The translations under genes and the position numbers were made by a program. The notes beneath the pieces were generated by a model. That model had not been told where the DNA came from. It did no database searches and was given only the letters and a program-made list of their open reading frames with translations. From positions 5,369-69,368 of the forward strand of contig CAZTVS010000002.1 of the NCBI GenBank assembly GCA_964617125.1: a stretch of 64,000 bases of DNA, in the 5' to 3' direction. Below are positions 1-64,000 of this stretch, piece by piece (the stretch's first letter is position 1; each line of letters starts with the position of its first letter). The DNA comes from an uncultured Acidobacteriota bacterium. Its GTDB lineage: Bacteria > Acidobacteriota > UBA6911 > CAINFC01.

Positions 1-552
1 GTTGACGGTCGATTTGATATGCCGGTGCATATACTCCACCGGATCCTCAATGGTAACGATATGATAGGCGTATTCCATGTTGATTTTATGGATGATGGCC
101 GCCAGGGTCGATGACTTTCCCGAGCCGGTCGGCCCGGTGACCAACACCACACCGTTTTTCAGCCGGGCAACGTTATTGATCTCCGCAGGCAGGCCCAGCT
201 GTTCGATCGTCGGTATCCCTTCGGGAATCACCCGTAAAACCACGGCGTAGGTGTTCCGTTGGGAAAAAATGTTGACGCGAAACCGGGTTTTTCCGGGGAT
301 GGAATAGGATAAATCCGCCGATCCTGTCGTCAGCAGGGTCCGTGTCAGATCACGATCTCCCTTCAACATATGCAGGGCAATCGTTTCCGTCTGGAAAGGG
401 GAGAGCGCTGTAAGGCCAGGGATGTTCACGGGAATCAGCTGACCGTCGATCTCCACCTGAGGAGGTCTGCCCACGGAAAAGTTGAGATCGGAAACCCGAT
501 CCGACATTTTCAGCAGCAGCTCGAGAATCGTGTCCAGATTAAAATTTTTCAT
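1..552 (-). CDS. pilT: Type IV pilus retraction ATPase PilT/PilU family (partial; continues beyond window start)
   Basis: Not in the ORF track. Hand translation from ATG at 552 gives [39 protein letters not shown]...[21 protein letters not shown]...[13 protein letters not shown], i.e. Walker A plus the TIEDPVE Asp box of PilT. Confidence 0.9.
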
Positions 553-736
553 ACCTCATCCATGGCTCGACACCCTGCAAGCTCGTGTAAACAGAGTCTA
601 AAGGAAGAGATCGCAAAAGTCAAAAGAATCCGAAATATGCCGGCCGTAGGACGGAGGTATTCTTTGGACAGGGCATGCCATGTCCTCTGACAACGACTGA
701 TACAATTTTCTATGACAGGCGAGATCATCATCTTTG

Positions 737-849
737 CATGAGGTCGAAAAAAGTCGATTTTCCGTTATTGCGTGTTTATTCCGTATGGATCAGAAAGATG
801 TTACCGGCGGGACGCCGGCGCTCCCAGGACTTTTTACGATTTCTTCATC
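737..849. repeat. Inverted-repeat-bounded REP cassette containing one family-B hairpin
   Basis: Left end CATGAGGTCGAAAAAAGTC (737-755) and right end GACTTTTTACGATTTCTTCATC (828-849) are imperfect inverted repeats. They enclose CCGGCG-GGA-CGCCGG-CGCTCCC (804-825). Confidence 0.6.
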
Positions 850-939
850 TTTTCAGGTCCGAATGGACTTTTTCCGTACCGTATTGTTAAATGAGATCCG
901 CCACGATGGAATGGAGAGTATGGAACCAAGAGGATAACC

Positions 940-1698
940 ATGGATAACTGGACGGAAGAACGCCTCGAAAAGATTCGGAATCTTGACCTCCGTATCTTTT
1001 CCATTCTCAGCGAAACTACGGAGGGAGACAAGATCAGTCTGCTGCGTCTGCAGAATGTAATACGAGGCCAAGTGAAAGGATATGCCTACCTGGAAGTCGG
1101 CTCGCACCTGGGTGGAGCGCTGGTACCCCATCTGATCGATCCCCGATGCCGGCAGGTATACTCCATCGACAAGCGCCCTCTACAACAACCAGACGAACGG
1201 GGCCGGGATTTCTATTATAGGGAAAACAGCACGGAGCGAATGCTGGAAGGTTTGCGGAAAGAGTTACGCCCGGAATGCATGTCCAAGCTGATCACATTCG
1301 ACAGGGATGCCTCTGACGTCTGCCCACAGGACGTACCTGCACCGGCGGATCTGGTTTTCATCGATGCCGAGCACACCAATACGGCCATTTTTCGTGATTT
1401 CTTAAGTGTCTTCCGGTTCTGCGGCCCATGCGCGCTGGTTGCCCTGCACGATGCCAATCTAATCGGGGACGGGATTCAGAATATAGAAGAATATCTGCGT
1501 TTCCAAAAGATCCCGTTTTCTACCCTGGTTCTCCCGGAAAACGTGGCGGTAATCGCTCTGGGTGATGTAAAGGAAGAAGCCATCGCGGCCCTTACCCCCT
1601 TCGCCCTCGATAAAGAGTCATACTTTCGCCGGGCCAAACAAAAGCTCTGGGAGGAAATCGCCGCCAATACCCTCTATTTCAAACCCGAATCGCAATGA
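940..1698 (+). CDS. Class I SAM-dependent methyltransferase (Methyltransf_24-like)
   Basis: Motif I YLEVGSHLGG, DLVFIDAEH, and VALHD, which are typical of this family. Confidence 0.8.
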   Translation: MDNWTEERLEKIRNLDLRIFSILSETTEGDKISLLRLQNVIRGQVKGYAYLEVGSHLGGALVPHLIDPRCRQVYSIDKRPLQQPDERGRDFYYRENSTERMLEGLRKELRPECMSKLITFDRDASDVCPQDVPAPADLVFIDAEHTNTAIFRDFLSVFRFCGPCALVALHDANLIGDGIQNIEEYLRFQKIPFSTLVLPENVAVIALGDVKEEAIAALTPFALDKESYFRRAKQKLWEEIAANTLYFKPESQ

Positions 1699-1707
1699 GT
1701 CAGGCAG

Positions 1708-2047
1708 GATGAAGTCGCAATAACTATGATGAAGCCGCAAAAAAGCAGGAGGTTTGTAGTTCCGCGTTTACGCGGCATCCCGTGGATCCATGAAAGCCTG
1801 TATTTACGCGGTACCGCCTAAAGGCGGAACTACAAACACGATCCGTTTTTCTATCATGATTGATTTTTTTGCGGCTTCGTCAACTATTATTTTCAGGCGT
1901 TTCTTAGATGGCTAAAAATAATTTGTAGGGGCACGGCGCGCCGTGCCCTGGCGACTGTAGGATGGGGGCCGTTTTTGGGCACGGCACGCCGTGCCCCTAC
2001 AATAGCTGATGCAATTTTCTATGGCATGATTTTTTTGCGACGTCGTC
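1708..2047. repeat. Nested non-autonomous repeat cassette (MITE/BIME-like) with GTAG-type REP hairpins
   Basis: Outer IR: GATGAAGTCGCAATAA (1708-1723) with TTTTTTGCGACGTCGTC (2031-2047). Inner IR: GATGAAGCCGCAAAAAA (1728-1744) with TTTTTTTGCGGCTTCGTC (1864-1881). Internal palindromes: TTTGTAGTTCCGC...GCGGAACTACAAA (1753-1836) and the doublet GTAGGGGCACGGCGCGCCGTGCCC (from 1925) / GGGCACGGCACGCCGTGCCCCTAC (1977-2000). Confidence 0.75.
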
Positions 2048-2088
2048 AGGGAAGATGAATCCGCAAAAAATGCCGGCGCTCCCGACAC

Positions 2089-2673
2089 TCAGGGGAAGCG
2101 GCCATCGAGATGCCGCCGCAGGTTCTTCAATCCCAGATAGAGCCTTGATTTCACAGTGCTCAGGGGACAGGAGAGGATATCGGCGATCTCCTGGAACTTC
2201 AGATCTTCGTATTCTTTCAACAGGATGACCACCCGCTGATCCTCGGGAAGATCTCCGACGGCGTGCCGCACCTCCGATTCCATCTGTTTCCGGGCCAGTA
2301 TCTGTTCCGGATCGGCAGGCAGAGAAGCCGTCGATTGCCGCATCTCCTGTTCGATATGGTCCGTCTGTTCCGGTGCATCCAGATATACCTTTTGTTTTCC
2401 GGCCGAGGAACGGGCCCGCATGCGGCAGGCATTCAGGGCAATGGTATAGAGCCAGGAGGAAAAACGGTCGCGATCCCGCAAACCGGATAGACGTTGATAG
2501 GCGGTGGTGAACACCTCCTGGCAAAGGTCCCTGGCGTCTTCCCGGTCACCGCAATAGCGCAGGACGAAGTTGTATATGCGCTTTTCCCATCGGCGCACCA
2601 ATTGATTGAAAGCCTCCGGATGGCCGGCAAGAAACTGTGAAACCAGTCGGCTATCGTCGGAAATATCATGCAT
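2089..2673 (-). CDS. ECF-subfamily RNA polymerase sigma-70 factor (RpoE/SigW-like)
   Basis: Region 2 (DAEDL-like DARDLCQEVF, FSSWLYTIALN) and region 4 (LKFQEIADILSCPLSTVKSRL). Confidence 0.92.
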   Translation of the reverse strand: MHDISDDSRLVSQFLAGHPEAFNQLVRRWEKRIYNFVLRYCGDREDARDLCQEVFTTAYQRLSGLRDRDRFSSWLYTIALNACRMRARSSAGKQKVYLDAPEQTDHIEQEMRQSTASLPADPEQILARKQMESEVRHAVGDLPEDQRVVILLKEYEDLKFQEIADILSCPLSTVKSRLYLGLKNLRRHLDGRFP

Positions 2674-2684
2674 CGTATCGTGTC

Positions 2685-4163
<1,479 letters not shown>

Positions 4164-4199
4164 TCATCCTTGTTTGGATACAGAATCCCCCACAGAGGA

Positions 4200-6857
4200 T
4201 CAATTACCCATTCCGTGACACTTTTTGAATTTTTTTCCGCTTCCACAGGGGCAGGGATCATTGCGTCCGACTTTACTGGCATCACGCCTTTGGGTAACGC
4301 TTTCCGCTGTCTGTGATCCCTGGAAAACCATCTGTTGTTCCCGACGTCGTTCCCGTTCCATACGCTGAACCCGCTCTTCATCGGTAATCGGTTGCAACCA
4401 GTGCAGGAAACGGATCGTTTCCGTCTCGATCCGATCCATCATGTCTTCGAACATGTTATAGCTTTCCCGCTTGTACTCGACCAGAGGTTCCCGCTGGGCA
4501 TAACCCCGAAGACCGATCCCCTCCTTCAGGTGGTCCATTCCCAGCAGATGGTCTTTCCATTGGCTGTCGACAATCTGCAGCATGATGATGCGTTCATGAA
4601 AACGCATGACCTCGGAACCGATCTGCATTTCCTTCTCTCGGTAACGTTTCTGGATCCTCTCCAGCAGGGTATCGGCCAGCTGCCTGTAGTTGAGATGTTT
4701 CGGATCGATCCCCTCGCCCCGGTAGTCGAGGGCAAATTGTTCCTGCACCGCAATTTGCAGATGCTCCAAATCCCACTGATCCGGATGAGTATCTTTGGCC
4801 GCGTACTTGTCCATCAGATCCATCAGCAGATCTTCGCTCAATTCCTGGATGCGTTCGTCCATATCGTCCCCTTCCAGAAGCCGCCGACGCATGGCATAAA
4901 CCGCTTCCCGCTGTTTATTCATAACGTCGTCGTATTCCAGAAGGTGTTTCCGTATATCGAAGTTACGGGCTTCCACCTGCTTTTGCGCCCTTTCGATCTG
5001 TCGGGTGATCAGCTTGCTCTCGATGGGTACATCTTCTTCCATTCCCAGGGTTTGCATGATGCTGGAGATGCGGTCGCTGGCGAAGATGCGCATGAGATCG
5101 TCCTCCAGCGAGAGGTAGAAACGGGAAGATCCCGGATCCCCCTGACGACCGGCACGACCGCGAAGCTGATTGTCGATACGTCGGGCTTCATGGCGTTCGG
5201 TACCCAGGATATGCAATCCGCCGGCACGCACCACCTCTTCCCTCTCTTTTTCAACCTGCTGCTGCATCTTCTCCCAGATGGCCTGATACTGATCGGCAGG
5301 GACCTGTTCCAGCGGCAGGCCTTTGGCGCGAAAAGATTCCTTGGTCAGGAAGTCGGGGTTACCACCCAACAGAATATCGGTTCCGCGGCCGGCCATATTG
5401 GTGGCAATGGTTACCGCCCCTTTACGTCCTGCCTGAGCCACGATCTCCGCTTCCTGCTCGTGATACTTGGCATTCAGCACTACATGGGGTACTCCGACTT
5501 TCCGCAGCATCTTACTCAGACGCTCCGATTTCTCAATAGATACAGTACCCACCAGGACCGGTTGGCCCTTTTCATGCAGCCCTTGGATCTCCCGGCAAAC
5601 CGCCCGATATTTTTCCTCTTCGGTACGGTAGATGACATCCGGATATTCTGTACGGATCATCTTCTTATGAGTCGGTATGGGACAGACATCCAGTTTATAG
5701 GTCTTATAAAATTCCTCGGCTTCCGTTTCCGCCGTTCCGGTCATGCCCGATAACTTTTCATACATGCGGAAATAGTTTTGGAAGGTGATGGTCGCCAGGG
5801 TCTGGTTTTCCCGCTCGATTTTAACGTTTTCCTTTGCTTCCAGGGCCTGGTGCAGACCATCGCTGTAGCGCCGTCCGGGCATCAGTCGCCCGGTAAACTC
5901 GTCGACGATGATGACCTGTCCCTCTTTTACCATGTAATCGACATCGCGCTTGAAAATGGTATGGGCCTTCAATGCCTGGTTGATGTGATGCAGGTACTCC
6001 ATGTTGGACGGTTCGTACAGGTTGCCCATGCCCAGGTATTTTTCCGATTTCTCAATCCCCTCTTCCGTCAGGCTTACCGTCCGGTGTTTTTCGTCGACCT
6101 GATAATCGACCTCTTTCTGCAGGCGCGGGATAATCTTGTCTATACGATAATATTTGTCGGTCGATTCTTCCGCCGGCCCGGAGATGATCAGCGGGGTCCT
6201 GGCTTCGTCGATAAGGATGGAGTCGACCTCATCGACGATGGCGTAATGATGCTTGCGCTGCACGCACTGTACCATCTCGAACTTCATGTTGTCGCGCAGA
6301 TAATCGAATCCGAACTCGTTGTTGGTTCCGTAGGTAATGTCGCATCCGTAGGCCTCACGGCGGGCCTCGTCACTCATATCGTGCTGGATACACCCTACCG
6401 AAAGACCGAGAAAGCGATAGATTTTTCCCATCCACTCGGTATCGCGGCGGGCCAGGTAATCGTTCACCGTGACCACATGAACGCCTTTTCCGCTCAGGGA
6501 ATTCAGATAAGCCGGCAAGGTGGCCACCAGGGTTTTGCCTTCACCGGTTTTCATTTCGCTGATCTTCCCCTGATGCAGCACCATTCCGCCGATCAGCTGC
6601 ATGTCGAAATGCCGCATACGCACCGTACGCCGGCCCGCTTCCCGGACCAGGGCAAAGGTCTCCGGAATCAGCTCGTCCAGAGATTCTCCTTTTTCATGGC
6701 GGGAACGGAAGTCCGCGGTTTTGGCCTGTAGTTGAGAATCGGAAAGCGATTGCATGGAGCTTTCCAGGGAATTGATCTTATCGACCACTACCCGGAGAGT
6801 TTTTATCTCTCTTTCGCTTTGCGTGCCGAAGATTTTGGTTATAATTTTGTTGATCAC
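4200..6857 (-). CDS. secA: Preprotein translocase ATPase SecA
   Basis: [41 protein letters not shown], and C-terminal SEC-C motif [22 protein letters not shown] start. Confidence 0.99.
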
Positions 6858-6988
6858 GATTGTATTAGGGAGATGTACTTTTGAAATTCAATGACTGAAT
6901 GCTTGCAGCGATGGCTTCTACCAATACACTGATGGAATTACATCGACAGCGATAACAGCGCGTCCTTATCTATAAGAATAAACCTCTG

Positions 6989-6997
6989 ATTATATCA
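6989..6997 (-). promoter_or_regulatory. Candidate extended -10 promoter element upstream of secA
   Basis: Minus strand reads TGATATAAT (TGn-TATAAT) about 130 nt upstream of the secA start. No correctly spaced -35 was seen. Confidence 0.4.
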
Positions 6998-7091
6998 AAT
7001 CAGCACGTCCTTCCATGGCAATACCCTCGCAAGAATTTGTCCGTCCCTCTCACTATTTCCACCATTAACCCTTCAACTCCCCTTTATCCAT

Positions 7092-8006
7092 ATGCTTAAA
7101 ACCATTGTCCATCTGATATCGGAAAATAAAACCCTCACCCGTTTCCTCTCCCGTCACGGTATGAAATCCGGATTTGCCCGGCGCTTTGTCTCCGGAGAGG
7201 AGCTCAGCGACGCGGTTCGCACCGTAAGGCAGCTGAATGCCAGAGGTATTACCTGTAGTTTGAACTTTTTAGGAGAACATGTCACCGACCGCCGTATGGC
7301 CGCTTCCGTGGCTGAATCGTACATCGGTATTCTCGAAGAAATACGAAAAAGCGGATTGGACAGCAACCTGTCCATCAAACCCTCTCAACTCGGACTGGAT
7401 ATCGATTATGACTTTTGCCTGGACAATCTCCGGCAGGTCATCCGGCAAGCGAGCCTTTCGCAACAGTTCATTCGCATCGATATGGAGGGTTCTCCCTATA
7501 CGGAACGTACCCTGACCTTACACCGTACGATACGACAGGAATATGAACATGTAGGAACGGTCATCCAGTCGATGCTCCTCCGCAGTGAAAAGGATATTCG
7601 CGATCTGAACGCGCAGAAGTCGCGTGTGCGCCTGGTCAAAGGGGCCTACAAGGAACCGCCCAACGTCGCTTTCCAGAAAAAGAGCGAGGTGGATGAGGCA
7701 TACCGCAGGCTTACCGATCTGCTTCTCTCGGAGGGTGTTTACCCGGCTTTGGCGACTCAGGACCCGGTCATGGTCGATCATGCCAGGCAGTATGCGGAAA
7801 AGCACGGGATCGCCAAGGAAAACTTCGAATTTCAGATGATCCTGGGGGTACGCCGCGACCTGCAGGATTCTTTGGTGAAAGAAGGATTTCGAGTACGCGT
7901 GTATGTCCCCTTCGGGAAAGAATGGCTGCCTTATTTCATGCGTCGTTTAGCGGAAAGACCTGCCAATATCCTCTTCATACTGAAGAACCTGTTACTTGAG
8001 CGGTAA
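7092..8006 (+). CDS. putB: Monofunctional proline dehydrogenase
   Basis: RFVSGE, SIKPSQLG, IRIDME, RVRLVKGAY, ATQD (ATHD variant), and RVYVPFGKEWLPYFMRRLAERP. Confidence 0.93.
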   Translation: MLKTIVHLISENKTLTRFLSRHGMKSGFARRFVSGEELSDAVRTVRQLNARGITCSLNFLGEHVTDRRMAASVAESYIGILEEIRKSGLDSNLSIKPSQLGLDIDYDFCLDNLRQVIRQASLSQQFIRIDMEGSPYTERTLTLHRTIRQEYEHVGTVIQSMLLRSEKDIRDLNAQKSRVRLVKGAYKEPPNVAFQKKSEVDEAYRRLTDLLLSEGVYPALATQDPVMVDHARQYAEKHGIAKENFEFQMILGVRRDLQDSLVKEGFRVRVYVPFGKEWLPYFMRRLAERPANILFILKNLLLER

Positions 8007-8083
8007 TCCCACCGGAAAACAAAAGAGGTCCAACAGCCCGGCGGCATAATCTCCGGGGGTTCCGCTGCTCTGAACCCCCAGAG

Positions 8084-8181
8084 GGTGCCGCACCGGGGTG
8101 CGGCGGTCCTATCTACCGCCGATAAGTTAAATGGTGCCGCACCGGGGTGCGACGGTCCCGGCTATCGCCGACAGGTTAAAA
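8084..8181. repeat. Tandem duplication of a 49-nt unit containing a REP-like hairpin
   Basis: Units 8084-8132 and 8133-8181 both start GGTGCCGCACCGGGGTGCGRCGGTCC. A related hairpin GCCGCACTGGGGTGCGGCGCTCCC occurs at 16841-16864. Confidence 0.7.
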
Positions 8182-9549
8182 GGAGAAGCGGGCCTGCAGA
8201 GTCAGGATATCGATCTTGTTGAACACGTCTCCGCCGAGATTGCCGCGAAAGGTGTTGTTGCTTGTGGCCGCAGTCGTTCCGGCTGGAATGGCCTTAAGAT
8301 CCATGATCGAATCCTGGACGTAGATATGGGTATAAGCGAAATCGACACTCCAGGATTTGGAAAAGGCATAGCTCGCACCGGCGGAAATCCAGGTACGATC
8401 GGCATCGGGTATGCGGGGGGTACGGTACTCAGAGGTAACCGCCGATTGATCCTTGGCCAGGCCGGTTCGGAGCGTCCAGGCACCGGCAGGCTTCCAGGTC
8501 AGGCCGGCGGACCAGAACCAGGTATCCTTCCAATTTTCTTCCGTTACCGAATCGGCCTGACCAGTGTCGAATTGGACCCGCAGTTCCTTGAAGGTGGACC
8601 AGCCGGTGCGGGCCACCTCCATCTGGGCGGATACTTTCGGCGTCAGATCGACATGCAAGCCAAAGGAAGTCATGCCCGGCAGGCGGAGTTCGGCCGTTCC
8701 GCCGCCGTTCTTGAAGGCGGTGGACAGGATGGCCGGAACCCCCGTGTAGGTAATGTCCCCGTCCAACGTTGTATTCATGGCCGAGTGCCTTGCCAGACCT
8801 AGGCGTATGTTTTTGGTCGGTTGGACCGTAAATCCCAGTTTGTACCCAAAATCCGTTTTATTGCCCTCCAGGTTTGCCTGTCCGTCCAGGCTGCCGGGTG
8901 TTATGCCTGCCTTGGCGGAATTGGGGATCTGGGGACTGGCCAGGATGATCGTGGCAAAGTCGACCGCATTGCTCAGTTCGGCGCTGGACCGTCGTCCGAC
9001 CACCGAGGCACCGACCGAAAGATAGGAGTTGACCCGGTATGCCGCATTTCCGGCTACATCGACGACATTCAGAGAAGACTTCAACGCATGATAACGGCCG
9101 ATATAATCGGATTGGTATTCCGTGCCCATCCCGAAAGGAACGTTTAACGACAGGCCAAGCTTCAGATCGTTGCTGACGCTCCAGAGGGCATAGGCAGAGG
9201 GGAGAGGCACATTCTTCGCCGCATCCGGATGATAGGCCGGTCCCGATATGCTCCCAAAGGAGGATAAAAAGCGGGTGGCCACTCCATTTTTCGATTCCGA
9301 AAAGGGTTGAACCAGGCTGAAACCGGCAGAGATCTGTTTGCCGCTGAAAAGAGTCATGGTGGCCGGATTGAAAAACATGCTGCTGATATCGGAACCGCCG
9401 GCACTGACGCCGGCAAAGGCATTTCCCTGGGCGCTGGGACTTTGTTCCCGCAGCTGAAAGCCGGACGCCCATGCATGAAAGACGGACATTCCGGCAACGA
9501 TACCCAGGGCTAACAGCATGACACTTGGAAGCTTGTACGAATTCGTCAT
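8176..9549 (-). CDS. fadL: Outer-membrane long-chain fatty acid/hydrocarbon transporter, FadL/OmpP1/TodX family
   Basis: Signal peptide then SGFQLREQSPSAQGNAFAG, FFNPATM, RTPRIPDADRTW, and C-terminal Phe. ATG at 9549 (MTNSYKL) preferred over the longer track start. Confidence 0.9.
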   Translation of the reverse strand: MTNSYKLPSVMLLALGIVAGMSVFHAWASGFQLREQSPSAQGNAFAGVSAGGSDISSMFFNPATMTLFSGKQISAGFSLVQPFSESKNGVATRFLSSFGSISGPAYHPDAAKNVPLPSAYALWSVSNDLKLGLSLNVPFGMGTEYQSDYIGRYHALKSSLNVVDVAGNAAYRVNSYLSVGASVVGRRSSAELSNAVDFATIILASPQIPNSAKAGITPGSLDGQANLEGNKTDFGYKLGFTVQPTKNIRLGLARHSAMNTTLDGDITYTGVPAILSTAFKNGGGTAELRLPGMTSFGLHVDLTPKVSAQMEVARTGWSTFKELRVQFDTGQADSVTEENWKDTWFWSAGLTWKPAGAWTLRTGLAKDQSAVTSEYRTPRIPDADRTWISAGASYAFSKSWSVDFAYTHIYVQDSIMDLKAIPAGTTAATSNNTFRGNLGGDVFNKIDILTLQARFSF

Positions 9550-9772
9550 GGCAGCGAAACTCCTTGATTCGAAAGATCCCGATCGGGAAATCGCGATCCG
9601 CCGAGGAAAAAGACTCATGGAACCCACTTTTCAACCACAGCCCGGATACAAACGGAAATTCCGCTCATGGAACCGCAGAGAAAGGCTTGCTGATAATAGA
9701 GAGTAATTATAATGGTCGGTAACCGTTCACGCAAGCAGATTCTCCTCGACAGCTTAAGGATGCCCCAATGTT

Positions 9773-9812
9773 GCCGGCAGGATGCCGGCGCTCCCGGCTC
9801 TTTTACGTCATC
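9773..9812. repeat. REP family-B hairpin with adjacent cassette-end motif
   Basis: GCCGGCA-GGA-TGCCGGC-GCTCCC followed by GGCTCTTTTACGTCATCGTC. It has the same context (ATGTTRCCGGC...) as the copy at 804-825, with a compensatory stem change. Confidence 0.7.
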
Positions 9813-10017
9813 GTCCGAAAACCCGATTTCACCATTTCTTCACTTCTCTGTAACCGGATCGACATACCGATCCGGTAATATACTCCGCGAATCTGGATGA
9901 CGAATGATTCGGTTAACGGTACGAAACGGCAATCTGCCGGAAAACAGTCCTGATTTTTCCAGATCTTTATCTCTTTTTATGAGGATCCGGTTCATGAAAA
10001 AAAATAATTCCTTTCAC

Positions 10018-10047
10018 TTGACAATAAAATCGAAAGTTTCATACAAT
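10018..10047 (+). promoter_or_regulatory. Candidate sigma70 promoter for the TonB-dependent receptor
   Basis: TTGACA (10018-10023)-N18-TACAAT (10042-10047) in an AT-rich tract about 155 nt upstream of the likely ATG. Confidence 0.55.
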
Positions 10048-10201
10048 CCCCCTCATGAATTCTTGGGGAAACAGATCCCTTATCATTAAAAATAGGCCGC
10101 ATATGGTGGCCGGTTGCTCCCTCGGATCGACCGATAGGGGCGACACTCTTTTCCAAACACATTTTCATTTACCCTCCAAAATCAAAAGGGAAAGAAGCAC
10201 T

Positions 10202-13200
10202 ATGAACAAAAAAATTCTACTTCTTGCATTGGCAATGGTTCTTGCCTTTTATCCTGTTGCCTATGCGCAGTTTGAATCCGCCTCTGTGTTGGGAACGGTG
10301 CGAGACCCAACCGGAGCCGTGATCCCCGGAGCTACGATAACGATACGCAACGTAGAAACCGGGATTACGACCACAGCGGTAACCGACGATGCCGGCAACT
10401 ACATTATCCTGAATGTCCGCAACGGCACCTATACGGTACGTGCGGAAATGCCGGGCTTCTCGGCGGCCGTCGCCGAAAACGTGAAAGTAACGGTCAACGC
10501 CCGCCAGCGCGTCGACTTGGCCATGACGGTGGGCAACATCAGCGAGAGCGTTGTGGTCACCGGAGCCGCCAAACTGGTGGAGACCGATTCCAGCGACCGC
10601 GGAACGGTCATTGCAAGAGAACAGATCGTCAACCTGCCGCTGAACGGGCGCGCCTATGCCGATCTGGCCCTGCTCTCGCCGGGTGTCCGCAAATCGGCCA
10701 TTTCCACTTCCCGTGACGCCTCCTTTAACGTTCACGGGTTGCGCAGCTCCCTGAACAATTTCACCCTGGACGGCGTGGACAACAACTCTTACGGCACCTC
10801 CAATCAGGGATTTTCCAACCAGGTGGTCCAGGTTTCACCGGATGCGGTGGCCGAATTCAAGGTACAGACCAATAACTATTCCGCCGAATTCGGACGGGCC
10901 GGGGGAGCGGTGATCAACGCCTCGCTACGTGCCGGTACCAACCAGCTGCGCGGCTCGGTATGGGAGTTTCACCGCAACACAGTGCTCAATGCCGTGGGTT
11001 TCTTTAAACCCACCGCCGGTATCAAACCGGTGTTGATCCGCAACCAGTTCGGATTCGCCCTGGGCGGCCCCATCGTAAAGGACAAAGCCTTTTTCTTTAT
11101 CGACTATGAGGGCTTCCGGCAGATCCAGCGCAGCATCCGTTTCGCCAGTATCCCGACCATGGCTCAGCGTAGCGGCGTCCTGGGAAAGAACATACGTAAC
11201 CCTCTGACCGGAGAGACCTACACCGGAGGAGTACCGGAAAACCTGATCACTCCTTTCGCCCAAAAGGTACTTTCGCAACTGCCGGCACCCACCCGCTCCG
11301 GAATCGCCAATAATTACGATTCGCTTCCGGCACAAAAAGACTACAACGACAAGTTCAACATCAAGCTGGACTACCAATTTTCATCCAAGGTTAGTACTTT
11401 CGCCCGCATCAGCCACCGCAAGATGAACAATTACGAACCGGCCACCATCCCCGGACCTGCCGGAGGAGACGCCAACGGCTATGTCGGTACACTGAACCAA
11501 CAGCTGGCCACAGGCCTCACCTATACCATGTCACCGGAGAAACTGCTCGAATTTCGTCTGGGAGTTTCCAAAACCGAAGCCGGGAAAAACGGCATCAACC
11601 AGGGAGGAGCGGGCATGCAGGAACTGTACGGCATTTCCGGGACACCCACCGATTCCCGCTTTGCCGGAGGCCTGCTCAAGCAGTCGATCAGCGGTTGGAC
11701 TGCTTTTGGACGCCAGGAATCGAATCCGCAGTTTCAGAATCCCACTGTCTGGAATCCACGGGTCAATTTTTCCTGGATCAAGGGGCGCATGAGCTGGAAG
11801 GCAGGCTATGAATACCAGGCCATCGCCACCGACATCGACGACGTCAATCCGAAATATGGTCGCGACACCTATGGAGGCCAGTTTACCAGGCCATCGGGAG
11901 CCTCCTCTGATTCCGCCACCTACAATTTGGCCGACTTTCTTCTGGGCCTGCGCAGTAACTATGCCGTCGTCAATTCGTTCATTTTCCAGCTGCGGCAACG
12001 CATGCACTTCTTCTTCGTGCAAAACGACTGGAAGGTGAACAGCAAGCTGACCATGAACATGGGTTTGCGCTATGAACTCGGCACGCCACAATGGGAGAAG
12101 AGCAACTACCTGACCAACTTCGATCCGTCAACCCAGACGCTGCTTGCCGCCAAGGACGGCTCGATCTATGATCGGTCCCTGGTCAATCCCGATCGTAACA
12201 ACTTCGCTCCGCGTATCGGACTGGCCTATACTCCGACGTCACGTACGGTCATCCGGGCCGGTTATGGAGTGAGCTATGTGCACTTCAACCGTCTCGGCGG
12301 CGAAAATCTGCTCTCCTTCAACGGGCCCCATGTCGTTGAGGTGAACATCGACCAGCTGACATCCCAGCCGTTGTGTGTCGGCAATGCCGATCCGACCACC
12401 TGTTTCCGGACCACCCAGATGGGCTATCCGACGGGATACAACATTCCCTCCCGGTTCGATCCCCTGAAGGCCCGGGTCAACTACATACCCTCGAATACCC
12501 GGACCGGCTATGTACAGAGCTGGCATCTGACCACCCAATGGGAGCTGATCCCCAACCTGCTGCTGGACGTAGGTTATATCGGCAACAAGAGCACCAAACT
12601 GGTCATCCTGGGAGATTACAACCAGGCGAGACCGAACAATGTCGGCGAAAGCCTCTCCTTGCAGGCTAGAAGGCCACTGTCCAAATACCAATTCATCCAG
12701 GCGGCCTTCCCCGGAGGGTTCGCCAATTACCACGCTATGCAGATCAAGCTGGAACGCCGATTCACCGGTGGCTTCTACGCCCTGAATGCCTTCACATGGT
12801 CGAAAGGGATCGACAATGCCTCGGGACACCTGGAATTCCAGAACGGAGACAACAGCCGGGTGAACATGCTCGATATGAGCTACAACAGGGGGCTCTCGGG
12901 CTATGATCAACCTTTCAATAACACCACCAGTTTTGTCTACGATATTCCCTTCGGTCGAGGACGTACTTATGGATCGGGGATTCATTCAGTCCTGGATGCC
13001 GTAGCCGGAGGCTGGCGTCTGACTGGCATCAATACCATGACCAGTGGAGTGCCGATCAATCTGAACTACAGTCCGACATCCCTGCAGTCGGTCAGCGGTG
13101 CGCCCACGTACCGTCCGAATATTTCAGGAGAAATGTATTCCAGCGAAAAATCACCGACCAATTACTTCAACAAAACCAACATCACCGTACCCACGGATGT

Positions 13201-13456
13201 GAGCAAACCATTCGGCAACGCCGGACGCAATACCGGCCGAAGTCACGGTTTCTACCAGCTTGATATGGGATTGCATAAGGATTTCCGGCTGTTCCGGGAG
13301 GAAAACCGGCTCGAATTCCGGGCTGAATTTTTCAACCTGCTGAACAAGTCCAACTTCCAATCGGCCAACGGCAACCGCAGTTCCAGCTCCTTCGGGACGA
13401 TCAGTTCTACCTATCCGGCCCGGCAGATTCAGTTCGGCCTGAAACTTTACTTCTGA
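10202..13456 (+). CDS. TonB-dependent receptor with N-terminal carboxypeptidase-regulatory-like domain (Acidobacteria/Oar type)
   Basis: Signal peptide MNKKILLL...[23 protein letters not shown], plug [23 protein letters not shown], and terminal [14 protein letters not shown] at 10202 preferred. Confidence 0.93.
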
Positions 13457-13517
13457 TGTCATTTCGCTAGCCGTCCGTTCTTTTCAGACGGGCGGCTACG
13501 CAACCCGTACCTCCTCC

Positions 13518-13559
13518 AGCCGGTCCCGGAGCCACGCTTCCGGGACCGGCTTTTTTTTT
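13518..13559 (+). terminator. Rho-independent terminator
   Basis: 13-bp stem AGCCGGTCCCGGA / TCCGGGACCGGCT followed by a run of T residues, downstream of the receptor gene. Confidence 0.85.
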
Positions 13560-13627
13560 CGAATTTTGCAATTCCGGATTACTTACTACAAAATCCAGAA
13601 GGAGAAAGATTTCACCGACGAGGCACT

Positions 13628-15208
13628 ATGAAACATCCCAGCTGGAAGCGATTCTTTTTTCTGTTTTCCTTGCCGCTGCTGCTTCTGGCGGTTGCCTTCC
13701 CTTATGGGTGCAACCGGGACAGATCCTTTCCGGACGGTAGGGGCACCAAAAAACTCAAGGTACTGGACGATATCGCCGACAAACGTGTCGGGGTTTATCT
13801 GGGTACGGTTCACGATGCCTTTGTAGCCAATACCTACCCCCGGGCAACCATCTTTCGATACAGCAGCACGGCCGATATACTGCTGTCGATTCGTAACGAC
13901 AAGATCGATGTCGCCCTGCTGGACGCCATCAGTGCCCGTGTGCTGCTCAAGAAAAACACCGATCTCGGTATTCTGACCGAAGATGCTTTAACGCAACCGT
14001 TGGGAGTAGGCTTCCACAAAGGAAATCCCCAGCTGAGGGACCAATTCAACCGTTTTCTGGCCGGGCTGCGCTCCGATGGCACCTACACCCGGATGGTACA
14101 GCGCTGGTGTACGGGCGATGCCGAACAGGCAGTCATGCCGGAGATCGAACTGCCCGAGCAAGGAGAACCGATCCGCCTGGCGGTGGCAATCGCCGATCTG
14201 CCCTATGTCGCGGTAATCAACAATCGCTACGCCGGTTTGGACATAGAACTGGCGCAAAGATTCGCCGCGGCGACAGGTCGTCCCCTCAGGATTGCCACCA
14301 TGGAATTCAGCGCACTGATCGCTGCCCTGGCCTCGGGCAAAGCCGATATGATTGCCGACGGCATCTCCATCACAGAAGAACGCAGCCGTCAGATAGACTT
14401 TTCCGACAGCTATCTCGAATTCCGCACGGCAGTGGTAGCCAGAAAAGAAAATCTTGCTGTCGCCGTCGACACCACCGCCACCGGATTCGCTTCTTCCGAT
14501 GGCAAGACACCGGAGGACCGCAAAGGATTTCTGGCGAGCCTCGCCGATAGTTTTTACAGCAATATCATTCTCGAAGACCGCTATCTGCTCATCCTGGACG
14601 GACTGAAGACCACACTGATCCTGTCCTTTCTGTCTGCCGTGCTGGGAACACTGCTGGGAGCTATGATCTGTTCCATGCGCCTGGCCGAAAACGGGATGAT
14701 TCGCTCCGCCGCCAAAGTCTATATCTCGCTTCTTCAGGGCACCCCGGTCCTGGTCTTCCTGATGATCCTCTTTTACGTGGTCTTTGCCGGGATCGACTGG
14801 GATCCGATCTGGGTGGCAGTGCTGGCTTTTGGGATGAATTTTGCCGCCTACGTCTCGGAAATGTTCCGCACCGGCATCGAAAGCATCGACCGCGGACAGA
14901 GGGAAGCGGCAATAGCCACCGGCTTCACCCGGACAGAAACCTTCCTCTATATCATTCTGCCTCAGGCCATCCGGCTCATTTTGCCTGTTTACAAAGGCGA
15001 GCTGATCTCTCTGATCAAGATGACTTCCATCGTAGGATATATCGCCGTACAGGATTTGACCAAGGCCAGCGACATCATCCGCAGCCGAACCTTTGACGCC
15101 TTTTTCCCTCTGATCATGGTGGCGGTCCTGTATTTCGCCCTGGCGGGATTGTTCGTGCTGGGACTCAACTATATCGATCGAAAAACCAGCCCTCAGCGGC
15201 TACGGTAG
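13628..15208 (+). CDS. Polar amino-acid ABC transporter: tandem substrate-binding (SBP_bac_3) regions fused to permease (GlnP-like)
   Basis: SBP motifs (GLDIELAQRFA, FSALIAALASGKADMIADGISITEERSRQIDFSDSY) and C-terminal permease with GTPVLV and EAA loop AYVSEMFRTGIESIDRGQREAA. Confidence 0.9.
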   Translation: MKHPSWKRFFFLFSLPLLLLAVAFPYGCNRDRSFPDGRGTKKLKVLDDIADKRVGVYLGTVHDAFVANTYPRATIFRYSSTADILLSIRNDKIDVALLDAISARVLLKKNTDLGILTEDALTQPLGVGFHKGNPQLRDQFNRFLAGLRSDGTYTRMVQRWCTGDAEQAVMPEIELPEQGEPIRLAVAIADLPYVAVINNRYAGLDIELAQRFAAATGRPLRIATMEFSALIAALASGKADMIADGISITEERSRQIDFSDSYLEFRTAVVARKENLAVAVDTTATGFASSDGKTPEDRKGFLASLADSFYSNIILEDRYLLILDGLKTTLILSFLSAVLGTLLGAMICSMRLAENGMIRSAAKVYISLLQGTPVLVFLMILFYVVFAGIDWDPIWVAVLAFGMNFAAYVSEMFRTGIESIDRGQREAAIATGFTRTETFLYIILPQAIRLILPVYKGELISLIKMTSIVGYIAVQDLTKASDIIRSRTFDAFFPLIMVAVLYFALAGLFVLGLNYIDRKTSPQRLR

Positions 15209-15209
15209 A

Positions 15210-15327
15210 AGAAGACGGAAGACAGGAATCAGGAGCCAGTAGCTAGTAGCCAGAATAAATGCTGTAGACCTGAAGAATTCAAACTTGATTTTGCATTCTG
15301 AATTCTGATTTCTGGATTCTGGATTCT
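15210..15327. repeat. Head-to-head degenerate heptamer arrays
   Basis: Left array: AGAAGAC GGAAGAC AGGAATC AGGAGCC AGTAGCT AGTAGCC AGAAT (15210-15256). Right array: ATTCTGA ATTCTGA TTTCTGG ATTCTGG ATTCT (15295-15327), which reads AGAATYC-type units on the minus strand. Confidence 0.7.
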
Positions 15328-15338
15328 TTTAAGGAAGT

Positions 15339-15440
15339 CCCCATCCTATGGTCGCCAGGGCACGGCACGCCGTGCCCCTACTCCATATTTTTCGGAATGA
15401 GTGTAGGAATGGTTGAATATGGGGCTTTTACGACGATTGC
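15339..15440 (-). repeat. Inverted, truncated copy of the REP-doublet cassette
   Basis: Reverse complement GTAGGGGCACGGCGTGCCGTGCCCTGGCGACCATAGGATGGGG matches the cassette starting at 1925. The upstream CTACACTCATTCCGAAAAATAT matches CTACATTCATTCTAAAAAATAT at about 20529-20550. Confidence 0.75.
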
Positions 15441-15442
15441 GT

Positions 15443-16744
15443 TTATAACAGGATTTTCTGTTGTGCTGGGTCGAAACGGGCCGCCTTCCCTGCCCGGGAG
15501 GCCATCATTCCCATGATCAGGGCTGTCTGGGTGTAATAGGCCAGTTCCGCGGTGCTCTTGGTATTCGGCTGCTTGGCGCGACAACATTCCAGGAAGTGTT
15601 CCCAATAGCCGACCATCTCCTCGTCGTGTTCAATGGCGAATTTCTGGGGTTTGGCCTTGGACCCTTCCGCCGGAAAGAAAACTATTTCCTTGCCCGCTAT
15701 AGTCAAGGAGCCTTCCCAGCCGCGAATCACCGGGATGCGCTGGCCGGCACCGCGACTGCCGGTGGCCGGATAATTGTTCCCCTGGGTGCCCATTACGGCG
15801 ACGGTGACCTTCTCCGGATAATCGATGAGCATCTGGAAGCTGTCGGGGATCTCGCGCTCCTGGTAACGCAGTTTACCTCCGACGGCTACCACCAGAGACG
15901 GCATCTTCACCCCAAGGATATACAGGACAGGCGTCAGCGAGTGAGGATAGAGATCGGTGACCGGACCGCCGGCATAATCCTCATACATACGCCAGCGGAA
16001 AAACCGGCTTACATCAAAGGGCCGCTTCTCGGAATCGCCCAGGAAAGCTTCCCAGTTCAGATCCGGTCCGGGTTTCGCGTTGGCATCGTCGATCGGCATG
16101 CCACGTTCGCCCCAATCCCCTACCCGGAAATAGCCGCATTCCGCGTGAATCGGCTGCCCGATCAGCCCGTCCTGAACCAGTTTTTTCATCTGATGCCAGG
16201 CGCTATCGGACATGCCTTGCGTCCCCAGCTGAAAGACGCGTCCCGTCTTTTTCACCTCTTCGTCCAGTCTCTTGATCAGATCGAACTGCCGCCAGTGGGT
16301 AACCGGTTTTTCACAGTAGACATCCTTGCCGGCCTTCAGGGCATCGATGGCCTGATAGCCGTGGATGTGGTCCGGGGTGGCGATGCAGGCGATATCCACA
16401 TTCGGATCGTGCAGCAGCTCTCGATGATCCATATACCCTTTGGCTTTCGTATACTCTGCGGCCTTCTGCATACGGGGGCGATAGACGTCGCATACCGCGG
16501 TCACCTCCACCTGGCGGTCGTTGTCCTTCAGCCATTGAATCGATTTGATATGGGAGTTGCTCCTCCCGCCGCATCCTATAATTCCGACACCGATGCGGTC
16601 ATTGGCCCCCAGAACCCGCCCGGTGGCGGCAATCGCCGGAAAAGCTGTGACGGTCGCGGCCCCAGCTGAAGTCGCGCTTAAAAAGGAACGTCGGTTCATT
16701 TCGGACGACTGTTTCGGTTTCGAGGATTTATCTCTCATTGTCAC
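15443..16744 (-). CDS. Gfo/Idh/MocA family oxidoreductase, Tat-exported
   Basis: Twin-arginine motif NRRSFL, IGVGIIGCGGR Rossmann fold, IATPDHIH, and YCEKP. GTG start with RBS. Confidence 0.92.
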   Translation of the reverse strand: MTMRDKSSKPKQSSEMNRRSFLSATSAGAATVTAFPAIAATGRVLGANDRIGVGIIGCGGRSNSHIKSIQWLKDNDRQVEVTAVCDVYRPRMQKAAEYTKAKGYMDHRELLHDPNVDIACIATPDHIHGYQAIDALKAGKDVYCEKPVTHWRQFDLIKRLDEEVKKTGRVFQLGTQGMSDSAWHQMKKLVQDGLIGQPIHAECGYFRVGDWGERGMPIDDANAKPGPDLNWEAFLGDSEKRPFDVSRFFRWRMYEDYAGGPVTDLYPHSLTPVLYILGVKMPSLVVAVGGKLRYQEREIPDSFQMLIDYPEKVTVAVMGTQGNNYPATGSRGAGQRIPVIRGWEGSLTIAGKEIVFFPAEGSKAKPQKFAIEHDEEMVGYWEHFLECCRAKQPNTKSTAELAYYTQTALIMGMMASRAGKAARFDPAQQKILL

Positions 16745-16781
16745 CTCTCCATGATGATTCTATTTCTTTTGCCACACTGGG

Positions 16782-16864
16782 GGGGCAACCGCAAGAGTTG
16801 CCCCTACCGGAGCCGCCTCCAGGATGATTCTACATCTTCTGCCGCACTGGGGTGCGGCGCTCCC
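16782..16864. repeat. Two REP-like hairpins between the isomerase and oxidoreductase genes
   Basis: GGGGCAAC-CGCAAGA-GTTGCCCC-TAC (GTAG-type on the minus strand, 16782-16807) and GCCGCAC-TGGG-GTGCGGC-GCTCCC (16841-16864). Confidence 0.65.
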
Positions 16865-16876
16865 GGTCCTTTGGTT

Positions 16877-17719
16877 TCATTCTCCCTGGCGGATCCGTGG
16901 TGTCAGGTAGGAGAAGCTGCGCTCCGCCTGCTCCACCGTTCCGCACTCCACGGAAAAAACAATGTCCCTGGGAGCCCGGCGACAGATCTCGATCACCCGG
17001 TCCCAATCCGTCACACCATCCCCGCAGGCACAGCCGACGGGTGTACCGGTCACCTTGCCCCTCTCCGCTTCGGATTGAGCCACGGAGATATCTTTGGCGT
17101 GCAAGTGCACCAGGCGGCCGGCGACATGTTCCAGCCAGGCGAGCGGATCCTGTCCGGCCAGGAAACTGTTGCCGGTATCGAAATTGATCCCGATGGAAGG
17201 AGAGGAGACCAGATGACAGATGCGATCCAGGCCTTCTGGAGTCTTGCTGTACTGCTGGTGCGGCTCCAGGCCGATCAGGATTCCGCGAGGTTCGGCCACC
17301 AGCGCTGCCTCCTGCAGTACATAGCGCATAAGCACATGATCCTCTTCAGCGGTAGTCCAGGTCCTTTTAGGCCCTTCGTCGGTGTTGACCACCGGCGCCC
17401 CGCATTCGAAGGCAAAGCGTATGGCCTGTTTCAGGTATTCGGTGCTGATCTCCGGTTTGCACAGGGGACAGTGTCCGGAAAGGCCCGAAAGCCGCACACC
17501 TGCCCGATCGCATGCCCGTCGGATACGATAGGGATCGTCCAGCATGGAAACACTGTGGAAATATCCGGCTTCGCTGAGCAGTTCACGCCCGAGATGCACC
17601 ATCGGTTCGACATATTCATAACCGATGGCAGCGGCTTTCTCCACTCCCCATTCGAAGGATTTATCCTCGTGCCGCACAAACTCCAGATTGATGCCGATAC
17701 CGATTTTTCCCATGGGCAT
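16877..17719 (-). CDS. Sugar phosphate isomerase/epimerase family TIM barrel (AP_endonuc_2)
   Basis: Metal motifs IGLEPH, INFDTGN, HLHAKD, G.G.TDW, and SVE. Confidence 0.88.
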   Translation of the reverse strand: MPMGKIGIGINLEFVRHEDKSFEWGVEKAAAIGYEYVEPMVHLGRELLSEAGYFHSVSMLDDPYRIRRACDRAGVRLSGLSGHCPLCKPEISTEYLKQAIRFAFECGAPVVNTDEGPKRTWTTAEEDHVLMRYVLQEAALVAEPRGILIGLEPHQQYSKTPEGLDRICHLVSSPSIGINFDTGNSFLAGQDPLAWLEHVAGRLVHLHAKDISVAQSEAERGKVTGTPVGCACGDGVTDWDRVIEICRRAPRDIVFSVECGTVEQAERSFSYLTPRIRQGE

Positions 17720-17960
17720 GTCCCTCCGTCGGGTGTGACCCTTTTTCGTCGGATTCTATGGTTCTTGCTGACTTCGTCTTGCCCATCATCATGACACTAT
17801 TTCCACTTCCATGTCCAGACGAAATTATCGTATATGGGACTCTACACGGTCCTGTTCACCGGCTGAGATCGGCAAATTCGTACAAGAGACCGACACGGAG
17901 GGCTACCAGCCTTTTCTCCCGACTGTAAGGTCTGTGCTATTCTCGGAAGGATACGTAACC

Positions 17961-18539
17961 TTATGCCCGGGGGTGGCGCAACTCCCACACGGCGCGGCTC
18001 ACCAGGTAGGCACCCAAACCGACAATCACCAACGGCCACCAGTCGCGCAGCCAATCCAGGGAAATATCGAACAGGGTACGAGCCAGTCCGATCGCACCGA
18101 TCAGGATCAGCAGAACCCCGCTGGCCAGGTTTCCTTCCCTGGATGCATTTTTATATACCTCGGGATTTTCATAAGATTCCGTACGGTACATCATGCGGTT
18201 GACAAAAACGGCACGACGATAAGCGTCCACCAGGTTGAACATCCAGAAGAAACCCAGAAACATTCCCAGGAATGGGAAGATGGCCGTATGGTCCAGGGCA
18301 TCCACGTGTAAAATGCCGATCAAAGAGGCCACTACCGTGAAGTTGACAAATCCCTGACGGTAATAACCGAGATAAACCTGACCCAGGCCGGGCATAAAGG
18401 AGAGAACCGTAGCTAAAAATGGTGATTTACAGCAGAGATCTGCGGTAAACGCCGCGGATGGCCGTATTGTGGATGGCTCCGAAACCGGTTGGGGAGGTAT
18501 CGCGCCAAACATCGGTTGTGCTTCCGTATAACTATTCAT
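17961..18539 (-). CDS. Membrane protein of unknown function (N-terminal PGLGQVYLG hairpin; C-terminal DUF5668/LiaF-like helices)
   Basis: LSFMPGLGQVYLGYY, several hydrophobic helices, and C-terminal GVLLILIGAIGL...WWPLVIVGLG. RBS GAGGAG precedes ATG 18539. Confidence 0.6.
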   Translation of the reverse strand: MNSYTEAQPMFGAIPPQPVSEPSTIRPSAAFTADLCCKSPFLATVLSFMPGLGQVYLGYYRQGFVNFTVVASLIGILHVDALDHTAIFPFLGMFLGFFWMFNLVDAYRRAVFVNRMMYRTESYENPEVYKNASREGNLASGVLLILIGAIGLARTLFDISLDWLRDWWPLVIVGLGAYLVSRAVWELRHPRA

Positions 18540-18774
18540 GAGTTTTCTCCTCTCGTCGTTGCATAACGGCAATCCGTGTATTGCCGCACCTACCGGTCAA
18601 ACACGGGGATCGTTGTACCGTCTTATTTCATGTCCTACAGACGGTACAACGAAGGGAGAGAGGAAAAAGTTCAGCACCTCCGGGAAAAATTCGGGGCCGG
18701 CACTCTCTTGGAAGGATCTTTCATCATCCCCCTGTTCGCCGTGAGGATGCGATAAAAAGCCTGCGGGGTCCGCC

Positions 18775-20400
18775 TCATTTTCGTTCACCGGTGCCGGACG
18801 ATGGTGAAGGCAAGAATTTCTGGAGGACGGCGGAAGAGACCCACCAGATGTCATCACTGCGTGTAAAGAAGAGGAACTTCCCGTCAGGGGAGAGGATCGG
18901 GCAGTTTTCGTTGGCCGCGGTATTGATCTCCGGGCCCAGGTTCTTCGGCTCCGTCCAGGTGCCGTCGCTATTGCGAAAGCTCAGGTGGAGATCTCCCTGC
19001 CCGCTTCCACCGGGACGGTTGGAGGAGAAAACGAGGTATTCCTCGTCAGGGGCAATCAGAGCATCTCCTTCCATAGAGGTGCTGTTGATCGCATCGCCCA
19101 GGTTCTCCACTGTCCGGTATACCCCCTTGTCGAGTCTGGACCGATAGAGGTCCCGGTCGCCTCTCCCATCGGAACGAACCGACTGGAAATAGAGTGTCCC
19201 TTCCCGGGTTATGGAAGGATAAAACTCATCCGCTCCGGAATTGACCGGACTCCCCAGGTTGACCGGATCGGACCATTCCGTGCCTTTCCGCTGCGACACC
19301 CAGATATCGTAGTTATCCTGTGCATGGCCCTTCTCGTCCGGCGGACGATTGGAGCAAAAAAAGAGGCGGCTGCCGTCGGGAGACAGGAAGAGATCGACAT
19401 CGCTCCAGGTACCGGAAAAGGAGGCCGTCCTGGGTTGCGTCCACCGCTCCTTTTCCTCTTTCATGACCATGATTTTCCAGGGTCCGGCAGGAGTTTTGAC
19501 GGTGAAATAGAACTCCTTTCCGTCCGGGGTAAACACGGAGTTCAGTTCCTTCTTTTCCGTGGAAACGATGCCGTCGGCAAACACCAGCGGTATGGAAGCG
19601 GGTTTTTTCTGCGCCAGATATTCCCCCTTCCATTTCGGCATCTCCCATGGGTCGCCTTTGGCACCTGCCAGGAGCAGGAGCCGGGCAACCTGCGGATACT
19701 GCTCCCGCAGTGCAATTTGCAGAGCGGTATTCTTGTGACCATTCTTTTTATTGAGGGGAACACCGGCGGCAATCAACTGGCTGACGATTTCCTTATGTCC
19801 ATTCAGTGCAGCCAGGTGAAGGGCCGTTGAATCCTCAGGGTCCTTGTCTTTTGCGGAGGCCCCTTTCGCCAGCAGGAAACGGACAATTTCCGCCCCTCCC
19901 TGCGTCGCGGCCAGCAGCAGGGGTGTGTTGCCCTGTCCATCGATGCGTTCCAAACTGGCGCCCTTTGCCAACAGCATTTCCACGCACCGTGTGCATCCGC
20001 CTTTGACGGCCAGATGGAGCGGGGTATAGCGCAGAACGTTGTTTTGCGCATCCGCATCCGCCCCCTTCTGTAAGAGCTGCTCGACCCATAAATCCAAGCC
20101 CATGTAACAAGCCAGGTGGAGCGCGGCCATTCCTTCCTTGTCGAGCCGGTTTACGTCCGCACCCTGCGAAAGCAGGTAGCTGAATACCTCTCTATGCCTG
20201 GATAAAACCGCCTGGATGAGCGGGGTACGACCAAAGTCGTCGCCTACGTTGAGCCAATCCGGATGCTTTTCCAGCAGATCGCGAATGCTGTCCATATCCC
20301 CTCTCTGGACCGCATGATGTATCTCCCCGGACCATAACGGAGATATCTTCAGTAGTACCAGGAAAATCAACGCAAGCGATAGAATAGACGATCTCTTCAT
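18775..20400 (-). CDS. Secreted ankyrin-repeat protein fused to a PD40/TolB-like beta-propeller
   Basis: Signal peptide, about six ankyrin repeats (GRTPLIQA, GMAALHLA, YTPLHLA, GNTPLLLA, STALHLA, NTALQIA), then PD40 repeats (FTPDGKEFYF, LSPDGSRLFF, IAPDEEYLVFSS, LSPDGKFLFF). Confidence 0.88.
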   Translation of the reverse strand: MKRSSILSLALIFLVLLKISPLWSGEIHHAVQRGDMDSIRDLLEKHPDWLNVGDDFGRTPLIQAVLSRHREVFSYLLSQGADVNRLDKEGMAALHLACYMGLDLWVEQLLQKGADADAQNNVLRYTPLHLAVKGGCTRCVEMLLAKGASLERIDGQGNTPLLLAATQGGAEIVRFLLAKGASAKDKDPEDSTALHLAALNGHKEIVSQLIAAGVPLNKKNGHKNTALQIALREQYPQVARLLLLAGAKGDPWEMPKWKGEYLAQKKPASIPLVFADGIVSTEKKELNSVFTPDGKEFYFTVKTPAGPWKIMVMKEEKERWTQPRTASFSGTWSDVDLFLSPDGSRLFFCSNRPPDEKGHAQDNYDIWVSQRKGTEWSDPVNLGSPVNSGADEFYPSITREGTLYFQSVRSDGRGDRDLYRSRLDKGVYRTVENLGDAINSTSMEGDALIAPDEEYLVFSSNRPGGSGQGDLHLSFRNSDGTWTEPKNLGPEINTAANENCPILSPDGKFLFFTRSDDIWWVSSAVLQKFLPSPSSGTGERK

Positions 20401-20504
20401 GCTTCACCCCGTTCATCCGCTCGTTTCCATCAGACTAACACCGCCAGACTTATACCATGAGAGAACCACCGTTTTCCAAATCTCGATACCACATCCCTAC
20501 GGTT

Positions 20505-20671
20505 TCCAAAAAAGTCCTGGTTTTGTTTCTACATTCATTCTAAAAAATATCAGGGGCACGGCACGCCGTGCCCTGGCCACCGCAGGATGAGGGCTTCCTT
20601 TGGGCACGGCACGCCGTGCCCCTACAACAGCTGACACTATTTTCTATCGTGTGCTTTATTGCGACTTGATC
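20505..20671. repeat. Full-length copy of the REP-doublet cassette
   Basis: AGGGGCACGGCACGCCGTGCCCTGG (from 20552) ... GGGCACGGCACGCCGTGCCCCTACAACAGCTGA aligns with 1925-2010. The right end TTATTGCGACTTGATC (20656-20671) is the reverse complement of 1708-1723 at 15/16 positions. Confidence 0.8.
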
Positions 20672-20675
20672 TTCT

Positions 20676-23600
20676 CTATGGGGCCGAAAGTGCGGTGGAA
20701 GCGGTTTGACCGACCGCAGCCTGAGTGAGCAGCAAACGTTTGCCGCCTTCCGACATGTCATACAGATAGAGCAGAGTGGTTCCTTCGAAGACCCAATCGA
20801 ACGAGGCTTCAAATCTTTCCTCCGAGATGATCCCGGAAACCACTTTCTCCTCATTGTCCATCGGACCCTTGACCCACATCTGCAGGGGTTTTCGACCCGG
20901 ATTGCCCACCTGAAAATGTACCGAGCAGCGGCCGGTCTCCGGGAAAATGGTACAAACGGAGGGCGAGATGACGAAGGTCTCGTTGTCCGGCGGCAACAGG
21001 CCGGTCACCGTTGCCCGGGCCAATTCCCTGCGACTTTCGCCGACGACATCATACAAGATAAAAGTGTAAGTACCGACTCCAATCCATGGAATTTCCGCAG
21101 GGCTTTCCGGCACTTTTTCCGCATTCGTAATGCCGGTCAGGGACACCTCCTGTCCTCTCGGATCCTGAACCCAAATCTGTACCGGAAGCCGGGCCGGATT
21201 GAATGCCTGTACACGGACAGAACAGAGTCCGGCTATGGTTTTACACGTCGGGGGATCGACCGTGATAGCCGGAACCGGAGCCGGAATACCGGTAACGGTC
21301 ATTGTGGCCATGATTTCTCCGGAATCGACATCCACCATGGAAAACTTCGTCTTCCCCTCCCGTATCCACAGATAATCGGAATCGAGCTGTTTCTCCTCGG
21401 TAATACCGGTAATGGCGTTCTTCTCCTTGTCGGGGCCCTCGGCCCAGATCTGGACTCGCACCCCGTCGGGGTTCTGCATCTCCCAGCGAGTGGAGCAGAG
21501 CTGTGTATCCATGGCCACCTGACAGCTGATCGGACTCGCCTTGATCAACGGTCCGGCCAATCCGTGAGTCACCGTCGTGGCCAACAACTTCTTTTCCCCC
21601 ATCGTCATATCGTACAGGTAGAAGGTGGCAGGTTCGACCGTGATCCAATCGGCGGAGATCTGATAGCTGGAAAGACTCAGAGTTCCGGTGAATTGCTGTT
21701 CGGCACGGCCTCCGGTACTAACCCAGATCTGTGTCGGCAGCTGATTCGGATTTAAGACCTGCAAATCGGTGATGCAGGTCGACTTTTCCGCAGCGATCCG
21801 GCAGGGCGAAGGGGTGGCCTGGATGGAAGCTGTTTCGGAAACGCTCACCCAGATCGGATTGGTGTAACAGGCATGTTTGAATTTCCATGCGGCGGGATTC
21901 GAGGTGTCATAGAGGACCAGATACAGGCGATAGGCATAACTACCCGGTTTCAAGCTTTGCGACTCCTCCCATTCCAGAGTGCCTTCCAGATTTGCCCCGG
22001 AAAGAACCTTGTCTTCTTCCTTGCATTGACTCCCATCCGGATTGATACGGACCATATTCCATATACTGATTGTCTTGGAATCGGTGAACTCGGGAGTCGA
22101 TTTCCATTCCACCAGGAATTTCGGACGCTCTCCGGGCACAAGGATCGTATGGTCCCCGATAATAATATCTTTCCCGGGGTTGATGGTCTCCGGAGGATAC
22201 CGCCTGATCTGTTGATCGTTGTCCCGGTCCATGCCGAAAATCATGACCGGACCATCCGTCACGACCGAGCGCCCGTTGCGCAGTGCCTGCAGAAAACTGG
22301 GAGAATCTTTGCCCACAGGCGAATAAACGAGAGTTCGTACCTTACCCAAGGCATTATCGCTCCATGCCAGCTGTACGACACCCTGCTCGGAATAATTCAG
22401 ATCGCCATAGGCATCCGAGCCGGCGGAGATGAAGATTTTCCTGACCGGTTTCAGGTTTTTCCCGATCAGTTCCGACCATCTGTTTAAAGCCTGCTGGTGT
22501 TCGACCGGCCAATTGACATCGAAGAGCTCTCCGAAGTTGCCGTCCTTATCGAAGGGGTTGACATTTTGATTATCTTTGACGGATGTTGATGGAGTTTTGC
22601 GGGCATGTCTGCCGCTCCAAACCTGAAGACCGGAGAACTGACGGTGAGAAAGAGCGACTTGGTAGTTTTTCGTGCTCCAGGGAACGATGCTGCCGACGAT
22701 GGAGGAAAGTTCTTCCCTGGCAGGATACGCTGCATAAGCAAAGGCAAAGGGCTGAGAGGTCATCTCCTGCAGCCGATTCGAAAGACTGAAAAGAGGACGC
22801 AGACCTTCGTTCACTGTTCCCGGAATGAATTTTGTATGGTTGTAACTCAAGAGAGCGATCTTCTGGATCTGGTCGGATTGGGCGGATTTGCTCTGAGTGG
22901 AAATTTCCTCTCCGACGATAAAAGGCAAACCGTTGAGGCTGTTGTTCAATCCCTGAGACCTTCCCTGCAATTCCATCCAGGCGGAACCGGCGATCGATAC
23001 CTCCGGGTCGGACAGGTCCCAGGAGCCGAACCGGTATCCGGTGGCCAGAGCCCCGGTATAATTGCTCGCCAGATCGGTTATCATGATCCAGTCCAGTCCC
23101 ATCTTATCCAGGGCATTTTTCATCGAGACCAGGGTTCCGCCAAACCGGTAAGGATTGTTGGTGTACTCCGAATGAACTTGAGCGTCTCCATAATACCAGC
23201 CGCCCCCATTGGGACGAGGCAGGGGAGCATCGCCGACATGGACTCGCAGCTGTTTGCGGTAAGGATAGGTGTCACGAAAAGTACCGGTCGAGGATTCGAT
23301 CAGGCCCGACAACATCACCGTCGTGCGCAGGAACATATTCTGACCGGCGGAAAAAGAAAACTCCTTCGCCGTCATCCACAAAGTCTCTTCCCAAGTGTCG
23401 ATGGTGGTGTTGGCAATGCTTCGATTCAGGGGGAGACGGATCTCCTTTTGCTTGCACCCCAAGGCGACACTTCCCTCTACGTAGGGTTGTCGATAGACGC
23501 AAACCTCGACATAATCGAGTTGCTCATTCCTTACCCCCTCTTCGGTCAGATCCCGAACGAAAAAGCTGACCGGAATCCGGGTTTCCGTGTCTTCCACGCG

Positions 23601-23771
23601 CCATGGTGCATCGCTGTTGACGTCTGTCCCAGTTCGCTGTATAAACTCCGGGATCATACCGGCTTGCTTGTGCCCGACAACCTTGTCTCCCGCCGAGGCT
23701 TGCAAACAGAGGAAAAGAAGAACGGCGGCGAACGCCGTGAAGGCATAGATATCTATTTTTTTAATGGACAT
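20676..23771 (-). CDS. Large secreted protein: degenerate PHP/CehA-McbA-like metallohydrolase fold plus four C-terminal ~88-aa repeats
   Basis: Signal peptide after RBS GGAG (ATG 23771). PHP-like landmarks WYYGDAQVHS, LDWIMITD, GEEIS, GSDAY, GKVRTLVY, ALRNGRSVVTDGP. Four P-x-x-C...C...NP...QIW...W...YD repeats at 20709-21824. Confidence 0.7.
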   Translation of the reverse strand: MSIKKIDIYAFTAFAAVLLFLCLQASAGDKVVGHKQAGMIPEFIQRTGTDVNSDAPWRVEDTETRIPVSFFVRDLTEEGVRNEQLDYVEVCVYRQPYVEGSVALGCKQKEIRLPLNRSIANTTIDTWEETLWMTAKEFSFSAGQNMFLRTTVMLSGLIESSTGTFRDTYPYRKQLRVHVGDAPLPRPNGGGWYYGDAQVHSEYTNNPYRFGGTLVSMKNALDKMGLDWIMITDLASNYTGALATGYRFGSWDLSDPEVSIAGSAWMELQGRSQGLNNSLNGLPFIVGEEISTQSKSAQSDQIQKIALLSYNHTKFIPGTVNEGLRPLFSLSNRLQEMTSQPFAFAYAAYPAREELSSIVGSIVPWSTKNYQVALSHRQFSGLQVWSGRHARKTPSTSVKDNQNVNPFDKDGNFGELFDVNWPVEHQQALNRWSELIGKNLKPVRKIFISAGSDAYGDLNYSEQGVVQLAWSDNALGKVRTLVYSPVGKDSPSFLQALRNGRSVVTDGPVMIFGMDRDNDQQIRRYPPETINPGKDIIIGDHTILVPGERPKFLVEWKSTPEFTDSKTISIWNMVRINPDGSQCKEEDKVLSGANLEGTLEWEESQSLKPGSYAYRLYLVLYDTSNPAAWKFKHACYTNPIWVSVSETASIQATPSPCRIAAEKSTCITDLQVLNPNQLPTQIWVSTGGRAEQQFTGTLSLSSYQISADWITVEPATFYLYDMTMGEKKLLATTVTHGLAGPLIKASPISCQVAMDTQLCSTRWEMQNPDGVRVQIWAEGPDKEKNAITGITEEKQLDSDYLWIREGKTKFSMVDVDSGEIMATMTVTGIPAPVPAITVDPPTCKTIAGLCSVRVQAFNPARLPVQIWVQDPRGQEVSLTGITNAEKVPESPAEIPWIGVGTYTFILYDVVGESRRELARATVTGLLPPDNETFVISPSVCTIFPETGRCSVHFQVGNPGRKPLQMWVKGPMDNEEKVVSGIISEERFEASFDWVFEGTTLLYLYDMSEGGKRLLLTQAAVGQTASTALSAP

Positions 23772-24054
23772 GTTGTCTCCTGACCGCATGGCTGTGACCG
23801 CCAAAGGGTTTGAAAACCGTTGATCTGCAGTAAAACCATATCACTTCACGGAAGGGAAGCCGAACCTTGAATCCGCGAGATTCCATTGCATACGATAACA
23901 GTAATACATTTCTTCATTTATATCACTCTATCTATGCCAATGTAAAGAAGAATATCGATACTTACAATACCAATGAATGAAATGGAAATATCAACCCTTT
24001 CTCAATGGAATCATGATTTTCCATTGGACACTTCTCTAAGCGCCGGACCGTGGT

Positions 24055-25683
24055 CTAACGGAAGGTGTCGGAGAGAGCCAAACGGTCGAAAACAATATAC
24101 TGAACCTCCAAAAGGGCGGAAGGTTTGCCGCCATGTATCTGCAATTGCCAGCGGGAAATATCCTTTTCTTTCTGATATTTTTTCAGATCGGCGAGGGGAA
24201 TCAGCAGGATGTTCCAATCTTTTCCGGGGGAAAGTGTATATTGGTCGCTGATTTGCTGTTTGGAGAAATCGGACTGATCGGAGTAATGCCAGCCGACAGT
24301 CAGGGACAACTGCCGGTCCGTGCGATATCGAAGTACCAGATTTTTATAAAATCGAACAGGAGCGGTAAAAAGGGGGCTGTTCAAGATGACTGTATCTTCC
24401 ACTTCCAGACGGGTCCGATAGTTGCGGCCCTCCAGGGCTTTGGCTTCAAACACGGGCGCCATCTTCTTGTTCAGAAACTGCCAGCGGGACATTTCAGGCT
24501 GGGAAGACCATTCCAGAAATTCCATCTTTTTCAGGAACATGTCCTGGGCGGTGGTTCCCGCGTTCGCTATCTTTCCGCCAGAAAGCAAAACCTGCCCGAT
24601 ACCGAGCGCTGTCTCCAGGGTGGACTGACCTACCGACCTGCTGTCGGATCCACCTTGCAGGCAGTCTTTGGAATCCGGAAGACTCTGGGTTTCGGTAAAA
24701 AACGGATTATAGCTGTAACTGGTGCTGTATTGCGGGATCTCTACATGAACACCCAAGGCATATACCGGATTGATAAACCATTCCCCCGGGCGAACATCGC
24801 CGTCATCCCGCTGGTCCCATCCCCAGGGCGGCTTGGCGGCACAACCTCCGATCGGTCCGTTAAAGGCAGAGCCCAGGCGAACGACCTGACGTCCGGAAAT
24901 CTCATAAGACGAACTGCAGCAATAGGTTTTTTCAGAACCGATCTGCAGACGACGTGACCATAAATGTTCTTCGATCGGTAGAAGATCGTAGGACACATCC
25001 GTATCTCCGATCTCCATAGGTTCTTCCGCCTTGCGTCCGGTAAAACGATAGATAAACCCCGGGAATTTTTCCGCGGTTCCGGAGTACTTTCCCTTCAGAT
25101 TGAAGACGCCATGCCCTTCCGATTCGATGAACACCACAGGATGCCAGCCGTTGTTGCTCCCGCCATCCTCCCATTCCATTGGGCCGTCTATTTTTCCCTG
25201 TTTCGCCACAACACCCGACCCGGGACCGGAAACATATTTGTAAAACCGGTCATGCGCCAGGGTTTCCATATAAACCGGCCGGGGATTCTCTCCGGCATCT
25301 TTGGGAACGACCAGGACCATACCCTCCATGTCGTTCTCGTGTTCGATTTTAGGGGCATAGGCTTCCAGAATCCGAGTCGTGAAATCACGAATATGGAAAA
25401 AAGCGTAGTAGATGAAAAAGTGGCGATCCGCTTCGACCACGGCATAATAGACATACCCCGGGGACGGATAGAGATAAGCATTAGCCCAATTGTCGGCGCC
25501 GTTCCAGTTTCCATCGAAATCGAACCGGGTCACCTGGTCCAATTTGACGGAATGGGCCTCCTGATAGAGTACGGGTGCATACTGCTCGGCAATTTTCCGA
25601 TCATCGCGGTCTCCGCCAAACACAATGCTTAGAGGTAGAGCCAACAGAAAGATACATCGTCGAAAAAAAGGGTGTCGGATCAT
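24055..25683 (-). CDS. Secreted hypothetical protein with NPP1/Vps62-like N-terminal domain and C-terminal beta-sandwich (CBM-like)
   Basis: RBS AAGGAGGT before ATG 25683 and a signal peptide. YAPVLYQ...VYYAVVE...IYYAFFHIRD...EHENDMEGMVLVV...PVVFIESEGHG resembles the NLP/Vps62 core. Confidence 0.55.
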   Translation of the reverse strand: MIRHPFFRRCIFLLALPLSIVFGGDRDDRKIAEQYAPVLYQEAHSVKLDQVTRFDFDGNWNGADNWANAYLYPSPGYVYYAVVEADRHFFIYYAFFHIRDFTTRILEAYAPKIEHENDMEGMVLVVPKDAGENPRPVYMETLAHDRFYKYVSGPGSGVVAKQGKIDGPMEWEDGGSNNGWHPVVFIESEGHGVFNLKGKYSGTAEKFPGFIYRFTGRKAEEPMEIGDTDVSYDLLPIEEHLWSRRLQIGSEKTYCCSSSYEISGRQVVRLGSAFNGPIGGCAAKPPWGWDQRDDGDVRPGEWFINPVYALGVHVEIPQYSTSYSYNPFFTETQSLPDSKDCLQGGSDSRSVGQSTLETALGIGQVLLSGGKIANAGTTAQDMFLKKMEFLEWSSQPEMSRWQFLNKKMAPVFEAKALEGRNYRTRLEVEDTVILNSPLFTAPVRFYKNLVLRYRTDRQLSLTVGWHYSDQSDFSKQQISDQYTLSPGKDWNILLIPLADLKKYQKEKDISRWQLQIHGGKPSALLEVQYIVFDRLALSDTFR

Positions 25684-25823
25684 CCTGCAGACCTCCTTTT
25701 CAGACCTCCCGGCAGCACATAAAAAAACTATTAGGGAAGCAAACAACCGTCATGGAAAGGACCAGGGTTGTATCTCTTCCCCGGTCCCTTCCACAGTCAT
25801 GCCATAAGGATTAGATGTCGCAA

Positions 25824-28445
25824 TCAGCGTTTCGGTCGAAACTTGGCCTGCAGCAGGGCGATACGATCTTCCATGCTCATATCAGCAGGGAAAGAGGGTG
25901 TTGGGGAGGACGAAGATTCCGTAGACATGACCAGGTTGGGTCGTCTCTCCACGTCACGGTGTCGCTGCGGGGATTGCTGGGACCGAGCATGGTTTCTGCG
26001 TCCTTCGGATCGATGGGAGTTCACCGGAGAACCCGGGTGAGAATGCGGACGTCCGGCTTGTCTTCCATGATTCCGATCCCGGTCACCCTCGACAGCGAAC
26101 GGGCGTTCGGAACGCTCTCCCTCAGGTCTGGGGCCTTTATGAGGATGATTCCGAGGATTGAGATTCCGTCTTTGCACAACCTCTCCGCTTTCCGGCTTGG
26201 CCTGCTGGGGCTTGGGAGGCCGGTTCGGCCGCTGCGGCTTCTTCTCCGGTTTGGGCAGTTCAGGCATCAATGCCCGGATGGACAGAGAGATTCTTTTCAG
26301 AGTCTTGTCCACTCCAACCACCTTTACCTTGACCACATCTCCTACCTTGATGATTTGGCAGGGATCTTTAATGAACCGGTTGGAAAGCTGACTGATATGA
26401 ACCAGACCGTCATGATGAACTCCGATATCGACGAAGGCACCGAAATTGGCCACGTTGCTGACGGTACCCTCCAGAACCATGCCCTCCTGGAGATCGTCGA
26501 CCGTACGCACATCCTCCCGGAAATGGGCCGCTACGAATTGTTCCCGCGGATCGCGTCCCGGCTTAAGAAGCTCTTCCCGTATATCTTCCAAGGTATAGGA
26601 ACCGAGGTCCTCGCTTTCGAATTCCTTGAGATCGAGTTTGTTCAGCAGTTCGTTGTTTCCGACCAGATCATTCAGGTTGACACCGAAATGTGTCGCCATC
26701 TTTTCCACAACCGGATATCTTTCCGGATGTACAGCCGTACGGTCCAGAGGGTTCTCCCCATCGGGTATCCGCAGGAAACCGGCCGCCTGTTCGAAGGTTT
26801 TCGGACCCAATCCGTTGATTTCACGCAAGGTTTCACGAAAACGAAAAGGTCCGTTCTTGTCCCGGAAATCGATAATATTTTTAGCCTGACGCGAATTGAG
26901 ACCGGCCACATACCGCAGAAGAGAACGGGAACAGGTGTTGATGTTCACACCTACATGGTTCACGCAGGATACAACGGTCTGGGCCAGACTATCGCGCAGA
27001 TGTTTCTGATCCACATCGTGCTGGTATTGCCCCACTCCGATCGATTTGGGTTCTACCTTAACCAATTCCGCCAGAGGATCCTGCAACCGTCGGGCAATGG
27101 AAATCGAGCTGCGGATGGTCGGATCCAGGTCCGGAAATTCATCCCGAGCGGTTTGGGAAGTGGAATAAACCGACGCCCCTGCCTCGTTTACGCTGACGGC
27201 GACCACCTTGTCCAGCTGACCGTCACTGAGAACTTTATGAACAAAGGTTTCCGTTTCCCTCGATCCGGTTCCGTTGCCGAAAGCTATCGCCTGAATATTG
27301 AAGCGTTGAATCAGCGCCAGCAGGACCGCCGTGGCACCTTCCACATCGTTCTTCGGCTCATGGGGATAGATTACCGCGCTTTCCAGAAATTTCCCGGTTT
27401 CATCGACCACGCTCAGCTTGCAGCCGGTACGCATCCCTGGGTCTACTCCGATCACGATCATCTTCCCCGCCGGCGGCTGCAACAACAGGTTGGACAGGTT
27501 CTGCTGGAAAACACGGATGGCCTCCACGTCCGCCCGATCCTTGAGTTGTTCGAATACCTCGTTATGTATGGAAGGCGCCAATAACCGGTGATAGCTGTCT
27601 CGGATTGCACGCTCCAGATAAGGGGCGAAGGGCGAGGTACGGTCCTTGAGAAAACGCTCGGTCAGGTCGGCAATGGGCTTCTCCTCCGCCATTTCAATGC
27701 CATAACTGAGAACGCCTTCCTTGGCCCCCCGCATCACCGCCAACAAACGATGCGAAGGAATTTTAGCCACCGTATCACGAAATTTATAGTACATATCATA
27801 CTTCGTGGCCGGAGGATTTTCCGCCTGCACCGGATGCGAGACTACCATTCCCTCTTCATGGATCCGATCACGATAGGTTTTTCGGACAGCGGCATCTTCC
27901 GCTATCCATTCGGCGATGATGTGCAGGGCGCCCTCGATGGCTTCCTCTACATCGGCTACGCCTTTGATCATCTCTTCCGGCTGTTCCGGTTTGATGAACG
28001 TAGCGGCATACTCCTCGATACTTGCCTCACCCGATTCCTGCTTCCACAAGAATTGCGCCAGCGGCTCCAACCCCTTCTCCATGGCGACCGATGCCTTTGT
28101 CTGCCGTTTCGGTTTATAGGGAAGATAGCGGTCTTCCAATTCGCTTTTCGACCAGCAATTCCGGATTTCGTCGCGCAGCTCCTCGGTCAGCTTACCCTGT
28201 TCTTCGATGGACCGCAGGATGACCTCCTTGCGCTCCTCCAAGCCCTGATAATACTGCAGGCGTTCCTGCAATCCGATGATCTTGAGTTCATCCATGTTCC
28301 CGGTCATTTCCTTACGGTAGCGTGCGATGAAAGGGACCGTAGCTCCTTCGAGGAAAAGAGACAAGGTGTTCAGAACGAATTTCTCCTGCGCTCCGGTGTC
28401 GGCGCAAATCCTTTGAACGATGGCGGGGTTAGAACTGATATCCAA
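25824..28445 (-). CDS. tex: Tex family RNA-binding transcriptional accessory protein
   Basis: TVPFIARYRKE, YLPYKPKR, YqgF-like IGVDPGMRTGCK, VNEAGASVYS, ARRLQDPLAELVK, and S1 domain FGAFVDIGVHHDGLVHIS. TTG start with RBS. Confidence 0.97.
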   Translation of the reverse strand: MDISSNPAIVQRICADTGAQEKFVLNTLSLFLEGATVPFIARYRKEMTGNMDELKIIGLQERLQYYQGLEERKEVILRSIEEQGKLTEELRDEIRNCWSKSELEDRYLPYKPKRQTKASVAMEKGLEPLAQFLWKQESGEASIEEYAATFIKPEQPEEMIKGVADVEEAIEGALHIIAEWIAEDAAVRKTYRDRIHEEGMVVSHPVQAENPPATKYDMYYKFRDTVAKIPSHRLLAVMRGAKEGVLSYGIEMAEEKPIADLTERFLKDRTSPFAPYLERAIRDSYHRLLAPSIHNEVFEQLKDRADVEAIRVFQQNLSNLLLQPPAGKMIVIGVDPGMRTGCKLSVVDETGKFLESAVIYPHEPKNDVEGATAVLLALIQRFNIQAIAFGNGTGSRETETFVHKVLSDGQLDKVVAVSVNEAGASVYSTSQTARDEFPDLDPTIRSSISIARRLQDPLAELVKVEPKSIGVGQYQHDVDQKHLRDSLAQTVVSCVNHVGVNINTCSRSLLRYVAGLNSRQAKNIIDFRDKNGPFRFRETLREINGLGPKTFEQAAGFLRIPDGENPLDRTAVHPERYPVVEKMATHFGVNLNDLVGNNELLNKLDLKEFESEDLGSYTLEDIREELLKPGRDPREQFVAAHFREDVRTVDDLQEGMVLEGTVSNVANFGAFVDIGVHHDGLVHISQLSNRFIKDPCQIIKVGDVVKVKVVGVDKTLKRISLSIRALMPELPKPEKKPQRPNRPPKPQQAKPESGEVVQRRNLNPRNHPHKGPRPEGERSERPFAVEGDRDRNHGRQAGRPHSHPGSPVNSHRSEGRRNHARSQQSPQRHRDVERRPNLVMSTESSSSPTPSFPADMSMEDRIALLQAKFRPKR

Positions 28446-28597
28446 GCTTGGACACTCCTTGATAGAATTGTTGTAACTTACACATATCGACCGGTCGATT
28501 ACGTCGCCACAACCGGCCGGCAGACAGATTAGGGAATATCGGGCCTACCATTTCGATAAAGCGGGCGGTTGATTGTTTCTCATCTTCCGAGAGGGTC

Positions 28598-29533
28598 TCA
28601 ACGTGAGGGTACAGGCCTGATACGCTGATCCAACTGGGACAGAAAATTTTTTTTAAAACCCTCCGGAAGGGGCGAAATCCCGGTGGCGGTATCCGGAGAA
28701 GGGATCACCCTCATCTCTTGTGGATTCCATTGGAAGTCCCTCCCCAAAGGATCTTTCGGTGTTTCCTTCAACCAACCTCTCCGTATTAAGTCAAGCCAAG
28801 ATTCGGGAAAACGACCCTCCTGTCGGTGGAAAAGATCTACCATCCATTCCAGGGTCCATAGATCCCGATGAAACCGTAAATTCGTCAAATTACGTAAAGC
28901 GTTTTGTCGCATCTTCTCATTGGGGGCATCGTCCACTTGACGCCGCAAGAGAGTTTCCGCCGTTTCCATATCCCCTTGCTTGCCCAATGTATTTCGAGCC
29001 AGGGCTTCGATTTCCGGTGGGGCTTTCGGATGCCGGCTGGCACGAAAAAACCATTCCGCCGCTTGATTGTAATCTTTCTGTTGCCAAAAATAAATGAACC
29101 CCTTATCAAAAAGCAGGTTCCAGGCATCGGGATTTTGCGCTATTCCCTCGTCGATCAATTTGAGTGCGGCTGGAATATCTCCTGCACCCACCGGTCTGGG
29201 CTCGGATAAAAAAATGGCCCCAAACCGGTACACCAGGATCATCTGAGGATCCAGCACGGTCACTATTTTCAGTAGAGGCTGCAAAAGGTCGTATCTTACG
29301 TCCTTTTGCAGGCGGTCTTTTCCTCCGTAATACTGAATCGTCCGCAGCCAGTAGAAATCCGCTACCAGGCTGGAATAGGGCATACACAACCGCCGGATAA
29401 CGGCCGGGTCGGAAACATACAACGCCTCTTCATCCGGCTTCCGCCCGGCGGATACAGTATCGATCCGCAGCTGACATTGCCATACTCCCCAGGCAGCCAG
29501 AACGATCAGAAAACAGACCCAAACACGTTTCAT
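28598..29533 (-). CDS. Membrane-anchored TPR-like protein (PilG/XapA-like partner of the pilus-associated ABC system)
   Basis: N-terminal TM helix, ADFYWLRTIQYYG, LDP.....YRFGA, A..LID.G...NP..W, and C-terminal P.DPLG. Overlaps the permease stop codon. Confidence 0.6.
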   Translation of the reverse strand: MKRVWVCFLIVLAAWGVWQCQLRIDTVSAGRKPDEEALYVSDPAVIRRLCMPYSSLVADFYWLRTIQYYGGKDRLQKDVRYDLLQPLLKIVTVLDPQMILVYRFGAIFLSEPRPVGAGDIPAALKLIDEGIAQNPDAWNLLFDKGFIYFWQQKDYNQAAEWFFRASRHPKAPPEIEALARNTLGKQGDMETAETLLRRQVDDAPNEKMRQNALRNLTNLRFHRDLWTLEWMVDLFHRQEGRFPESWLDLIRRGWLKETPKDPLGRDFQWNPQEMRVIPSPDTATGISPLPEGFKKNFLSQLDQRIRPVPSR

Positions 29534-30321
29534 TTAAAATCACGTCGTTCAAAAATTCCCGCGGCCACGACAACCAGGATCACGGCGTAGAGAAATCCAT
29601 AGCTGGCGGCGGCCAAAACCGCCATGGCGTCCGGAGACTCCATATAACCGGCCTGCTGGATCACCAGACGGCCGGCGGCAATTTTGAAATTGCTGAAATT
29701 GGGCAGGAGATAATATAGCACACGGCAGGTATATTCCATAGCAGGTGACTGGGAAATGCGTGCCAGATCCACCAGATCGCTGTTGAAATGTCCAGCCAGC
29801 CATATACAAAGGGTAAAGACGGCGGAGAGGACCGGAGTGGTAAAGCTGGAGAAGAAGAGTGCGATGGCGGTGACCAGCACCAGTTCCATGAAGATCAGAA
29901 CGATTGCAGGAAGGATATTCAGATACCCCCAATACCAGCCGGAACTGAGATAGACCAGAGCAGCAAAGATTCCCAGAGCCATGAAAGCGACATTGACGCC
30001 CAGGGTCATCAGCAAACCTAAAAATTTCCCCAGAAGAAATTGCCGGCGGGTAACCGGCTTGGAGACAATGTTATAGATCGTCCGCCGATCGATCTCCTTG
30101 TACACCAGGCCGATACCGATGAAGACGGCGATGAGGACGCCCACCAGGGAAATACTCGTCAGACCGAGGTCGACGATGATCTTCATCTCGTAACCGATGG
30201 ATATCTGACCCAGAAGCAGAGAGCAAATGATGAGCAATAACGCGAAAAGGACCAGATTGTACAGAACCTTGTCCCTGACGTTTTCTCGAAATGTATTGCC
30301 GGCTATAAGAAAGATGGTCAT
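29530..30321 (-). CDS. ABC transporter permease (PilI/XapC-like)
   Basis: NTFRENVRDKVLYN, EIDRRTIYNIVSKPVTRRQFLLGKFLG, and YYLLPNFSNF; six or more TM helices. Confidence 0.85.
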   Translation of the reverse strand: MTIFLIAGNTFRENVRDKVLYNLVLFALLLIICSLLLGQISIGYEMKIIVDLGLTSISLVGVLIAVFIGIGLVYKEIDRRTIYNIVSKPVTRRQFLLGKFLGLLMTLGVNVAFMALGIFAALVYLSSGWYWGYLNILPAIVLIFMELVLVTAIALFFSSFTTPVLSAVFTLCIWLAGHFNSDLVDLARISQSPAMEYTCRVLYYLLPNFSNFKIAAGRLVIQQAGYMESPDAMAVLAAASYGFLYAVILVVVAAGIFERRDFK

Positions 30322-30347
30322 GCAGTTACTTGGGACTCAAGGGAAAA

Positions 30348-31316
30348 TCATGGGGTTGCCGATCGTGGGGCCGATTTTTTTGGCGGCAGATTCCCCTCGA
30401 TACGGTGGAAAAATATCTCTTCCAGAGAGGGTCGTACCGGCTGAATGGCCAAAATTCGTGCCCCGGCACGTTCCATGGTTTCTATGATTCTCGTCAAACC
30501 GGCATCTCTGTGTACCAGAAAGCGCAGACGATCCCCGATATAATTGACCTCCTGCACCAGGTCGGCGATGGAAGGAAGATCTTCCCGACGAAATCCGCCC
30601 ACCACCACCTCCAGGATCTGGCTTTCGTGTTCCAGGGCTTCCTGCAGCTTTCCGCTTTCCAGCAGGACTCCTTTGTGGATGATGGCATAACGCTTGCACA
30701 GGGATTCCATGTCGGGAAGGATATGGGAGGAAAAAAAGATGGTCACTCCCTGTCGATTCAACTCCAATACCAGATCCCGAAGTTCCCGGCGGCCGATCGG
30801 ATCCAGGCCCGAAAAGGGTTCATCCAGAAACAGGATCCTGGGATGATTGATGATGGCCTGTGCCAGGCCGATACGCTGTAACATCCCTTTGGAGAATTTG
30901 CGTAGCTGGATTTTCCTGGCGGCAGACAGTCCGACGGTCTCCAGCGATTCCCGGACGCGAACACTCAGCTCTTTCCGTGGAACTCCGGCCAGCCGTCCCA
31001 GATAAAAAAGAAGTTCTTCCGCCGTCAGATAATCGTAAAAATAGGGTTGCTCCGGAAGGTAACCCACACGGGAGAAAATGGAGGGATGCCCGATAGACTG
31101 TCCAAAGATAAAGGCTTTCCCCGAACTGGGATGGATGATACGCATCAACAGCTTCAAGGTCGTGGTTTTTCCGGCACCGTTGGGTCCAAGAAAGCCGAAA
31201 ATTTCCCCTTCTTCCACCTGGAGGGTCAATCCTTCCAGGGCCTTGACTTTGCGCTGCTTCCAAAAGCCGGTCCGATAGACTTTGGCAAGATTTACCGTTT
31301 CGATCACTGGAGCCAT
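30348..31316 (-). CDS. ABC transporter ATP-binding protein (PilH/XapB-like)
   Basis: GPNGAGKTT, signature FSKGMLQR, and LDEPFSGLDP. ATG 31316 (MAPVIE) preferred. Confidence 0.93.
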   Translation of the reverse strand: MAPVIETVNLAKVYRTGFWKQRKVKALEGLTLQVEEGEIFGFLGPNGAGKTTTLKLLMRIIHPSSGKAFIFGQSIGHPSIFSRVGYLPEQPYFYDYLTAEELLFYLGRLAGVPRKELSVRVRESLETVGLSAARKIQLRKFSKGMLQRIGLAQAIINHPRILFLDEPFSGLDPIGRRELRDLVLELNRQGVTIFFSSHILPDMESLCKRYAIIHKGVLLESGKLQEALEHESQILEVVVGGFRREDLPSIADLVQEVNYIGDRLRFLVHRDAGLTRIIETMERAGARILAIQPVRPSLEEIFFHRIEGNLPPKKSAPRSATP

Positions 31317-31475
31317 ATGGAAAAATTCCTGGAGGTGAATTTTAACATGTCGCCTGCGGAAACCCAATTCCCGATCCATATTCCGAAGCCTCAGGCATAC
31401 CGAACGGTTTTGCTGTAAAATAATAGCGAGTACGCTGTTTATTGCAATTTCTTTCACCGATCATACAGGAGCAGC

Positions 31476-32339
31476 ATGATTGCGATCATTGGAATTATCA
31501 TCGTAATCGGCGCGGTCGCCGGAGGTTTTGGCCTGGCCAAAGGCAACTTCGCCGTACTTCTCCAACCCGCCGAATTCATCACCATCGTCGGTGCCGCAGT
31601 GGGTTCCGTACTGGTATCGACACCGGGCAACGTACTCTCACTGATGTCCAAGCAGCTGACGGCCGTCTTCACCGGGAAAACGGTCAGCAAAGAAAACTAC
31701 CTGGAACTGCTCAAAGTGCTGTTCGAGGTCTTCCAAGCCGGAAGGAAGGGCGGTTTGATGTCTCTGGAATCACACGCGGAGGAACCGGAGAAAAGCGAGA
31801 TCTTTAAAAAATATCCTCATTTTCTATCCAATCATCACGCCGTCTCCTTTTTGGCCGATTCCCTCAAGATCATGATCAGCGGCGGTTTGCCTCCCATGGA
31901 GCTGGAAGCCCTGATGGATGGCGACATTGAAGCCCATCACGAGGAGGTTTTAAAACCCTCCGCCGCCGTCAATAAAGTGGGGGATGCACTCCCCGGACTG
32001 GGAATCGTGGCCGCCGTTCTGGGAATCATCATCACCATGGGATCCATCGGCGGATCGGCAGCAGAAGTCGGCCACCATGTCGCAGCGGCCCTGGTAGGCA
32101 CTTTCCTGGGAGTTCTGCTGGCCTATGGTTTCGTCGGTCCCATCGCTTCCAACATGGAAAATGGAGCTCAGGGGGAGGGTCGATACATCATATGCATGAA
32201 GACCGCTTTGGTCGCCTACGCCAAAGGGGCTTCGCCGCTGATCGCCATCGAATTCGGGCGCCGCAGCATTCTGCAGGCCTTTCGTCCCACCTGGAACGAA
32301 ATGGAAACTTCGGTGAAGGGTAAGCCGGGTGGAGCCTGA
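31476..32339 (+). CDS. motA: Flagellar-type motor stator protein MotA
   Basis: QPAEFITIVGAAVG, RKGGLMSLESH, DALPGLGIVAAVLGII, GTFLGVLLAYG, and IEFGRR. RBS AGGAG. Confidence 0.93.
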   Translation: MIAIIGIIIVIGAVAGGFGLAKGNFAVLLQPAEFITIVGAAVGSVLVSTPGNVLSLMSKQLTAVFTGKTVSKENYLELLKVLFEVFQAGRKGGLMSLESHAEEPEKSEIFKKYPHFLSNHHAVSFLADSLKIMISGGLPPMELEALMDGDIEAHHEEVLKPSAAVNKVGDALPGLGIVAAVLGIIITMGSIGGSAAEVGHHVAAALVGTFLGVLLAYGFVGPIASNMENGAQGEGRYIICMKTALVAYAKGASPLIAIEFGRRSILQAFRPTWNEMETSVKGKPGGA

Positions 32340-32416
32340 TTCCGAACGGGATCTTGCTTACAGGCCATGGCTAGATTTTATACATTGACAGACCGGCGAT
32401 CAGGAAGAGCAGCCAT

Positions 32417-33337
32417 ATGAATCCCAACGTACAACAACCGATTCGTATCGTCAAAAAGGTCAAAGGGCATGGCGGACACCATGGCGGGGCCTGGAAGGTC
32501 GCCTACGCCGATTTCGTCACCGCCATGATGGCTCTTTTTATCGTTCTGTGGATTCTGGGGCAGAGCGACCAGATGAAACAGAGCATCTCTCGTTATTTCC
32601 AGAAGCCCGGGGTGTGGAAAGAAGGAGGATACGGCATACTTCCGGGTGAACGCACACAACCGCTGGAGCGGGAGGTGCCGATCGAAGCCCTTTCCAGCAG
32701 CGCCAAGGCCGAACGATACGCCCTGATTCAGAAACGCAAACTGGAAGAGCAGTTCCTGCAGGAGCGGGCCCAGAATCTGAGAAAAAAAATTGCTACAGCC
32801 CCCAAACTGAAGGACCTGGCAAATCAAATACGTATCCAAATGACCGGAGACGGCCTGCGCATCGATCTGCCGGACAAGCAGAACAATGAATTTTTCCAGG
32901 TAGGGAGCGCAGCCCCGAAGCAGGCGACCGTAGAACTTATCGGTATGATTGCCCGGGAACTGGCGGCACTTCCCAACCCGCTGGCCATCGAAGGACACTC
33001 CGACAGCCGTCCCTTTTCTCCCGGGGCCGCCTACGGTAATTGGGAACTGTCAGCCGATCGGGCCAATGCCGCCCGTCGCATTATGGAAAAGGCTGGATTT
33101 CCTCAGGAAAAAATCGAAGCGGTCAGGGGCTATGCCGATCGCCAATTGTTGATCCCCGATAATCCCATGGACACCCGTAATCGCCGGGTCAGCTTCCTGA
33201 TGCGTTACACCATCGCGGTCCCCGAAGAAAAAATGGAAGGGGAGAATACCGCCAAACCTGCTCAGGAAGGGGAAGCCAAACCGGGTCCGCCGCCCGAACA
33301 ACAAGAACCATCCCAAGCGGAAAAGCCCGAATCCTGA
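32417..33337 (+). CDS. motB: Stator protein MotB (OmpA-like peptidoglycan-binding domain)
   Basis: HHGGAWKVAYADFVTAMMALF with the conserved Asp, IEGHSD, NWELSADRANAARR, and NRRV. Confidence 0.95.
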   Translation: MNPNVQQPIRIVKKVKGHGGHHGGAWKVAYADFVTAMMALFIVLWILGQSDQMKQSISRYFQKPGVWKEGGYGILPGERTQPLEREVPIEALSSSAKAERYALIQKRKLEEQFLQERAQNLRKKIATAPKLKDLANQIRIQMTGDGLRIDLPDKQNNEFFQVGSAAPKQATVELIGMIARELAALPNPLAIEGHSDSRPFSPGAAYGNWELSADRANAARRIMEKAGFPQEKIEAVRGYADRQLLIPDNPMDTRNRRVSFLMRYTIAVPEEKMEGENTAKPAQEGEAKPGPPPEQQEPSQAEKPES

Positions 33338-33356
33338 AACACGAGTAGCTATCGAC

Positions 33357-34568
33357 ATGAACGAAACTGCCAAAGAACCCTACTATGTACTGGTGATGGA
33401 TGATGACGAGGTCATCGTCGAACTGGTAACCCGGCTGCTGGGACAATTTGAAAATTGCCACACGGTAACGGCCTATAGCATTCAGGAAGCGGAGAGTAAG
33501 CTCCATCAATGGAACTTCCAGCTGGCACTTCTCGACTGGAATCTGCCGGATGGAGAAGGTCTGGAAATCTGTCGCCGGCTGAAGACCATGAATCCGCTGA
33601 ATTCTCCCATGGTTGTTATGATCACCGGGTACAGCGATCTGGCCAGAAAAGTACATGCCCTGGAAGTGGGCGCGGACGATTTCCTCTCCAAACCGATCGA
33701 ATTTGCCGAATTCCGCGCCAAAATCCGATCTTATCTCCGAATCAAAGACCTACAGAACACGGTCAACGAAGAGCGGAAAAAATTGGAGGAAATCAATGCC
33801 GAGCTGGAGAGAGAGATCATCGAATTGACCCGCCTCCTTACCCAGATCATGGAACACCGTCTTCCGAACGTTTCCTCCCGGGTACACGTCATTGCCGAGA
33901 TTTCCCGCTGGATCGCCGAGCACCTCTCCTTGAGCTCCGAAGAGATCAGGGATGTGGAGATGGCCGGATTGTTGCACGAAGTGGGGAAATTGGCCCTTCC
34001 CGACCCCATCCTCAAGGATCCCACCGGCCAGGAGGAAGAAAGCCGCTTTGTCCAATACCGGCAGTATCCCACCCTGGGGGAATTGAGTCTTTCGCAGGTT
34101 ACCCGGTTGAAAAATACGGCATTGATTGTACGTCACCAGTTGGAAAATTTTGATGGTACAGGGATTCCGGATCACCTGCAGTGCACGGAAATACCTCTGG
34201 GATCCAGAATCTTGCGTGTAGCCGTCGATTATGTCAACCGTTGCTGTGACCGCGACCTTTCCGGAGCGGATGGTCTCGACGGGTTTTCCGGGACCCTCTA
34301 CGATCCGCAAGTTCTGCAGCAGCTCCACTTATATATCCAGATTCAAGGACTACTCCATCCGGAACAGATCTACCGTATCAGTCTGCTGCAAATACAACCG
34401 GGGATGGTTCTGGCTCAGGATGTGGTCACCATCAGCGGAATCAAACTGGTAGTGCAGAACACCCGGCTGGATGAGCGTATGATCCGGCACTTGCAATTTT
34501 TCCACGAAACGGATCCGATCGTCGACGGCAGTGTTTACGTATTGAACCCCGCCGCCGAAGCGAACTGA
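33357..34568 (+). CDS. Response regulator: REC + coiled coil + degenerate HD-GYP-like domain
   Basis: REC with MDDD, LLDWNLP, ITG and SKP intact. Output domain reads GLLHEVGK, RHQLENFDGTGIPD and IPLGSRILRVA. C-terminal PGMVLAQDV subdomain. Confidence 0.85.
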   Translation: MNETAKEPYYVLVMDDDEVIVELVTRLLGQFENCHTVTAYSIQEAESKLHQWNFQLALLDWNLPDGEGLEICRRLKTMNPLNSPMVVMITGYSDLARKVHALEVGADDFLSKPIEFAEFRAKIRSYLRIKDLQNTVNEERKKLEEINAELEREIIELTRLLTQIMEHRLPNVSSRVHVIAEISRWIAEHLSLSSEEIRDVEMAGLLHEVGKLALPDPILKDPTGQEEESRFVQYRQYPTLGELSLSQVTRLKNTALIVRHQLENFDGTGIPDHLQCTEIPLGSRILRVAVDYVNRCCDRDLSGADGLDGFSGTLYDPQVLQQLHLYIQIQGLLHPEQIYRISLLQIQPGMVLAQDVVTISGIKLVVQNTRLDERMIRHLQFFHETDPIVDGSVYVLNPAAEAN

Positions 34569-34670
34569 CAGGGATTTGCCTGAGAGTTCCGCCTGCAGCC
34601 GGCATCCCAGAGAAGATGGCTATCTGTATTTATGCTGTGCCCTACCGGGGTATGGCGGTCCCGGAAGATG

Positions 34671-35360
34671 CTACGGCGCAGGTTCTTCTGCCATGCCCGT
34701 AGGGAGAAGGATGTGGATGAAGGCACCCTTGTCCCAGTTGCCGGCCTCGATCGTCCCCTGGTGCTTTTCCACCACATCGCTGCAAATCATCAGACCCAAC
34801 CCGATCCGCTTATCGCTCTCCTGCTCCACATCGAAGGGAGAGAATGCCTTGTCCGGAAAGGAAAAACGTTGGCCGTCGTCTCTCAGCTCCAGAAAAACGG
34901 CATTTTCCCGTCGGCGGGATTGCAGCCAGATGTTACCGTCCTTCTTCCCGTCACGAATCACATGCAAGGAATTATCCAACAGCAGCGTAAGAACTTTCAG
35001 CAGCTTGTCCGAATCGACATAGGCGGACGGCTGGCAAGGATCCAGATCCAGATGAACGGTAATTCCCTCTATTTTTCCGTCCGCAATACGTTTCCCCAGG
35101 GCCTCGCGGACCAGGCCGTTGATGTCCGTTTTTTGCAGCAGCAGATTGTCGCGAATAGAAATCTGTATCAGACTGCTCAGGACCCTGCGACAGCGGTCCG
35201 CCTGATTGAGGATTTCCTCCACCAGGGCGATGGACACGGGAGTCCCTGATTCCATCTTCCGTTTCAGCAATTCGGCGCATCCGATCACCGCGGCCAGAGG
35301 ATTGTTCAGTTCGTGGGCGGTCCGGGAGATCAGAAAGCCGATGGGAATTTCTTTACTCAT
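34671..35360 (-). CDS. Sensorless histidine kinase-like protein (HisKA + HATPase_c only)
   Basis: H-box AHELNNPL at residue ~15, LLDNS, DDGQRF, FSPF and IGLGL. Own RBS (AAAGGA) after the stop of the upstream gene. Confidence 0.8.
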   Translation of the reverse strand: MSKEIPIGFLISRTAHELNNPLAAVIGCAELLKRKMESGTPVSIALVEEILNQADRCRRVLSSLIQISIRDNLLLQKTDINGLVREALGKRIADGKIEGITVHLDLDPCQPSAYVDSDKLLKVLTLLLDNSLHVIRDGKKDGNIWLQSRRRENAVFLELRDDGQRFSFPDKAFSPFDVEQESDKRIGLGLMICSDVVEKHQGTIEAGNWDKGAFIHILLPTGMAEEPAP

Positions 35361-35389
35361 TCCTTTTAGGTGTTGGGGAAGGTTGTCTA

Positions 35390-36439
35390 TCAGGGATAGG
35401 CAACCTGAGTCACGGAGAAGTCGAAGGTGCCGGAGGTCCCTTCATTGCCGCTCCCTACGGGATTTTCCACCTTCACCGCAGCCGTAGCAGGACTGGCAAC
35501 AAGGCTGGCCGGCAGGGAAACGGTGAGCACTTGAGGTATGGTGTCCAGACTTCTTGCCGTAACTGTCAGCTCGGTCGCATTCCAGTACACCTTGGAACCG
35601 GCGTGGAACCTCAGACCGGAAACGAAGAAGGAAGAGGCAGCCGAACCGGCTTTGATCGTCTGCGGATTCAGGGCAAAGAGGACCGGACCGAAAGCAGCGG
35701 GAGCCCTCAGATTGGACACGTTCAGGGTGCTGAAGACCGCCATGGCCGGCCGGTCATAGCGTAAGGCAGTGATGGCGAGGCTGCCTGATGTAAGGCGCAG
35801 CTCCAGACGCCCGGAAGGGGCATTGCTGATCAATTCAAAGGCAAACTTGGCCAGGTGCCCTTTGGGTGCAATGGCTGGAATGGGAACGCTTCCCAGAAGA
35901 ACTCCACCCGTACTATATAAGGAGACAGTCCCATTTGCGGCCGTCGTTTCCGGATTGGCTATGGCAAAACCGGTAAAGGACCCGTCTTCGTCCAGATAGA
36001 TGTCAGCCGCAGTCAGGGCTTCGCAGGCCGGAACACTCGCCTCTACCTGAAGGACACCACCCTGGAAATATTGAAAAATGGCGTTGCCGTTGATGTTGAC
36101 GGCAGGATTGGTCGACACTTGCGCCCAGCCTTGTATCGTCGCAGCGGGAGTTCCCGAGGTTTGTATCTTCAGGGAACCGCGGGCCGGCAGATTATAGGTA
36201 AAGGTATTGGCGGTTGTGCTCCCGATCGTGAGACTTAGAGGCTGACCGGAATCGCCATAAAATACAATCTGTACCGTGGTGGCCACACTCCCCGGATTGG
36301 TCAGCAAGAAAGTGGTTTTGTATCCTCCTCCATCTGCGATATGGGCGAAGTTCATCTTACCGGCAGCAAAGCCATTCATCGATATCAGAGCCAGGAAAAA
36401 CACCGGCAATAAAACCGGTTTCAGGATTTTCTTAAACAT
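35390..36439 (-). CDS. Secreted beta-sandwich protein with C-terminal IPT/TIG-like domain
   Basis: Signal peptide MFKKILKP...GFA; FAHIADGGGYKTTFLLTNP module, recalled from Acidobacteria secreted proteins; C-terminal LNPQTIKAGS...VSG.RF...VYWN...V.NP. Confidence 0.6.
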   Translation of the reverse strand: MFKKILKPVLLPVFFLALISMNGFAAGKMNFAHIADGGGYKTTFLLTNPGSVATTVQIVFYGDSGQPLSLTIGSTTANTFTYNLPARGSLKIQTSGTPAATIQGWAQVSTNPAVNINGNAIFQYFQGGVLQVEASVPACEALTAADIYLDEDGSFTGFAIANPETTAANGTVSLYSTGGVLLGSVPIPAIAPKGHLAKFAFELISNAPSGRLELRLTSGSLAITALRYDRPAMAVFSTLNVSNLRAPAAFGPVLFALNPQTIKAGSAASSFFVSGLRFHAGSKVYWNATELTVTARSLDTIPQVLTVSLPASLVASPATAAVKVENPVGSGNEGTSGTFDFSVTQVAYP

Positions 36440-36523
36440 AGACTGTAACTCCCGCAAAAGATTGAAGGACACTCAGGATTCCCAAATCGGAAAGATCTAA
36501 TGATACATTAAAATCCGAATAAG

Positions 36524-36568
36524 AAAAAAGCACCGGCCTACGAAATATTTCCGCAGGACCGGTGCTTT
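36524..36568 (-). terminator. Rho-independent terminator after the S8 protease
   Basis: Stem AAAGCACCGG / CCGGTGCTTT followed on the minus strand by TTTTTT. Confidence 0.65.
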
Positions 36569-36624
36569 GAGATCGATCTTCCCCTGCCGCAAACGCTTCC
36601 GTCCGGAGGGAGACGTCGTTACAG

Positions 36625-39012
36625 CTACCGCATGGTTCGCTTTACCGCAGCCTGGGTGGGCAGACTGCAACTGGCACAACCCAGATTGATGATCTGGCCG
36701 AACAGGTTATAGGCCCGCGTGTCCGAACAGATCATGGGTAAGGTTGTCCCGGAGGGAAGTCCGGTGGTGACCCGGAAGGTCAGATAAACCAGGATCCCGT
36801 CTCCGATGACACTCTGGTTCTGGCCCGAAACCAGGAAGCGCAGGCGTCCCGGATATTGCAGACCGACCCCTACCTCCTTGAAAGAACTGACGGCAGCCGG
36901 ACCCGTCGTTGCCCCGATGTAGGTCATCAACGCAGGATCATAGCTTAAATCGCCCTGGAGGGAAACTGGACCGGTCCCATAGACCACGGTAGTCAGACTG
37001 ACCGGAACCACGACGTCAGCACCAGGCGCAGCCCGAGGACAGCTGATGTTCAGCATCAGGTCGGATGCCGGTAAGGTGGTCGTCGTACTCGTCGGTACAT
37101 AGGCAGTGGTGGTCGTCAACCAGGAACTCGTGGTCGTCATCCAGGTAGAGGTTGTCGGCGTAGAGGTGGAAGGAGAGTAGGATACTCCCGTCACGACGGC
37201 AGAAGACAACAGGATGCGGCTGGTACCGCTGACATCATACAGATTGAAGGTGTAGTTGCCGACGGAAATCCAGGGGGCCGAGATCCCGAAATAGGTGGTT
37301 GTGAAAACACCGGTCACCGGGCTTTCCTGGAAATCCGGACTGCGCGACCATACCTGGACCAAACGGTTCCCCGGATTGTAAACCTGCAGCGAAACGCTGC
37401 AGACGGTTTGTCCTGCCGGTATTTCGCACCAGGAAGGTGTTGCCACGATATAGGGTGCACCGGGATTAGGATTCGTCGTGGTCGGGTAATACGATGTGGT
37501 AGTTGGGACCGTGGTGGTCACAACGGTAGTGATCGTAGTGCTGCCGGGAATTTCGTAGAGAAGCGAGCGCAAGGCGGCATCTACCTGAATCTGAGAGATG
37601 GTCAAGGAGCATTTGTCATCGGTCACCGGATATCCTGTCGTATCCAGAGTGGAGGCGATCTGATCGATGGTCGCCGTCGGACGCGCCGCCCTCAGGATGG
37701 CCCAGGCGCCGGCAACTTGCGGAGAGGCCATGGAAGTTCCCAGAAAATAACTGAAACCAACCCCGGGAACCGAGGAGAGAATCACTTCTCCCGGAGCCAT
37801 CAGAGAAGGGGTTGCTTTGCCGGAAGTCGACGTGGCACAGTTGGAATAATCGGAAACGGCATCCCGGGTGCTTCCCATGCTGCCGTCACCGGTGGAACCG
37901 ACGCTGATCACGTTGGACAGACAGGCAGGATCACTCAGGCCATCCTCGGATCCGTTGTTTCCGGCGGCGACGATCGTAGCCACACCGATTTCGCGTAACT
38001 TCTCCACAGCATCCTTGGTCGCCTGCGTATCGATATCCTGATTGTCGCAATAGGGTTGATACACGGCCGAGGAGCCGCCACTGAAGTTGACCGCAGCAAT
38101 TCTGAGGCCACTAGTCTGCTGCAAGGTATAGACCCGTTCGAGACCGGCTACCACATCGGAAGAATAGAAAAGGGCACAGGGAGCCTGACGGTCCCGGCAT
38201 ATGGCATCGCTGTTGAATTTGGATGCGGCCTGAATGGCGATGATGCTGGCATCCTTGGCAACGCCGGAGAAGGATCTCCCTTTTCCGGCGGCGATACCGG
38301 CCACATGGGTCCCATGTTCGCAATCCTGTATCGTTGTGCTGCAGTGCAGTCCGGCATCGGTACCGACGAAGGCCCCCACTCCACCGGGACAAAGACTGGT
38401 AGAGCTGTATGGAGCATACGTCGTCGAAAAACAGGCTTCCGAGACCACTTTTCCGCGCAGGAAAGGATGGTTTTTATCCACACCGGTATCGATGATGGCA
38501 ATTGTCTGTCCGGCTCCCGTCCCTCCCATGCTCCAGGCCTTGGAAACGCCGATTTGCGCAGCACTCTCGGAAAGACTGGGATAAAAAATCTTGTCCCTTC
38601 CGATCGCCGCCACCTGCTTGGAAGAAGCCAAAGCAGTCAATCCCGTGGCATCCACTTCCAGAGACATATAGGGGATGAACTGGAATTTCTTGACTTCTTT
38701 ATAGTTCTTTAAAGAATTCAGCACCGAGTCTTGAGCAACTGCAAGGGCGGTCTTGGGTGCATTGATGGCCTCAAGGGTTGCCTCGGTGCTGCGGGCAACG
38801 CTAGCCTTGAGAGCGACCATAACACGAACCGTCCCTTCCGCTTGGACTCTGGCCATCAGTTCCGGATACTCACTACGGCCCGGCATGAATGTCAGGTCTT
38901 CCTGATTCCCGGAAGCGGCCCAAAGGGGTAACGAGGAAACGAAAAGATAGACCAGGCAGAGCAACGCCGTCCATTTCGTTTTCCCCGCATTCTGGGAAAA
39001 ACTACCTTTCAT
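36625..39012 (-). CDS. Secreted S8 (subtilisin-like) serine peptidase with Thr-rich linkers, one copy of the ~88-aa repeat module and a C-terminal cohesin-like domain
   Basis: Intact triad IAIIDTG / HGTHVAG / GTSMASP; signal peptide and propeptide after ATG 39012; C-terminal PG..VVVPVSL...LQGDLSYDP...LRFLV...I.DG.LVYLTF. Confidence 0.9.
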   Translation of the reverse strand: MKGSFSQNAGKTKWTALLCLVYLFVSSLPLWAASGNQEDLTFMPGRSEYPELMARVQAEGTVRVMVALKASVARSTEATLEAINAPKTALAVAQDSVLNSLKNYKEVKKFQFIPYMSLEVDATGLTALASSKQVAAIGRDKIFYPSLSESAAQIGVSKAWSMGGTGAGQTIAIIDTGVDKNHPFLRGKVVSEACFSTTYAPYSSTSLCPGGVGAFVGTDAGLHCSTTIQDCEHGTHVAGIAAGKGRSFSGVAKDASIIAIQAASKFNSDAICRDRQAPCALFYSSDVVAGLERVYTLQQTSGLRIAAVNFSGGSSAVYQPYCDNQDIDTQATKDAVEKLREIGVATIVAAGNNGSEDGLSDPACLSNVISVGSTGDGSMGSTRDAVSDYSNCATSTSGKATPSLMAPGEVILSSVPGVGFSYFLGTSMASPQVAGAWAILRAARPTATIDQIASTLDTTGYPVTDDKCSLTISQIQVDAALRSLLYEIPGSTTITTVVTTTVPTTTSYYPTTTNPNPGAPYIVATPSWCEIPAGQTVCSVSLQVYNPGNRLVQVWSRSPDFQESPVTGVFTTTYFGISAPWISVGNYTFNLYDVSGTSRILLSSAVVTGVSYSPSTSTPTTSTWMTTTSSWLTTTTAYVPTSTTTTLPASDLMLNISCPRAAPGADVVVPVSLTTVVYGTGPVSLQGDLSYDPALMTYIGATTGPAAVSSFKEVGVGLQYPGRLRFLVSGQNQSVIGDGILVYLTFRVTTGLPSGTTLPMICSDTRAYNLFGQIINLGCASCSLPTQAAVKRTMR

Positions 39013-39439
39013 AACTTCCTTCCTTTCCATTCCATGAACACAAAATATTCGACATCCGGGGAGGATGTCCATATCGCTGGCCCAAACTTTCAGAAGCTTC
39101 CTTCCCTTGCTTCCTACGTCGACATCGTATTGGCCTCCAGCTAGAGCGCGGGGATTTCTCCCCTGATCCATGCATTTATATATTACACTACTAGATTGAC
39201 AATAACATACCATAAATAAATAATTTTTTACATATCCTTTTTTTATAGGTAACCCGTCACATTTTTTCAACCTTTTTTCTGCATTCAGGAGATCTTCACG
39301 ATCGTAGCCGGAAAAAAAATGGCGGTACCACCTCTGAAAGCCTCTCCCAGAGGGGAATACCGCCAGAAACCGGTGGTCCCGGATTCGGATACTATTTTAT
39401 TTCATGACGACCGGCACCCAGCGGGGGTCCGGTAAAAAC

Positions 39440-40390
39440 TTAAAGAATTGGAGTAACCGTTGCCCGACGGATCCAGATGCGGCCATGATCTCCCTGTATC
39501 ATAACGGGACCTGGTTCTGCCTCATTGGCATCCAGAGCGCCGCCGGTTATCCCCTCCAGCACGACATTGTCGTGAACTTTCACGCCGTTGAGTGACACAG
39601 TAACCCGATTTCCGACTACCACAGCTTCCATGGACTGCCATTCTCCGGCAGGTTTGCTGGCGTTGGTATTGGGAGGCACCCGGCTATAAACGGCCATGTG
39701 TCCATGTTTGTTGACAGGGCTTCCGGCATCATCCAGGACCTGCAGTTCATAGCGGCCCCGCAGATAGATACCGCTGTTGCTTTTAGCCCCCAGTTTGTAT
39801 TCCACCTGTATCTTGAAATTCAGGAATTTTTGATGAGAGATGAGATTATTGGCACTCGGTACATTCTCTGCAATTCCGTCAACCACCGTCCAGCCGGATG
39901 GTCGGGCAGGATATTGCAAAGACCACCCCGTCAGACTTTTCCCGTCGAAAAGCTCGACCGGTGGACCGTATTTATGAGCACCGTTGGCGTTGTAGCTTTT
40001 CCATTGGGGAGGACGAACTCCCACCCAGGAAATCTTTTCTTTCCCGGTATCCAGAACGCCCATCAGCTTTTTCCCCTTCACCACCGCCCGGTGGACCTGC
40101 TTGGGTTTTTCCGGATTTTTTGGGTCGGCCCCATAGGCAAAAACAAGTTCGTTTTTCTGCAACGAGATCTCAGGTAAGGGGAATACGCTGCCGCCGCGAT
40201 TGAGAAAGTCACCAGCGAGCTTTCCCCCTTCCATTTTCACTTCGAGCCAATACACGTAGACGCCTTTTTCCGTCTGGGCCATAATGTCCCATTTGCCCAA
40301 AAAGGACTTGGTATTTTGCGCCGACAACACACAGGTCCCGAAGAGCAGCAACAACAGGACCGCCGCACCGGCGAGTTTCCTTCTTTTCAT
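39440..40390 (-). CDS. Secreted DUF1080 (3-keto-disaccharide hydrolase) domain protein
   Basis: LFDGKSLTGW, NSGIYLRGRYELQVLD, GEWQSME, V.LNGVKV, and GPVMIQGDHG. Confidence 0.88.
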   Translation of the reverse strand: MKRRKLAGAAVLLLLLFGTCVLSAQNTKSFLGKWDIMAQTEKGVYVYWLEVKMEGGKLAGDFLNRGGSVFPLPEISLQKNELVFAYGADPKNPEKPKQVHRAVVKGKKLMGVLDTGKEKISWVGVRPPQWKSYNANGAHKYGPPVELFDGKSLTGWSLQYPARPSGWTVVDGIAENVPSANNLISHQKFLNFKIQVEYKLGAKSNSGIYLRGRYELQVLDDAGSPVNKHGHMAVYSRVPPNTNASKPAGEWQSMEAVVVGNRVTVSLNGVKVHDNVVLEGITGGALDANEAEPGPVMIQGDHGRIWIRRATVTPIL

Positions 40391-40502
40391 AAAAACGACT
40401 CCTTTCTATTTTTAGGTTAAAATACATCTTCCCGGTTTTCGAAGTAAAGACATTATCATCATTATTACCTCCAGTCATCAAGAAAGAGAAGGAGCTCCTA
40501 TC

Positions 40503-41717
40503 GTGCCGGAAAACGATTTTCAACAAGATGCCAAACTGCTATACCGACGGCTGGACGCTCTCTTTAGTAATCTCCCTCCCGATTCGTCTCAAAGGCAATT
40601 ATTACGGGTCTTTCTGGACGATCTTTATACCACCTTCCGGGACGATCTGCGGTTGGAAGCGGTTTTTCTTTACCAGGAGAGGCGGACCCGTTTCAGCCTG
40701 GTCGACTACATAGGTTGTATCGAATCGCTCCCCAGTAAATTGCTTCATCCTAAAAGTCTTCCGGTGAAGCTGGTGTTCGAGCATCTCGTATATATCTTCC
40801 CCGATCCCAATCGCAAAGAATCCCCGACGCAAAACCAATCCTTTCCTTTTCAGGCTTCCGCCGGTATGGCGCTGGGAGAAACCCCGGACCGTTTTCTGAT
40901 CTTCTTTGTTCTGAATTCGGGCTGGAACCGGGAAGAACTCGATTTTCTGCTCAACACGGTCCGTGCCGCTCTAGGATCCCGTCTGGTGGAAAGCCGGCTC
41001 CGCGGTACTTTCCGGGAGGCGGCGGAAATTCAAAAAAGCCTGTTGCCCTCGCGCGCCCCCAACTTCCCCGGATACGATATCGCCAGTCTGAGCATACCGG
41101 CGGAAGAGGTGGGTGGCGACTTCTTCGACTATTACTCCCTGGACACGCAGATCCTCGGGTTTTCCATCGGAGATGCCAGCGGACACGGATTGCCGGCCGC
41201 TTTGCTGGTTCGGGACCTGGTGATCGGTCTGCGCATGGGCCTGGAAAAGGAATTCAAGGTCACTCATGTCTTCAATAAACTGAATCGTGTCATCCATCGC
41301 AGCCGTTTATCGAGCCGTTTTGTTTCCCTCTTTTATGTAGAGATGGAGGACAACGGCAATTTGATGTACGTCAATGCCGGACACCAACCGCCCCTTCTCT
41401 TCAGCCAGAGTACCGTCCAGGAATTGACCATCGGCGGCACAGTCATCGGACCCCTGGCCGAGGCCCGCTTCCGCAGAGGTTTTGCCTGCATGAAAAAGGG
41501 CGATTTCCTCGTGGCCTTCACCGATGGAATCATCGAGAGGAGAAATCCGGCAGGAGAGCTCTTCGGCGTCGAGCGATTGAAGGAGATGATTCAGAAGGAC
41601 AAGACGAGTTCCGCTTCCGTTCTCATCGATCGCATCGTCGGCGTGGTTCGTGATTTTGGCGGCGGAATCCCATGGGAAGACGATGCCACCATCAGCATCT
41701 TGAAATACAACGGATAG
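40503..41717 (+). CDS. PP2C/SpoIIE (RsbU-like) Ser/Thr phosphatase with uncharacterised N-terminal domain
   Basis: IQKSLLP, VGGDFFD, IGDASGHGLPAAL, NAGHQPP, FTDGIIE, and DDAT. GTG start with RBS. Confidence 0.92.
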   Translation: MPENDFQQDAKLLYRRLDALFSNLPPDSSQRQLLRVFLDDLYTTFRDDLRLEAVFLYQERRTRFSLVDYIGCIESLPSKLLHPKSLPVKLVFEHLVYIFPDPNRKESPTQNQSFPFQASAGMALGETPDRFLIFFVLNSGWNREELDFLLNTVRAALGSRLVESRLRGTFREAAEIQKSLLPSRAPNFPGYDIASLSIPAEEVGGDFFDYYSLDTQILGFSIGDASGHGLPAALLVRDLVIGLRMGLEKEFKVTHVFNKLNRVIHRSRLSSRFVSLFYVEMEDNGNLMYVNAGHQPPLLFSQSTVQELTIGGTVIGPLAEARFRRGFACMKKGDFLVAFTDGIIERRNPAGELFGVERLKEMIQKDKTSSASVLIDRIVGVVRDFGGGIPWEDDATISILKYNG

Positions 41718-41764
41718 GGGCGAAGCGTTTTCGCCCCCATCCGTCGGCAATCGGAAAACACAGG

Positions 41765-42778
41765 TTAAAGCTGTAAATCCGCCTTAGCTTTATTCAACAG
41801 ATTATCTAGCCCGTCGAGGGTGTTCTTGTTTCGCGGCTTATAGATCTGTTCCAGATACTCCCGGGCCTTGGCAGCCGTAGCTTTGCCCAGTACAACCGTT
41901 TTGGCGAAGGAAGCCATGGCGTTGTCCAGGTCCTGCAGGCGCCATTGACTCATACCCATGAGGAAGTAGGCATAGTCGTTCTGCGGATAGATTTTCACCG
42001 CCTCTGTGCCATTCTGCACCGCACCGGCATAATCCTTCTTCTGGTAAGCGGAGGTCATCTTGGCCGCATAAGCAGCCACCTTTTTCGGTTTCCAATGATC
42101 GTCCGTCCAGCCTGCGGGAGGATTGTTGGGGAAGGTCTGCAGCATCAGGTTATAGTACTCTACCGATTTGTCTATGTTTTTCTGCGTGTAATAGTATTCG
42201 CCCAGCCAGGCAATCAGCCCGATCCCCTTTTCCGGTCCGAGTGTTTCGATCGCCTTAGGGGCATATTCGGCGGCCTTGGCGGAATTGTTGGTCGATATGT
42301 AGCATTCGGCCAATATCGCCGCTACCTGCCCATCCGGTTTGGAGGCGTATATCTGTTCCCCTAAGGTGATGGCCTCGGCAAAGTTTTTCGCCTGGTATGC
42401 TTTGATCATCTTCTTTTCCGGTCCCTCCAGGTTAGGGAACAGGCTGGTCATTTTTGCGGTCAGAGCACTTGCTTTGTCGTTTTGCCCGGCTTTCTTGTAT
42501 TCCTCCAGGATCTGAGAATAGAATGCCGGAAAATACTGGACGATCTTTGCTTTCGGATTGACGGCTTTCATGAAACCGTCCAGCTTTGCCTCCCGTTCAC
42601 CCACCGGGAGTTTCATGATTCCCTCTACCACTTCCAAATGTTTACCATATACCCATTCGGATTCTACCGGAATTCCAGCCGGTATCTGCACAGGGTCCTG
42701 GGCCATGCCTCGCAACAGAAAGCATAAAAAGAATAAAAAGGAAACATGGACGGCAAACTTAAAAAAACCAGTTTTCAT
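41765..42778 (-). CDS. Secreted TPR-repeat protein
   Basis: Signal peptide, then helical repeats such as YAGAVQNGTEAVKIYPQNDYAYFLMG. Confidence 0.7.
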   Translation of the reverse strand: MKTGFFKFAVHVSFLFFLCFLLRGMAQDPVQIPAGIPVESEWVYGKHLEVVEGIMKLPVGEREAKLDGFMKAVNPKAKIVQYFPAFYSQILEEYKKAGQNDKASALTAKMTSLFPNLEGPEKKMIKAYQAKNFAEAITLGEQIYASKPDGQVAAILAECYISTNNSAKAAEYAPKAIETLGPEKGIGLIAWLGEYYYTQKNIDKSVEYYNLMLQTFPNNPPAGWTDDHWKPKKVAAYAAKMTSAYQKKDYAGAVQNGTEAVKIYPQNDYAYFLMGMSQWRLQDLDNAMASFAKTVVLGKATAAKAREYLEQIYKPRNKNTLDGLDNLLNKAKADLQL

Positions 42779-42895
42779 CTGGCAATCCTCCTTACAAACG
42801 TTGAAGTGTTGAATGCCTACTTTTTTTTTGAATGCTATACGTTACTAAAAAAATTCCGGCCGGCAAAGGTTTTTTTTCATTATTGTGTATGGCAA

Positions 42896-43699
42896 TCAGG
42901 ACCGAATCCGGTGGGTTTTCTCCTTGGGGATCAATCGGATCTCATATAAATAGGGCCAATACTTGCCGGTAACGAACAAACGATTCCCTTTGTCGTCATA
43001 GGCGATCCCGTTGAGCACATCGGTATTTTGCCGATCCGGCAACGGAAGCAGATTCTTGAGGTCGATCCATCCGAGTACCTGCCCACTCACCGGCGAGATG
43101 CGCGCGATACGATCCTGCTGCCAGATATTGGCAAAGACTTCTCCTTTGATATATTCCAGCTCGTTGAGCTGGTGAATGGAATTGGTTCCCTCTTTTACCT
43201 CCAGCCACCTTTCCACTCTGCGATTCTCCGGATCCAGGAAGTAAAGATAACTGGTACCGTCACTGAGGATCCAGCGGGAATCGTCGGACGTGATCCCCCA
43301 GCCCTCCGTAGTGTAACGGAATTGGTCCTCCATCTGAAAAGAATCCTTGTCGTAGATGAATCCGACCCCATTGGTCCAGGTCAGCTGGATAATCCGTTCT
43401 TTCCAGAAGGTCAAGCCTTCCCCGAAATATTGAGCGGCCAAATCCACCTTTTGCAGGACCTTTCCGGTTTCCAGTTCTACCCGCCTCAGACTCGATTGCC
43501 CGTGGATGCCGGTGCTTTCATACAAATATCCATCGTGAAAAGCCAGCCCCTGGGTGAAGGCCTTGGGATCATGAGGGTAACGATGAACCGTGCGAAAGGT
43601 GTATTCGGCCGGTGCGGTGGACGCGACCGCAGCACTCCCACCCTGCGGTTGTATCAAGGTCATCAAGCATAAGGTCAGAAGACAGATCCACCGAAGCAA
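42896..43699 (-). CDS. Glutaminyl-peptide cyclotransferase (Glu_cyclase_2, plant/bacterial beta-propeller type)
   Basis: PHDPKAFTQGL, ESTG, FGEG, QLTW, EGWG, SDGT, LNELE, ANIWQ, VLNGIAYD, and FVTGKYWP. Confidence 0.95.
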   Translation of the reverse strand: MLRWICLLTLCLMTLIQPQGGSAAVASTAPAEYTFRTVHRYPHDPKAFTQGLAFHDGYLYESTGIHGQSSLRRVELETGKVLQKVDLAAQYFGEGLTFWKERIIQLTWTNGVGFIYDKDSFQMEDQFRYTTEGWGITSDDSRWILSDGTSYLYFLDPENRRVERWLEVKEGTNSIHQLNELEYIKGEVFANIWQQDRIARISPVSGQVLGWIDLKNLLPLPDRQNTDVLNGIAYDDKGNRLFVTGKYWPYLYEIRLIPKEKTHRIRS

Positions 43700-43807
43700 T
43701 TTTCAGGCTCCTTTCATCCGATGAACAAAAAGTAGGATAAACCGTATCGACGGAAGGTTCAACTGCCGGACCGGAATTAACCCGGACCGACGGCAAGCCG
43801 GGAAAAG

Positions 43808-44362
43808 TCAATCCCAACGCCCACGCAAGATGTCCTGGGTTTGAAATACTTTCGCATACGTGCCGATCAGAGCGGCCAGGAAGGCAGCCTGCACATCCTG
43901 TGCGGATACGAGGCGATCTCCATACTGCAATGCCCGAGTGGCACAGGCATCGGCAACTACCCGGCACTCCAACCCGTAGTCGACGGCCGCGCGGACTGCC
44001 GCATGTACGCACATGTGTGTCATCATTCCGGCCACAACCAAACGGGAGACTTCCTGACTCTTCAGGCGGACCAGCAAATCGGTGTCCCGAAAACTGTTAG
44101 GGAATTGCTTTTGCACCAGAATTTCCCCTTCCTGCGGCCTTACCAGGGAGTGGATTTCCGCACCGAAGGAATCCGGCAGGAAAAAGGAAGCCCCGGGTCG
44201 GCGGGAAATATGCTGAACATGGAAAATGGGCAAGGATTGTTGACGGAAGAAAGAGAGCAGCTCCGAAGCCCTTTGTGCCGCCGCCTCGCTTCCCTCCAGT
44301 TCCATTTTCCCTCCCGGGAAGTAATCGTTCTGTATGTCGATAAGAAGCAACCCTGTATTCAT
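43808..44362 (-). CDS. Cysteine hydrolase / isochorismatase family
   Basis: LLLIDIQNDYF, KQFPNSF, and GMMTHMCV (catalytic D-K-C). ATG 44362 preferred. Confidence 0.92.
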   Translation of the reverse strand: MNTGLLLIDIQNDYFPGGKMELEGSEAAAQRASELLSFFRQQSLPIFHVQHISRRPGASFFLPDSFGAEIHSLVRPQEGEILVQKQFPNSFRDTDLLVRLKSQEVSRLVVAGMMTHMCVHAAVRAAVDYGLECRVVADACATRALQYGDRLVSAQDVQAAFLAALIGTYAKVFQTQDILRGRWD

Positions 44363-44528
44363 TCTTTCTCTATGCCTTTCCCTGCATATGGTGGTTTGGA
44401 TTCCGATCATTCTCCAGCCGACTTGCCTCTCATTCGATCCGGACACTCTCCGGACGGGATCGTCGACCGGCACAGAGATTGTAACACTCTTTTTTCGGCT
44501 TTTCGCTGACCGGCCGTGAACCGTTCGG

Positions 44529-44558
44529 TTGACAAAAGCCGATCCCCTTGTTTAGTAT
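44529..44558 (+). promoter_or_regulatory. Candidate sigma70 promoter for the Gfo/Idh/MocA-crcB region
   Basis: TTGACA (44529-44534)-N18-TAGTAT (44553-44558). Confidence 0.45.
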
Positions 44559-44624
44559 CCTAGGTATAGAAGCGCCGTATAACGGCAGGTATCAACCATC
44601 AGGCATCCAACAATCGACAACACC

Positions 44625-45938
44625 ATGAAAAGAATCGATCGACGTCATTTTATACACACCTCTACTGCCGTCTTTGCCGTTGCAGGGTCTGTCCCCGAAA
44701 GGACTTCCGCCGGACTATCCCCGATCGTTCAGGACGATCGGAAACGGAAGATCGGACTCATCGGCTGCGGCTGGTACGGCATGGTCGATGTGCAATCCGC
44801 ATGCAAGGCCGGAGGGGTGGAAATTGTGGCCCTTTGCGATGTGGACAGCGACCATCTCGACCGGTCTGCCGAAGCAGTGGAGAAACTGCAGGGCAAGCGT
44901 CCTCGGACCTTCAAGCTGTACACCGACCTGCTGCAAACACCCGGCCTAGAAGCGGTCATCATCGCCACCCCGCCTCAATGGCACGCCCTGCAGTTTATTG
45001 CCGCCTGCGAGAAAGGATTGGATATCTACTGCGAAAAGCCCCTGGCCTACGACATACGGGAAAGCCGGGCGATGGTGGAAGCGGCCCGTAAAAGCGGCCG
45101 TATCGTCCAAATCGGTTTTCAGCGCCGTCATGCCGCCGGTTTCCAACAGGCTCGCGATTATCTGCAGACGGGAGCCGCCGGGCGCATCATCTGCGTCGAT
45201 GCCCAGATCCACTATACGGCAGGGATTAAAGATGCCACTCCCCAAACGCCTCCGTCAACCCTCGATTGGGACCTGTGGTGCGGTCCGGCCCCCAAGATCC
45301 CCTACTGCCCGCAAGTCGGCCATATGAACTGGCGCCTGGAAAAAACCACCGGACATGGTCACCTGGTCGACTGGGGCATTCATCTGATGGATGCCACCCG
45401 CTGGATTTTGGGCGAATCCATGCCGCATACCGTCTCGGCCCAGGGAGGCTTATACTACCTCAAGGACCGAATCACCACACCCGACGTTCTGACCGCTCAT
45501 TTCGAATTCGAACGATGCCCCGTTACCTGGCGGCACAGAATCTGGGGAGCGGAAGAGTATGCTCCGGAGGTCGCCAACGGACTTTTCTTTTATGCTGAAA
45601 AAGAAACCGTATTCGTGACCGACAACTACTGGATGGTCATCCCGAAAGGGAAAGGCAAAGAGCGCGTGCGCCATGAAGCCAAGTCGGACGCCGCGGTCCT
45701 GCACATGGCCGACTTTCTCGAAGCGGTACAAAAACGGGTCCAACCGACATGCCGGATCGAAGACGCCCATCAATCGACCGTCAGCGTCAAACTGGCCATG
45801 ATCGCCTACGATACCGGGTCCCGGATCCGATGGGACGCCAAATCGGAAGAAATCCTCGACCATCCAGACGCCGCCAGGTTGTTGCAACGCGCCTACCGTT
45901 CTCCCTGGAAACATCCCTATCGAGTTTCCGACTCATAA
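44625..45938 (+). CDS. Gfo/Idh/MocA family oxidoreductase, Tat-exported
   Basis: DRRHF twin-arginine motif, IGLIGCGWYG, IATPPQWH, YCEKP, and DWGIH. Confidence 0.92.
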   Translation: MKRIDRRHFIHTSTAVFAVAGSVPERTSAGLSPIVQDDRKRKIGLIGCGWYGMVDVQSACKAGGVEIVALCDVDSDHLDRSAEAVEKLQGKRPRTFKLYTDLLQTPGLEAVIIATPPQWHALQFIAACEKGLDIYCEKPLAYDIRESRAMVEAARKSGRIVQIGFQRRHAAGFQQARDYLQTGAAGRIICVDAQIHYTAGIKDATPQTPPSTLDWDLWCGPAPKIPYCPQVGHMNWRLEKTTGHGHLVDWGIHLMDATRWILGESMPHTVSAQGGLYYLKDRITTPDVLTAHFEFERCPVTWRHRIWGAEEYAPEVANGLFFYAEKETVFVTDNYWMVIPKGKGKERVRHEAKSDAAVLHMADFLEAVQKRVQPTCRIEDAHQSTVSVKLAMIAYDTGSRIRWDAKSEEILDHPDAARLLQRAYRSPWKHPYRVSDS

Positions 45939-45979
45939 CGATAATGGCCGGCAAAAACTGACTTTTCCTGAGTGGAGTT

Positions 45980-46378
45980 ATGAGCGGATATTTTTGGGTG
46001 GCAATCGGCGGGGCACTGGGCAGCGTGGCCAGATTCTGGTGTTCCGGGTTTGTCGCAAGGCATGTTGGCGACACCTTCCCCTGGGGGACTTTCTTTGTCA
46101 ATGTCCTTGGTTCCTTCATCATAGGATTCTTCGCCACTCTGACCGGTCCCGATGGGCGATGGCTGGTAAGTCCCTCGGTCCGCCAGTTTGTCATGATCGG
46201 GGTGTGCGGAGGCTATACGACCTTTTCCTCCTTCAGTCTGCAAACTCTTACCCTTGCCCAGGATGGAGAGTGGTTTCGGGTGGGAGCCAATATTTTTCTT
46301 TCTGTGACCTTTTGCCTGGTCGGTGTCTGGGCCGGATCCCTGCTGGCGGCAAATCTCGATATCCTAAAGGGCAACTGA
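45980..46378 (+). CDS. crcB: Fluoride efflux channel Fluc/CrcB
   Basis: GGALGSVARF, FPWGTFFVNVLGSF, and GVCGGYTTFSSF. Confidence 0.96.
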   Translation: MSGYFWVAIGGALGSVARFWCSGFVARHVGDTFPWGTFFVNVLGSFIIGFFATLTGPDGRWLVSPSVRQFVMIGVCGGYTTFSSFSLQTLTLAQDGEWFRVGANIFLSVTFCLVGVWAGSLLAANLDILKGN

Positions 46379-46379
46379 A

Positions 46380-46757
46380 ATGCATATCCCTCAGGAAGCG
46401 ATGCTGTTACGAATTTTTATCGGCGAAACAGATCAGTGGCATCACAAACCTCTCTATGAAGCCATCGTGCTGAAAGCCCGCGAAGCGCATCTGGCCGGCG
46501 CCACCGTCCTGCGGGGTCCCATGGGCTACGGCAAATCCAGCAGACTGCACACTTCCAAAATCCTCCGCCTGTCCATGGACCTGCCTTTGGTTATAGAAAT
46601 TGTCGACAGAGAGGAGAAGATTCGCAGTTTCTTGCCTTCTCTGGACGAGATGATGAAGGGAGGACTGGTTACCTTGGAAAAGGTGCAGGTCATCGATTAC
46701 CGTGCCGACCACCGGAACGAACCGGATAATGCCTGCCCGGCACAAAGCAAAACTTGA
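46380..46757 (+). CDS. DUF190 family protein (PII-like, usually paired with crcB)
   Basis: LRIFIGE, GATVLRG.MGYG, and LSMDLPLVIEIVD; starts 1 nt after the crcB stop. Confidence 0.92.
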   Translation: MHIPQEAMLLRIFIGETDQWHHKPLYEAIVLKAREAHLAGATVLRGPMGYGKSSRLHTSKILRLSMDLPLVIEIVDREEKIRSFLPSLDEMMKGGLVTLEKVQVIDYRADHRNEPDNACPAQSKT

Positions 46758-46776
46758 ACCGCCAAACAGGAAGAAT

Positions 46777-47562
46777 ATGAAAATACCCATGTATCAAGTG
46801 GACGCCTTTACTTCGGAAGTCTTCTCCGGCAATCCCGCCGCCGTATGCCTGTTGGAGGAGTGGATCGAGGATGGAATGCTGCAAGACATTGCCTTTGAAA
46901 ACAATCTGTCGGAAACCGCTTTCCTGGTGCGGAAGGAAGACGGCTTCGATCTTCGCTGGTTTACTCCGACCTCCGAGGTCGCCCTTTGCGGACACGCCAC
47001 TCTGGCGAGTGCCTTCGTCCTGTTTGCCATAAAAGACTGGCCGACGCCAGGGATACGGTTTCAAACACGCCGGAGCGGACAACTCGTCGTAGAGAGACAT
47101 GAGGATCTTCTGTGCATGGATTTTCCGGCAAGGCCCGCCCGTCCCATCGTTCAACCCGATGGGCTCAGGGAGGCGATGGGGGTCGTCCCCCTAAAGGTGT
47201 GCAGCTCTGCCGAAGACCTCCTGGTACTGCTCGACAGCGAAAAGACGGTCCGGGAGGTCAGGGCCGATTTCCCCGCGCTGAATCGATTGGATTATCGCGG
47301 AACGATCATCACCGCAGCGGGCGAAACGTGCGATTTTGTCTCCCGCTTCTTCGCCCCCCGGGTCGGAGTTCCGGAAGATCCGGTGACCGGTTCTTCCCAC
47401 TGTGTCCTGGTTCCTTACTGGGCGGATGCACTCGGAAAAAAGGACCTGCATGCCCTTCAGGTTTCCCGGCGCGGCGGCGAGCTTTTCTGTACTCACGCCG
47501 GAGAGAGGGTCAAGATTTCCGGAAAGGCAGTCCTGTATCTGGAAGGCACGATCACTGTCTGA
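46777..47562 (+). CDS. PhzF family isomerase/epimerase
   Basis: YQVDAFT...GNPAAV, NLSETAF, RWFTP.SEV.LCGHATLA, RFFAP..G..EDPVTGS, and RGG.L. Confidence 0.94.
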   Translation: MKIPMYQVDAFTSEVFSGNPAAVCLLEEWIEDGMLQDIAFENNLSETAFLVRKEDGFDLRWFTPTSEVALCGHATLASAFVLFAIKDWPTPGIRFQTRRSGQLVVERHEDLLCMDFPARPARPIVQPDGLREAMGVVPLKVCSSAEDLLVLLDSEKTVREVRADFPALNRLDYRGTIITAAGETCDFVSRFFAPRVGVPEDPVTGSSHCVLVPYWADALGKKDLHALQVSRRGGELFCTHAGERVKISGKAVLYLEGTITV

Positions 47563-47621
47563 TTCCCAGAACGTTTTTCTGCGATGCTCGTCCTGCTGTG
47601 GGATTGGCAGCCTCTCTGTGA

Positions 47622-48905
47622 TTACGTTTTCTTTACCTGTCCCTGAAGGTGCGAGAGGCTGCGGGCAGTCCGTATCTGTCCCTCCCACTTGCCGAAAACC
47701 TGCCCTTCGGCGGCCATCTGTTTCAGACGACGCTGAATCGCCGCCTCGGGATTCCCCGGTGGCATCTTCTTCCAGGGAGTTCCCGGAAGCGGCATGAAGG
47801 TATGGGCGTGGATGCGGGCGCCGTATCCGGCCAGGTTTTCCGCCAGTTGCAGGGAGGAATACGCTTCTTCCGTTTTCTCTCCGGGAAGGCCGAAGATGAT
47901 ATCGACCTGTGGCTTGAAACCATACTCCACGGCCAAACGTACCGCCGTTACCGCCTGCTCCAACGTGTGCCCGCGATGACAGGCCTGCAATAGACGATCC
48001 GTCCCTGCCTGAGCCCCGATCAGAAGATTGTCGTTGTCCACATAGGTCTTCAACAATCGCAGCGACTCCCGGGTAACATGTTCCGGGCGTACTTCCGAGG
48101 GGAATGTCCCAAAATAGATCTTCCCCCGGTTGCCGACAATGGATCGGACCGTTTCCAGCAATCGACCGACGCTTTCCAGCCGCAGGGTGCGATCGTTTGA
48201 CCCGTAGGATAGAGAAGAGGGAGATACGAAACGGATGTCTCTGAGTCCGGCCCGCTTCATGATCCTGGCCCAATGCCCGATGGCCTCTACGGACCGGTGA
48301 CGGAAACGAGGAGAAAAGAGATAGGAGATTTGACAATAACGACAGGCGAAAGGACATCCGCGGGTGATCTCCAGGGGCTGAAATCGGTTATGACGCAAGG
48401 GAAAGGGCGGAAAGGCATCGAGATCGACCTCCTCGCCTTTGCCGTTATGCAGGATCCGGTCACCGACTCTGGTGGAGATCCCGGGAAGAGTGCTGGTATC
48501 TTCGCCGTGCAACATGGCTTCCAGAAAAGTCACAGCGGTCCTTTCCCCTTCGCCGACCGCGACATAATCGAATCCCTCTGTCAGTGTCTGCTCCGGTTCG
48601 GCACTGGGGTGCGGTCCGCCGGCAAAATGGAGGATAGGAGCGTGGGGGAACCGCTTCTTCAGTCTCTTCAATTCCTTGCTTCTGCGGGAAAAATCGGCGG
48701 AACAGAACGACCAGGCCACAATCACCCGGCAAAAGCCTTGCAGCAGGAAACGGTCGATCTTCTCTTCCGCTTCGAGCAGGCTCTTGGCAAACTCGGTCTC
48801 CACCCCGGCCAGCGTCGCCGTCGATTCCACCGCGCCGGCAATGGCATTCAACGAATAGGCATTGTCGTGCCGGCTGAGAAATAAAAGAAGGATTTTACCG
48901 GGCAT
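47622..48905 (-). CDS. B12-binding-domain radical SAM protein (TIGR04013-like)
   Basis: N-terminal B12-binding-like GGPHPS..P and GEGE, CPFACRYC cluster motif, FGTFPSEVRPE, and RIHAHTFMPLPGTP. Confidence 0.85.
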   Translation of the reverse strand: MPGKILLLFLSRHDNAYSLNAIAGAVESTATLAGVETEFAKSLLEAEEKIDRFLLQGFCRVIVAWSFCSADFSRRSKELKRLKKRFPHAPILHFAGGPHPSAEPEQTLTEGFDYVAVGEGERTAVTFLEAMLHGEDTSTLPGISTRVGDRILHNGKGEEVDLDAFPPFPLRHNRFQPLEITRGCPFACRYCQISYLFSPRFRHRSVEAIGHWARIMKRAGLRDIRFVSPSSLSYGSNDRTLRLESVGRLLETVRSIVGNRGKIYFGTFPSEVRPEHVTRESLRLLKTYVDNDNLLIGAQAGTDRLLQACHRGHTLEQAVTAVRLAVEYGFKPQVDIIFGLPGEKTEEAYSSLQLAENLAGYGARIHAHTFMPLPGTPWKKMPPGNPEAAIQRRLKQMAAEGQVFGKWEGQIRTARSLSHLQGQVKKT

Positions 48906-48923
48906 CCGCAAACAGGTACCGAT

Positions 48924-64000: not shown

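Follow-up and report, generated by a model that had tools for sequence, protein, structure and literature searches.

Within the window, by which we mean the whole stretch of 64,000 nucleotides that was analysed, two genes encode secreted proteins that carry copies of the same unit of about 88 aa: four in tandem in a 1031-aa protein (pA), of which they form the C-terminal third, and one in a 795-aa S8 peptidase (pB). The features of the two genes are as follows.

20676..23771, minus strand: pA gene (ORF) for the 1031-aa secreted protein, with a signal peptide, a degenerate PHP/CehA-like domain and four tandem modules
23691..23771, minus strand: Sec signal peptide predicted for pA (MSIKKIDIYAFTAFAAVLLFLCLQASA), read by eye from the n-region KK, a hydrophobic core and A-S-A
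21840..23657, minus strand: enzyme-like N-terminal region of pA, belonging to a family without a name; weak match to CehA/McbA (PHP-type)
21561..21824, minus strand: module copy R1 of pA, aa 661-748; HMM 125.5 bits, leave-one-out E 4.7e-20
21288..21545, minus strand: module copy R2 of pA, aa 754-839; HMM 122 bits, leave-one-out E 5.4e-16
21000..21266, minus strand: module copy R3 of pA, aa 847-935
20709..20975, minus strand: module copy R4 of pA, aa 944-1032; the stop codon lies 10 residues beyond its end
36625..39012, minus strand: pB gene for the 795-aa secreted subtilase, with a signal peptide, S8 domain, Thr-rich linker, module, Thr/Ser-rich linker and cohesin
37636..38517, minus strand: Peptidase_S8 catalytic domain of pB (PF00082, E 2.5e-32), with the triad motifs IIDTGVD, HGTHVAG and GTSMASP intact
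37453..37545, minus strand: Thr-rich linker of pB (GSTTITTVVTTTVPTTTSYYPTTTNPNPGAP), read from the sequence
37186..37449, minus strand: module copy 5, in pB, aa 608-695 of an 881-aa ORF; HMM 126.5 bits, leave-one-out E 1.8e-23
37039..37185, minus strand: Thr/Ser-rich linker of pB, 49 residues with 17 Thr and 10 Ser
36742..37038, minus strand: cohesin domain of pB, aa 745-843 (PF00963, E 2.3e-10, with 41.2 bits where the cut-off is 24.1)

The five units are homologous copies of one module. Leave-one-out HMM analysis over the five copies gave E-values of 1e-16 to 1e-23, and all five were also recovered by profiles made solely from proteins of other organisms; together, these statistics rule out a low-complexity or chance artefact. 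The preliminary description had read the four tandem units and a fifth in the S8 peptidase as a single module shared by two otherwise unrelated secreted proteins, and had proposed a five-copy HMM as a check; the significant alignment of the copies bears this out. Among the window copies R2 diverges the most, while R3 has a shortened Cys loop (C-x6-C) and, with 44% identity, is the pA copy nearest to that of the S8 peptidase. The linkers between the copies in pA are Pro-rich and comprise 5-8 residues.

Both host proteins are on public record. An identical 1031-aa pA product is present on public contigs, and an orthologue at 94% identity is found in the same gene order; relative to this orthologue, dN/dS was 0.17 for pA and 0.15 for the repeat region alone. 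The N-terminal region of pA matched the NCBIfam model NF038032 with E 3e-11 and 43.1 bits, without reaching its cut-off of 80, and a PDB sequence search with this part gave no significant match. Thirteen homologues of the domain (25-36% identity) share eight invariant His/Glu/Asn positions, putatively catalytic, seven of which are replaced in pA (Q209, R220, L245, A317, Y360, S397 and Y466). Membership in the PHP or CehA-McbA metallohydrolases was rejected on the basis of the sub-cut-off score and these replacements, and the domain, judged from its sequence, is probably catalytically dead. Its putative catalytic residues are mostly lost, yet purifying selection persists. In the homologues of this N-terminal domain, the slot that the modules occupy in pA is filled by PA14, PKD, CARDB, BACON, FlgD_ig, N_BRCA1_IG or PPC. 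As for pB, an identical 795-aa product is likewise on record, the module is placed between the S8 catalytic domain and the cohesin, and an orthologue with 54% identity (P0013) shares the same architecture.

The AlphaFold2 model of R1 is an all-beta FN3/Ig-like sandwich (pLDDT 97.7, pTM 0.87), with strands at residues 2-4, 17-24, 31-37, 53-61, 66-72 and 79-86. In Foldseek searches it matched FN3 domains at TM 0.5-0.67 and probability 0.99-1.0, yet with E of at least 0.006, the best matches being fibronectin FN3-11, integrin beta4 FN3, the FN3 domain of POMGNT2 and IFNAR2 D2; the BFVD matches were likewise FN3-like. Fibronectin and Tencon also led the PDB profile search with sub-threshold E-values of 0.035-1, and PDB sequence searches with both module profiles gave no significant match. 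By prediction, and with high confidence, the module therefore falls within the FN3/Ig-like seven-strand beta-sandwich fold class, in line with the Ig-like sandwich previously proposed, for which a structure prediction followed by Foldseek had been suggested as a check. The paired cysteines of that proposal are found as well. Across 119 instances, Cys8 and Cys17 were both present in 117, both absent in two and never single, the number of Cys residues was even in 118, and the usual spacing was C-x8-C. This all-or-none pattern, together with the secreted context, supports a predicted Cys8-Cys17 disulfide. By strand periodicity, an outward orientation is suggested for W34 and Y71, on the neighbouring strands C and F, and a place in the core for W60, Y66, F68 and L70. 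The residues invariant in the window copies (N25-P26, G47 and D72) map to the regions of the BC, DE and FG loops, which lie at one pole in FN3 domains, a location that would be more in keeping with a site of specific binding than with a passive spacer.

Beyond the window, we searched 1.84 billion representative proteins with the module profile, obtaining 97 carriers at E<=1e-3 and 31 at E<=1e-10, with 1-14 module copies apiece. Host proteins have signal peptides, and the members that could be placed in genomes come chiefly from MAGs of Bryobacterales (Acidobacteriota), besides a small number from CPR. The module is fused to a dozen or more unrelated domains, catalytic or structural, its partners including Peptidase_C10, S8, M10, FGE-sulfatase-like, NHL, Cohesin, PMT_2, GH5, alpha/beta-hydrolase, TIG, fn3, DUF11 and RHS repeats/toxins. 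The RHS toxins bear arrays of 12-14 copies and, at the other extreme, single-module stand-alone secreted proteins of about 125-135 aa were found in Bryobacterales, the conserved genes upstream of which had no Pfam match. Other searches yielded little: a word-index protein search with the five-copy alignment, on an index too coarse for this family, gave no match, and with the 76-instance alignment only seven short unnamed proteins; the four-repeat region as one query found no relative in 185,579 species genomes; the degenerate DNA pattern for P-W-[IV]-x2-G-x-[YF]-x-F-x-L-Y-D-V had no match in JGI metagenome contigs, nor did an Rfam scan of the window. A TonB-type receptor with CarboxypepD_reg and OMP_b-brl_4, like the occurrence of the wider family, hints at an origin in Acidobacteriota. 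Altogether, the family is rare, mobile and uncurated, and is carried on varied secreted enzymes and toxins of uncultured bacteria.

The likely interpretation of these results is that the module represents one uncurated, mobile, extracellular FN3/Ig-like family whose most plausible role is that of a spacer or adhesion module. Each sandwich of about 88 residues and seven strands would have its A-B loop closed by the Cys8-Cys17 disulfide. In pA, the four linked copies would form a C-terminal stalk resembling beads on a string, and in pB the single copy between Thr/Ser-rich linkers would hold the subtilase catalytic domain apart from the cohesin, and the module may extend or anchor its functional partner domain at a polymeric substrate or the cell envelope. 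The promiscuity of its partners and the generic domains found in the same slot of the pA homologues form a pattern typical of accessory beta-sandwich domains, although the existence of stand-alone secreted proteins argues that the module can also act in its own right, beyond spacing. The preliminary description had gone further and envisaged a targeting or assembly system specific to the lineage, with docking as one option. This part is not supported, in view of the dozen or more unrelated partners, the scarcity of cohesins among the carriers, the failure of a simple regex to find a dockerin-like motif in the window, and the PKD, CARDB, BACON, PA14 and FlgD_ig domains that take the place of the module in homologues of pA. 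The domain family described here is new but ordinary in kind, and does not amount to evidence of a new targeting system.

Among the other explanations, we regard as unlikely, but worth weighing, that the module acts as a ligand-binding address tag, with a function like that of CBM, SLH or cell-wall-binding repeats, which would co-localise enzymes, pseudo-enzymes and RHS toxins on one lineage-specific polymer of the envelope or matrix, e.g. an exopolysaccharide. Its occurrence in many unrelated secreted proteins, the single-module stand-alone proteins, its presence on a probably inactive enzyme homologue under purifying selection, and the conserved Q32, W34 and Y71, which periodicity places facing outward, together with the BC, DE and FG loop residues, are consistent with such a tag, as are faint matches to CBM_4_9 (two of 76 instances, E 0.017) and CBM_56 (one of 76, E 0.096). 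However, no CBM family gave a significant HMM match among the 76 instances and no known binding repeat is significantly similar; the most strongly conserved positions (the Cys pair, W60, Y66, F68, L70, V33 and V35) look like fold core; the arrays of 12-14 copies on RHS toxins are more stalk-like than lectin-array-like; and the spread over Acidobacteriota and CPR argues against a single lineage-specific ligand. The stronger version, in which this disulfide-stapled FN3-like domain would direct proteins of Acidobacteriota and some CPR to the envelope or matrix as a tag of a new class, by binding one defined polymer or surface receptor, seems to us quite improbable. If it were true, proteases, RHS toxins, a conserved pseudo-enzyme and stand-alone "competitor" proteins would be co-localised by something that works like the SLH, CBM or dockerin systems, and this in a phylum whose means of surface display are, to our knowledge, essentially unknown.

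The genuine cohesin of pB, with Thr/Ser-rich linkers like those of cellulosomal proteins, raises the question of a non-canonical dockerin by which pA and other carriers would dock on the cohesin and be assembled onto the S8 peptidase. Module and cohesin do occur together in the S8 peptidase of the window, in P0013 and in P0011, and a simple regex for the canonical motif (D-x-[ND]-x-[DN]-G) found none in the six frames of the window. We nevertheless consider this highly improbable, as these are only three of 99 proteins (97 carriers from the library and the two proteins of the window), the module stands in cis with the cohesin in all three, and most carriers come from genomes or contexts in which no cohesin was seen. 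Moreover, dockerins are alpha-helical domains of about 70 aa with a duplicated Ca-binding F-hand motif, whereas the module is predicted to be all-beta, without the duplicated Ca-binding D-x-N-x-D-G helix-loop-helix; Pfam dockerin models matched neither pA, pB nor any of the 76 instances. A literature search on Acidobacteria, cohesin and dockerin found nothing relevant. Even more remote is a C-terminal secretion or sorting signal akin to the beta-sandwich CTDs of type IX secretion, which are likewise Ig-like sandwiches of about 80-100 aa. The module does end within about 10 residues of the C-terminus in pA and in the carriers P0003, P0005, P0008, P0020, P0030, P0031 and P0034, but it lies in the interior of the S8 peptidase, is N-terminal in P0002, P0004, P0006, P0007, P0010 and P0012 among others, and is repeated in tandem in up to 14 copies, none of which would be expected of such a signal. 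T9SS is a system of Bacteroidota/FCB, while the genome matches are to Acidobacteriota and CPR, and NCBIfam gave no match to T9SS C-terminal sorting domains (e.g. TIGR04183) or to other sorting signals.

The spacer or adhesion module that we favor does not by itself raise a new biological question, since bacterial secretomes hold many Ig-like accessory families. It is, nonetheless, well suited for curation as a new domain family, with about 100 representative carriers, high-confidence structure models and the diagnostic signature P-x-x-C-x8-C ... W-I ... Y-x-F-x-L-Y-D. Its curation would annotate parts of numerous large secreted proteins now labelled "hypothetical", among them RHS toxins and secreted proteases, in Bryobacterales, other uncultured Acidobacteriota of soil and peat, and CPR. 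Interest would rise if the module bound a defined ligand, as little is understood of how Acidobacteriota display proteins on their surface and tether enzymes; the pA pseudo-enzyme is a minor added point of interest.

With regard to known families, the preliminary description had not recognised the module as a named one, and indeed no model of Pfam-A (2025) or NCBIfam 20.0 covers the units, although a named relative could exist in other InterPro member databases or in the AlphaFold DB. The relationship to DUF3019 (PF11456), which likewise groups small, uncharacterised, secreted units, is at most remote. Three distant multi-copy relatives (P0004, P0007 and P0010) reached summed DUF3019 scores of 30-48 bits over profile positions 2-88 of 102, with no single stretch passing in P0004 and P0010 and one in P0007, within a summed 40.7 bits; six of the 76 single instances matched at E of at least 0.06, while the five window copies, the whole of pA and three consensus sequences had no match even at E<=1-10. 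DUF3019 was rejected as the family of the window copies in the absence of a single-domain match at 25 bits. Repetitive proteins also yielded plainly spurious summed matches (AAA_lid_1, WKF and PH_11), and RNaseT2L_C was likewise rejected as the family of the window copies. DUF3019 is mentioned in none of the papers of the library searched.

The closest likeness is to fn3 (PF00041): both units have about 90 residues, the module is a predicted seven-strand sandwich, its Y-x-F-x-L-Y strand aligned in a sub-threshold profile match with the tyrosine-corner strand F of FN3, and both are used in tandem as accessory or spacer units beside catalytic domains of bacterial extracellular hydrolases. The Pfam fn3 model, however, had no match at E<=1 among the 76 instances or consensus sequences, nor in pA, pB or the five copies, and membership was rejected after an hhalign comparison of the A2 alignment with six canonical FN3 sequences (probability 2.3%, E 0.021); in addition, canonical FN3 domains lack the conserved, putatively disulfide-closed A-B loop of the module (P-x-x-C-x8-C). 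PKD, CARDB, BACON and FlgD_ig are also small beta-sandwiches of secreted enzymes and, in homologues of the pA N-domain, take the C-terminal place that the modules have in pA, but none is matched by any window copy. The A2 family consensus did match PKD (PF00801) over 28 residues with 18.5 bits and E 0.002; as this score is below the gathering threshold of 23.5 and covers one third of the domain, PKD membership was rejected. PKD, FN3, CARDB and BACON serve as spacers or tethers in other secreted bacterial enzymes, and we propose the same for the module described here.

The repetition of the two-cysteine module reported in the preliminary description, with four tandem copies (R1-R4) in the secreted protein pA and a fifth in the secreted S8 peptidase pB, was confirmed. 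The proposed intervals are in frame and correspond to residues 661-748, 754-839, 847-935 and 944-1032 of pA (numbered on its 1042-aa ORF) and to residues 607-695 of the 881-aa ORF of pB. An 88-column alignment of the five units has pairwise identities of 27-44%, with P5, C8, C17, N25, P26, Q32, W34, G47, W60, D72 and G88 invariant, and leave-one-out HMMs recovered every omitted copy (E 5e-16 to 2e-23). Profiles made exclusively from other organisms also recovered all five; the E-values, scaled to 1.84 billion sequences, were 1e-17 to 2e-24 for profiles of close relatives and 5e-12 to 1e-3 for those of distant ones. A six-frame scan of the 64 kb window revealed no additional copies. No DNA-level repeat was found behind the copies and GC content is uniform over the window, so that the duplications must be old and a recent insertion of the region is rejected. 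The host genes and other genes and ORFs of the window are the following:

20676..23804 (-), single long ORF of pA; the recorded public product (1031 aa) starts at the ATG at 23771
36625..39270 (-), ORF of pB (881 aa); the recorded product (795 aa) starts at 39012
24055..25746 (-), 542/563-aa protein without a Pfam match, immediately upstream of pA and co-oriented with it
18775..20400 (-), secreted 541-aa protein with about six ankyrin repeats and PD40 (WD40-like, TolB-type) beta-propeller repeats
35390..36472 (-), 360-aa protein with a signal-peptide-like N-terminus and no Pfam match, 153 bp downstream of pB on the same strand
10055..13456 (+), TonB-dependent-receptor-like outer-membrane protein with N-terminal CarboxypepD_reg and OMP_b-brl_4 (754 bits)
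20706..21755 (+), 349-aa ORF antisense to the repeat region

The pairing of ankyrin and PD40 repeats is unusual in a bacterial exported protein, and the receptor architecture, typical of Acidobacteriota, is the sole pointer to the lineage within the window. The pA gene is overlapped by further long antisense ORFs; nothing was found to indicate that any of the antisense ORFs is coding, and codon and GC composition most likely explains them. Three other public contigs (L001, L017, L018) share the gene order Tex, 542/563-aa protein, pA.

pA consists of a signal peptide, an N-terminal region of about 600 residues and the four modules, separated by short Pro-rich linkers (LAGPL, IPAPVPA, LLPPDNET). 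The N-terminal region has no match in Pfam, and its sole NCBIfam match, to CehA/McbA (PHP-type metallohydrolase), is sub-threshold. Its 13 homologues (25-36% identity) carry PA14, PKD, CARDB, BACON, FlgD_ig, N_BRCA1_IG, PPC, VWA or M23 where pA has the module; the position it occupies is therefore one in which evolution places accessory beta-sandwich domains of a generic type. Within this domain (21840..23657 (-)), the pattern G-D-x-H-x-H, E, T-D-H, H, H, N, D-A-H-G-D is retained in 13 of the 14 aligned members. pA has lost seven of the eight invariant His/Glu/Asn positions (Q209, R220, L245, A317, Y360, S397 and Y466) and retains only H211; the lost positions look like PHP/CehA-type metal ligands. 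Since the 94%-identical orthologue shows the identical set of losses and the region has a dN/dS of 0.18, pA is likely a conserved pseudo-enzyme.

pB is a secreted subtilase with a signal peptide and a Peptidase_S8 domain (E 2.5e-32) whose D/H/S motifs are intact, followed in order by a Thr-rich linker, the module, a 49-residue linker (27 Thr/Ser) and a cohesin domain (PF00963; 41 bits, cut-off 24). An orthologue, P0013, is 54% identical and has the same architecture. The gene for the 360-aa protein may be co-transcribed with that of pB.

Searching 1.84 billion representative proteins exhaustively by profile yielded 97 carriers at E<=1e-3 (31 at E<=1e-10 and 10 at E<=1e-30), which hold 119 full-length instances, 1-12 per protein; the largest array, of 14 copies, was found in one genomic ORF. 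Most full-length carriers have signal-peptide-like N-termini. The family consensus reads I-S-A-S-P-N-P-C-x-I-x2-G-x3-C-x2-T-L-x-W ... V-Q-V-W-V ... A-P-W-I ... Y-x-F-x-L-Y-D-x-S-x-G-x-R-x-L-L-x-S-V-T-V-T-G, with C8 and C17 conserved at 98%, P5 at 96%, F68 at 95%, L70 at 93% and W60 at 87%. The copies in the window fall into a sub-group marked by the signature C-S-V-x-L-Q-V-x-N-P ... Q-I-W-V, together with carriers P0001, P0003, P0005, P0006, P0008, P0011, P0013, P0015, P0018 and P0020. A restrictive motif search of species-representative genomes gave 15 loci, 12 in Acidobacteriota-type MAGs (mostly Bryobacterales) and three in the CPR lineages Saccharibacteria, Liptonbacteria and Nomurabacteria. 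Neither these genomes nor JGI metagenome contigs contained relatives of the window-like sub-group, and for each of the proteins encoded in the window there are only 4-6 close relatives.

The module is combined with peptidases (C10, S8, M10), FGE-sulfatase-like domains (up to five per protein), GH5 cellulase, alpha/beta-hydrolases and a PMT_2 membrane glycosyltransferase, as well as with NHL propeller, cohesin, TIG, fn3/Pur_ac_phosph_N, DUF11 and I-set domains. RHS-repeat toxins with 12-14 N-terminal copies are also among the carriers. In Bryobacterales, giant toxin-like proteins (DUF6531 + RHS) have 1 to 14 modules upstream of the RHS region, from a single copy (L014 1071..9512, aa 1311-1398) to a regular N-terminal array of 12-14 copies of about 97 aa (L009 3..5798 (+) and P0002). 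Modules also stand alone there as secreted proteins of about 125-135 aa; in several MAGs (L008 2205..5300 (+); L003-L007) one of about 125 aa lies directly 3' of a conserved three-gene run (202, 358 and 346 aa) without Pfam matches. P0006 (3293 aa, five FGE-sulfatase-like domains) opens with two modules (aa 29-228) that are collinear with R2-R3 of pA (aa 747-949; window 21000..21560 region) and 43% identical to them over 203 aa, with R3's short and unusual C-x6-C loop included; this suggests that the module moves as multi-copy cassettes.

Structure prediction bore out the proposed Ig-like fold. AF2 gave an all-beta model (pLDDT 89.4 from the five sequences; pLDDT 97.7 and pTM 0.87 from 76) with strands at 2-4, 17-24, 31-37, 53-61, 66-72 and 79-86 and short bridges at 42-43 and 48. 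Foldseek matched it in the PDB to FN3 and cytokine-receptor D2 domains (TM 0.5-0.67, E never <0.006), and behaved likewise against BFVD; hhalign against six canonical FN3 domains returned a probability of 2.3%. The fold is thus predicted to be FN3/Ig-like, and membership of the fn3 family is not demonstrable. Strand A is followed by a long loop that contains C8, and strand B starts with C17. The cysteine pairing originally noticed holds across the family: both residues are present in 117 of the 119 instances, both are absent in two (one protein), and a single cysteine never occurs. This all-or-none pattern, the spacing of nine positions (C-x8-C) in 104 cases and the secreted context support a disulfide, which we infer to close the A-B loop. 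Ten instances (in P0016, P0026, P0027, P0040, P0083, P0089 and P0093) have another C-x4-C or C-x6-C pair in the loop just before P-W-I, presumably a second disulfide in a sub-lineage.

As to its role, the evidence on balance speaks for a promiscuous accessory domain, probably a stable spacer and/or adhesion module, and the earlier proposal of a lineage-specific targeting or assembly system was not sustained. This reading is favored by the slot shared with PKD, CARDB and BACON domains, the tandem arrays with short Pro-rich linkers, the long arrays on RHS toxins, the position between Thr/Ser-rich linkers in pB and the purifying selection on the pA repeat region (dN/dS 0.15). The module may instead be a more specific ligand-binding domain, given the existence of stand-alone modules and its fusion to a probably inactive enzyme homologue in pA; as judged from strand periodicity, Q32, W34 and Y71 would point outward on neighboring strands, and N25-P26, G47 and D72 would fall in the BC, DE and FG loop regions. 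Docking to cohesin is unlikely for an all-beta module without a Ca-binding motif, only three of the examined proteins having a cohesin domain, and a function as sorting signal is unlikely in view of its internal, N-terminal and tandem positions.

The accessory domain, described from the outset as unnamed, indeed has no family in Pfam-A (2025) or NCBIfam 20.0: neither collection matched the pA and pB repeat regions or the five copies, nor assigned a family to 76 non-redundant instances. PDB sequence searches were negative. One of three profile consensus sequences, that of the family, matches PKD below threshold (18.5 bits over 28 residues, cut-off 23.5) and the other two match nothing. The best single-instance match is DUF3019 (6 of the 76 instances, E>=0.06). 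In distant relatives with several copies, DUF3019 scores sum to 30-48 bits over alignments covering the whole module, but these repetitive proteins also yield plainly spurious summed matches, and we therefore treat DUF3019 as no more than a possible remote relative of the family at large. Judged against Pfam-A and NCBIfam, the family is new; it is also rare, and domains of this kind are very common. It merits curation as a domain of unknown function and is otherwise of modest interest.
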